The position numbers and the translations under genes are program-made. From a virus (Duplodnaviria; Caudoviricetes), in the IMG/VR virus record IMGVR_UViG_3300027874_000004, positions 1 to 43,523 of that record: a stretch of 43,523 nucleotides of DNA. One strand, written 5' to 3'. The number at the start of each line of letters is the position of its first letter. Position 1 is the stretch's first letter. The notes under the pieces are model-generated. The model made no database searches, had not been told where the DNA came from, and worked only from the letters and a program-made list of their open reading frames with translations. Below, piece by piece: positions 1-43,523 of this stretch.

Positions 1-99
1 GGCTACCTGATGCGCCTGGCGGCCGAGCGGATAACCGGCGAGCCGCAGGAACGCTACAGCAATGCCCGCATGCGCCAGGGCAAAGAGCTGGAAGCCGAG
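1..99 (+). repeat. 99-bp terminal overlap, copy 1 (circularisation)
   Basis: Identical to 43425-43523. Confidence 0.97.
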
Positions 100-543
100 G
101 CGCGCGATCTCTACGCCTATCTGGAAAGCGTGAGGTGCGGCGGCGATCTGATCGAGCCGCAGCTCGTCGGGCTGATCAAGAACGGAATCGCCGGCTATTC
201 GCCCGATGGGCTGATCGGCGACTGCGGGCTGCTCGAGATCAAGACCCTGATCCCGCCGCTGATGGTCGGCCTCTTGAGCCAGGGCGGCTACCCGCCCGAG
301 CACAAGGCACAGCTCCAGGGCGGCCTCTGGGTCAGCAACCGGGGCTGGATTGATTTTGTCGGCTACTGGCCCGGCATGCCGCTGCATGTCGTCAGGGTCG
401 GGCGCGACGAGGATTACATCGCCGAATTGAGCAACGAGGTCGAACGGTTCGCCGCCGAGCTGGACGACGTTGTGCGCCGGGTCGGCATCAGCCCCAAGGC
501 AGCGCTGCGCGACATGATGGAGAGCAGCCTGGAGGTGCTTTGA
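1..543 (+). CDS. YqaJ/lambda-exonuclease family protein, C-terminal part (gene starts at GTG 43305 across the junction)
   Basis: Motifs M..G..LE..AR..Y, GYSPDGL, LLEIK, QLQGGLW, DFVGY; frame continuous with 43305-43523. Confidence 0.92.
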   Translation, partial: GYLMRLAAERITGEPQERYSNARMRQGKELEAEARDLYAYLESVRCGGDLIEPQLVGLIKNGIAGYSPDGLIGDCGLLEIKTLIPPLMVGLLSQGGYPPEHKAQLQGGLWVSNRGWIDFVGYWPGMPLHVVRVGRDEDYIAELSNEVERFAAELDDVVRRVGISPKAALRDMMESSLEVL

Positions 544-1022
544 TGAGCACGCTGCAGACCTTTGCCCATAGCCCGCGCGGCTATGTGCTGCGGTCGCTGC
601 AGATGCCTGATGGCAAGTTCCTGCAGCACGCGATCGTCGAATGCTCGACGCCCGGCTGCAACCGCACGGTCAAGACGCCGATGGAAGCCGATGCTTCGAT
701 CCTGATCATTCAAAAGTTCAGCAGGATGGGCTGGGCGATCTACAAAAACGGTAAGGCGCGCTGCCCCGAGCACGCGGAAAAACGCCGGAAGCAACAGCAT
801 CATTTCGTCAAACTGGGAGAGACCGTCAGCATGCCCGCATTGGAAACGCTGAGAACGATCAGCAACGAAGCCAAGCCGGCCGAGCCGGCGCCGGCCAAAA
901 AACCGGAGCCTGCTCTCTATCTCATCATTATCGACCCTGATGGATCGGCGACGGTCCACCCGATTAGGGATGCCGTGGAGATGCTCCTCGGTGACAAAGC
1001 GTATTTTGCGGTGCCGCGGTAA
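540..1022 (+). CDS. Hypothetical protein, possibly Zn-binding (C..PGC ... CPEH)
   Basis: Overlaps upstream stop; GC3-biased codons. Confidence 0.7.
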   Translation: MMSTLQTFAHSPRGYVLRSLQMPDGKFLQHAIVECSTPGCNRTVKTPMEADASILIIQKFSRMGWAIYKNGKARCPEHAEKRRKQQHHFVKLGETVSMPALETLRTISNEAKPAEPAPAKKPEPALYLIIIDPDGSATVHPIRDAVEMLLGDKAYFAVPR

Positions 1023-1457
1023 GTGGCCGACGATTGCATCGAACCCTATCGCGACTGCGTGCGCCGCCGGCAGGAACGGGTGCGCCGGGCGATCGAGGAG
1101 CACCCGGATCTGCCTAACCGGCGCATTGCCGAAATCGCCGGGGTCTCGCCGAGGGCAGTAAATAATCACAAGAAAACACTGGAGGATGCATCCTCCACCG
1201 AAACCGCTGTGGAATTGAAAGACCTCTATCGTCCCGACATCGACTATCTGGAGCATCGGGGCGTCAAGCTGTTCCAGTCGGCCATGTGGCAATGCAGTTT
1301 GGCCGACATGGCCTTTATTTGGGACAAACTGGTCCCCGATTTCGAGCGCGAGCTGTTTAACCGGATCTTGAAGAGAAGGAGACCAACACATGATCGGATC
1401 AAACAAAAACTCAGGGAGAATGGAGCTGCCGAGGCGGATACCGTTGCGGATGATTAG
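1023..1457 (+). CDS. HTH-containing protein
   Basis: PDLPNRRIAEIAGVSPRAVNNHKK is a typical HTH; abuts upstream gene. Confidence 0.7.
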   Translation: MADDCIEPYRDCVRRRQERVRRAIEEHPDLPNRRIAEIAGVSPRAVNNHKKTLEDASSTETAVELKDLYRPDIDYLEHRGVKLFQSAMWQCSLADMAFIWDKLVPDFERELFNRILKRRRPTHDRIKQKLRENGAAEADTVADD

Positions 1458-1821
1458 CGACGATATTGCGACAGCGGTCTGCAATTCGCCGAAATACTGC
1501 GCTATCGCCCAAACGGTCTACCGTCAGCTCGACCTGCCGATCGGGCGCGTGCGCGTGACCACGGCAGGCGTTTCGATCAGGAAAGGGGAATACCGCTACT
1601 ATTACCGGGTGCCACATCGCGCCTGCGTTCTCGTCCACGATTTCGACGAGGGCAGATCGGTGAAGCCGATCGCCTTCACGCTGACGCTGTCCGACCGGCG
1701 CAAGATCCAGTCCGTCCTCGATGATCGCCGGCAGCAGGTGAACAAGGCCCGCCGCGCGCGCGAGCAAGCCATGCGAGCAGTTGGCGGCAAGCCGAAAGTC
1801 TACAAGCGCTATGGCATCTGA
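1450..1821 (+). CDS. Hypothetical protein
   Basis: ATG 1450 overlaps previous gene end; operon context. Confidence 0.65.
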   Translation: MISDDIATAVCNSPKYCAIAQTVYRQLDLPIGRVRVTTAGVSIRKGEYRYYYRVPHRACVLVHDFDEGRSVKPIAFTLTLSDRRKIQSVLDDRRQQVNKARRAREQAMRAVGGKPKVYKRYGI

Positions 1822-2311
1822 GCCGCTTTGGTTTCGCTGGAATGGATCGGCGATGATGCCGATGCGGCCCGATGCTGCAGCGCACCAGTATGTCGTCGAC
1901 CAGCGTTACCTGCTCGAGGCGCATCACGAGCGCAGCTATGCTCGGCATCGGGCGTATTTCGCGGCGCTGCACGCAGCCTGGTCGAGCCTGGCGACCGACG
2001 ATTTCCCGACCAGCGAGCATCTGCGCAAGTTCGCGTTGATCCGCACCGGCTGGCGCGACGAGCGCATGTTCGCGTGCCATGATCTGCAAGAGGCGATGCG
2101 CCTGCAGGCCTTTGTGCGGCCGATGGATGACTACGCAATCGTCACCATCGACCATCCGGCCCTGGTGCGCGTCTGGACGGCTAAATCGCAATCGTACAAG
2201 GCCATGGGCCGACCGGATTTCAACCAATCGATGGAAGACGTGTTGACCTACTGCGCCAGCCTGATCGGCGTCACCAAGGACGAGTTGCAGGCCCAGGGGG
2301 AATTAGCATGA
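1811..2311 (+). CDS. NinB/DUF1367-like recombination accessory protein
   Basis: RS...HR.YFA, EHLRKFALI..G, AKSQSYKAM...DF..S.EDVL pattern; lies in ERF/YqaJ operon. Confidence 0.7.
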   Translation: MASEPLWFRWNGSAMMPMRPDAAAHQYVVDQRYLLEAHHERSYARHRAYFAALHAAWSSLATDDFPTSEHLRKFALIRTGWRDERMFACHDLQEAMRLQAFVRPMDDYAIVTIDHPALVRVWTAKSQSYKAMGRPDFNQSMEDVLTYCASLIGVTKDELQAQGELA

Positions 2312-2583
2312 GCGAACCCGTCGAAATGCGCGCCTATATCGACCTCTACTACGTCATCGCCTCCTGGATCAAAGGCCTGCACTGGGACGAGCCGGGGCCG
2401 CCGATCGAGATGCTCGCCGAGCGGCTGCGGGCCGAGCTGGAACGCGGGCAGGCAGATGCCGACGACACTCGCGCGCTGCTGCATGCGGCCAGGGAGGTGA
2501 CCCGCTACGTCTGCGATCAGGTGTTGGTCAATGCCGAGGAGGTGATCTACCGCCAGCCGACGCACAAGGCCGGCCATGCATAG
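2308..2583 (+). CDS. Hypothetical protein
   Basis: ATGA overlap, GGGGG RBS. Confidence 0.7.
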   Translation: MSEPVEMRAYIDLYYVIASWIKGLHWDEPGPPIEMLAERLRAELERGQADADDTRALLHAAREVTRYVCDQVLVNAEEVIYRQPTHKAGHA

Positions 2584-3166
2584 GCAATGCGGCGCCTGCA
2601 CGCTGTGCTGCAAGCTGCTGCCGGTGTGGGAGCTGGGCAAAGCGGCGAACACCAAATGCGGCGCGCAGTATTCGCGCGGCTGCCGGATCTATCATCAGGC
2701 CGGGTTCCCGGCGAGCTGCGCGCTGTGGAGCTGCCGCTGGCTGCTGGGCGAGCCTGGCATCCCCAGGCCCGACCATGCCGGTTGGGTGCTCGACGTCATC
2801 CCTGACGCCGTCAAGGCCAGGAACAACGAGACCGGCGAGGTGACGATGATTCCGGTCATTGTCGCCTGGGTCGCGCCTGGGACCGACGCGCTGCGCGACG
2901 ACCGGCTGCTCGCCTATGCCGAGCGCAAGGCCAAGGAGGATCATGTCGGCCTGCTGCTGCGCTACGGCACCGATCGGGCGGTCGCGGTCTTCCCGCCGGG
3001 GATCGCCACGGACAACGAGTGGCATGTCATCGACGGCGAGCATATGCAACGGGTCAACACGGTGACCGGCAATCTGCTGCTCGAGGCAATGGCGCAGCAG
3101 CGGCAAACATCGGCAAACATTGGGGAAAACGGTGGCACACCGAGCCAGGAATTTCCGGCAGCGTGA
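2576..3166 (+). CDS. YkgJ-like Cys-cluster (Zn/Fe-chelating) protein
   Basis: CGACTLCC ... C ... GCRIY ... P.SC..WSC.WL. Confidence 0.75.
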   Translation: MHRQCGACTLCCKLLPVWELGKAANTKCGAQYSRGCRIYHQAGFPASCALWSCRWLLGEPGIPRPDHAGWVLDVIPDAVKARNNETGEVTMIPVIVAWVAPGTDALRDDRLLAYAERKAKEDHVGLLLRYGTDRAVAVFPPGIATDNEWHVIDGEHMQRVNTVTGNLLLEAMAQQRQTSANIGENGGTPSQEFPAA

Positions 3167-3344
3167 TATTACGGCGGCTGTTAAAGCCGTTCAAAACGCA
3201 GGACAATCGGTCGCGCGCGTCGAGGTTGATGGCGAGGGCAAGCTTACGATATATGTAGGCGACGGCAACATCGCCGCTGACGAGAAGGACGTTGAGACAT
3301 GGAACAGCAGATTGAAACGGGGCATCCGGCAGCGGCTCAGCTGA
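3132..3344 (+). CDS. Small integrase-associated, putative excisionase-like protein
   Basis: FRQRDITAAVKAV..AG.SVARVEVD.EGKLTI resembles small ORFs preceding alphaproteobacterial phage integrases; overlaps int start. Confidence 0.65.
   Translation: MAHRARNFRQRDITAAVKAVQNAGQSVARVEVDGEGKLTIYVGDGNIAADEKDVETWNSRLKRGIRQRLS
3254..3270 (+). promoter_or_regulatory. Operator-like box TGTAGG-N5-GCAACA upstream of integrase
   Basis: TGTAGGCGACGGCAACA, perfect match, 28 nt before ATG 3299. Confidence 0.7.
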
Positions 3345-4615
3345 GCCGGCACTACCCCGAGATCACCAACTGGCGGGATCTCCCGCACCTGCAGCTCCCG
3401 ACCGTGGGCAGCACCGAATACCACTACGTTCGCGGCAAGGGCCAGCAGCGCTTCGGCTCGGGCAGCCTGCACAAATTCGGCGAGGCCGGCTCACCGGCCT
3501 GGATTGCCGAATACGACGCGCGGGTCGACGCGCTGAAGGCGAGCGCCGCCGATGTCGAGGCGATGCATTCGGGCCGCAAGGTGATCGGAAAAAAAAGGTT
3601 GGCCCCAACCGCGCCAGGCTCGCTCGGGCACGCGGTTGAGGCCTATCTGGTTTCCGACGATTTCACCAAAAGCCGGCAATTCGCGGCCAAGAGCACGCGC
3701 GGCATGAAGACCGACATCCTGCGCCGCTGGTGCAAGGAGCCGGTCGAGGCAGGCTCGAGCGATGTCTGGGGCCAGGCGCCGATCGCCGAGATCGATGCCG
3801 AGGCCCTGGAAGGGCTGCTGCTCAGCTACAAGAACACGCACGGCAAGGCGCGCAATTTCCGCGCCGCGATCCGGCCGTTCTACGCCTGGCTCTACGAGCG
3901 CAAGATGATCCCGACCCGCGATAAGGACGGCAAGCGGATCATCAACCCGACCCTGCTGCTGCAGGTGCCGAAACGGCCGGAAGACGCCGGCCTGCGCCCG
4001 CTGACCGCCGACGAGCTGAAGGCTTGCCAGCGGACCTGGGCGCCGGGCACCTACGAGCGCGCCGCGGTCGAGCTGATGTTCCAGCTCGGGCCGGCATGCG
4101 CCGACGTGATCCGGCTCGGGCCGGCGAACGTGAAGACCGACCGCGACGGCAACCGGGTCTGCGCCTATCACCGGCAGAAGATCCGCAATCCCAACAAGGG
4201 CAACGCCTACCCGCCGTTCCGCAGCAGCCTGGAGGATCACTTCCTCAAGACGCTGCCGGTGCAGCCGCTGCCGGGGATGCCCTGGCTACTCGACAAGAAC
4301 GGCCGGCCCTGGACCGACCGCAAGGACGCCGCCAACGAATTCAGCAAATGGGTGATCCGCCGGGTGCTGGGCAAGGCGGGCGTCGTTGACGGGTCGGCGC
4401 ACGGGTTCCGCAAGCTGTCGGCGATCGAAGCCGCCTACCGCAAGATGGACCTCTGGCAGATGAAGTCGGTCTTCGGTTGGGACACACTGGCGATGCCGAG
4501 CTACTACACCCAGCTCGCCAATGCGATGCGCTTCGGGTTCCAGGCGGCGAACGATTTCGCCGATGGCTGGGAGCCGGAAGACGACGACGAGGCGGTTGTT
4601 AAAACCGGGGAATAG
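3299..4615 (+). CDS. int: Tyrosine recombinase/integrase
   Basis: HGFRK (HxxR), FGW, YYT; box I reads LGPACADVIRLG with no Arg at the expected position. Confidence 0.9.
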   Translation: MEQQIETGHPAAAQLSRHYPEITNWRDLPHLQLPTVGSTEYHYVRGKGQQRFGSGSLHKFGEAGSPAWIAEYDARVDALKASAADVEAMHSGRKVIGKKRLAPTAPGSLGHAVEAYLVSDDFTKSRQFAAKSTRGMKTDILRRWCKEPVEAGSSDVWGQAPIAEIDAEALEGLLLSYKNTHGKARNFRAAIRPFYAWLYERKMIPTRDKDGKRIINPTLLLQVPKRPEDAGLRPLTADELKACQRTWAPGTYERAAVELMFQLGPACADVIRLGPANVKTDRDGNRVCAYHRQKIRNPNKGNAYPPFRSSLEDHFLKTLPVQPLPGMPWLLDKNGRPWTDRKDAANEFSKWVIRRVLGKAGVVDGSAHGFRKLSAIEAAYRKMDLWQMKSVFGWDTLAMPSYYTQLANAMRFGFQAANDFADGWEPEDDDEAVVKTGE

Positions 4616-4627
4616 GCCCCGGCCCAA

Positions 4628-4719
4628 TCCTGATAACCCGTTGATAACGCGCTGTAAAAACAGCATTGCCCTGTCCCCTCAGAACAGCGGACAATGCACA
4701 AGATCAAAGGGTTATCGGA
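4628..4719. promoter_or_regulatory. Candidate attP with two inverted IHF-consensus sites
   Basis: TAACCCGTTGATA (4634-4646, reverse WATCAANNNNTTR) and GATCAAAGGGTTA (4702-4714) flank an imperfect palindrome at 4663-4697, directly downstream of int. Confidence 0.65.
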
Positions 4720-4907
4720 ACTCCTTGACACGCCGGGACAGCCAGCCTGCTCCCGGCGTATTTACATCTTACCGGCAGACCCGCAGTTCGTCAGCCAGGT
4801 CGGGCTCCCTGGTTCCGGCCGGCGCCTGGGCGATGCAGACATGCCAGGAGATCACAGTCATCGGTTCGCAGGCAACGAGCTGCGACAAGAGCGCCAGGGC
4901 GAACAGG

Positions 4908-4949
4908 TTGCGAGCGAGCATCGGCGGGCCTATGTGGGGATCAGCAACA
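4908..4949 (+). promoter_or_regulatory. Putative promoter TTGCGA-N17-TATGTG overlapping a near-consensus box
   Basis: Box TGTGGGGATCAGCAACA at 4933-4949 (1 mismatch). Confidence 0.5.
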
Positions 4950-4961
4950 TGAAGGCTGATT

Positions 4962-5150
4962 GTGATGCACTTTTTATTGATGCTGCTTGTGATGGCGATC
5001 CTCAGCGTTCCGTTCGCGCTGTTTATTGTGATCCCATTCTTGACCTGGCTCATGGAGCCAACCGAGGTCTGGCTCGAGCGTCGCAACGACAAGGAGCGTC
5101 GTCGCAACGAGAGGCGGCTGCGCTCGCAGCAGCCTATTGAGTGGCTGTAG
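4962..5150 (+). CDS. Small membrane protein (moron-like)
   Basis: About 30 hydrophobic N-terminal residues then an Arg/Glu-rich tail; candidate promoter; converges on the late arm. Confidence 0.7.
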   Translation: MMHFLLMLLVMAILSVPFALFIVIPFLTWLMEPTEVWLERRNDKERRRNERRLRSQQPIEWL

Positions 5151-7752
5151 GCGCCGGCATCAGCTTGTAGCCCGGCGCGAGCTGCGGCGTCGGTCCTACC
5201 GGCGCTTGGCTCTGCTGCTGCTGCGCCTGGCGGCCCTGGGCATCGGTAAAGGGCCGCAGGTTGGTCAGCAACGGCGTCCTGCTTTCGACGTAGCGCATCG
5301 CTGCGATCGTCGCGGGCGTGTTGATGCCATCGGGATTGTATTTGAGCAGCAGCTTCCTGGCATAGGCCGGATCGGTCAGCGCCTGGCGTTGCACCTGAGC
5401 GATCGCGTTGTTGCGACCTTCCCTTAGCTTGCCGACCAGGCCGCCGATGACGCCTGTTCCGGTGCCGACCGCAGCGGCGCCGGCTTCCCAAGGGTAACCA
5501 AAATAATGCGCCAGCAGGCTACCGGCGGCCGCGCCCATTAGGCCGCCAGCGCTGCTGAGTGCAGCCATCGGACCATGGCCGCCGAGCGGCTTTGCCTCTG
5601 CCGTGGTCTGAGCAGTGCCGCTAGTGCCGGCAACGCGGCTCTGCGGCGTCTGCGCCATGTTCTGCAGCTCTTCGTTGACCCGGCGGATCGCCGCGGCCTG
5701 CTCGGGCGTGTAGGCCTGGTCGATCAGACCGCCTTCCCTGGTCACCAGCCGATTAACCGCATCGGCCGACAGCATCTGGGCGCCCTGGGCATCGGTTTTC
5801 TGCAGGCCGAGGCCCCTCGGCGCCAGCGACGTTGAACCGCCCTCAACGGTATCGTAGAGCTGCTGATAGGCCTGCTGCTGGGTCAGCGCCCGCTGCGCGC
5901 CCTCGGCCGTCGAGAATTGCCTCTGCAGCGTCGGGAAGCGCATCAGCGCATCGCCGTACTTGCCGGTGATCTTGTTCAGCTCGGCGAGGTTGACCGAGCC
6001 GTCCGGGTTGATTGCGTTGTCGCGCACCTGGCCGGCGATGTAGCGCTGCAGGGCCGCGGTCGAGGCCTCGGGATCGCCAAAGACCGAATGCAGCCGATCG
6101 AGCGCATCGGCCGAGCCGGTGCCGGTCAGGAAAGCATTCGCGACCGCGTCATTGCTCTGCAGGTAACGCGTGTCGTACTGGTCGCGCTTCAGCGCCGCGC
6201 CGAAAGGCGCCGCCTTGAAGACATCGAGCGGCTCGGAATTCCGCCGCCATGCAGCGACCGCGGCGCCGATCTCGGGAACCTGATCGGCGAGGTGATCGTC
6301 AAGCCGGTTCTTGATGTCGAAGACGGCACGCTGCGCTTCCGTGTTGCCGCTTCTGCCATAGCTGGCCGCGAGGTCGCCCAGGGCCTTGCGCGAGCTGTTG
6401 GCAAAATCCGCGGTGTCAAGCGTGATCCCGGTCGCCGATGTGAGCTGCCTGCCGGCCGCCTGATAGGCAGCGCCGAGATCGCCCGCGCTCTGCGATGCCA
6501 TCTGCGTCGCGTAATCGCGGATCGGCTGCAGGTTTACGCGAGCGGGGTTGTCCTTCAGCGCGTCAAAGGCGCCGCCGGCCGCGTCCCTGGTCGCCTGACG
6601 CTCGTCGTAGATGCGCTGCAGCTCCTGTCGGAATGCCTCGCCGGCATCCTGCCGCGACAGGCCCGGCGGAATTGCCCTGATGGCGGCGTCGCGGTCGGCC
6701 TGGGCCTGGGCGAGAAGGGCCGGCGCATTGGCCGGCGTCGCGCCGGCCAGGGCACCGCGCTGCGCCTGGTTGACCTGGCTGCGGAGCTGCTCGTAGATCG
6801 GGTCATCAGCGCGCGCGGCCGCAACCTGATCCTTGTAGACCATGCCGCGGATGCCAGGCAGCTCGCTGATGTCGCCGAGGGTCGGGCCGAGCGGCTGGCC
6901 CGCTTCGCCGGTCAGCGTCGTCGTGCCGGCGCCGGTCGGCAGGCTCGAGGTCGTCCAATCCTGCCAGCGCCGATCACCGAGATCGACGAGATCGCGCCCG
7001 GTCATGCCGCCCGCTGCGGCACGGAGCCGATCCACTACGGTCTGCTCGGCCTGTTCCCTGGACGAGCTGAGCAGGCCGGGCAATTGCTTTGCGCCATAGG
7101 CGCCGGCAGCGGTCAGCGCGTTGGTGCCGAGGCCGGCGCCGCCGGCAACGAGCATTTTCTGCCACAGCGGCGCGTCGGGGTAGTAGGTGTTCATGGCCTC
7201 GCCGGCCAGGCCAGAGGTGCCGCCCGCCAGCATGCGAGCCGCGGCGCCCTCGGGACCGCCGACAACGCCACTGGCAGCGCCCGAGACCAGGCCGGAATAG
7301 AGCCGGCCGGCCGGCGTCTTTGGCGTGTAATTCGCGCCGATCGGGTCGAGGTACATGTTCGCCAGTTCGTCGCCGGAATAGGTATGGCGAGCGAGCCAGC
7401 CAGGCTGGCCTGCTGTCGGGCTGGGCGTGCCGCGCAGCCGCATTTCGCGGTCCCACTCGAGGTCGGCAAGCTGGCCCGCGGCGTGCGGCAGACCAGGCAA
7501 CGCGGCGAGGCCTTTGATGGCGCTGGCGCCGGTATTCGCGGCGACGTCGCTGCCCCATTGCTGCCAGGTCTCAGGCGGCGGCGGCGGCTGGCTCGGCCGA
7601 CTCAGCGCGTCCTCGAGATCCTGCTTGGCATTGGCGAGCGGGCCGGCCGGCACCATCGTCGGCGGCGGCGTATAGCCGGGCGGCGTCGCCGCCGTGGGAT
7701 CGCTCTGCAGATAAGCGTCGAGGTCGCTTTTTGCGTCGTCGAGCGTGCTCAT
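5134..7752 (-). CDS. Internal virion / DNA ejection protein (872 aa)
   Basis: Large Ala/Gly-rich protein with hydrophobic Gly-rich segments; last gene of the morphogenesis arm. Confidence 0.75.
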   Translation of the reverse strand: MSTLDDAKSDLDAYLQSDPTAATPPGYTPPPTMVPAGPLANAKQDLEDALSRPSQPPPPPETWQQWGSDVAANTGASAIKGLAALPGLPHAAGQLADLEWDREMRLRGTPSPTAGQPGWLARHTYSGDELANMYLDPIGANYTPKTPAGRLYSGLVSGAASGVVGGPEGAAARMLAGGTSGLAGEAMNTYYPDAPLWQKMLVAGGAGLGTNALTAAGAYGAKQLPGLLSSSREQAEQTVVDRLRAAAGGMTGRDLVDLGDRRWQDWTTSSLPTGAGTTTLTGEAGQPLGPTLGDISELPGIRGMVYKDQVAAARADDPIYEQLRSQVNQAQRGALAGATPANAPALLAQAQADRDAAIRAIPPGLSRQDAGEAFRQELQRIYDERQATRDAAGGAFDALKDNPARVNLQPIRDYATQMASQSAGDLGAAYQAAGRQLTSATGITLDTADFANSSRKALGDLAASYGRSGNTEAQRAVFDIKNRLDDHLADQVPEIGAAVAAWRRNSEPLDVFKAAPFGAALKRDQYDTRYLQSNDAVANAFLTGTGSADALDRLHSVFGDPEASTAALQRYIAGQVRDNAINPDGSVNLAELNKITGKYGDALMRFPTLQRQFSTAEGAQRALTQQQAYQQLYDTVEGGSTSLAPRGLGLQKTDAQGAQMLSADAVNRLVTREGGLIDQAYTPEQAAAIRRVNEELQNMAQTPQSRVAGTSGTAQTTAEAKPLGGHGPMAALSSAGGLMGAAAGSLLAHYFGYPWEAGAAAVGTGTGVIGGLVGKLREGRNNAIAQVQRQALTDPAYARKLLLKYNPDGINTPATIAAMRYVESRTPLLTNLRPFTDAQGRQAQQQQSQAPVGPTPQLAPGYKLMPAPTATQ

Positions 7753-7755
7753 CGG

Positions 7756-10700
7756 CTAATCCGTTGGCGCCAGGCCCTGGGCATGCAGGTAGTCGATCTG
7801 CTGTCCGAGGCGCTGCAGCTCGGCCCTGCCGGCCTGGGTCTGGCCGATGCGCTGGTACAGCTCCTGCCGGTCCTGCTGACTCATCCGGCCAACGATGAAC
7901 GCGTAGGGCGAAACCTGCTTGTTGAAGGCTTCCTCGAAACCGGCGGTATCGCCCTTGACGCCGCTCGGCGATTGCCACTGCGACATCGCCTGCATTTTCG
8001 CCATGCGGTAATCGTTGAGGCCCTGCAGCTCGGCGAGCGTGCGGTCGAGACCTCGAGGCGACATCTCGACGCTCGGCATCTGCTGACCGACCAGCTTGAG
8101 TTCCTGCACGCCGGCACGCTGCGATGTCGCCTTCGCCTGCTCGCGCACCAATTGGCCGAGCTGCTTGTTGACACTCTCGTAGCCGGCAACGCCCTGGACC
8201 CGCGGATCGGTCGGGTCGAGGCCCATCGAGACCAGCAGCTTGTCCCAATCGTGCCGATATTCGGCGAACGTGCCGGTGTAGAACGTCGGCGCCTCGCCCC
8301 TGATCAGCCTGAGCTGCGCACCCATCACGCTTGCGGCAGCGGCATCCTTCATCACCTGATCACGCTGCTCGACGGTCGTCTTGGCGACGCCGGTCAGCGT
8401 CTCCTTGGCGCCGGGACCGATCTCGGTCTGGCCGATCGGCTGCACCATCCAATTGCCGTCTGGGCCAAACCCGAGGAAATAGGTCGTCTTGCCGCCCTGG
8501 GCGTCGGTCAGCTCGACCTTGCCGGGATTGCCCCTGATCGTGCCATTGACCGGATCGACCGAGATCATGCCCTGGCGCAAGAGCTGCGGCTTGAGCTGCT
8601 CGAACAGCAGCTTGCCCGGCAGCGCGCCCATCTCCTGGCCCTGTGCCTGAGCCGCCGCGGTCGGGCCGACGAGCGGGAACTCGGCGACCTTCTGGGTCAC
8701 CGGGTTGACCGGGATGCGCCAGGCGCTGCCGAGCGCCACGATCTGGTTCGCGATCTGGATCGCCCGCTGGCTCGGGGCGCCGGGGATCTGGCCGGCGCCG
8801 CCAGGCTGCATCGTCGCAGGAGCCGCTACAGAGGCCGCTGGACGCACGGGAGCGGGCTGAGCTGCTGGGGTAGGCGCCGGGGCCGCCACGGGGCCTGGCG
8901 GGACTCCCTGCGGCCCTGGAGGCACCGCTGGCGCGGGAGCGGGCGCCTGGGGCGTCGGCGGCGGGATCTGCGGCTGCGGGCCGCCGGCTGCGGCCACGGT
9001 CTGCTGCGCAGCTCGGCCGGGTACGAGGTTGGTCGGCGGTGCCGGAATCGGCGGCGGCGCAGGCGCCTGCGGCGGTAGGCCGGTGATCAGGCCGCCCTGG
9101 CCGCCGGGTGCCGGCCGCGGCGCTGCGAGCGGCGGTGCCGGCCCTGGCGCTGCCATTGCGGCGCCGGCCTGGGGCACGTTCAGCAAGCCACCCGTGCCAG
9201 GCGCCTGCATCGGCGCCGGCTGCGGCAGCGCGGTCGGCGGTGCGCCAGGCGGCAGCCCAGCGGGCCGAGGGGCGGGCGCCTGGGCGCCGAGCAGACCGCC
9301 GCCGCCACCAGCGGAAGGCGACGGCTGAGCGCCGGGCGGCGTGGTCGACGGACCCACGCCCTCGGTCGGCGGCGCGCCTTCCTGCGGCGGCCGGCCGGCG
9401 TGGGTGTAGTAGCCGATCGCCGGGTGGACGACGGTGTTCGCGAGCGGCCCGCCAAAGCGGGCGCCGTTCTGCTGCGCGAGCTGGGCGAGCTGCTGGTTGT
9501 ACGGCGCCAGGTTAATCGGCGCCTTCATGCCCTTTTCCTGACCGGCGACGGTGCCGACGCCCATCAGGCTGATCGGGCCGGCGCCGGCTCGTTTTAACTC
9601 GCCGAGCATCTCGGGGATCATGCCGATCTCTTCCGCGTGCCCGTTCATCACGCTGTTAGAGAGGCCGGTCGACAGCATGATCGGCTGACCGTTGAGCGAG
9701 CCGGTCGGCAGGCTCTTGATGTATTCAAGCGTGCCGCCGATCGTGCGGCCGGGCACCGCATCGGTGCCGATGTCGCCCTGCATACCGCCGTGGTTGACGT
9801 AGCCCTGGGCCAAGGAGTCACCGATCGCGCGGTACGGTTTGACCTGGCTGCCGGTGATCAGGCCCGGCTGCGGCTGCGGTGTGCCAGGCGCCGTGGTCGC
9901 CTGGGCGGGCGAGGGGCCGGCGGCCTGGGCTGGCGGCTTGCCGATGCCGTAGAAGCCGGTGATGCCGAGGCCCTTGGCGCCGTTCCATGCTCCCCAGCCA
10001 TCCCTGGCGGCACGCTGCATGGCGTAATTGATCGTGGCGTCTTCGTTGGCCGGATCGAGCGGGTTAAGGCCGGTTGCTTTCTGAAAGTCGTTCCCCATAC
10101 CGCCGCCGGTATAGAGCTGAAACGAACCGCCCGATTTGCCGCCATCGGCAACCTTGCCGCCGATCGGCCCGTATCCGGTAGCGAGACCCTCGGAACCCGC
10201 GACCGCGACCGCGACATCGGGGTCGATGCCGTTGGCAATGGCCGCGGTCCGAATAACAGGGATCTTGCCACGCGGGTCTTTTCCGGCTGCCGGCAATTTG
10301 AGGGGACCGCCTGCGCCACCAGGCGCGCCGCCTGCGCCACCAGGCGCGCCGCCTGCGCCGCCCCCGCCGGTCAGCTCGCCGACGAATGCTTGGTTGAGCA
10401 GCGACATCTGCTGCGCCGCCTGCATCGCGGCACGCTGGTATTCGACCTGGGTCTGGGCCTGCAGGGCCTGGGCCGCCTGCAGGCGCGAGGCCTGCATCTG
10501 GTCCTCGGCCTCGAAACCGGCCTCGCCAGCCCGGCCGAGCGCGCGCGCGAATCCGAGCAGGCCGCTCTTGTACGGCGTGACGGCATCCTGGCCCAGGGCT
10601 GCCGACCATGCCGCCAGGGCGCGCTGGCGGAATGCCTGCTGCGTCGCCGGATCGGCGAGGTTGCCCGAATACGCCGCGGCCGGGTTGTAGCCGCTCAAGA

Positions 10701-10788
10701 GGCCGCCCATGAAACCAGGCTGCTGCTGCGCCCCTGGGATCGGCGGCGGTATGCCGGGATCGGTGAGCAGGCCAGGCTGGTCAGGCAT
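7756..10788 (-). CDS. Ejection protein with lytic transglycosylase-like and SGNH/GDSL hydrolase-like domains (1010 aa)
   Basis: AIANGIDPDVAVAVAGSEG..GSFQL..GWGAW (aa ~175-270); IGDSL, GRT, STGLSN, VVHP (aa ~320-455); Pro-rich linkers. Confidence 0.8.
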   Translation of the reverse strand: MPDQPGLLTDPGIPPPIPGAQQQPGFMGGLLSGYNPAAAYSGNLADPATQQAFRQRALAAWSAALGQDAVTPYKSGLLGFARALGRAGEAGFEAEDQMQASRLQAAQALQAQTQVEYQRAAMQAAQQMSLLNQAFVGELTGGGGAGGAPGGAGGAPGGAGGPLKLPAAGKDPRGKIPVIRTAAIANGIDPDVAVAVAGSEGLATGYGPIGGKVADGGKSGGSFQLYTGGGMGNDFQKATGLNPLDPANEDATINYAMQRAARDGWGAWNGAKGLGITGFYGIGKPPAQAAGPSPAQATTAPGTPQPQPGLITGSQVKPYRAIGDSLAQGYVNHGGMQGDIGTDAVPGRTIGGTLEYIKSLPTGSLNGQPIMLSTGLSNSVMNGHAEEIGMIPEMLGELKRAGAGPISLMGVGTVAGQEKGMKAPINLAPYNQQLAQLAQQNGARFGGPLANTVVHPAIGYYTHAGRPPQEGAPPTEGVGPSTTPPGAQPSPSAGGGGGLLGAQAPAPRPAGLPPGAPPTALPQPAPMQAPGTGGLLNVPQAGAAMAAPGPAPPLAAPRPAPGGQGGLITGLPPQAPAPPPIPAPPTNLVPGRAAQQTVAAAGGPQPQIPPPTPQAPAPAPAVPPGPQGVPPGPVAAPAPTPAAQPAPVRPAASVAAPATMQPGGAGQIPGAPSQRAIQIANQIVALGSAWRIPVNPVTQKVAEFPLVGPTAAAQAQGQEMGALPGKLLFEQLKPQLLRQGMISVDPVNGTIRGNPGKVELTDAQGGKTTYFLGFGPDGNWMVQPIGQTEIGPGAKETLTGVAKTTVEQRDQVMKDAAAASVMGAQLRLIRGEAPTFYTGTFAEYRHDWDKLLVSMGLDPTDPRVQGVAGYESVNKQLGQLVREQAKATSQRAGVQELKLVGQQMPSVEMSPRGLDRTLAELQGLNDYRMAKMQAMSQWQSPSGVKGDTAGFEEAFNKQVSPYAFIVGRMSQQDRQELYQRIGQTQAGRAELQRLGQQIDYLHAQGLAPTD
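10308..10360 (-). repeat. 21-bp tandem repeat encoding a GAGGAPG linker
   Basis: ccgcctgcgccaccaggcgcg about 2.5 copies. Confidence 0.8.
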
Positions 10789-11228
10789 CAGTAGCCCCGC
10801 AATTGCTGCAGTGCCGTTGCCGGATTAAGGCTCGGCATACGGGCGAGGTAGGGATTCTTGTAGGCACCGTAGTTGATGCCGGCGCCCGAGAACGGCGGCG
10901 GCATGGGCATGGCCGAGGGCCGCTGTGTCGTCGTTGCGGCGCCGATGCCCTGCAGGGCTTTCTGCAGATCGGGGCTGCCGAGCGTGGCGCTGAGCTTGTC
11001 CCAGAGGCTCTGCTGCTTCTGGGCCTGGCCGGTGTAGTAGCCGAGGCCCTGTTGCGTCGCCACCTGGGCCGGCGTCAGGCCGGTATAGCCGGTCGGCTGC
11101 GTGTTCGGCACGCCGGTCGGCAGGCTCATATCCGCATTCGGGAACCAGCCCTGCTGCTGCAGCATCGTTTGCTGGTCCGGGGTCAAGGTCTGGCCGGTAT
11201 AGCCGGCCGGCATGTCGAGCAGGCCCAT
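10788..11228 (-). CDS. Small putative virion/ejection protein
   Basis: TGATG coupling to next gene; internal GYTG.T repeats. Confidence 0.7.
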   Translation of the reverse strand: MGLLDMPAGYTGQTLTPDQQTMLQQQGWFPNADMSLPTGVPNTQPTGYTGLTPAQVATQQGLGYYTGQAQKQQSLWDKLSATLGSPDLQKALQGIGAATTTQRPSAMPMPPPFSGAGINYGAYKNPYLARMPSLNPATALQQLRGY

Positions 11229-11231
11229 CGC

Positions 11232-12929
11232 TTACCTCTGCAGCGCTTTCGGATAATCGACGTACTGGTAGCCGTCCGCATCGCGCAGGACGGCATCGGG
11301 GCGGATGCGCTCGACCTCGTCGGCCATGACGCCGATCGCGTAGTTGTTGGTGCCGGCGTAGCGGAACCAGTAGAGCGGCAGCCCGTTGTCGGCGGTGCCG
11401 ATCCGCTTGATGTCGGTCTTGAACCGCCGGTCTGATCCGAAAAGGCCGGCCAGCGGGCCGCTGCCGCCAAAGAGGTTGGCGAACGACGCGATGCCGCCCA
11501 GGCCACTGCCGACGCTCTGCAGGATGTTCTGCTGGTTCGGGCTGGTGACGCTCTGGCTGCCGCCGGTCGGGCCGCCCAGGATCGCGCTGTAGTTTTGCAG
11601 CGGCTGCCAGATGCTGTTATAGGCAGCGCTCATCTGGCTCAGCGGGAAATCGGCGAACTGCGGCGCGTTCTGCACCAGATTGCCCAGTGTCAGTTGGCCG
11701 CTGTTGTTGAGCTGACCGGCGTTGTTGGCGATGGCGCCGCCGATCTGGTAGCCGGAATTACCGATCTGACCGGCGTTGCCGAGGCCCGACAATTGGGTGC
11801 TGATGCCGCTGAGGCCGAGGTTGCCGCCGGCACCGTAGGCGGTATTCGCGGCGCCGTAGCCGGTGCCGGCGAGGTTGTTCAGGTCGAGCGCTCCGCCCTG
11901 GATCAGATTGCCGCCCGTGGTGAAGCCCTGGTTGGTGATGTTGGCAGCGTTGTTGACGCCGGTCTGGCCGAGGCCGCCGGCCGCAGTGAGCGCGCCCGTG
12001 GTATTGGCAACGCCGGTATTGTAGGCGCCAGCGCCCGCGTTGCCGGCGCTGAGTGTTGTGCTCAGCCCCGTGTTGTAAGCATTGTTTACGATGTTGCCGA
12101 CCGTGTTCTGCAGCGCCTGGCCGAGGTTGTAGCCGGCGATGTTCTGCTGGTTGCCCATGACGCCCGAGCCGTACCTGCCGGCCTGCTCGGCGCTGGAGCT
12201 GATCATCGGCGCCGTTGCCGTCATAAACGCATTGGTGATCGGCGTGGTCGCGGCGCTGATGACGTTGCCGAGCGCCGGGTTGGTATTGGGGTTGATGTAC
12301 TGGCCCGAGGCCAGGCCCTGCAGGCCGCTCATAAACGGGTTGCCGCTGACCGCTCCAGCCGCATTCGTGTTGAGGCCGGCGATTTGCGGATTGGCGACGC
12401 TTGCCGCGCCGGGCGCATAGCCGCCGATCGCGCCCATCGCCTCGCCGCCCAGGCCTTGCATCTCGCTTGAGTAGCCGTAGCCGGTGCCCGGCAGACTCAT
12501 CGCGCTGTTGCCGACGCCACTCAGCGCCGACTGCCAGGGCGCCACTGCGCCCGGTGCGGCACCGGACACATTGGTCATCAGATCCTGCATGTTGAAAGCG
12601 TTTTGCACCGCATTCGGCGCCAGGCCAGAGAGGTAGCCGGCCTGCGGGCTGGCGGCATAGTAGGGCGTGCCCTGGCCCGTCAGCATCGCGTTCTCTGCGA
12701 TGCTGGCGAACGGCATAACATTGTAGCCGCCGTATTGAGGGGCGAGGAAATTGTTGGTGTCGGCCTGCGCCGTGTCGGCCAGTTGCGAAAGGTACGACAT
12801 CCCGGCGGCGGGATAACCAGCGAGGCCCGCCAGGCCCTGGGCCTGCTGCCAGCCGCTCGTCAGGAACGGGAGCTGCGCCTGCGATACCGGATTGACCGTG
12901 GTGACGGTCGACGGCGAGGATTTGCTCAT
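11232..12929 (-). CDS. Pilot/DNA-transfer-like protein with C-terminal peptidase S74-like domain
   Basis: Start MSKSSPSTVTT with ATGA overlap; G/N/Q/A-rich body; SDRRFKTDI..GVMADEV..VDY. Confidence 0.8.
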   Translation of the reverse strand: MSKSSPSTVTTVNPVSQAQLPFLTSGWQQAQGLAGLAGYPAAGMSYLSQLADTAQADTNNFLAPQYGGYNVMPFASIAENAMLTGQGTPYYAASPQAGYLSGLAPNAVQNAFNMQDLMTNVSGAAPGAVAPWQSALSGVGNSAMSLPGTGYGYSSEMQGLGGEAMGAIGGYAPGAASVANPQIAGLNTNAAGAVSGNPFMSGLQGLASGQYINPNTNPALGNVISAATTPITNAFMTATAPMISSSAEQAGRYGSGVMGNQQNIAGYNLGQALQNTVGNIVNNAYNTGLSTTLSAGNAGAGAYNTGVANTTGALTAAGGLGQTGVNNAANITNQGFTTGGNLIQGGALDLNNLAGTGYGAANTAYGAGGNLGLSGISTQLSGLGNAGQIGNSGYQIGGAIANNAGQLNNSGQLTLGNLVQNAPQFADFPLSQMSAAYNSIWQPLQNYSAILGGPTGGSQSVTSPNQQNILQSVGSGLGGIASFANLFGGSGPLAGLFGSDRRFKTDIKRIGTADNGLPLYWFRYAGTNNYAIGVMADEVERIRPDAVLRDADGYQYVDYPKALQR

Positions 12930-13375
12930 TCCTTGATCCTTCGCACCAGGGCGACGCCGCAGACGTCGAACCCGAAATGCGACCAGCCCTTGCGGTCCCA
13001 GCCGACGAGGTCGACGCAGCCGAGGGCCTCGGCCTGGGCGTCGAGCGCATCGAGGAGCTGCTGCCACCAGCGCTTGAGGCCGCTGCCGGCGATGAACGGC
13101 ACCTCCAGCACGCGGCAGCGCGGGAATTGCCTGACCTCTGTCACCGCCGCTGCGACCAGGGCGCCGCGGTCGCGGATGACGAACATCGTCATGCGGCCGG
13201 CCATGACGAGCTGCAGGATGTCGATCGGCTCATAGCCGCGGACGCGATCGGTGGCGCGCTTCAGGCGCGGCTCGATGATCGGCCAGAGGCGCAGCAGCTC
13301 ATCGAGCGGCGGCGCGCTGATGACAATATCCGGCAGCTCGCCGACCGGCGGCGGTGCCGAGACAAAATCCAGCAT
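12926..13375 (-). CDS. GNAT-like virion assembly protein (P22 gp14-like position)
   Basis: AAVTEV..FP..RVL....AG..L..W....A.A.GC....GW.RKGW pattern; synteny. Confidence 0.65.
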   Translation of the reverse strand: MLDFVSAPPPVGELPDIVISAPPLDELLRLWPIIEPRLKRATDRVRGYEPIDILQLVMAGRMTMFVIRDRGALVAAAVTEVRQFPRCRVLEVPFIAGSGLKRWWQQLLDALDAQAEALGCVDLVGWDRKGWSHFGFDVCGVALVRRIKE

Positions 13376-13378
13376 GGG

Positions 13379-13723
13379 CTAACCGATCAGGGTTGCGATG
13401 AACGTCGCGTCGGTGTTCGGACTGTTGGCGTGGTGGATCGTGCAGTTGCCCAGCCCATTGACGATGTAGATGCTCGGCAGCGCATTCGATGCGTGCCACG
13501 TCACCGGCACCAGATTGATCGAGGTGTAGGGACCGATCCGGCTATCGTTAAAGGTCGAGGTCGTCGCGTTCGGCGCCAGCGTCACCAGCATCGTGCAGCC
13601 GATGCCGCCGCGCAGGATGTTGTTGATCGCCTCGGCGAAGCGAACGACGGTGTTGCGCAGTTGCGTCGCGTCGGAGGGAACGGCCGGAATCTGCGGCGGC
13701 AGACCCAGGGTCGCCTGAGCCAC
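13379..13723 (-). CDS. Hypothetical tail-associated protein
   Basis: Operon context, codon bias. Confidence 0.7.
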   Translation of the reverse strand: MAQATLGLPPQIPAVPSDATQLRNTVVRFAEAINNILRGGIGCTMLVTLAPNATTSTFNDSRIGPYTSINLVPVTWHASNALPSIYIVNGLGNCTIHHANSPNTDATFIATLIG

Positions 13724-15286
13724 CTAGCGGATGCCCTCGGGATTGGCGCTGAAATCGACGCCCTGGGCGTGGGTGAATTGCGCGCCGCCCGGCAGTGTCA
13801 TCTGGAACCTGACATAACGGCCGGTGCAGCGCTGCGGACAATTGCCCAAAATGTTCTCGGGGACGCTGCCCTCGTACACAACCGAGTCGCGCACCTTTTC
13901 CCGGTGACCGACCCGGATCGATGCGGCCATGTTGGCATTGTGAACCGGCCGCACGCCCGTGATGCGAGAGCGGCGGTCGGGGAAGAACTGGCCCTCGGTG
14001 GTTTCGAGCGTCGCCGGCAGGCTCGGGCCGGTCGGCGTCACCTGGCTGTGGGTGTTGTCGAACCACGTCAGCATCGGATTGCCGTTCGTCCAGTACCGGC
14101 TGTCGAGCGAATACGGGAGCTGCTCTAGGTTGCCGAATGGATCGAGCTGATCGAGGTTGTAGCCGGCGGTCGAATACGCCAAGCCGCCGACCCATTCGAC
14201 CGGCGTCGCGCTGACATCAATCGGCGTCCAGCGGCCCAGCTCCCAATTGTAGATGATCGCCTTGTTGAACAGGCCATGGTTGCCGCTGCCGTGGTAAAAC
14301 CAGAAGATCAGCTTGCGCTGCGGATCGTAGGTGCCCTGGACGGCTCGGACATAGTTGATGTCGAGATCGGCATAAAAATACTTGTCAACCTTCTGCGCGC
14401 CGATCGCCGTCGAGCTGCCGCCGTCGAACGCATAGAAACCGTCCGGCCCGAGATAATAGACAACCGACCGCACGATGCCGGAACCGTCCGGCAGGCGCCG
14501 GTTGACAATCGACAGCGACGCATCGCTTCCGGCCGCGCCCTCGGCGACATGGAACGAGAAACTGTAAGGGCTGCCGCTATATTGAATTCGGTAGATGCCC
14601 CTCTCCATCACCGCGCAACCGTCGGCGGCAGAGAGGTGACCGCCGACCAGGCCGTTTATCGCGCCGAGGTCGGTTTCCTGCAGATCTTGGAAATCAGACT
14701 GCAGCTCGATCGCGGTATTCGATCCCGGCACCGGCCAGTTGGTCGGGTCGCCGATCGCGGGCCAGTGGATGCGAAACGGCACCGTGCCGTCGTAGCTGTC
14801 GACGGTATTGCCGACGAGGAGAAAGTCACCGATCACACAGCAGTATTTCGCCCTGGGCGCGTTGGCCGAGAGGTTAGAGAATGCCGTGTCGGTGCCGACC
14901 AGCATCGTCTGGATCGGATCGTCGTAGTTGGTGAAGATGATCCGCTTGCCGAAAGAGGTGCTGACCCAGAAGCCATCGGGCGGCTGCTCGGTGTTGTAGG
15001 GCGCCGCAGGGCCGCTGACATCGACCCAGGTCTGCGCCCCGGTCTGCTGCATGTAGATGCGCTGCTGCGTCGCGGCCCAGTCCGAAACGTTGCCGCCAGC
15101 ATCACGATACCCATATGATCCGCACACCCGGCCTGGCAGGGCGCCCGAGAGGCCTGGCGCCGGGCCTGGGAACGCCGCGTAGCTGTTCTGCGTGCGCGGG
15201 ATCACGTTAAGGATGTTGACCGATCCGGGGTTGCCGAATGACGGCCCATCCGGCAGCCACTCGCCAAAGGGGAGCACTTTTGTCAT
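13724..15286 (-). CDS. Tail nozzle / head stabilisation protein (P22 gp10- or T7 gp12-like)
   Basis: PFGEWLPD N-terminus, beta-rich 520 aa, position in podoviral tail module. Confidence 0.75.
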   Translation of the reverse strand: MTKVLPFGEWLPDGPSFGNPGSVNILNVIPRTQNSYAAFPGPAPGLSGALPGRVCGSYGYRDAGGNVSDWAATQQRIYMQQTGAQTWVDVSGPAAPYNTEQPPDGFWVSTSFGKRIIFTNYDDPIQTMLVGTDTAFSNLSANAPRAKYCCVIGDFLLVGNTVDSYDGTVPFRIHWPAIGDPTNWPVPGSNTAIELQSDFQDLQETDLGAINGLVGGHLSAADGCAVMERGIYRIQYSGSPYSFSFHVAEGAAGSDASLSIVNRRLPDGSGIVRSVVYYLGPDGFYAFDGGSSTAIGAQKVDKYFYADLDINYVRAVQGTYDPQRKLIFWFYHGSGNHGLFNKAIIYNWELGRWTPIDVSATPVEWVGGLAYSTAGYNLDQLDPFGNLEQLPYSLDSRYWTNGNPMLTWFDNTHSQVTPTGPSLPATLETTEGQFFPDRRSRITGVRPVHNANMAASIRVGHREKVRDSVVYEGSVPENILGNCPQRCTGRYVRFQMTLPGGAQFTHAQGVDFSANPEGIR

Positions 15287-15304
15287 CGGCGGTCTCGCGG
15301 CAAC

Positions 15305-15327
15305 AAAAAAGCCCGCCGAGGCGGGCT
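15305..15327 (-). terminator. Rho-independent terminator
   Basis: Minus strand AGCCCGCC-TC-GGCGGGCT-TTTTT, overlapping the stop of 15326-17272. Confidence 0.8.
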
Positions 15328-17272
15328 ATTCAGGGTTCAGAAGGCCGGGCGGCGCGGCTATGCCGGGCGGGGCGGCGGCTTGGGGGCGGCGGCTGCTGAT
15401 TTCGTGCTCGATGAGCGGGTGGAGGGTCTGGGCTTTAAAATCTTCCATCCGCTGCTGTAGCGCGGGTCCGTATCGGCCATAAAGCCTTCCCAGATAACCC
15501 GTAGTGGCCGTCGGGTCTTGGGTCCAGTCGTGTTCACGGCTCAGCTCCTCTGCCTTGAAGCCACTGACACGCAAGTCATCGCTGAGACCGAGGCGCTCGC
15601 CGATGGATTGAATGCCGGGGATCAACTCAGATTGTATCCTGTTGGACATCCCAACGCCACCCTTATCGAACAGCAGCTCCATGCCTGGGGTGCCGTCTGG
15701 GTGCTGCGCGGGCGAGAAGCCGGCGGCGAAGTCGGGGTGGTTCTCTACCAGACCCTGCCACATATCCTTGACGACGGCGGGATCGGCCAGATCGGGATGG
15801 TGAATAGCGACGCCCAAACGGTTGCCGCTGTTCATCATCCGCATGCCCATGACCTTGGTCTGGTTTGCCAGATAGCCAACGATGTCAGCCATGTCACCAA
15901 AGACTTCGGGCGACGAGATGATGTACGAGCGGCCCGCAGGCGCGAGGGTCGCCTGCCCGCCCGCATTCCACCCGCCCTGGGCATCGGATAGGCGACTGCC
16001 CTCGATGCCGCCGGTCTGCTCTTTTGCAAAATCAAGGATGCGACCCATCACGTTACGGGTTACATCGCCCTGAGCCTCGGGCGAGAGATCGTGCCACCCG
16101 AGCTGCTTGAACCAGCTCTCAAACGGCGACCCTTGGCCGGGGTCCAGCTCGTAGCTCATCGGGCGGCGGTTAGCGATGATCGCCTGCTCCGGGGTCTCGC
16201 CTGCCCGGCCAAGCATCTTCGACATCGCCTTCCAGCCAACCGCCTGAACCTCGCTCGGTATCCACCCGCCGCCCATATAGCCGCGCTGGTTGAGCCAGTC
16301 GGTCAGATCGCGCCCCTTGTTAGCGGTCCACTCGTATTGGGTTTCGCTCGGGCCGCCGCCGATGGCGTCGCGCTTGAGCGCGGCGGCCTTCTCGGGGCCA
16401 TAATTTTGCGCGACCCATTTCAAGGTCGGGTCATCAACCATCCCCATGTCGCGCAGCGAATGAACATCGGCGACAAACGGTGCCCCTGCTGCCGGATCGT
16501 GACCGTAGAAGGCGCGGGTCGGGCTGCCGTTGGCGCTGTCGATAAAGTCGTAAATCTTCTGACCACCCAGCGTGCCGGCAGGCCCCGCATCGGGACCGAC
16601 GCCGCGTGCTTGCCAGTACGAGCGCAGGGCCTCGTCAGCCAGCCCGCCCTGCTTCTGCTCGCCGATGAGGCCGGTTTGGTTGATCAGTTGCTCGCGTGTC
16701 CGCAGCGCCGACAACTGGGCAAAGGACGGCGATGCGTTGACGTTGCCGGTGAGCCAGGCCCCCATCATGTCAGGGCCTAGCTCGGGGCCGAAATGCTGGT
16801 TATAGGCTCCCGAGGCGTCGCGATACCATTTGCGCGCCTCGGCGATCTCGTCAGGCGTGAGAACGTGCTCTGTCCGCGCCAGCCACTGATCGTGCGTGCC
16901 GTTGCCAACAAAGACGCCAGGCTCAAGCTCAAGGGCGGCGTTCTTGGGCGCACCAGCGTCAGGATCGCGCCCAACCAACCGCCGGATGCGGTCCGGTAAG
17001 CCGGGCGGCGCCGCCAGCCCGCCGCCGAGAAAGGGCGCGCCCTCGCCGATGTTCCCAGTGCCCAATACACCGAGCATCGGACTGTCGCCCGGCTGGTTCA
17101 GCAACTGCTGGCGCAGGGCATCTGGAGAGAGCGCCGCGTCCCTCTGGTCGGCCGCGGCCATCTGGTTCCAGGCCGAGTTGTTGAACAGCCAGCTCACCGC
17201 ATCGCCCATCAAGCCAGCAGGCGGCAGATCCGGCGCCGCGTAGCTGCTGCCGAGATCGTCCCAGAGGGCCAT
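15326..17272 (-). CDS. 648-aa putative virion cargo protein with HhH DNA-glycosylase-like domain
   Basis: Motif order KWY, GQKIYDF, FVADVHSLR, SETQY, PSEVQAVGW; TAATG coupling to adaptor gene. Confidence 0.6.
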   Translation of the reverse strand: MALWDDLGSSYAAPDLPPAGLMGDAVSWLFNNSAWNQMAAADQRDAALSPDALRQQLLNQPGDSPMLGVLGTGNIGEGAPFLGGGLAAPPGLPDRIRRLVGRDPDAGAPKNAALELEPGVFVGNGTHDQWLARTEHVLTPDEIAEARKWYRDASGAYNQHFGPELGPDMMGAWLTGNVNASPSFAQLSALRTREQLINQTGLIGEQKQGGLADEALRSYWQARGVGPDAGPAGTLGGQKIYDFIDSANGSPTRAFYGHDPAAGAPFVADVHSLRDMGMVDDPTLKWVAQNYGPEKAAALKRDAIGGGPSETQYEWTANKGRDLTDWLNQRGYMGGGWIPSEVQAVGWKAMSKMLGRAGETPEQAIIANRRPMSYELDPGQGSPFESWFKQLGWHDLSPEAQGDVTRNVMGRILDFAKEQTGGIEGSRLSDAQGGWNAGGQATLAPAGRSYIISSPEVFGDMADIVGYLANQTKVMGMRMMNSGNRLGVAIHHPDLADPAVVKDMWQGLVENHPDFAAGFSPAQHPDGTPGMELLFDKGGVGMSNRIQSELIPGIQSIGERLGLSDDLRVSGFKAEELSREHDWTQDPTATTGYLGRLYGRYGPALQQRMEDFKAQTLHPLIEHEISSRRPQAAAPPGIAAPPGLLNPE

Positions 17273-17928
17273 TACGGATTTTTGGTGTCGGTCTGGATGT
17301 AGAGGCCGCCCGGGTATTTGTAGCGGCGATCGGCGAGGCGGATGCGCTCGAAGGCGGCCTCGCGGGCGCCGAGCCAGATCTGCAGCCGCGGATCGTCGCC
17401 GATGTACGGCGCCGCCATCGACAGCGTGCCCCAGAGGTAAGCGCTCGGGTAGTTGGTCAGAAGCCAATTGGTCGGCGTGGTAGTGCTGAGGCCGGTCAGG
17501 CCGCTGAGATAGGTCAGGTTGAGCGGATCGCTGATGCCGGTATCGGGATCAATGTCACCAATGTCGCCGACAACACGCATATTCAATCCCTCGATCGTGT
17601 AGGCGACCGCCTGGCCCGGCAAACCATAGATATTGCAGTCCATGTTGACTGGCGTCTGATAGGTGAAGACGCGCCGGCCGTAGTTGGTATTGATCCACAT
17701 CTCGCGCAGCTCGCTGTAGTCGAGCGGCAGCGGGATCACCGTGGTGCCGGGCGGCTGCGGCGGGATCGTAATGGTCTTCTCGACGAAGCGGGTGCGCAGC
17801 CTGTCCCTGGCTTCCTCCTCAAACAGCACGATCATGTCGGCGACGGCCGGCTGCACCAGCGGATCGCCAGGGCGAGCGAGCCAGTCGAGCACCGAAGTCT
17901 GCAGGTTCTGATAGGTATCGAGAGCCAT
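17272..17928 (-). CDS. Head-tail adaptor (P22 gp4 / T7 gp11-like)
   Basis: TY..LQ.SV.DWLAR; LP.DY; TNWLLTNYP.AYLWGTL..A.PYI.DD.R. Confidence 0.8.
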   Translation of the reverse strand: MALDTYQNLQTSVLDWLARPGDPLVQPAVADMIVLFEEEARDRLRTRFVEKTITIPPQPPGTTVIPLPLDYSELREMWINTNYGRRVFTYQTPVNMDCNIYGLPGQAVAYTIEGLNMRVVGDIGDIDPDTGISDPLNLTYLSGLTGLSTTTPTNWLLTNYPSAYLWGTLSMAAPYIGDDPRLQIWLGAREAAFERIRLADRRYKYPGGLYIQTDTKNP

Positions 17929-17935
17929 GCCAGCC

Positions 17936-18277
17936 TCAGAGGATGAAATGCCTGCCGTAGCGCAGATAGCGCCACTCGTTTGAGTTCAGGAGCTGCAGCA
18001 CCTTCTTGCGATGGTTCCGGTCCCAGGCCCGCACGCCGTATTGCTGCAGCCAGATCAGCTGCACCTCGGGCGATATGCGCGCGGCCAGGCGCATGCTCTT
18101 GTCGCTGTTCCAGCCATCCTCATCGAGCTGCGAGCGCTTGTTCGCCTCGATGATCGGCTCGACATCGGCGGTGCGGCGGATGATGCAGCGCTCGCCATCG
18201 GGATCGTACTTGTAGTGCTCGACCGCGCCCGTGTCGGGATCGCGACTGAGAAAGCGCCAGCTATTTTCGGCGGGCAC
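17936..18277 (-). CDS. Conserved-looking hypothetical protein upstream of adaptor
   Basis: DVEPIIEANK ... RLAARI ... LN..EWRYLR pattern; GTG start. Confidence 0.7.
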   Translation of the reverse strand: MPAENSWRFLSRDPDTGAVEHYKYDPDGERCIIRRTADVEPIIEANKRSQLDEDGWNSDKSMRLAARISPEVQLIWLQQYGVRAWDRNHRKKVLQLLNSNEWRYLRYGRHFIL

Positions 18278-18563
18278 TGGGCGCGTATCCCATCTGGGCG
18301 AGGAGGGCGGTGACAGCGTCGGCCTGTTTCTGCAGCGCCGAGGCCAGGGCGTCGAGCACGGCCGGGTCATCGACCGGCGGGTTGAGCGTGACGCCGGTCT
18401 GCATCGACATGCCCGATGTCGCCGGCTGCGCGACCGTCACCGCATTGACCGAGCCGCCGGCATTGACGATCGCGATCGCGGTGTTGAGCGTCGCGAGCTG
18501 CTGCTGGAGCTGAGAGGCCTGCGGGATCTGGTCAATGGTCGGCGGGTCGCTGGATGCGGGCAT
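18261..18563 (-). CDS. Hypothetical protein, possible tail-fibre accessory
   Basis: TGATG coupling, GGAGAG RBS. Confidence 0.65.
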   Translation of the reverse strand: MPASSDPPTIDQIPQASQLQQQLATLNTAIAIVNAGGSVNAVTVAQPATSGMSMQTGVTLNPPVDDPAVLDALASALQKQADAVTALLAQMGYAPSARRK

Positions 18564-20503
18564 CAGGCTCTCTCCAATTGTTCCAGGCGCGTCGACATTT
18601 CCTGCACTGCCTTCCACAGGACGGCGACAAGCTCGTTGTAGTTGAGACCGTGGCTGTCGACCCTGGCAGCGTCCTCTGGCCCTGGCCCAAAGCGGTCGCC
18701 GACGCGATAGTGCTCATAGCCGCCAAAGTTGTGACCGGCGCGCTCCATCACCTCGCCGACGTCCTGGGCGATGAAGCCCCAATGCATCTTGCCGTCTGGC
18801 CCATCACGCCAGCGGAACCGCTGCGGAGTGATCTCGTTGACCAGACCGAGACAGTCAGGCAGATCGGCTATGTTGGTCTTTTTGTTGCGGTCGGAGGCGG
18901 TGAAGAATTGGTAGGAGGCAACCCTGTACCAACTTGTGCCCCAGGCATCGACGCCGCACCACCAGTTATTGTCAACCTCGGGCGCGATGTGTTGGTGAAC
19001 GTAGAGGGCGCTCGCCGCGTGCAGGTAGACATTCCTGCTGCCGTCTGGCTGTATCCACACCTGGTTGTCGTTGCCGATACCGATCATCCCGTGCTGGGTT
19101 CCGCCTGTGTCGGCGGAACAATAGTAACTGTTGTTCGGCATGTAGATCTGGTTGCCCATATACAGCTGGCCGCTGATATAGGTGTTGGTGCTGACGCTGT
19201 TGCCTAAATGGATGACGCCGCCGCAATCCCATTGAATGTAGGTGCCGCCGCCGTTCTTGCCCTGCAGAACGATGTTGGAGCTGTCGCTCCGAATACTGGG
19301 CCAGCCCTGATCGATGTTGTTGTTGCCGGCAAAGTAGAGCCGGTTGCCGTCGCTGCCGTTGTGGATATAGAGCGAGTAGCTGCTGTTGACGCCAACATTC
19401 ATCTGGCCGCGAGCGGCGATGTTCTGGCCGCTGTTTGCCTGCAGCCAAAGCGTGGTGCCCGAGTCGATATGCCCGTTGCCGTCATCGTAGATGCGCACAT
19501 AGTCGCCGCTGCCGGCCCCGTTCCAGATGATCAGGCCCTTATTTGCGCTTGAATTATAAAGGTTGAGTTCCGGGCCGGCGTCGTAGACGGCATCGAGCCG
19601 AGCGCCGTGATACCACTTGAAGTTTTGGTTTACCGGCACCGAATGCCACAGCCCCCCGTTCTCCATACCGATGGCGTAGTCAACGTTACTCCCATCTCCC
19701 CAGAGCTGTATTCTGGTGCCGACCGATCGCGCGCTGGTGCTGGGCGGCGCGATGCCGTTGTTACCGAATGAAATGTAGTTGCCGGCGGCGTTGCTGATGA
19801 TGAGCTGCGGTGCGCTGCTGCTCGCGGTGACGGGGCCGGCGAGGTTGATTGCCCCGGCGGGATCGATCCACAGCCGCGTAGCCGGTGCCGAGGTGCCGGT
19901 AACGAAATACATTGCGCCGCCTGCGTCGGCGCCGATCCCGGCGTAGTTTGTCGCACTGGCGTTGTAGAGCAACAGATTGGTGTTGGCGTTGGTCGGCGCG
20001 GAATAGCTGCCGGCATTGGAACCGATGCGGTTGCCCTGGGCGGTCAGTGTCAGGGGCGAGCCGTAGGTGCCGCTCCACTGGATCGTGTTCGGCGTTGTGC
20101 CGGTGTTGATCGTGATGCCGGCGCCGGCCTGATAGCTCGATGCCCCAGCCGGGCCGGTCGCGCCGGTAGCCCCAGTCGGGCCGGCAGGCCCTGTGGCGCC
20201 CGTTGGACCGATCGGGCCAGTCGCGCCGACCGGGCCGGTCGCGCCGGTTACACCGATTGGCCCCTGCGGGCCTGTCGCGCCCGTTGGGCCAGTGGCGCCC
20301 GTTGGACCGATCGGGCCAGTGGCGCCCGTTGGACCGATCGGGCCAGCCGGGCCAGTGGCACCGGGAGGCCCCTGCGGGCCGGTGCCGGCCGGCACCGATC
20401 GCCAGGTCTGACCCGGATCGTCCCAGAACGCCAGCATGTCGCTGCTGGTCGGAACGATGTAGGCAGGGATTGCCGCCAGGGCGCCGGCAACGGGAGTGCT
20501 CAT
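18563..20503 (-). CDS. Tail fibre with collagen-like repeat and C-terminal S74 chaperone
   Basis: GPT/GAT Gly-X-Y repeats; [33 protein letters not shown]. Confidence 0.88.
20150..20385 (-). repeat. Collagen-like Gly-X-Y coding repeat with 27-bp units
   Basis: gggccagtggcgcccgttggaccgatc tandem copies. Confidence 0.85.
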
Positions 20504-20715
20504 GCGGCCGGATCGAGACCGTTCATTGTCGGCGCGGCGGCGGCGGCGGCCGGCCCTGGCGCGAACGCATCAGGCACCGTTGCCGCAACCTGCTGCTGCA
20601 GCTTGGCGATGAGCTGCGCCACAACCTCATAGGGCGCCTTGGCGAGCGCGCCCATGATGACGTTGTATTCGGCGGCGGTGATGCTCAGCGCCAGCTCTTG
20701 ATTGGCGTCGATCAT
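20500..20715 (-). CDS. Small tail-fibre-associated protein
   Basis: [22 protein letters not shown]; ATGA overlaps on both sides. Confidence 0.7.
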
Positions 20716-22415
20716 TTGTTCTCCAGCTTGTCGGCGAGCTGCTGCACCGCCCGCAGGAGGTACGGCACCAGGGCCTTGAGGTTGATGGCGCGCAGATCAT
20801 TGAATTGCCCGACCGCTTCCGGCACCAGGTCTTCCAGCTCCTGGGCGACCAGGCCGATCGGCACGCGCCAGCCCGGCCAGCGGGTCTCGTCGGTGTACTC
20901 AAAAGCCCGCACCGGCACGCGGCGCAGGAGATCGAGCGCGTCGATGTCGCTGTCGGCGATGCCGCGCTTCACCCGTGCGTCGGAAATCTGATCGACCCAG
21001 ATGGCAAAGAGGTTGTTGGCAAAGTCGTTGCCATTGAGCACGTCGCCGGTCGGGCCGGCACCGCTGCTGGCGTAGGCGAGGTTCTTGCAGTTGGTCGTGG
21101 TGCAGGCGTAAGCGTTCGGAATGTTCATGTGAATGCCGTTGCTGTCGCTGGTGAAGTACAGCCCGCTCCCGCTCCCGGTCGCCAGGATCGGCGGCCCGCC
21201 GCTGCCCCCGTAATACCAGCCGCCGCAATGGACATCGTTCTGGTTGTAGACGACACCGTTCAGCGAAATGCTGTGGTTGCCGTTCGGCCCGATCCAGATC
21301 TGATTGTCATTGCCCATGCCGATCAGGCCGATGCCGGTGCCGCCGGTATCCTGACCGTAGTAATATTGGTTGTTGGAGATCACCACGGCGTGGCCCTGGA
21401 CGGTCAGGTTGCCGCTGGTGACGGTCAGGTAGGCGATCGAGCCGCCACTCACCGGAACGTAATTGCCGAGGTCGCTTCCGGTAGCTATTGCGCCAACACC
21501 TGTGCCATCGACGAACCCTAAAATATGCGAACCATTCCAAGTAAAACCGACGTGGTTGCTGCCGCCGACACCGTTGTATTGAATGCCGGTGCCGCCGACC
21601 AGCATCGCCTGGGGAGCGGTCACTGTGCCGCCGGTCGCGCTGAGCGCGAGTGTGTTGTTGGTGTAGAAATTGAGCACGCCATCGCTCGGGCTGAACATCC
21701 CCGTGTCGTAGCTGCCATCGCCGATAAAACTGTACCCGTGACCGTTGGGGCCGCCCTCGCTGGCGATGATTTTCCCGGTCGCAGAAACATCGCCGGTTAC
21801 GCCGAGGCCGGCGCCGACCGTCAGCCCGCCGGTCACCGCGCCGCCGCTCGTCGGCAAATAGCCGGGGATGGTCGAGCTGCCGCTGACGGTCAGGCTGCCG
21901 CCGATCGAGACATTGCCCGGCACGCTGATGCCGCCGCTGCCGTTTTGGGTGATCGGCAGAAACGGGTTCTGGAGCAGGAAACCGCCGGCACCGCCGTTGA
22001 GGCTCTGCACATAGACGAGCTGCGGGTGCGTGTTGGCCGGGATGTCGCCGGCCGCGACAGCGGCAAAGGTGCCGCCCGATGCCGCCTTGTAGATCCCCTT
22101 CGCGCCGAGCGTATTGACCTGAAACGTGTCGCTGCCGACCGATGCGCCGGCTGCCTTGAACGAATACCGCTCGCCCTCGACGTAGGCGGTCGGGTAGGTG
22201 GTGTTGCTGGTAGCGAGCGTATAGGCGCCGCTGGCGGGCGTCACCGTGCTCACCGGGTTGATCCGGTCCCAGAAGCGCTTCAGCGCGCCCATGTTGGCGC
22301 GGGCGCAATCGTTGACCGTCGACGGCATCTGGCCCTCGGGCCAGCCGTTGGGCGGACCCTGGATGTTGCCGCCGTCCAGCTCAAACCAATTGGCGTTGTC
22401 GGAGATGTCGGGCAT
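20712..22415 (-). CDS. Tail fibre/spike with N-terminal anchor and C-terminal S74 chaperone
   Basis: GWPEGQMPSTVNDCARA anchor; SDARVKRGI..IGLVAQELE..LVPYLLRAVQQL. Confidence 0.85.
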   Translation of the reverse strand: MPDISDNANWFELDGGNIQGPPNGWPEGQMPSTVNDCARANMGALKRFWDRINPVSTVTPASGAYTLATSNTTYPTAYVEGERYSFKAAGASVGSDTFQVNTLGAKGIYKAASGGTFAAVAAGDIPANTHPQLVYVQSLNGGAGGFLLQNPFLPITQNGSGGISVPGNVSIGGSLTVSGSSTIPGYLPTSGGAVTGGLTVGAGLGVTGDVSATGKIIASEGGPNGHGYSFIGDGSYDTGMFSPSDGVLNFYTNNTLALSATGGTVTAPQAMLVGGTGIQYNGVGGSNHVGFTWNGSHILGFVDGTGVGAIATGSDLGNYVPVSGGSIAYLTVTSGNLTVQGHAVVISNNQYYYGQDTGGTGIGLIGMGNDNQIWIGPNGNHSISLNGVVYNQNDVHCGGWYYGGSGGPPILATGSGSGLYFTSDSNGIHMNIPNAYACTTTNCKNLAYASSGAGPTGDVLNGNDFANNLFAIWVDQISDARVKRGIADSDIDALDLLRRVPVRAFEYTDETRWPGWRVPIGLVAQELEDLVPEAVGQFNDLRAINLKALVPYLLRAVQQLADKLENK

Positions 22416-22436
22416 GGGCAAACATCCTGCGGATGT

Positions 22437-22497
22437 AAAAAGCGGCGGCCCGCGAATACCTGTCACCGGGAGGTTCGGCAGGTAGGCGGGCCGCCGC
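22437..22497 (-). terminator. Long hairpin plus U-tract after the capsid gene
   Basis: 12-bp GCGGCGGCCCGC/GCGGGCCGCCGC stem followed by TTTTT on the minus strand. Confidence 0.65.
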
Positions 22498-22540
22498 CCT
22501 GGCGCCGCGGGTTGTCGTCACAAGCGCCAGGGCTATCGGT

Positions 22541-23143
22541 TTAGGTGAGATCGGCGCAGAGACCGGAGCCGGCTTCGTTGCGGGCGGTGAGCGTGTACTC
22601 GCCGACCAGCATTTTCTTTTCGTTGTCACCCGTTTTCGCCAGCTCAACGAGGTTGATCGGTCGCAACCAGGCGAGGCCCCAGAGGTCGCTGTTGAGGATC
22701 AGGGCGTCGCGCTGCCGCATAAAGCGGTCAGGCTTCACCTCGACCGAGCCAAAATCGTAGACATACACGTCGATCGAGGTCACCAACTTCTCTTCGTCGG
22801 CGTTGATGTACCTCGTATTGTTGCCCTGGAACGCCGAGAGCGCGACCTTCTGGTTGCTGTTGACCAGCACCTGATCGGGTTCGTCACCGCTGTTCTGCCA
22901 GACCGAGGCGAGCACGGTCTTCAGCATGGTTTCGGTAAACGCCGCTTGCGTCCCATCGGTGCGGGCATTGGTGCCATCACCAACAGGATTGGCGCCGCCG
23001 GCTCCCATCGACGTGTTGGTCTTGATCCATGCAAGAACAGAAGCAGCCAACGCCGCCGTCGCGCCGACGGTGCCGGCCGAGCGGGCCTGGTTCTGGAGCA
23101 GGATCGTTTCGATGTCGCGCTTGAGCGACTTGCCTTTTTTAGC
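22541..23143 (-). CDS. Major capsid protein (SU10/DUF5309-type), exon 2 (200 aa)
   Basis: AKKGKSLKRDIE ... DFG ... LAKTGDNEK..LVGEYTL..RNE; in frame with exon 1 after intron removal. Confidence 0.92.
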   Translation of the reverse strand, partial: AKKGKSLKRDIETILLQNQARSAGTVGATAALAASVLAWIKTNTSMGAGGANPVGDGTNARTDGTQAAFTETMLKTVLASVWQNSGDEPDQVLVNSNQKVALSAFQGNNTRYINADEEKLVTSIDVYVYDFGSVEVKPDRFMRQRDALILNSDLWGLAWLRPINLVELAKTGDNEKKMLVGEYTLTARNEAGSGLCADLT

Positions 23144-23390
23144 CGATTTGTTATCGCGCGGCTCTTTATCCGCGCTTCTGCCGGTTACCCGGCAGTCCAG
23201 ACTATATCATCACCTCTTTCGAGGGCCGGGCGCTCGTGGGCGGGTTATTGTTTCCTCACCGCCTAGTCGTTGAACCGTCCGCGCCCCTGGGCCTGGGCTT
23301 ACATGCGCGGCTTGGCTGCTGATTGTCCTCGGCATCACCCGGTCGGATGTTCCAGCAATTCACCCGGTTTAGTCAGGTCCGCTAATGCCA
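23144..23390 (-). ncRNA. Group I self-splicing intron, 247 nt, no internal ORF
   Basis: P (AATTGCTGGAA), Q (AATCAGCAG), R (GTTCAACGACTA), S (ATGATATAGTC); P1 TCAGGTT/GACCTGA with U.G at the splice site; P10 TTAGC/GCTAA; terminal G at 23144. Confidence 0.95.
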
Positions 23391-23735
23391 AACCTGATAG
23401 CCGATTTCGCTCTTCCGGCCCGCCTTATTGACGGCTTCCTCGGTCATCGCAATGATCACGGTCTTACGCGAGATCTGGGTGTAATTGCCCCTGCGGACGG
23501 TCGGCACAACGGCATCGAACGCACTGATGTCGTCGCCCTGGATCTGAGCATTGCTGCCGTTAGGAGTCTCGAGCACATCGGTCTGCCATTCGTGGTAGAC
23601 CGCGGTTGCTTTCTCCCTCGCGATCGCCGTCATAAACGGCGTTTCAGTCGGGCTGATGTTGTAGATAATGTCGCTCAGGTCTTCTCTGAGACCCACAGCG
23701 CTGTAGGTGGTGAACGTATTCGTAAGCAAAGCCAT
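23391..23735 (-). CDS. Major capsid protein, exon 1 (115 aa; spliced product 315 aa)
   Basis: GLREDLSDIIYNISPTETPF, HEWQTD, NYTQI, AGRKSE..YQ. Confidence 0.92.
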
Positions 23736-23779
23736 TAGGGCTGCTCCATGGAGCCGCCCGGCGCGATCGGGATCAGCGG

Positions 23780-24886
23780 TTAGGGAAGAAGTTCGGCAAT
23801 GAGCGAACCGGCATCGCGCGCACTGTTCGTGCGACCCAACCGATTGACCGCTGCCTTGATCCTGGCCTGCGGGCCGGCCTGGTCGCCGTCCTGGCTGGTG
23901 CCAGGGCGACGAACCTGGGCCGGGGCGTTGTTCCGTTTGGCGTCTGCCGCCGCGGCGTTGGTGAGCTGCCGGTCGTACAGCATTGCCTTCGTCGCCAGCA
24001 CAACGAGCCGGTGATCGTAGGCCTTGCTGATTTCGTCCGGTGAAAACCCGCCCGTGTCGCGAAGGTAGGTGCTCAAATCCTTGCGGAGCTGGGCGCCTTT
24101 GGTCTCGTCGCCGAAATCGGGCATCTTCTCGTTGAGCGAGACATGCTCGCGGGCGACGTGATCGGCGAGCTGCTGCGCCTGCTGCTGTGCAACATGCGCC
24201 TGGAGCTGCGCCTGGCCCTGCTGGAACTCGGCCTCGATGGCGCCGAGCCGGGACCGCATCTGCTCACGTAATGCGTGCAGCCGGGTGTATTCGGCTGGCG
24301 ATTGCGCTTGCACCGCGACCCAGTCGACATTTGCAAGCTGGGCCGCCTCGGGGGCGGCCAGGTGCAACATCTTCTGCAGGCCGGTCAGGTACTCGGTTCG
24401 GAGGGCCACAGCGGCCTGGCGCTCGCCTTCAAAGGCTCTGCGGGTCTCGGCCGCCTCTTGGCTGGATCGGGTAAGCGCGGCCTCACGCTGGCTCTCTCGC
24501 CGGACAACGGTCTGCTGCAGGGCGGGTGGGAGCTGCTGAAACGCGGCTTTGTCGTCTGCTGACCACGATCGCGGCGGCTCGATGGCAGCGGCCTTGTCGG
24601 CCTGCTGTTCGGTCTTGTCGCGATCGTCTTCCCTGATGGGCGGCTTTTCGTCCGCTTCAGGCTCCGATGGCGAGCCATCGGTATCCTTGTCGGGCGCCGG
24701 GGGAGGCGCCTTGTCGTCACCGTCGTTGAACAGCAGCCCGGCAATGGCATCGCCGGCCGACCGCGTATCGGTAACGGTGTAGCTTTTGTCGCCGCCAGCG
24801 GGCGCGCTGGTATCGTGCCCATTCGGCTGCGGCGGGGGCGGGGTCGGCGCAGCCGGCTCGGCTGCCGCGACGTGTGTCTCGGACAT
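23780..24886 (-). CDS. Scaffolding protein
   Basis: Acidic Pro-rich N-terminus, PPRSW, DW....QSPAEY, DHRLV..A.KAMLYD; directly upstream of capsid. Confidence 0.8.
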   Translation of the reverse strand: MSETHVAAAEPAAPTPPPPQPNGHDTSAPAGGDKSYTVTDTRSAGDAIAGLLFNDGDDKAPPPAPDKDTDGSPSEPEADEKPPIREDDRDKTEQQADKAAAIEPPRSWSADDKAAFQQLPPALQQTVVRRESQREAALTRSSQEAAETRRAFEGERQAAVALRTEYLTGLQKMLHLAAPEAAQLANVDWVAVQAQSPAEYTRLHALREQMRSRLGAIEAEFQQGQAQLQAHVAQQQAQQLADHVAREHVSLNEKMPDFGDETKGAQLRKDLSTYLRDTGGFSPDEISKAYDHRLVVLATKAMLYDRQLTNAAAADAKRNNAPAQVRRPGTSQDGDQAGPQARIKAAVNRLGRTNSARDAGSLIAELLP

Positions 24887-24908
24887 TGTTTGAACTCACA
24901 ACTGTGTT

Positions 24909-24925
24909 AGTTGTTGGCACCTACA
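24909..24925 (-). promoter_or_regulatory. Degenerate operator-like box
   Basis: Reverse strand TGTAGGTGCCAACAACT (2 mismatches) in AT-rich divergent intergenic region. Confidence 0.45.
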
Positions 24926-24948
24926 TCCGGTCAGAGAGGGGGGCGCCG

Positions 24949-25269
24949 ATGGGCGATCCGCTACGAGATCCTTTGCGCGGTCTGTCGAGGCAGCAGCGGG
25001 GTGCCCTCGAGCTGCTCGCCTGCGCCTATTTCGACAAGTACAACCCGCATCAGCACCGCGGCTGGTTCGCCGAGGCCTCGCGGGAGGGCAAGGTCGTCAT
25101 CTGCGTGCGGCTCGATCTCGATCATCCGATCGAGCCGGGCAACAGCAGGACCAAGGCCGGCTGCATCGATTGCGACGCGCACCTGCAGCGGCGTGCCGAT
25201 GACCCGGATGGCGATACGCCCAAGATCTGTCTGGTCTGCGCCCACAAGCGGGCAATCAACGGCGGCTAA
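24949..25269 (+). CDS. Small Zn-finger-like protein, opposite strand in head module
   Basis: CIDC...CLVC; GAGAGGGG RBS; GC3-biased. Confidence 0.75.
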   Translation: MGDPLRDPLRGLSRQQRGALELLACAYFDKYNPHQHRGWFAEASREGKVVICVRLDLDHPIEPGNSRTKAGCIDCDAHLQRRADDPDGDTPKICLVCAHKRAINGG

Positions 25270-25280
25270 GGGCGCCCCGG

Positions 25281-25637
25281 CTACGCTGCCGCGTCCTCGG
25301 CCTGGCGCTCGGCCTGGCGCACCAGGGCGGCGCCGCGGTACGAGCGCAGCTTGCCGCGGAGCAGCTCGATCGCCTTGACCTGGCGGAACAGCTCCTCGCG
25401 CCGATCGGCCTCGGACGGTTTCGAGGCGAGCCACATTTCGATGGCGGTCTCTTGGATCTCGTCCAGGGCGGCCTTTAGGACCGGATCGTTCAGGAGCCGC
25501 TCAGCAGCCACGCCACGCGCGATAACGTCGAGGAGACTATCGGGCGCCGGATCGGCGTTCGGCTCGTCCTGGGGCTTCTGTGCGGCTTCTGGGCCAAAAA
25601 GATCAGCATCGGGCACAAACCAATGCCAGAACCTCAT
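25281..25637 (-). CDS. Hypothetical protein downstream of portal
   Basis: AERLLNDPVL..A ... RREELF; ATGA overlap with portal stop. Confidence 0.75.
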   Translation of the reverse strand: MRFWHWFVPDADLFGPEAAQKPQDEPNADPAPDSLLDVIARGVAAERLLNDPVLKAALDEIQETAIEMWLASKPSEADRREELFRQVKAIELLRGKLRSYRGAALVRQAERQAEDAAA

Positions 25638-28012
25638 ATCCCGGCGCCCTGGGCCGGTTGCTGCATCGCCTGCAGGTTCGCCTTGTGCATCGCGACCTGA
25701 TTGGCGTTGTCGGCCTTGAGCCGCTCGATCGCCAGGTCGTTCTGCGCGCGCATCTGCTCGATCTTGAAATCGTTGTCGGCCTTCATCGACTGGATCGCCA
25801 TGTCGTGCTGCAGCTTCTGGTAGTCGAGCTGCTGCTGGTGCTGCAGTTGCTGCTGGTTGAGCTGGGCGTCCTGCTGCGCCTTTTGGCCGGCGAGCTGCTG
25901 CTGGTGAGCGGCCTTCTGTTGGTTCAGTTGCTGATCGGCTTGCGACTTCGCCTGAATGGCCGCGATCTCGGCCTGGGCCTGGGCCTGCATCATCTGGGTC
26001 TGCGGGTCTGGCTTGGGCGGCTGCGGCGGGCCGGTGACACTGGGCGGCGGCGGGATCGTCGGATCGGTCACCGCGAAATTGCTTTTGAAGCCGGCATTCT
26101 CGCTGAGCTTCGCGACCGTGTCATAGACGTTCTTGGCATAGACCAGCGGCCCCTGCATCGAGCCGCCCTGGCCGGCAACGATCTGCGTTTGCACCTGCAA
26201 CAATTGCATCAGGTGCCCCATGATCTGGTCGCGGTTGCCGGTGCCGAGACCGACATTCACGGTCACCGTCATATCGTGCTTCCATTGCGCCGGGTCGGCC
26301 TGCAACGGGGCGCCGGATACGCGGATAATGCGCTCCTGCTGCTGGTGCTTCTTCACCAGGCCGAGGACGCCGCGCATCAGCTTCTGGACCGCGTGCGCGT
26401 AGATGCGCGCAATCAGCTCGACCCGCTGGGCCGCGGCCTGCTGGATCAGATTAACGCCGGTCGCGGTTTTGTTGAGATCGTCGGGATCCAAACCCTGGTT
26501 GTGCCGCGAGATACCCGTCCGCACCTCCGCGGTCTGATCCATGTATTCGACGAGGAGCTGGGCCTTTTCAGCCACAAATGGGGTGACTAACGCCTGCACT
26601 CCGTCAGGTGTACGAGTACGGACCAATCCGCCCGGCTTCGATGTCAGCAGATCGTCGTAGGTCTCGTCGGTCGCGGCGCTCTCGACAACGAGGTGCCGCG
26701 GATTGTTGGTCAAATAAATGTTGTCGAGCATCTGCCGGATCAGCGTCGACTTAATCCGCTGCAGATCCATCACCAGATCGGCGACGCTCAGCCCGACCAG
26801 CTTGTGCGGCTGCGGCACAGGGCAGAGAAAATCGAACGGGATCTCGTCGATCTCCTCGATGTCGGGTTTACCGTCTTTGGTCAGGATCACCGCCGATCGG
26901 TCAACGGTGACAACCTTGAGCAATTCAGCCAGGCCGTCACCGTCGTAATCGGCCCTGATGTAATTCTCCTCGACCCAGTACTGCCGCATCGGCGGGTCGG
27001 TGCGGTCGTTGGTGTAGGGCATGTCGTCGTCGGGCAGGAAGCGCTGCAACCGCTCCGGGTTGTAGTCCTGCGAATCGTTCCAGCTCACCTGATCGAGGCA
27101 GTCCTCGTCGTAGCCCTGCTGCAGCAGAGCCGTCCGCGTCACATTCGTTCTGTGGCACAGGAAAGGGATGTTCTCCCTTGTCGACCGGCGCGAGAACAGG
27201 ATCTCCTCGGGCGGCACGTTGCACAGCCGAATACGTCCCTGCTTGCGCGTCACCCGCAGCTTGCAGTCGTACAGCATCGGCCGGTGCTGTCCCGGCGTGT
27301 CGGGGATCGGCTGCGGCGCATCCTCGCCCATGCCCGATGGCGCCGGCGCCGGGTAGCTCTTCTCCTCTAAGATCTCGACATCGGCAGAGCTGTCGGGATC
27401 GTTCAGATCCTTCAGCTTGGCAGCGTATTCGTCGGCAGTGAGGCCGGTGAAGGTGTTGGTCTCGCGGGTCTGCTCTTCACTCCACCAGCGCTTGACCCAT
27501 CCCAACTTCTGTAAGAGGCCGTCCTTGAACCAATCATGCAACAGCAAAAAGCCGTCGTTATCGACGTTGAATATCCAATTGCAGAACAGCGTGGCTTGCC
27601 TTCCGGCCTCTTCCGGGTCCATCGGCGGCGGCGCGCCGGGCGGTGACGGTGGCGGTGACATCGTCGTGCGGATCGGCGCCATCTCGGCGATCGTGTCCGA
27701 TGCGGTGAAGATGCGCAACAGCGCCGGCAGCACCCACTCGACGGTCTCGAGCACGGTCAGCATCACCACTTTCGAGCGATTTTGCCCTGGCGGCGGATCG
27801 GCGAATTCACCGCCCTGGTAGGCCTTCATCAGCTCGAGCCGCTCATTGCTCAACTTGCCGTTTTCCGCGCCGATCGCCTGGTTCAGCTCGCGCCGAATAA
27901 TGTCCCTCAGCTCGTCGGTCTTCATCAATTTCGACGGGTCGCGCCGGTTGTAGCGCGGCGAGCTGATCGTCGTCTGGGCGTCGTGCGGAAACAGGGCAGT
28001 GTCGAGCGGCAT
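25634..28012 (-). CDS. Portal protein, P22-like, with Gln-rich C-terminal barrel
   Basis: SKVV...V.ETVEW.LP.L.RIF; WFKDGLLQK.G; NVPPEE; RQMLDN.YL.NNPR; TATG. Confidence 0.93.
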   Translation of the reverse strand: MPLDTALFPHDAQTTISSPRYNRRDPSKLMKTDELRDIIRRELNQAIGAENGKLSNERLELMKAYQGGEFADPPPGQNRSKVVMLTVLETVEWVLPALLRIFTASDTIAEMAPIRTTMSPPPSPPGAPPPMDPEEAGRQATLFCNWIFNVDNDGFLLLHDWFKDGLLQKLGWVKRWWSEEQTRETNTFTGLTADEYAAKLKDLNDPDSSADVEILEEKSYPAPAPSGMGEDAPQPIPDTPGQHRPMLYDCKLRVTRKQGRIRLCNVPPEEILFSRRSTRENIPFLCHRTNVTRTALLQQGYDEDCLDQVSWNDSQDYNPERLQRFLPDDDMPYTNDRTDPPMRQYWVEENYIRADYDGDGLAELLKVVTVDRSAVILTKDGKPDIEEIDEIPFDFLCPVPQPHKLVGLSVADLVMDLQRIKSTLIRQMLDNIYLTNNPRHLVVESAATDETYDDLLTSKPGGLVRTRTPDGVQALVTPFVAEKAQLLVEYMDQTAEVRTGISRHNQGLDPDDLNKTATGVNLIQQAAAQRVELIARIYAHAVQKLMRGVLGLVKKHQQQERIIRVSGAPLQADPAQWKHDMTVTVNVGLGTGNRDQIMGHLMQLLQVQTQIVAGQGGSMQGPLVYAKNVYDTVAKLSENAGFKSNFAVTDPTIPPPPSVTGPPQPPKPDPQTQMMQAQAQAEIAAIQAKSQADQQLNQQKAAHQQQLAGQKAQQDAQLNQQQLQHQQQLDYQKLQHDMAIQSMKADNDFKIEQMRAQNDLAIERLKADNANQVAMHKANLQAMQQPAQGAGI

Positions 28013-28197
28013 CAAGCGGCTTCTTCCGGCTCGGCAGGTGCCGACGACAGTCCCGGCTCGAAACCGCGACCGCGCAGCAGATTGATCTGGCTCTGAAGCG
28101 AGTTGAGGCGCTTATGCAGCGCCTCAATCCGGTCCTCGAGCTGCTCGATACGCTGCGACAACCCTTGCAGGTAGACAGCGTCACTAGCGCTAAGCAT
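28012..28197 (-). CDS. Small coiled-coil protein
   Basis: Heptad pattern; translationally coupled. Confidence 0.6.
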   Translation of the reverse strand: MLSASDAVYLQGLSQRIEQLEDRIEALHKRLNSLQSQINLLRGRGFEPGLSSAPAEPEEAA

Positions 28198-28370
28198 TAG
28201 CGGCGCCGCGGGTGCTCTTCCTCGGCATCGCGCCGACCGGGACCGTAGCTCTTCGGCATCTCGGCCGGCGTCGGCGTCGCCGCCTCGGCTGGCTCGCCGA
28301 GAGCCTCGCGCACCGCCAGCGGGTTGCCGCTGCTGCCGGCCAGTTCCATCATCCGCGCAAAGTCACTCAT
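28197..28370 (-). CDS. Hypothetical protein
   Basis: GGAGAGG RBS; TAATG coupling. Confidence 0.55.
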   Translation of the reverse strand: MSDFARMMELAGSSGNPLAVREALGEPAEAATPTPAEMPKSYGPGRRDAEEEHPRRR

Positions 28371-28497
28371 CGGCCTCTCCTCTGTTGCATTCACCAACGA
28401 ACGATCTTAGGGTTGCTGCCGCCGGGCGGGCTGTGGGTTGCACATTCCCCATTCTTTGGTTGGCCCTGTTCATCCACCAAAGAGGCCCGCTCGGCGC

Positions 28498-29835
28498 TCA
28501 CACAACGGCTAGATCCGGGTATTTCAGCGTCCTGGCGCTGCCGGCATTGCGCACGTTGGCGAGCGCGAAATACCTCAGCGCGTCGGCTGCGTGCGATGTC
28601 CAATCGTGCAGCGGCCGATCGCTGTAGGTGCGCAGCGCGTCGTTCCACGATCGGCGGTAGTTCTGCAGCGCGCTGATGCCGCGGGCGCACTTTTCCGCAT
28701 CGAACCAGCACCGCGGCAGGATCATGCGCACCGCGTTGATGCCGTCTTCCACCTTCTCTTTCGGGACGACCTGGGTGCGGTGAAATCCGAGGCTGCGTAG
28801 CACGTCGATGCGGGTCTTGCCGGTTCCCAGTTCGCGGTCCTGGGCATCGTGCGGCAATATGTGCTCGCCCCACTTCCAGGGCCGCCGGTCCAGCTCGCGC
28901 GTGTACCAGTCCAGGCCGACGCCGGAATTCTCGATGTAGTCGACGACGTGGATCTCCCGGCCGGCGAGCTGCATGCACCAGATGGCGGTAGCGTCGCCGA
29001 TGCCCAGATCCCAAGCGGTGTGCACGGGCAACTCGGGCTGATGCGGCACCGAGCAGATCCGGCGCTCCTTCTCGGCCGCTTCCATCAGCGAGCCGTAGTA
29101 GCTGCCCATCACGCCGGCATCGAAGCTGACGAGATATTCCTGCCGGTAGCGCGCCTCGCCGTCGTCGGGGCCATATTCGCGGATCAGCTCGCGGCGCTCG
29201 ACCTCGAGCTGCTCGGCGCTGAACACGTTTGTCATCGTCGCCGGCAGTTGCTCGGCGAACCATGTCCGATCGTTCCTGGCGGCCTCGTAGAAGGTCGCGG
29301 CGTGGTTGCGGCCCCTGGGGGTCGTAATGAACAGCGCCCAGCCGCCATTCTCGGCCAGGATCGGCCGCAGATAGCCCCATGCGCTCGGGTCGGCGAGGGC
29401 GAATTCGGAGAACACAACGCCGACCGGCGGCGAGCCGACCAGGCTGTTGTAATTGTCGCTGCCGACGAGCTGCCAATGGCTTCCGTTGATCAGCCGGATC
29501 GCCATGTCGGTCTCGCGCGTCGACTCACGCAGCTCGCGCGGAAAGGCCTCGTTGATGCGCCTCTGGCCGGTATGCGGGTTGACAGCGTCCCAAACGGCTT
29601 TGCGGCTCTGAGAGGCCTCTGGCAGCATGTGCCAGTAGACGCCGACGCGCAGATGCGCGGCCGACGCTGCCCAGTGCAAGCACACCTCATCCTTGCCGGC
29701 ACGCCGATGCCAGATCGCGATCGCGCGCTTGCCGCCGCGCTCGAGGTAATTCCACAAATTTTGCTGGTAGCCGCGCGGTTTCCAGCCGTTGAACGGGAGC
29801 TGGATCGTCGTCGGCCGGCGCTGATCCAGGGGCAT
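28498..29835 (-). CDS. terL: Terminase large subunit
   Basis: WHRRAGKD Walker A, VVFSE Walker B, ITTPRG, AWDLG..D, HDWTSHAADALRY. Confidence 0.95.
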   Translation of the reverse strand: MPLDQRRPTTIQLPFNGWKPRGYQQNLWNYLERGGKRAIAIWHRRAGKDEVCLHWAASAAHLRVGVYWHMLPEASQSRKAVWDAVNPHTGQRRINEAFPRELRESTRETDMAIRLINGSHWQLVGSDNYNSLVGSPPVGVVFSEFALADPSAWGYLRPILAENGGWALFITTPRGRNHAATFYEAARNDRTWFAEQLPATMTNVFSAEQLEVERRELIREYGPDDGEARYRQEYLVSFDAGVMGSYYGSLMEAAEKERRICSVPHQPELPVHTAWDLGIGDATAIWCMQLAGREIHVVDYIENSGVGLDWYTRELDRRPWKWGEHILPHDAQDRELGTGKTRIDVLRSLGFHRTQVVPKEKVEDGINAVRMILPRCWFDAEKCARGISALQNYRRSWNDALRTYSDRPLHDWTSHAADALRYFALANVRNAGSARTLKYPDLAVV

Positions 29836-29862
29836 ATTTACGGTTTGTTGCTGTTTGTGGGG

Positions 29863-29891
29863 TTGCGCCAGGCTGTAGGCAGGAGCAACAA
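29863..29891 (+). promoter_or_regulatory. Putative promoter TTGCGC-N17-CAACAA containing a perfect box
   Basis: TGTAGGCAGGAGCAACA at 29874-29890; same layout as 41984-42012. Confidence 0.7.
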
Positions 29892-30005
29892 TGCCCCCAG
29901 GGCGGAACTAGGGCGGAGGGTATGATCCCCTCAAACCCACCCGAAAAGCCGGCCTTCGCGCCGATCGCTGGCCTGTTCCGCCCGCCAACGAACGGGGGCA
30001 AACCT

Positions 30006-30230
30006 ATGTTAACCAGGCGCCGTTACCGCATTAACTTCTCGGTACAGTTCGATCACGACATCGAAGCGGATGGGCCGGAAACGGCCCGCTTTGTCGCCGA
30101 CGACATGGCTCGGAACGCCTGGCCGCCCTTGATCGGCGGCATGCTGGAGGGCGACAGCGAGATCCGCTGTGCCTGGAGCACGATCACGCCGCTCGGCGAG
30201 GTCGGTGATGATCCGCATGCAGGAGGCTGA
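30006..30230 (+). CDS. Hypothetical protein
   Basis: GGGGG RBS before ATG 30006. Confidence 0.6.
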   Translation: MLTRRRYRINFSVQFDHDIEADGPETARFVADDMARNAWPPLIGGMLEGDSEIRCAWSTITPLGEVGDDPHAGG

Positions 30231-30274
30231 TGGACTAGGGCTGCGGGAGAAACAGGAACAGCCGGGAGAAGGCA

Positions 30275-30559
30275 ATGGCGGCAACGATCCACAAGCTTAA
30301 GTACGCCGACCGCGACAAGGGCTACCGCTTCAGCGAGCGTGACCCTGATCTTGAGTTCATCTGCAACGCGATCAGCGCCAGCGAGGCCTCGGTCTGGCAG
30401 ATCTCGAAAGACATCGGCAAGGCGACCGGCGGCGCCTACGCGGTCGCGCCGACAACGATGTACAATTGGCTCGACGGCAAGGTGAAGCGGCCGCAGAACT
30501 ACACGATGACCTGGGTCGCCTTCGCGCTCGGCTACCAGCGGCAGTGGGTGAAGATCTAG
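30275..30559 (+). CDS. XRE-like HTH protein
   Basis: VAPTTMYNWLDGKVKRPQNYTM..VA.ALG. Confidence 0.75.
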   Translation: MAATIHKLKYADRDKGYRFSERDPDLEFICNAISASEASVWQISKDIGKATGGAYAVAPTTMYNWLDGKVKRPQNYTMTWVAFALGYQRQWVKI

Positions 30560-30714
30560 CGCTTGCGCGGTGCCTTCTGCCGGCCCTTCGCGGTCGGCTT
30601 GTTGCCGCGGGCCAGGCCGGCCTTGTTGAGCGTGCCCCAGACCGCGCCGGGATTGCCCGGATATTCCCGCTTCAGCTTCTGCTCGACCTGCTCGAGCTTC
30701 GAACCTTTCGGCAT
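30556..30714 (-). CDS. Small basic protein
   Basis: MPKGSKLEQVEQKLKREY..; GGGAG RBS. Confidence 0.6.
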   Translation of the reverse strand: MPKGSKLEQVEQKLKREYPGNPGAVWGTLNKAGLARGNKPTAKGRQKAPRKR

Positions 30715-30888
30715 AGGGCTTTGTACTCCCTGGCAAGCTCGCGGTAGCGTTTCAGCGTCAGGTCGGTCTTCAGCAGCGGCTGGTCGCGGGCAAACAGCGG
30801 GCGCGTCCAGGCCTTTTCGACCCATTCGTCGCCCCACTGGTTGCCGCCCCCAGCGCAGCTCGGCATTGCGCCGATCGTGCGCCTTCAT
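30672..30888 (-). pseudogene. Small ORF apparently frameshifted at a G5 run
   Basis: GC3-biased frame switches at 30847-30851. Confidence 0.35.
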
Positions 30889-30901
30889 GCGCAGGACGCA
30901 G

Positions 30902-31339
30902 TCAGCGCGAGGCGGGACCGACACGGCGCTGCCATTGGATGATGTCGATCGCGATGGCGCCGCAATCGAGGCACTTGACGCCGAGCGGGCCGTGGGCATC
31001 CGGCCGGCCGCCGCAGAACGGGCACGGCGTCAGCTTGATGATGCCGCCGTAGTCGCTGTAGGCGGCGAGATAGTCGGCCGCAGCTCGATCGGTTGAGCTC
31101 GGCTCGGTGATGTTGTTCGGCGGCAGCCAGTTGTGGTTCTCGGTCAGCGCATAGCCGCGGCCCTCGAGCCACTGCACCGCCTTGACCACGTCATCAAAGA
31201 CATAGCGGATCGCCTTGCGGCCACATTTCTCGCACTTGCCCCAAACATCGTCTTGGCACCAGAGCCGGCCTTCGCTGCCGCCATGCTGCTCGCATTCGTC
31301 GCACCAAGGCTGCAGCCAGATGACGCGCGGATGGTTCAC
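30902..31339 (-). CDS. Cys-rich protein with C-terminal Lar-like (restriction alleviation) Zn ribbon
   Basis: LTPCPFCGG..VKCLDCGA..WQRR; N-terminal CDEC/WCQD/CEKC. Confidence 0.7.
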   Translation of the reverse strand: MNHPRVIWLQPWCDECEQHGGSEGRLWCQDDVWGKCEKCGRKAIRYVFDDVVKAVQWLEGRGYALTENHNWLPPNNITEPSSTDRAAADYLAAYSDYGGIIKLTPCPFCGGRPDAHGPLGVKCLDCGAIAIDIIQWQRRVGPASR

Positions 31340-31881
31340 GCTTCGCCGCGCTCGCGTACCGCCTGCATGCTCTTGCGCGCGGCGGCTCGGCGCCGATCGC
31401 AGAACACGCACTGGCCCTGGGGGGCATAGAACCGGGCCGGCTTGCGCGGCGCGACCGCGTCGAGCACGTCGCGCGGCTCGCCGTCGTCGCCGTCTTCGGT
31501 ATGCCAGCGCCTAGGCCTCGCCGCTTCGCCCGGCTTTGTCGCCATCAGCTTCTGATCGGCGATCGGCGCGCGATCGGGCGTGTTGTCGTCGATGTCCTCA
31601 TCGCGTTCGATCGGATCGTCGGCATCATGGCCGCCCGGTCCCGGCGCAAATTCCTGCATGTCGTCTGCTATCACCGGCACCGGTTTTTTGAGTGCGGTCG
31701 ATGGCCTTGCCGGCGCCGCCACTGCCTTAGCAGCCGCAAAAGGGCGCGCCTGGTCAGGCGCCGCGAGCGCAGCCTCATGGCGCTGCCTGTTTCGTTCCTG
31801 CAGCCGCTGGGCTGGCGTGCCGCCCCGGCAGACGTGACCGTGCTCGCGGGCGCCGCAGATCCGGCATTTAGGGGCGATCAT
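31336..31881 (-). CDS. Hypothetical protein with CxxC motifs at both ends
   Basis: PKCRICG..H..C; CVFC. Confidence 0.6.
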   Translation of the reverse strand: MIAPKCRICGAREHGHVCRGGTPAQRLQERNRQRHEAALAAPDQARPFAAAKAVAAPARPSTALKKPVPVIADDMQEFAPGPGGHDADDPIERDEDIDDNTPDRAPIADQKLMATKPGEAARPRRWHTEDGDDGEPRDVLDAVAPRKPARFYAPQGQCVFCDRRRAAARKSMQAVRERGEA

Positions 31882-32045
31882 CGCTTGACGCCAAAGACGA
31901 TACCACACTCGCAGCCGATCGCGAGCGTGTCGAGTCCAGCGTAGCGGTAGATCCGCCAGATCCGGTGAAATTGCGGCGGCCAGCGCAGCGCCATCTGCCA
32001 CCAGTGCAGCGTCGCCCGCCAGCGCGCTCTCAACAACAGGCTCAT
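31878..32045 (-). CDS. Hypothetical protein
   Basis: ATGA overlaps; CECG. Confidence 0.5.
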   Translation of the reverse strand: MSLLLRARWRATLHWWQMALRWPPQFHRIWRIYRYAGLDTLAIGCECGIVFGVKR

Positions 32046-32236
32046 CCCGGCAGCCTCGTCCGCGCCCGCAGCCATTCGACGTGCTCGGCCTTGAAACCGG
32101 CGCCGCAGCGGGTGCATTCGATCACAGGATCGGCGGCCTCGCCCGATTTCGGCAGCCAGCGCCAGCGGCAGTTGAAAGAGCTGCAGGCGAGGCTGTCGCT
32201 GAGCTGCTGTGCCAGGTCGGGATCAACCGGCTTCAA
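32042..32236 (-). CDS. Small Zn-ribbon-like protein
   Basis: C....C ... CTRCG; TTGA overlap. Confidence 0.5.
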   Translation of the reverse strand: MKPVDPDLAQQLSDSLACSSFNCRWRWLPKSGEAADPVIECTRCGAGFKAEHVEWLRARTRLPG

Positions 32237-32499
32237 TGCAGCGGCTCCTCGTCGATGCGGTCGAGCACACGGCCAACGGCGGCCTCGCCGAATACCTCGC
32301 ACAGCAGATGGCAGACCGGGTCGAGATCCTCTGGCTTGTGGATGTGCTCGCCCCACAGCCGGCTGATCCCGGCCATGTCTTGCTCGATGCCGGCCAAGAC
32401 CAGCTCGGGCACCCAATCCGGGATGTCTCGGTTAATAAACATCGCCAGGGCGATGCGGCGGCGAACCTCGCGCTGCTTCTCGCTCGGTTCGTCGCTCAT
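32233..32499 (-). CDS. Hypothetical protein
   Basis: GAGGAG RBS. Confidence 0.65.
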   Translation of the reverse strand: MSDEPSEKQREVRRRIALAMFINRDIPDWVPELVLAGIEQDMAGISRLWGEHIHKPEDLDPVCHLLCEVFGEAAVGRVLDRIDEEPLH

Positions 32500-32560
32500 C
32501 TGCTCCTCACATTCGGGACAAGGTCGCGGGTATAGCGTCGACCATCCGTGCTCACAGGCA

Positions 32561-32746
32561 TCAGCCGCTGGTATGGCCGATATAGCCGCTCTCGTCGTAC
32601 AGCCAGATGCCGTCATCTTCCATCCGGCGCAGCACCGCGGCAGCGACCCTGCGCCCAAGCTCACTGCGCCAGCTCGCAATCAGCAGCAGCTCGCCCGCGA
32701 CCACGTCCTCGATGATCTGCCGCAGATGCTCATCGGCCTGGCGCAT
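32561..32746 (-). CDS. Hypothetical protein
   Basis: AGGAGAG RBS. Confidence 0.6.
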   Translation of the reverse strand: MRQADEHLRQIIEDVVAGELLLIASWRSELGRRVAAAVLRRMEDDGIWLYDESGYIGHTSG

Positions 32747-32782
32747 CAAGCTCTCCTGCGCGTCCTCTTCTATGCCGCCTCG

Positions 32783-32821
32783 AAAAAAGCGCCCGCACGC
32801 GCTGCAAAACGGGTCGGGCGC
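32783..32821 (-). terminator. Putative Rho-independent terminator
   Basis: GCGCCCG...CGGGCGC followed by TTTTTT on the minus strand. Confidence 0.6.
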
Positions 32822-32847
32822 CAGTTCCCTTCAGTTGCCAGTCGATG

Positions 32848-33067
32848 CGGCGGCAGCGCGGTGGACCTGGGGGACCGGCCACGCGTTCGGTCGGGGGTAC
32901 TCGACCTAGCCGCCGATGCCCATGATGATGCCACTCGCAACAGCGGTCAACGGAATGTTCGCGGCGGCAACGCTGGGGACGACCCAACGGCTGCCCGAGG
33001 GCTGAGCCGTCGCTGGCTGGCCGTGCCATGCGCTTTCGGTAAAGCGCGCTCTTCCTAGCCGCCGCGA
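32848..33067. ncRNA. Candidate structured RNA made of two related multi-stem units
   Basis: Units 32848-32915 and 32959-33067 are each closed by CGGCGGC...CCTAGCCGCCG and contain internal hairpins. Confidence 0.5.
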
Positions 33068-33261
33068 TCCTGTTTACTAACCACCAACGTTAGGCAACAT
33101 TGAGCAACAAAAAGTGTTTTACCGGGAAAATCGGATAGATTTACTGCGGGGGGAGGATATGGCCTGAGCCTTCCCGCGACCCTTGCCCTAGCTGCCTGGA
33201 TGGTCACCCGGGGGGCCTCTCCCCGCCCGGCCCCGGGTGGTCCCATTGTCAAAGGCCGCGT

Positions 33262-33720
33262 TTAAGCCTTTGATTTTCCTCGCTTTGCCGATGTTCCCTT
33301 AGCATCTGGCGCGGTCGGCTCATCCTCGATCAGGCGCGGATTCGCCTCGACCTGGGCGAGCTGGTCAACGCTCGTAACCTGTTGATATTGCCCATCTATC
33401 TGCGGCGCATCGCTGAACCGCAGCACCTGCACCGTGATCGGCGCCTCGGAATTGCCCGAGATCTCAAGGGCTTGCATGTCAGGAAGCACTTTCCTAAGCA
33501 ACGCGAGCCCAACCATAGCTTGTGTGCGCGTCAAGCGCGCCGAGCGCGGATTATCGGGGTCATCCTTGGCAAAATCCTGAAGCCTCGTAATGAGAACTCG
33601 GGTTTGGATGAGATTACGGAGGTTTATGAGGTTTTGCGGCGAGGGCGCGCGATTGATTGGAACGCGTCGGTCGTGTGGTGTGAGCGGTTTAGGTGCTCTG
33701 ATTGCGGCGTGCTTGGGCAC
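33262..33720 (-). CDS. terS: Terminase small subunit
   Basis: IQTRVLITRLQDFA ... TQA...ALLRKVLPDMQALEISG pattern. Confidence 0.75.
   Translation of the reverse strand: MPKHAAIRAPKPLTPHDRRVPINRAPSPQNLINLRNLIQTRVLITRLQDFAKDDPDNPRSARLTRTQAMVGLALLRKVLPDMQALEISGNSEAPITVQVLRFSDAPQIDGQYQQVTSVDQLAQVEANPRLIEDEPTAPDAKGTSAKRGKSKA
33263..33275 (-). promoter_or_regulatory. IHF consensus site at the terS 3' end
   Basis: Reverse strand AATCAAAGGCTTA matches WATCAANNNNTTR. Confidence 0.5.
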
Positions 33721-33940
33721 TGCGCTGTCTCCATTGTGCCCAGATTGGCAGACCTAGCCCACGGTTCCTGCGATAGCTCTCGCGTGCGGCGCGGTTGCGG
33801 CATTCAAGGCAGCGCTTGTCGTATCCCGCTCGATTGTTGAGGCCGCCATTATCGGTGCGGCGCTCTTTGATCCAGGGAAACGCGCTCAGCGGCAGCTCGC
33901 GTTTGCAGCGGCTGCAGATTTTGGTGCGCTCTTCTGGCAT
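33689..33940 (-). CDS. Small Zn-finger protein
   Basis: KICSRCKRELPLSAF ... CLECR, resembling the N-terminal Zn domain of HNH/EndoVII nucleases without a nuclease domain. Confidence 0.65.
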   Translation of the reverse strand: MPEERTKICSRCKRELPLSAFPWIKERRTDNGGLNNRAGYDKRCLECRNRAARESYRRNRGLGLPIWAQWRQRSAQARRNQST

Positions 33941-33966
33941 GTGTGGCGCCGTGCTATGTTGCTGGT

Positions 33967-34140
33967 GTGAACAAGCGCTCGCCAACCATCCGCGTCATCT
34001 TCATCGATGACCGCACCGACGAGATCGTTGATGTCGAGCTGCGCCGGTCAGAGGCGGTCGAGGTCTACCGTATTCTGCAGCGCTGCCTCAGCAAAAGCGA
34101 GCGGAGCAAAGCCAGACCAAAGGAGGGATGCCGATGCTAG
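33967..34140 (+). CDS. Hypothetical protein
   Basis: First ORF of a coupled plus-strand cluster; start uncertain. Confidence 0.5.
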   Translation: MNKRSPTIRVIFIDDRTDEIVDVELRRSEAVEVYRILQRCLSKSERSKARPKEGCRC

Positions 34141-34340
34141 GCCCGACCGGCAAGTTTCCGCACGGCAAGCTGAACCGTAAGGATAAGGGCGAGGTGGTGA
34201 TCGCGATCAAGCTCGATCACAAAGCCAAGACCGTGGTGCTCGATTTCGGCATCGAGCTGGACTGGATCGGCTTCGGGCCAGATGAAGCAGAAGCATTCGG
34301 CGAGGCGATGATCTCGGCCGCACAGGCATTGCGCGATTGA
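34128..34340 (+). CDS. Hypothetical phage protein
   Basis: GPTGKFPHGKL...DKGE..LDFG..WIG; GGAGG RBS. Confidence 0.7.
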   Translation: MPMLGPTGKFPHGKLNRKDKGEVVIAIKLDHKAKTVVLDFGIELDWIGFGPDEAEAFGEAMISAAQALRD

Positions 34341-34474
34341 GCGAGGAGAGGCTGCGAGAGCTGCAGCGGATGTACCGCAACAGCAGCCGCTACATCTGGC
34401 TCGGCGCCGCCCTCACCGTGATCAACCTCGCCTGCACCGCCCTCAATATCGGCCGCATCCTCGGGAGCTGGTGA
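34337..34474 (+). CDS. Small single-TM protein (45 aa, not in ORF track)
   Basis: TTGA overlap; YIWLGAALTVINLACTALNIG. Confidence 0.55.
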   Translation: MSEERLRELQRMYRNSSRYIWLGAALTVINLACTALNIGRILGSW

Positions 34475-34578
34475 TGCGCTGGATCGAACGCAGCCTGGTG
34501 CTCACTGCCCTCGGTTGGCTCGTCGGCGCCGGCATTGCGACCCGAGCAGCATGGCGCCCACAGATCGATGGCCCATGA
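34474..34578 (+). CDS. Small hydrophobic peptide (34 aa, not in ORF track)
   Basis: TGATG coupling; MRWIERSLVLTALGWLVGAGIAT. Confidence 0.45.
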   Translation: MRWIERSLVLTALGWLVGAGIATRAAWRPQIDGP

Positions 34579-34581
34579 TGG

Positions 34582-35121
34582 TCACCGGCCGGCATAGCGC
34601 TGCTGCCAGCCATAGCCAGGCGGCGGCATCTGGCCCGTGCGGCGGGCGTAGTCGAGCGCGACGTTGAGCGGCCGATCCGTGCTCCACGGCTGACTGCCGT
34701 ACCAAGCCGCCGTCCAGTTCAGGGCAGCGTCTTGCGAACGCTGGCTGAAATCCGTGATGCCAAGCGCGTCGCTGGCCTCATGCCACAGCTTCGGCTCCCA
34801 TTGCGCCACGCCAGCACCGTGCGATCTGCCATAGCCTGGGTTCATCACGCCGGGCCAAAGCGGGTGACCACTCGGATCGGTCGGATAATCATAAGCGCTG
34901 ACCGATGGCGGCATGCGCGCCAACCGACCATAATTGTTGTTGCTCTCGTATTCCTTAACCATGCTCGTCAGCAACCCCAACGGCACCCCTGCACGGGTCG
35001 GCGTGTCAGGCGGTAGCTGCGAGTAGTAGTCGTAATTCCACCCCTGTGTCGGGATCGGCGGCATGTTAGCGGCGGGCGCGGAGGCCTGACCGCTGTAATC
35101 ATAGAAATCTTGGTCAGGCAT
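34582..35121 (-). CDS. Lysozyme-fold (lambda-R/Rpf-like) muralytic enzyme
   Basis: YES..NY, HGAG.AQW, LGITDFS.RSQD.A, G.QPW; Pro/Tyr-rich N-terminus. Confidence 0.75.
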   Translation of the reverse strand: MPDQDFYDYSGQASAPAANMPPIPTQGWNYDYYSQLPPDTPTRAGVPLGLLTSMVKEYESNNNYGRLARMPPSVSAYDYPTDPSGHPLWPGVMNPGYGRSHGAGVAQWEPKLWHEASDALGITDFSQRSQDAALNWTAAWYGSQPWSTDRPLNVALDYARRTGQMPPPGYGWQQRYAGR

Positions 35122-35149
35122 GGCGCTATGTTGGCCGACCAGCTCGAGG

Positions 35150-35470
35150 CTAAGGGTTCGTCGCGATCGTGATGGCGTTCGAGGCCTGCGAGCCGGCGCC
35201 GCCCAGATTGCGCGCCGTCACCATGCAATCAACCGCCTTCGTCACGTCGGCCGTCTTTGGCGTGTACTTGCTGCCGGTCGCGCCCACGATCGCAACGCCG
35301 GCCTGGCGCCACTGATAGGCGTACTCGCGCGGGTTGCCGTTCCATGTCCCGGTCGTTACCACCAGCTCCTGGCCGTTCTTGCCGCTGCCGCTGACAACCG
35401 GCGCAGCCGTATTGGTCGGGACCGGCGTGTTGGCCCGGCCGTTCTCAAGCAACACCGCAAAATCGCTCAT
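35150..35470 (-). CDS. Ig-like domain protein, possible decoration protein
   Basis: P.NT.AP.VSG....G..L..T.GTW...YAYQW..GATGS.YT...D....C.VTA.N. Confidence 0.8.
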   Translation of the reverse strand: MSDFAVLLENGRANTPVPTNTAAPVVSGSGKNGQELVVTTGTWNGNPREYAYQWRQAGVAIVGATGSKYTPKTADVTKAVDCMVTARNLGGAGSQASNAITIATNP

Positions 35471-35500
35471 AGGCACCTCTCAGAGCGCGCCACAGCACGT

Positions 35501-35704
35501 TTAGCTGATCCTGGGCAGCGATAACCCATCGAGCTGCTCGAGCGCGTCCAGGGCCGCCAGAACCGCCCGCTGGGCATTCCTCACCGCCAGGCGGTCGAGG
35601 TAAGTGTCGGCCGCGACCCGGCATCGGTGCGCCCGCCCAGCCTCGCGCCACTGGTAGCGGCATTCACGCTCGACCGAACTGATCAGCCGGCGAGGATCAG
35701 CCAC
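35501..35704 (-). CDS. Hypothetical protein
   Basis: Operon context. Confidence 0.5.
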   Translation of the reverse strand: MADPRRLISSVERECRYQWREAGRAHRCRVAADTYLDRLAVRNAQRAVLAALDALEQLDGLSLPRIS

Positions 35705-35826
35705 AGCGATACCAGGGCAACAGCCAGCCAGCCCAGATGCGGCGGGCGCGGCCAGGATGGCGGGCTGCCGAATACCGCCTCGATCAAGGCCAGCACGAAC
35801 GCCGCGACCAATAGGATCAGGTGCAT
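35683..35826 (-). CDS. Small two-TM membrane protein (holin candidate)
   Basis: MHLILLVAAFVLALIEAVFG..HLGWLAVALVSLWLILAG. Confidence 0.6.
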   Translation of the reverse strand: MHLILLVAAFVLALIEAVFGSPPSWPRPPHLGWLAVALVSLWLILAG

Positions 35827-35827
35827 C

Positions 35828-35860
35828 TGTTGCGCTCGCCTACAATCGACATGTATACAT
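35828..35860. promoter_or_regulatory. Divergent promoter region with a perfect box
   Basis: TGTTGCGCTCGCCTACA (35828-35844, box on reverse strand); TTGCGC-N18-TATACA; palindrome ATGTATACAT. Confidence 0.65.
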
Positions 35861-35869
35861 TCGCCCCGA

Positions 35870-36286
35870 ATGCGGCGAGATCCGGCCAATCCGCTGAAAT
35901 TGCTGGTGCAGCGCTTGTGCAAAGAGCGCGGCATGACATTGCAGCAGCTTTATGCCAAGGCGGGCGTCAACAGAGCCTATTTGAGCGAGGTGCCGGCGCA
36001 CGGTTGGCGCCCCGACAAAATGACGAGGATGGCCGTGGCGCTCGGCGTATCGCTGGAAACGCTGCAAGCCGCATCCGCAAACAAAGCCACGGATGGCGCC
36101 GATGAGGTGGACATGATGGCAATGGCGATAAAAGCGGCAATCGAGGCCGCGCCTGGCGAAACCACAAAATCCAGCAAAATTGCAGTAAAATTGATCAAGC
36201 TGCAGCAATGGCGGGCATCCTCGAGCGAGCCGCCGCTCAGTCATCGCGCCCTAGCAGAGATTGCGAGACTGCTCCTTTTGCCCTAA
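35870..36286 (+). CDS. Second XRE-family repressor-like protein
   Basis: ERGMTLQQLYAKAGVNRAYLSE..MAVALGVSLETL; has its own terminator. Confidence 0.85.
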   Translation: MRRDPANPLKLLVQRLCKERGMTLQQLYAKAGVNRAYLSEVPAHGWRPDKMTRMAVALGVSLETLQAASANKATDGADEVDMMAMAIKAAIEAAPGETTKSSKIAVKLIKLQQWRASSSEPPLSHRALAEIARLLLLP

Positions 36287-36323
36287 GCGCGCGTTAGCCG
36301 ACAAAGCCAGCAACCAACCTACC

Positions 36324-36350
36324 GAGCCGGGGCAACCCGGCTCTTTTTTT
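36324..36350 (+). terminator. Rho-independent terminator
   Basis: GAGCCGGG-GCAA-CCCGGCTC followed by T7. Confidence 0.92.
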
Positions 36351-36454
36351 GCCAATACCGGGAGCGCCGGATCGCACTCGATAGGCCCAGCGCCCGAAAG
36401 GCGCGATCGAGGGCGCGCTGCAGCCGCTGCGTGCGGCGATACCGGCGAGTCCGC

Positions 36455-36652
36455 TCAGCCGGGGTCACGCTCTACCGCACCAATGCGCCGCAGCATTGCC
36501 TCGGCCTCTTCGCGGCTGCGAAAGACCCTCGATACATACCGCTTGCCGCGCCACACCCGCCAATGCTCGGGCGCGTTTGACCCGCGCCGCTGCGACCGAC
36601 GAACGTGCAGCAGGTTATCGGGTCTTGCTGGTGTGCCTGGGTTCGCGGCCAT
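36455..36652 (-). CDS. Small basic protein
   Basis: HWRVWRGKRYVSRVFRSREEAE; operon context. Confidence 0.5.
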   Translation of the reverse strand: MAANPGTPARPDNLLHVRRSQRRGSNAPEHWRVWRGKRYVSRVFRSREEAEAMLRRIGAVERDPG

Positions 36653-36929
36653 GAATGTTGAGGCCTTTGACGCTCGGATGCAGCGCCAGGCCGCCCTGAC
36701 CGGCGCCGAGGCCGTCCGTTGCCCCTGCGGGCGCCCTGGGAGCCGCTAGGGCGGCCTGTACCGGAGGCGGCGCACCTGGGGTAGCCGGAACCGGCTCATC
36801 GTCACCAGCGGCGCTGGCAATAGCCTGCAGCGCCATCGCCGCTTTTGGCCCGACCTTGGCTGCCGGCGGCGTGCGACCAGTGCGCTTGGCACGGGCGCGG
36901 GCAGACGGAACCTTGCCGACGAATGCCAT
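36615..36929 (-). CDS. Basic Ala/Pro-rich protein
   Basis: AAGGGA RBS. Confidence 0.55.
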   Translation of the reverse strand: MAFVGKVPSARARAKRTGRTPPAAKVGPKAAMALQAIASAAGDDEPVPATPGAPPPVQAALAAPRAPAGATDGLGAGQGGLALHPSVKGLNIHGREPRHTSKTR

Positions 36930-36931
36930 GG

Positions 36932-37249
36932 CTATGTCCCTTTCGCCGGATAGGCGTCACCGAAATCGCGGAACTCGCGGTATTTGTGCCATTGCAGTTC
37001 TTCGCCGGGCGTCTCGAGCAAAACGTGGTCTGCGAGCCATTTGAGGCTCGGGTAGCAGAGACCCTGTTTCCCATCATAAAACACGGACACGCTCGCCTCG
37101 GGAACGCCACTCTGAACCAGTAGCCTAGCCAGGCCGGTCACCGCGTTGAGGTGATGCTCGCAAACATGGTCGCCGCACCTGGCCTGCCAGCGGATGCCGC
37201 GCTCGGGCGTCTGCGTGCCGGGCAGCGGCGTCATGTCGAAGCGGATCAT
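36932..37249 (-). CDS. Hypothetical protein
   Basis: GAGG RBS, ATGA overlap. Confidence 0.7.
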   Translation of the reverse strand: MIRFDMTPLPGTQTPERGIRWQARCGDHVCEHHLNAVTGLARLLVQSGVPEASVSVFYDGKQGLCYPSLKWLADHVLLETPGEELQWHKYREFRDFGDAYPAKGT

Positions 37250-37563
37250 TTCCTCGAGGTCGGCGGCGGGTAGCGCGGCTCTTCCATCGCTGCAGCGGCG
37301 CTCTTGTCCCAGGCGAGGCCGCCGACGCCGGTCAGCGACTTGTCGGTCGGCTCGGGCCGGTCAACCTGCTTCTGCGCGATCGACTGGCCGCCGGCCTGGC
37401 GCGAGCTGCGCCATCCGAGCATGCCCAGCTTGTAGCCATCGCCGCCCTGACGATTGCCGCTGCCGCCCGAGCTGTTGCCGGCCGAGCCGCCGCCCTTGCC
37501 ACGGTCGCGCCGATTGGGCGCGGCGCCGCGGCCGGGGAAAATCCCGCGAGACTTAGATTTCAT
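37246..37563 (-). CDS. Basic Gly-rich protein
   Basis: GC3-biased; operon context. Confidence 0.6.
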   Translation of the reverse strand: MKSKSRGIFPGRGAAPNRRDRGKGGGSAGNSSGGSGNRQGGDGYKLGMLGWRSSRQAGGQSIAQKQVDRPEPTDKSLTGVGGLAWDKSAAAAMEEPRYPPPTSRK

Positions 37564-37789
37564 TTGGGGAGCCTGCTGGCTGGGGGCGGGTCGCGCCGCC
37601 TATCTCATTGATACGCTGATCTGCTTCAGCTCGCAACATCGACGTTTGCGGCGTAAACGGCTCAGGAATCATGTCGCTGATTCCCGGCAGGCCAGGCCTC
37701 GGCCGCAGCGCCGGTACGCGGCACCAGCAGCTCGCCCAGTAGCGGCCATGCGGGCAGGTGAGCGGCCGGCCGCGAAATGGCTCGGTCAT
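37553..37789 (-). CDS. Hypothetical protein
   Basis: ATGA overlap; CPHG..C.C. Confidence 0.5.
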   Translation of the reverse strand: MTEPFRGRPLTCPHGRYWASCWCRVPALRPRPGLPGISDMIPEPFTPQTSMLRAEADQRINEIGGATRPQPAGSPNEI

Positions 37790-38010
37790 GGCTTCAGCGC
37801 CCGATAGGTCTGCGAATCCTGACCGAGCAGCGCATCGCCCTCGCGGTGGACCCAGCCGTTGCGGATCAGCAGCTCTGCGGTCGGAGCCGGCACCGCGGCG
37901 CCGTTCTGCAGCGAATACCGCGGCGCGCCATCGGCCTGGTAGGTCTTCATCAGCGGCGACCGCGCGATCCGGCGCAGCCACTGCGCCTGCACCTCTGTCG
38001 GCTTTCTCAT
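37786..38010 (-). CDS. Hypothetical protein
   Basis: GGAGG RBS, ATGA overlap. Confidence 0.7.
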   Translation of the reverse strand: MRKPTEVQAQWLRRIARSPLMKTYQADGAPRYSLQNGAAVPAPTAELLIRNGWVHREGDALLGQDSQTYRALKP

Positions 38011-38510
38011 CGCCCCTCCGGTGCCAGCTCGTAATGGTCGGCGAGCACGTCCAGGCCCAACTTGACCACGCCCATCAGCTCCTGCCGGTTGCGCCTGGTC
38101 GAGCGCGCCAGGGCGGCGATCGAGATCTCGCCGCCGCCGATCACGCCCAGGCAGACCGGGACGACGTAGTGCCAGAGGTGCGCGCCGAGGGCCTGCATCG
38201 CGGTCTGGTAGCGCTTGACCGCCGCCAGGCGCGCGTCGGCGTAGTACCAGCCAGGGCTGCCGCCACTGCCGACCCGATCCCGCCCGCCGGCCACGCCCAG
38301 CTCGAAATCAAGCCGCAGCAGCTCACCGGCCTCGGCCTGGCGCGCCGAGATGCTGCCGTCGCGCCGCAGCCGCTCGATCGTCGACAGCGCCCGGTACATC
38401 CGAGCACCAGCTCGAGCCGGCTCCTGCTCGGTCCCGATCGCGGGCGCCGATAGGAACGAGCTGCGCCTGGCGCGCTCGGTCGTCGGAGCGTTCTCAGGCG
38501 ACGTGGTCAT
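38007..38510 (-). CDS. DUF6456-like putative late regulator (Q-like position)
   Basis: L.RDG.IS.RQ.EAGE.LR.DF ... VC ... LGLDVLADHY; follows the replication cluster. Confidence 0.7.
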   Translation of the reverse strand: MTTSPENAPTTERARRSSFLSAPAIGTEQEPARAGARMYRALSTIERLRRDGSISARQAEAGELLRLDFELGVAGGRDRVGSGGSPGWYYADARLAAVKRYQTAMQALGAHLWHYVVPVCLGVIGGGEISIAALARSTRRNRQELMGVVKLGLDVLADHYELAPEGR

Positions 38511-38850
38511 CGCCCTGGACATGCGCGTTGTGCGGATCGACAGGCTCGACATCGTGCTCGCCGGTCGCCTCGGCCTCGGCGACGGCCAAAGCGACATCGC
38601 CCTCGTGCGGCAGCAGGTCGTTGATCACCGGCTCGCCCAGGACCGGCCGCGTATCGGCGGCGATGGGGGCCTGAAAGCGTGCCAGAGCCGCCTGCGCCAT
38701 CCCGATGCTGTCGTGCAGATTGCGCAGTACCGAGACCGCCTCGATCACCGAGCCGCCGCTTGCCAGGTACGTCTCGAAATCGGCATAGCCGAGATACTTG
38801 CACCAGCGCTTGAGCTGGCGCGCCTGGTGCTGTTCCTGCGTGTACGGCAT
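38494..38850 (-). CDS. Hypothetical protein
   Basis: TGATG coupling, GGGGAG RBS. Confidence 0.65.
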   Translation of the reverse strand: MPYTQEQHQARQLKRWCKYLGYADFETYLASGGSVIEAVSVLRNLHDSIGMAQAALARFQAPIAADTRPVLGEPVINDLLPHEGDVALAVAEAEATGEHDVEPVDPHNAHVQGDDHVA

Positions 38851-39257
38851 CACAAAAACTCCCCGGTGTTGACAAACTCGCGATTGCTCAATCCGTAGAC
38901 ATCGCCCTCGATTGCAGGCGGTTCGCGTCCTGCCGAGACCATCACCGCAGCAATTCGGTCGAGCACTTGCCACAGCCGGTAATTGATCTCGCGACCGGAA
39001 GCCCGCAGGACTAGAAACCCACGCCGCTCAATGTCGTATTGGCGTGCTTCGTCATAAGCCTGCTGTTGGGCGCCGTGAAACTCCGCACCGTCGCATTCCA
39101 CGACAAGTCTTCGACCGTCAGGCAAAGGGATTAGAAAATCCACCCGCCAAGGCCCAATCCAGTGCTGAGCGAAAAAGTCTTCCTCTGGTTTCAACCGGAG
39201 CACTTTGACCAAACCACGTGCCAACCGCTCTTCGATCGGGCTTTCTACAGCGGGCAT
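38850..39257 (-). CDS. DUF559 / Vsr-like endonuclease
   Basis: SPIE..L, Q..IGPWRVDF, VVECDG..FH, D..R...I..RGF.VLR. Confidence 0.88.
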   Translation of the reverse strand: MPAVESPIEERLARGLVKVLRLKPEEDFFAQHWIGPWRVDFLIPLPDGRRLVVECDGAEFHGAQQQAYDEARQYDIERRGFLVLRASGREINYRLWQVLDRIAAVMVSAGREPPAIEGDVYGLSNREFVNTGEFL

Positions 39258-39784
39258 TCCTCACCCTCTTTTTCGCGTTCTTCCTGTGCGCTATCGGCGA
39301 TAATGGTTTTCCACCGCGCGGCCCGCTGGTCGTACCAAGCGGCAAAGTCGGCGTAGCCTTCAGCGTGAGCCATGCGCTCGCGGTAGAGTGCGGCTTCGCG
39401 GTATTCCTGCTGTTTTTGTCGCCGGATTTCGGCGCGGATCGCAGCCGCATCGTGTCGCTCGGGTGGCGGCAAAGCGATCCGCGTTGAACGTCGCTGAGCC
39501 AAGCCGCACAATTCTCGCAGGTCAGCCGGCGTCGGTCGTCGCGTTTGTGAGCGTCGCCAAGCGGTACAGGCTTCGGCCACGATCTCGGGACTGAACTCAG
39601 CCAGGTCATCGACCCAGTCCTGGGCGATTGCGGCCCGCGCAGTGTCTGGCAATTGCTGCGCTGTCCAGTAGTGCAGCATCAGCCTAGCAATCCATGCCCC
39701 AATCTGCCGCCGCCGTTCCGCGTCTTGTGACCCGTTCAAACGCGGCGGTCTCGGCAGCATGCGGGTCTTGGCGTCGCCGTCCAT
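39245..39784 (-). CDS. Putative helicase loader/inhibitor-like replication protein
   Basis: DW.DDL.EF...V..AC..WRR....RPTPADL; directly after the initiator gene. Confidence 0.6.
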   Translation of the reverse strand: MDGDAKTRMLPRPPRLNGSQDAERRRQIGAWIARLMLHYWTAQQLPDTARAAIAQDWVDDLAEFSPEIVAEACTAWRRSQTRRPTPADLRELCGLAQRRSTRIALPPPERHDAAAIRAEIRRQKQQEYREAALYRERMAHAEGYADFAAWYDQRAARWKTIIADSAQEEREKEGEECPL

Positions 39785-40397
39785 TGCCACGCTCCTTTAG
39801 GCATCCAAGGAAAAACGCAATCGGATCGACAGCGCCTGCGGTCTCGCAGGCGATGATGGCTTCCATGACGGCAGGCGGACCGTGCTCCTTCACGGAGCGG
39901 CCGAGCAACGCGCGAGAGGACGGCCCGAGAAGCTTCAGGCCGCGATCCCACATTGCCCTCACCGGGTCGCTGCCTGCAGCAGTAGAGGCGTGAGCCTCTA
40001 CTGAATCATTGGTAGTGGTAGTGGTAGTGGTAGTAGCGTGGCCGTTGCCACCACGGGTGGCGGCGCGCATCTTCTTGATTTCGTTACCTTTGGTTCCGCT
40101 TTCTGAGAGCTTTCCGAGACGTTTCTGAACCGTTTCCAACTCGTTTTCAGAGCGTTTCTGACCGATTTCCGGACCGTTTCTGACGATTTTCTGTGCGCTG
40201 CACAAACGCGCCAAGGATGCATTGAGGGCGTTGCCATGCGCGCGGCAGTGGCGGCGCAGCAGCTCCTCGTTGATCCGGCCGCCTCGGCTGTAGATCAGGC
40301 AGCAGATCGTGATGTAGACACCGCGGTCGAACTCGCTCAGCTCGGCCGTGCCGGCGAGCCATTCGTCGGGATACCAATCGATGCGCCTGATCTTCAT
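39684..40397 (-). CDS. Replication initiator, DUF1376/YdaU-like
   Basis: WYPDEWLAGT..LS..DRGVYI.I..LIY..GG; internal iterons. Confidence 0.85.
   Translation of the reverse strand: MKIRRIDWYPDEWLAGTAELSEFDRGVYITICCLIYSRGGRINEELLRRHCRAHGNALNASLARLCSAQKIVRNGPEIGQKRSENELETVQKRLGKLSESGTKGNEIKKMRAATRGGNGHATTTTTTTTNDSVEAHASTAAGSDPVRAMWDRGLKLLGPSSRALLGRSVKEHGPPAVMEAIIACETAGAVDPIAFFLGCLKERGNGRRRQDPHAAETAAFERVTRRGTAAADWGMDC
40099..40197. repeat. Nine 11-bp phased repeats, probable replication origin iterons
   Basis: ctttctgagag ctttccgagac gtttctgaacc gtttccaactc gttttcagagc gtttctgaccg atttccggacc gtttctgacga ttttctgtgcg. Confidence 0.8.
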
Positions 40398-40398
40398 T

Positions 40399-40605
40399 TC
40401 AGGCGACCCGGAGCTTGCGCGCGATGCCGGCGGCCAGGGCGCGCTCCTTCTCGGCCCGCGCCAGGTGACGGACCACGGTCTCGGCGCTGACCGGCCAGGG
40501 CAGCCGCACGCCGACCGCCGCAAGCATTTCCCAATGCTTGAGATCCTGCCCCTTCCAGAACAGGTACTGCTCGATCGCCAGCTCGTATGCGTCGTCGCCG
40601 GGCAC
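40399..40605 (-). CDS. Hypothetical protein
   Basis: Operon context, codon bias. Confidence 0.6.
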   Translation of the reverse strand: MPGDDAYELAIEQYLFWKGQDLKHWEMLAAVGVRLPWPVSAETVVRHLARAEKERALAAGIARKLRVA

Positions 40606-40606
40606 G

Positions 40607-41056
40607 TCACGCGACCCTGCCGATGCGGTTTTCGGGATCGACGTAGTTGGCCGGCAGGCGTCCCCACTCGATCAGGGTATCCCTGACCTCGGCCCAGCTC
40701 TCGCAGACCGCGTACGGCACGCCGTGGCGCTGGCAGCGCTCGCGAAAGGCTTGCTGCTCGTCGCTGAGCCGGCCCTTGGCGTGGTGATCGAACAGTCGGC
40801 GTTCGGCCGGCCGCTTCAGCTCGATGCCGCCGCCGCCACCGCGCCACAGGAACAGCAGATCGGGCGCGCCCGGCGTGAGCTGACCGAGCACCTTGAGCTG
40901 ATGGATGATCCTGGCAGCGAGACTACGCTCGGCTGGCGTCCGGGCCGGGAACCAGACGCCGTTCGGCGAGCCGATGACGACTGCATCGAGCGGGAGCCGC
41001 GGACTGCGCAGCCGGTACATAACCTCTCGCTGGAGGGCACGCTCGGCCTGGCGCAT
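40607..41056 (-). CDS. VRR-NUC (PD-(D/E)xK) nuclease
   Basis: E..LQ, PNG, G.PDL, IELK, GRLS.EQ..F. Confidence 0.88.
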   Translation of the reverse strand: MRQAERALQREVMYRLRSPRLPLDAVVIGSPNGVWFPARTPAERSLAARIIHQLKVLGQLTPGAPDLLFLWRGGGGGIELKRPAERRLFDHHAKGRLSDEQQAFRERCQRHGVPYAVCESWAEVRDTLIEWGRLPANYVDPENRIGRVA

Positions 41057-41127
41057 CGGCGGTTACCCTCCCCTGTAACCTATGTTTCACCGCGTTGTAA
41101 CACTCAAGGTGTAAGGCCTATGATGTA

Positions 41128-41144
41128 TGTTGCTGTGCCCTACA
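41128..41144 (-). promoter_or_regulatory. Perfect operator-like box between cro and VRR-NUC
   Basis: Reverse strand TGTAGGGCACAGCAACA. Confidence 0.7.
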
Positions 41145-41165
41145 TTCTGCTTGCCGTCCTGGCGC

Positions 41166-41396
41166 TTATGCGCTAACGAGGCCGCAATGCGAGGTCTCGC
41201 CCTCGGCTGACCAGATGTCGGGCCGGATCAGATGCAGTGGAACATCAAGCGCTTTGGAGATCGTTTTGGCATGGTGGACCGGAACCTGGGCGCGGTGTGT
41301 CCGCTTCCAGCCGCACACGGTCGACCATTTTACGCCGGCTATATCAGCCAACCGGCCGATGCCGCCTGCGCGTGCAGCAAGCTCGTCGATGGTCAT
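41166..41396 (-). CDS. cro: Cro/YdaS-like HTH protein
   Basis: AGG..RLA...GV..STV.GW...VP...L.RPDIW; divergent from the repressor. Confidence 0.85.
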   Translation of the reverse strand: MTIDELAARAGGIGRLADIAGVKWSTVCGWKRTHRAQVPVHHAKTISKALDVPLHLIRPDIWSAEGETSHCGLVSA

Positions 41397-41469
41397 GCCT
41401 ACGATCATCGACGAACATTAATCTATGTCAAGACGCGAACGTTGCTTAACACATGAGGGGTACGATAAC
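41397..41469. promoter_or_regulatory. Lysis/lysogeny switch region
   Basis: Minus strand TTGACA-N16-GATGAT ends 7 nt before the cro ATG (possibly leaderless); AT-rich. Confidence 0.6.
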
Positions 41470-41970
41470 GTGATCGAGGAAGCCAGGGAGACAACGGATC
41501 AGACGGTGCCGCTGGACGTTCTGGCGGCGGAAGACGAACCGGAGCTACGACGCAAGATCGGTCAGCACCTCGGCGCCGTCCGAAAACAACTTGGGCGCAG
41601 CCAAGAGATCGCCGCAGCAGCGCTCGAAATGAGCCGCCCACATTTATCGAACGTTGAAAACGGACGCAGTGGTACGAGCTGGGGACATCTGAAGCGCATG
41701 GCGAAGTATTACACGCAGGATATTGAAAAGCTGATTATTGAGTGCCGGTCGCCGGATTACGACGCGCCGCCATTGCCGCAGCCAAAAGCGCAGAAGAGCG
41801 AGGAGAACGGCATCGGGCCGTTCAAGGCTTACACCGCGCACAACCTGACATCGTACGAGAAGTTCGTAATGAGCGGTTTTCACATCCTGCCGCAGAACGA
41901 ACGCGACGACCTGATGCAGGAGATCCTGCGCCGGTATCGCAGCCACCTCAGTAAACCCGACCAAACATAA
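41470..41970 (+). CDS. CI-like XRE repressor without S24 peptidase domain
   Basis: LGRSQEIAAAALEMSRPHLSNVENG; GTG 41470 after GAGGGG (alternative ATG 41425). Confidence 0.85.
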   Translation: MIEEARETTDQTVPLDVLAAEDEPELRRKIGQHLGAVRKQLGRSQEIAAAALEMSRPHLSNVENGRSGTSWGHLKRMAKYYTQDIEKLIIECRSPDYDAPPLPQPKAQKSEENGIGPFKAYTAHNLTSYEKFVMSGFHILPQNERDDLMQEILRRYRSHLSKPDQT

Positions 41971-41983
41971 ATCAATAAACCGC

Positions 41984-42012
41984 TTGCGGCGGTTCGTAGG
42001 CGGGTGCAACAT
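41984..42012 (+). promoter_or_regulatory. Putative early promoter TTGCGG-N17-CAACAT with box
   Basis: CGTAGGCGGGTGCAACA at 41995-42011 (1 mismatch). Confidence 0.65.
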
Positions 42013-42038
42013 CGGTCCTCTGAACGGGAGGGCCGACA

Positions 42039-42170
42039 ATGCAAGCTGGTCTCGCAAACCTGCTCACAACGGTCGCGCTGACAGAACGGCGTCCTGCTAG
42101 GAGCTGGCTCGGGCTTTCGCTCTACGTCCTGCTCGCCTGCGCGGTGCTCGCGATCGGAGCGCTGCTGTGA
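42039..42170 (+). CDS. Small membrane peptide (43 aa, not in ORF track)
   Basis: GGGAGG RBS; C-terminal TM WLGLSLYVLLACAVLAIGALL; GTGA overlap with erf. Confidence 0.6.
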   Translation: MQAGLANLLTTVALTERRPARSWLGLSLYVLLACAVLAIGALL

Positions 42171-42931
42171 GCGACGATGATCTGCCGTACGGCCCGACGC
42201 CAGGGCCGATCGTAAAATTGCCGCCGCCAGACGCCCAGGTGACGCTGCTCGACGTGATCAGCCGGGCCGCGAGCGATCCCAATACCGATGTCGACAAATT
42301 AGAGCGGCTGGTCGCGCTGTACGAGCGCAGCCAGGCCCGCGACGCGCACGCGGCCTACACCGCGGCCCTGGCGGTAATGCAGCCGCTGCTGCCGGAGATC
42401 GAGGAACACGGCGAGATCCTCGACAAGCAGGGCCAGGTGCAGAGCACATACGCGCTGTGGGAGGACGTTCAGCGCGAGATCAAGCCGATCCTGGCTGAGC
42501 ACGGCTTCGCGCTCACCTTCGCGATCGGCAAGCTCGACGACGGCAGGCTGACCGTCACCGGCAAGCTGGCGCACCGCGGCGGCCATGTCGAGGAGACCAC
42601 GATCCCGCTGCCGCTGGATACGACCGGCAGCAAGAACACAGTCCAGGCCTACGGCAGCAGCACCAGCTACGGCATGCGCTACACGGCCAGGGCGCTCTTG
42701 AATCTGACCAGCCGCGGCGGCGACGACGACGGCCAGGCCGGCGGCACCAAGCTGCTCAGCGAGGGCGAGGTCGAGGCGCTGACCAAGCTGATCGAGGCCG
42801 GCAAGATCGACCTGGCCCGCTTCTGCGAGCACCTCAAGGTGCCCAGCCTCGACCAGCTCCCGGCGCGCCGGTTCAAGTACGCCGAGCAGGCGCTGCGCGA
42901 CGCCATTCGCAACCGGGAGCAAAAACGATGA
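42167..42931 (+). CDS. erf: ERF-family single-strand annealing protein
   Basis: YA..ED....IKPIL.EHG, L.H.GGH, QAYGSSTSYG.RY, DDDG. Confidence 0.92.
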   Translation: MSDDDLPYGPTPGPIVKLPPPDAQVTLLDVISRAASDPNTDVDKLERLVALYERSQARDAHAAYTAALAVMQPLLPEIEEHGEILDKQGQVQSTYALWEDVQREIKPILAEHGFALTFAIGKLDDGRLTVTGKLAHRGGHVEETTIPLPLDTTGSKNTVQAYGSSTSYGMRYTARALLNLTSRGGDDDGQAGGTKLLSEGEVEALTKLIEAGKIDLARFCEHLKVPSLDQLPARRFKYAEQALRDAIRNREQKR

Positions 42932-43308
42932 GGGGCAAGCACAGCACGCAGCGGGTCGATTACGAGCTGTTCGAGCCGCTGCTGCAGCAAATCATGCAGA
43001 AATACGAGACCAACCAGACCGAGGTGCTGCGCACGCTCGGCTACCGCAGCAGCAACGGCATCGCGTTCTGGAAAAAGACCGGCAAGGTGCCGCTGGTTGC
43101 GGTCAACGCCGCCAAGGGCGTCCTGGCCGATGCAGGCGAGACCTGGGAGGCGCAGCAGCAGATGCTGCCGCTGCAGCCGGCGCCGCCGCTCTTTGATTTC
43201 GAGGAGCTGTCGATGCTGCTTGCGGTCGTCACCGGGCACACCGTGCTCGATGGGAGATATCGCGACCATCTGATCCGCAAGCTGGCCCTGGAGCTGATCC
43301 GCCAGTGA
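42928..43308 (+). CDS. Hypothetical HTH-like protein
   Basis: NQTEVLRTLGYRSSNGIAFWKKTGKVP; ATGA overlap. Confidence 0.65.
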   Translation: MRGKHSTQRVDYELFEPLLQQIMQKYETNQTEVLRTLGYRSSNGIAFWKKTGKVPLVAVNAAKGVLADAGETWEAQQQMLPLQPAPPLFDFEELSMLLAVVTGHTVLDGRYRDHLIRKLALELIRQ

Positions 43309-43523
43309 TCGAGATCCTGACCATGCCCCAGGGCAGCCCTGAGTGGGTCCAGGCCAGGCTCGGGCTGCCGACAGCGTCGGAATTCGCCGACGTGATGGCG
43401 AAAGGCAAGGGCCTGGTCCGCAGGGGCTACCTGATGCGCCTGGCGGCCGAGCGGATAACCGGCGAGCCGCAGGAACGCTACAGCAATGCCCGCATGCGCC
43501 AGGGCAAAGAGCTGGAAGCCGAG
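43305..43523 (+). CDS. YqaJ exonuclease, N-terminal part (continues at 100-543)
   Basis: QGSPEWVQARLG.PTASEF motif. Confidence 0.9.
   Translation, partial: MIEILTMPQGSPEWVQARLGLPTASEFADVMAKGKGLVRRGYLMRLAAERITGEPQERYSNARMRQGKELEAE
43425..43523 (+). repeat. 99-bp terminal overlap, copy 2
   Basis: Identical to 1-99. Confidence 0.97.

Follow-up and report, generated by a model that had tools for sequence, protein, structure and literature searches.

The major capsid gene of the phage studied here is split on its minus strand by 247 nt, and this raises the questions of whether the insertion is a genuine group I intron, how it came to lie in a capsid gene and whether it serves the phage in any way. 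We analysed the locus within its window, by which we mean the whole stretch of 43,523 nt, a complete phage genome (43.5 kb) with direct repeats at its termini. Our main reading, to which we give a probability of about three in four, has two parts: the insertion is a group I intron without an ORF, predicted to self-splice and leave a frame for a 315-residue capsid protein; and this intron is, most likely, a selfish and near-neutral relic whose sequence was probably assembled through recombination between introns at different sites of one gene family.

The major capsid gene and its insertion

The window encodes a portal, scaffold, capsid and adaptor of the SU10 type, an integrase-like gene and Erf, RecE/YqaJ-like and NinB-like genes; the Erf-like, RecE/YqaJ-like and NinB/Orf-like genes together are a phage recombination module (Table 1). 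Public runs that contain window DNA are soil metagenomes, with no RNA run listed among them, which bears on splicing in neither direction, and relatives of the capsid protein at 40–54% identity come largely from Bradyrhizobium, Xanthobacteraceae and other Alphaproteobacteria (among the best 80 of 113 loci). Because the integrase-like gene, the hosts of the capsid relatives and the soil runs all point that way, the window is likely a temperate soil phage whose host we infer to be an alphaproteobacterium. Among 50,697 cultured-phage records, the best capsid match is 47.5% identical, and none matches more than 28% of the length of the intron. Away from the capsid gene, Peptidase_S74, an intramolecular chaperone domain, ends three window genes (11232–13067, 18563–20503 and 20712–22466), of which one has further matches to profiles for DNA ejection and virion proteins, and one lies directly after the capsid gene. 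A scan of the window for promoters and terminators gave nothing informative.

The interrupted gene starts at 23735 and has a frame of 315 codons once 23390–23144 is removed. Its Pfam SU10_MCP match and its portal-scaffold-capsid-adaptor context identify it as an SU10-type major capsid gene, in the same family as the SU10-type / LUZ24-like major capsid proteins (Pfam PF17236, PHROG 1328; PDB 9ny2 and 7z45). The preliminary description had read the insertion as splitting this gene, and we found that the two exons together cover SU10_MCP without a gap and tile PHROG 1328 in the same way. The insertion follows Val115, the third codon of the intron is an in-frame stop and the unspliced frame ends after 117 aa. 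We reproduced the coordinates, the length of 247 nt, the junction, the 315-aa spliced frame and the 117-aa unspliced stop, and gene callers yield the broken gene that had been foreseen, as a 117-aa stub and a 169-aa fragment.

The group I assignment had been made from helices, with a covariance model named as the check. RF00028 matches positions 23400–23178 of the minus strand over the full model length (73.9 bits against a gathering score of 50; E = 4.6e-17), and this is the sole gathering-level Rfam match in the window and the sole RF00028 match in the genome. The region is identical in contigs of two runs from the probable source sample, which are two independent assemblies, and a run of another study has both intron ends, unchanged. 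Because the same sequence recurs in these runs, the intron sequence is not an assembly slip. No endonuclease ORF fits within the intron, stops occur in every forward frame and P2 is absent, all as first described. Two candidate endonuclease remnants, start and stop codons in the P6a loop and a purine-rich P7.1 loop, were rejected, both being conserved family structure. To call the intron minimal, as was done at the outset, is fair at 247 nt, but the size is unexceptional: ORF-less relatives of 241–294 nt occur in the same gene family. These results confirm 23390–23144 as a real group I intron in the major capsid gene, with splicing predicted.

Table 1. Positions of the intron, its segments, the capsid exons and other genes in the window
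Feature	Position	Strand	Remarks
Group I intron, 247 nt	23144..23390	-	no ORF, no P2; terminal G 23144; RF00028 73.9 bits
Internal guide sequence	23373..23385	-	7-bp P1 with exon 1 ending in U.G; 5-bp P10 with exon 2
P7 pseudoknot	23199..23270	-	guanosine-binding pair G23268-C23200 intact (Rfam alignment)
Backbone P3-P4-P6/P6a-P7-P7.1-P3'	23226..23367	-	codon-22 family; tree support 96/97
P5 segment	23323..23351	-	codon-30 type; 90–97% identical to 13 codon-30 introns
3' domain J8/7-P7'-P9.0-P9-P9.1	23149..23211	-	63 nt identical to codon-30 intron of L017
Exon 1, major capsid gene	23391..23735	-	codons 1–115, last Val115; Pfam SU10_MCP 3–109, E 9e-33; phrog_1328 3–119
Final base of exon 1	23391	-	U of P1 U.G pair
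Exon 2, major capsid gene	22541..23143	-	codons 116–315 and stop; SU10_MCP 110–292, E 8e-53; phrog_1328 120–307
Head scaffolding gene, upstream of capsid gene	23780..24886	-	phrog_3927, E 2e-27
Erf-like single-strand annealing protein	42167..42931	+	Pfam ERF, E 5e-14
RecE/YqaJ-like exonuclease	10–543		PHROG matches
NinB/Orf-like gene	1781–2311		PHROG matches

We compared 184 related capsid loci (30 + 74 + 80, the last being the best 80 of 113) after six same-contig repeats were dropped; near-duplicates are frequent, and 145 full-length rows reduce to 87 at 90% identity. In 181 of the 184, the alignment runs in one piece over codons 105–119, the other three loci end before the site, and none of the 184 has an intron at codon 115. 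The survey of SU10 capsid genes proposed in the preliminary description thus gave homologues contiguous across the junction, and relative to these intronless alleles the intron is a discrete insertion. The closest uninterrupted relative (L001) has a capsid protein 90.5% identical to that of the spliced window, and RF00028 has no match in any of five close genomes, four of them 99–100% complete.

An exact junction pattern retrieved 100 stretches from the viral collection, none with a capsid or intron match. A metagenome scan with a P5 pattern retrieved nine, eight of them at codon 30 and one (L187) that was identical to the window and hence not an independent carrier at codon 115. Other candidates for the same site map to codons 113 (L157/L159), 117 (L146), 116 (L379) and 120 (L062). 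Prokaryote genomes scanned with exon 2 gave no match; the loci from such genomes came from an alignment query.

In one run, X5, intron-bearing contigs (depth 3.4–4.0) have no differences from the window, and there is also a 153-nt intronless contig (depth 3.5) with one difference in 122 exon-1 letters. This contig differs from the window at positions –1, +3 and +6 from the junction, where it has the letters of the intronless majority; against L001 it aligns over 147 letters with no gap and 21 differences, the number expected for an intronless allele. Because the three positions are those of P1/P10 and the changes are synonymous, the contig is an allele at the DNA level rather than a copy of spliced RNA. 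It is a single contig that extends 30 letters past the junction (against a bar of 31), in a run that also holds a second strain about 90% alike, and on this footing it is suggestive of an intronless sibling that shares soil sample X5 with the intron allele.

Catalytic core and splice sites

We found every stem that had been listed for the intron, but two labels were wrong. In standard group I numbering, P4 is UGCUGG/UCAGCA, one pair shorter at its outer end than first drawn, and the stem first called P6 is P6a, the true P6 being GCC/GGU. The intron has the P3-P7 pseudoknot with its guanosine-binding pair and the P4-P5-P6 domain. We aligned 37 core pairs from the window on 24 cores (the window and 23 of 26 short candidates) and found that 96.4% of the 888 cells are paired and that 21 of the 37 pairs have changes on both sides. 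None of 500 shuffles scored as high, and slid pairings reached 30–41%. By stem, pairing over the 24 relatives is 94.6% for P3 and 100% for P4, P6 and P7, with compensatory changes; the motif that fetched the cores fixed the P5 base and parts of P4 and P6, where invariant columns carry no weight, and left P3, P7 and P9 free. The guanosine-binding G-C of P7 is invariant in all 24 cores, and the minimum free energy fold of the intron has z = –2.6. By these measures the structure of the intron appears to be under selection, with an intact and covarying catalytic core.

One extra stem of 5 bp lies between P7 and P3' (23263–23239), as in subgroup IA, and it has a covaried form in the codon-30 family. 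Subgroup IA2 has both P7.1 and P7.2. The window intron has a single stem and a 6-nt linker, as against two stems in L062, L099 and L157, and it is IA-like and not IA2, a placement judged on stems and scored with the general RF00028 model. The earlier assignment, IA-like with one P7.1 stem, stands.

The junction cannot simply be read off, because with its U-rich and G-rich ends the intron could also be shifted by one base and stay in frame. The distance from the wobble G to P3 is 11 nt at the junction given in Table 1 and in six of six P2-less comparators, and would be 12 nt for the next base. In P9.0, two bases after P7' pair with the two before G23144, and this works only if 23144 is the last base of the intron. 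Residue 116 is Ala in 17 of 17 close intronless relatives. An automatic junction scorer had preferred a shift of one base, which gives Ser116; it was rejected because the P3 spacing, P9.0 and the conserved Ala116 speak for the other site. The intron then has a P1 U.G pair at its 5' splice site and, at its 3' end, a terminal G with P9.0. Where the window has the wobble U, 15 of the 17 relatives have C, and the U at +3 that P10 uses is found in none of them; the exon letters of the window fit the guide sequence.

P10 forms its five Watson-Crick pairs with the 3' exon only if one G is bulged, a shift of one base in register; pairing is continuous in 14 of 15 comparators (one of the 14, L145, with a doubtful P1 pick). 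P1 contains two adjacent U.G pairs (23379–23391), the second one base further in. A cut at the second would leave a perfect helix but remove 246 nt and end the protein at residue 117, and the first splicing step should favour the site in Table 1. P1 and P10 are without covariation support because no second codon-115 carrier was found.

With this architecture, ribosomes would halt at the in-frame stop just inside the intron and be kept out of the core, and the RNA would then fold. Attack by free guanosine bound in P7 would come directly after 23391, the U of the U.G pair. P9.0 would hold the terminal G, which would then take the place of the guanosine; P10 with its bulged G would align exon 2, and the exons would be joined.

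Related introns and the ancestry of the segments

Among 104 viral capsid loci, ten are split elsewhere than at codon 115, and motif scans added more. The mapped insertion codons include 22 (two phases), 30, 48, 113, 116, 117, 120, 240, 242, 244 and 245 (two phases). Most of these sites have an RF00028 match, and two to four introns occur in single capsid genes (L188, L146 and L140). A general core motif found 69 loci, 21 of which belong to the SU10-type capsid family. Insertion sites lie in more conserved stretches than random sites (p = 0.001, with five clusters picked by hand), but the window's own site lies at the median and we give the trend no weight. New here is that introns are found at a dozen or more positions within the SU10-type capsid gene family.

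The relatives vary in content. SU10-type capsid genes in L146 (1372–2632) and L140 (1102–2849) have three and four RF00028 matches, and the L146 type occurs in six contigs. The codon-30 site has both an ORF-less form (L015, 276 nt) and an HNH-carrying form (L017, 917 nt), which is the usual gain-and-loss pattern of homing introns. In L017 (490–1406), a 264-aa ORF with HNH and zinc-finger parts starts before P3, crosses the P3-P7 core with no stop and ends in a P7.1 insertion, so that the RNA of the core is also coding; to judge by their length, other codon-30 introns are built alike. The ORF-less codon-30 introns of L015 (2015–2290) and L188 (1425–1745) keep different remnants in P2 and P7.1 and look like separate deletion products of the HNH-bearing form. 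L188 (1075–1430) also has a 24-nt micro-exon between its codon-22 and codon-30 introns, and the upstream one keeps a short cysteine-rich ORF remnant before P3. Related ORF-less introns in L379 (625–894) and L382 (1364–1631) lie one codon downstream of the window's site, with the last four exon letters as in the window and matching guide letters. The codon-240 intron of L024 (3379–4105) has an ORF with a LAGLIDADG-like motif by eye, no Pfam match and one PHROG match labelled HNH. A close relative, L004, has a tRNA match on the opposite strand right after its capsid gene (3592–3664), and an alphaproteobacterial capsid gene in L225 shifts frame near codon 246 with no insertion (2731–2732), by frameshift or sequencing error.

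The closest whole-intron relative of the window is the HNH-carrying codon-22 intron of L381 (84% over 226 nt). In the backbone, the P3 and P4 strands are 100% identical to L381 and P6-P6a is 79% identical, and P3 and P4 are 66–72% identical to codon-30 introns. A tree of P3, P4, P6-P6a, P7 and P7.1 places the window with codon-22 and codon-116 introns (96/97), apart from codon-30 introns (100/99); its members were fetched by a P7.1 motif, and P3 and P4 were not part of that motif. P5 is of the codon-30 type and is only 28–76% identical to eight relatives of the window's own backbone family; some of the 13 introns that it resembles were fetched by a P5 motif, but not L015, L017, L145, L148, L152, L165 and L170. 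The 3' domain is exact over 63 nt with L017, 98% identical to L015 and 65–81% identical to the 19 other relatives compared, whereas the host exons of the window and L017 share 75% identity and no exact match longer than 21 nt.

We compared the window and L017 with another codon-30 intron in triplets. In the 5' core L017 sides with the other intron (11–12 sites against 1–3), and in the 3' domain it sides with the window (13–25 against 0–1). This flip occurs in 11 of 11 comparisons (p ≤ 2e-5), which share sequences and are not independent. A second pair of references, the codon-22 intron of L188 and L015, gives a switch for the window at J8/7, from 14:1 to 2:14 (p = 7e-6). The codon-22 and codon-30 families do meet: one gene, in L188, has introns of both, separated by 24 nt. 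Taken together, these data suggest that the intron is likely a mosaic formed by recombination with introns at other sites of the same gene family.

The intron could instead be real but not mosaic, the pattern arising from rate differences, convergence in short stems or chimeric assembly. The segments tested are short (29–75 nt), the motifs used to retrieve several of the relatives fix P5 or P7.1, the key fork of the 3' tree is weak (80/97) and stems can converge. The 63 identical bases span P9 and P9.1, which are far less alike among the other 19 relatives, and the host exons share no such run of identity. The window intron is in one piece in both assemblies of its sample, and the 3' domain is the same in L015 and L017, two contigs that are separate. 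We regard a non-mosaic origin as unlikely.

For the mosaic intron, the direction of exchange can be read from the 3' tree, which is discordant with the backbone tree. There the shared domain falls with the codon-22 introns, and the window's lineage is therefore more likely to have given the 3' domain to L015/L017 than to have received it; for P5 it would be the recipient. A wider picture, for and against which we find the odds evenly poised, is of the capsid gene as a ribozyme breeding ground, in which introns at a dozen or more sites would swap domains via the phage's own annealing recombinase; the window intron would be a natural two-way chimera at a new site, and its tandem U.G pairs might give an out-of-frame product. 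Reportedly, Bryk and Belfort 1990 observed domain shuffling between T4 introns at different sites in the laboratory. Both would be exchanges of domains between related introns, that of the window a natural one, read from sequence.

History, function and known systems

In the history that we consider most likely, an ancestor of the codon-22 family with an HNH gene between P1 and P3 would have come to codon 115 and lost both the HNH gene and P2. P5 would have been taken from a codon-30 intron, and the 3' domain would be shared with the codon-30 lineage of L015/L017. The Erf/RecE-like recombination genes are a plausible agent of the swap, via conserved core stretches. L381, L372 and L017 have HNH genes between P1 and P3. 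The window intron encodes no homing endonuclease, and HNH, HNH_3, LAGLIDADG_3 and GIY-YIG have no match in the window genome. Because no second carrier at codon 115 was found, we can only infer an HNH-bearing ancestor at that site.

An intron that is still mobile, either by homing in trans through the nuclease of a co-infecting phage or by recent reverse splicing directed by its guide, is a distinctly poor prospect. It would account for the related ORF-less intron 3 nt away, after codon 116, which shares four exon-end letters and four guide letters with the window, and for intron-plus and intron-minus alleles, different at –1, +3 and +6, that apparently occur together in sample X5, and trans homing is known in T4 (PMC2988022, in the part that we cite). 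It sits badly with a genome that has no match to the four endonuclease families and with the single carrier found at codon 115. A small zinc-finger ORF (33689–33985) was considered as a trans-acting nuclease and set aside: it matches only the N-terminal parts of HNH/endonuclease VII PHROG profiles, has no Pfam match and no visible catalytic part, and has a homologue in one of five relatives, an intronless one.

Besides a neutral relic, the preliminary description had raised the possibility of a late checkpoint, a domesticated intron in which guanosine, Mg2+ or translation state gates splicing and with it capsid synthesis. The phage cannot do without its capsid gene, which would have to be spliced; a sensor role for phage introns is printed as an unproven hypothesis in the part of PMC11878797 cited here; and in other group I introns of bacteria, splicing is affected by translation of the exon upstream (PMC3073962, as excerpted). 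Close relatives make the same capsid with no intron and would have to manage without any such checkpoint; 181 of 184 related loci lack the intron, and four near-complete close genomes have no group I intron at all. The insertion sites of the family are sporadic and scattered over at least 12 other positions, and no riboswitch, other Rfam family or other sensor element was found in or beside the intron. We consider a checkpoint very improbable. The neutral relic fits, with close relatives intronless and insertion sites many and sporadic, and this distribution suggests that the intron is near-neutral. A capsid pseudogene, with splicing lost or mainly out of frame, as the P10 register and the alternative 246-nt excision might hint, is scarcely credible in a complete genome with end repeats, with both exons intact and about 90% identical to an uninterrupted relative and all catalytic positions conserved.

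As a capsid-gene intron, the locus is one more case of a published kind and useful mainly for annotation. Its added value is evolutionary, as the routes of group I introns to new sites and natural domain shuffling are open questions, and related introns at known sites of one conserved gene, the 63-base block and the X5 pair make both testable. Because its two wobble pairs are adjacent, this GC-rich ribozyme of 247 nt also offers a simple substrate on which splice-site fidelity can be assayed. Capsid-gene introns are already published for LittleE, Tuc2009 and crAss-like phages, and the many-site family and the mosaic structure are new here. Our literature searches, which covered main texts, turned up the precedents cited here but neither this intron family nor a natural exchange of domains among introns in capsid genes. 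The contrast first drawn with 'classic' phage introns was overstated: spliced introns of capsid and tail genes, one of them ORF-less, appear in the portions of PMC3706429 and PMC7886860 that we draw on. A 2025 paper calls the preference for nucleotide and DNA metabolism genes apparent and unexplained (PMC12350094, in part), and short group I introns are described as abundant in gut jumbo phages and partly shown to splice (PMC12880540, in the sections used).

According to the same portions of PMC7886860 (Yutin et al. 2021), crAss-like phages have group I introns in capsid genes, with up to four gaps in one. The SU10-type family resembles them in carrying such introns at several sites per major capsid gene. 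The crAss-like cases were found via intron-encoded protein domains in large gut phages, whereas the window intron is ORF-less and lies in a 43.5-kb, probably temperate soil phage. The P1-P10 architecture, the stem between P7 and P3' and the early in-frame stop are shared with phage IA introns of T4 td and the Bastillevirinae as excerpted from PMC3984707 and PMC11878797, and a stop that keeps ribosomes off the core is a common feature (PMC3073962, likewise in part). Unlike those introns, the window intron has one P7.1 stem, no P7.2 and no P2. PMC11878797 also notes introns that match one subgroup model in their 5' part and another in their 3' part, and the window mosaic resembles them.

The nearest parallel is in mycobacteriophages, as described in the parts of Pope et al. 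2013 (PMC3706429) that we cite, whose introduction also mentions a capsid gene intron in the lactococcal phage Tuc2009. The major capsid intron of LittleE (819 bp, with an endonuclease gene) was shown to splice by RT-PCR and N-terminal sequencing, and BAKA and Optimus have a tail gene intron, that of BAKA being 265 bp without an endonuclease. The window intron is like those of LittleE and BAKA in interrupting a virion gene, with a U before it and a G at its end. Unlike that of LittleE, it is ORF-less and belongs to another phage group and another capsid family. The LittleE and BAKA introns share a 156-bp segment with 98% identity although they lie in different genes, whereas the shared blocks of the window intron are internal domains (P5 and P9-P9.1) that trace to two intron families located elsewhere in one gene.
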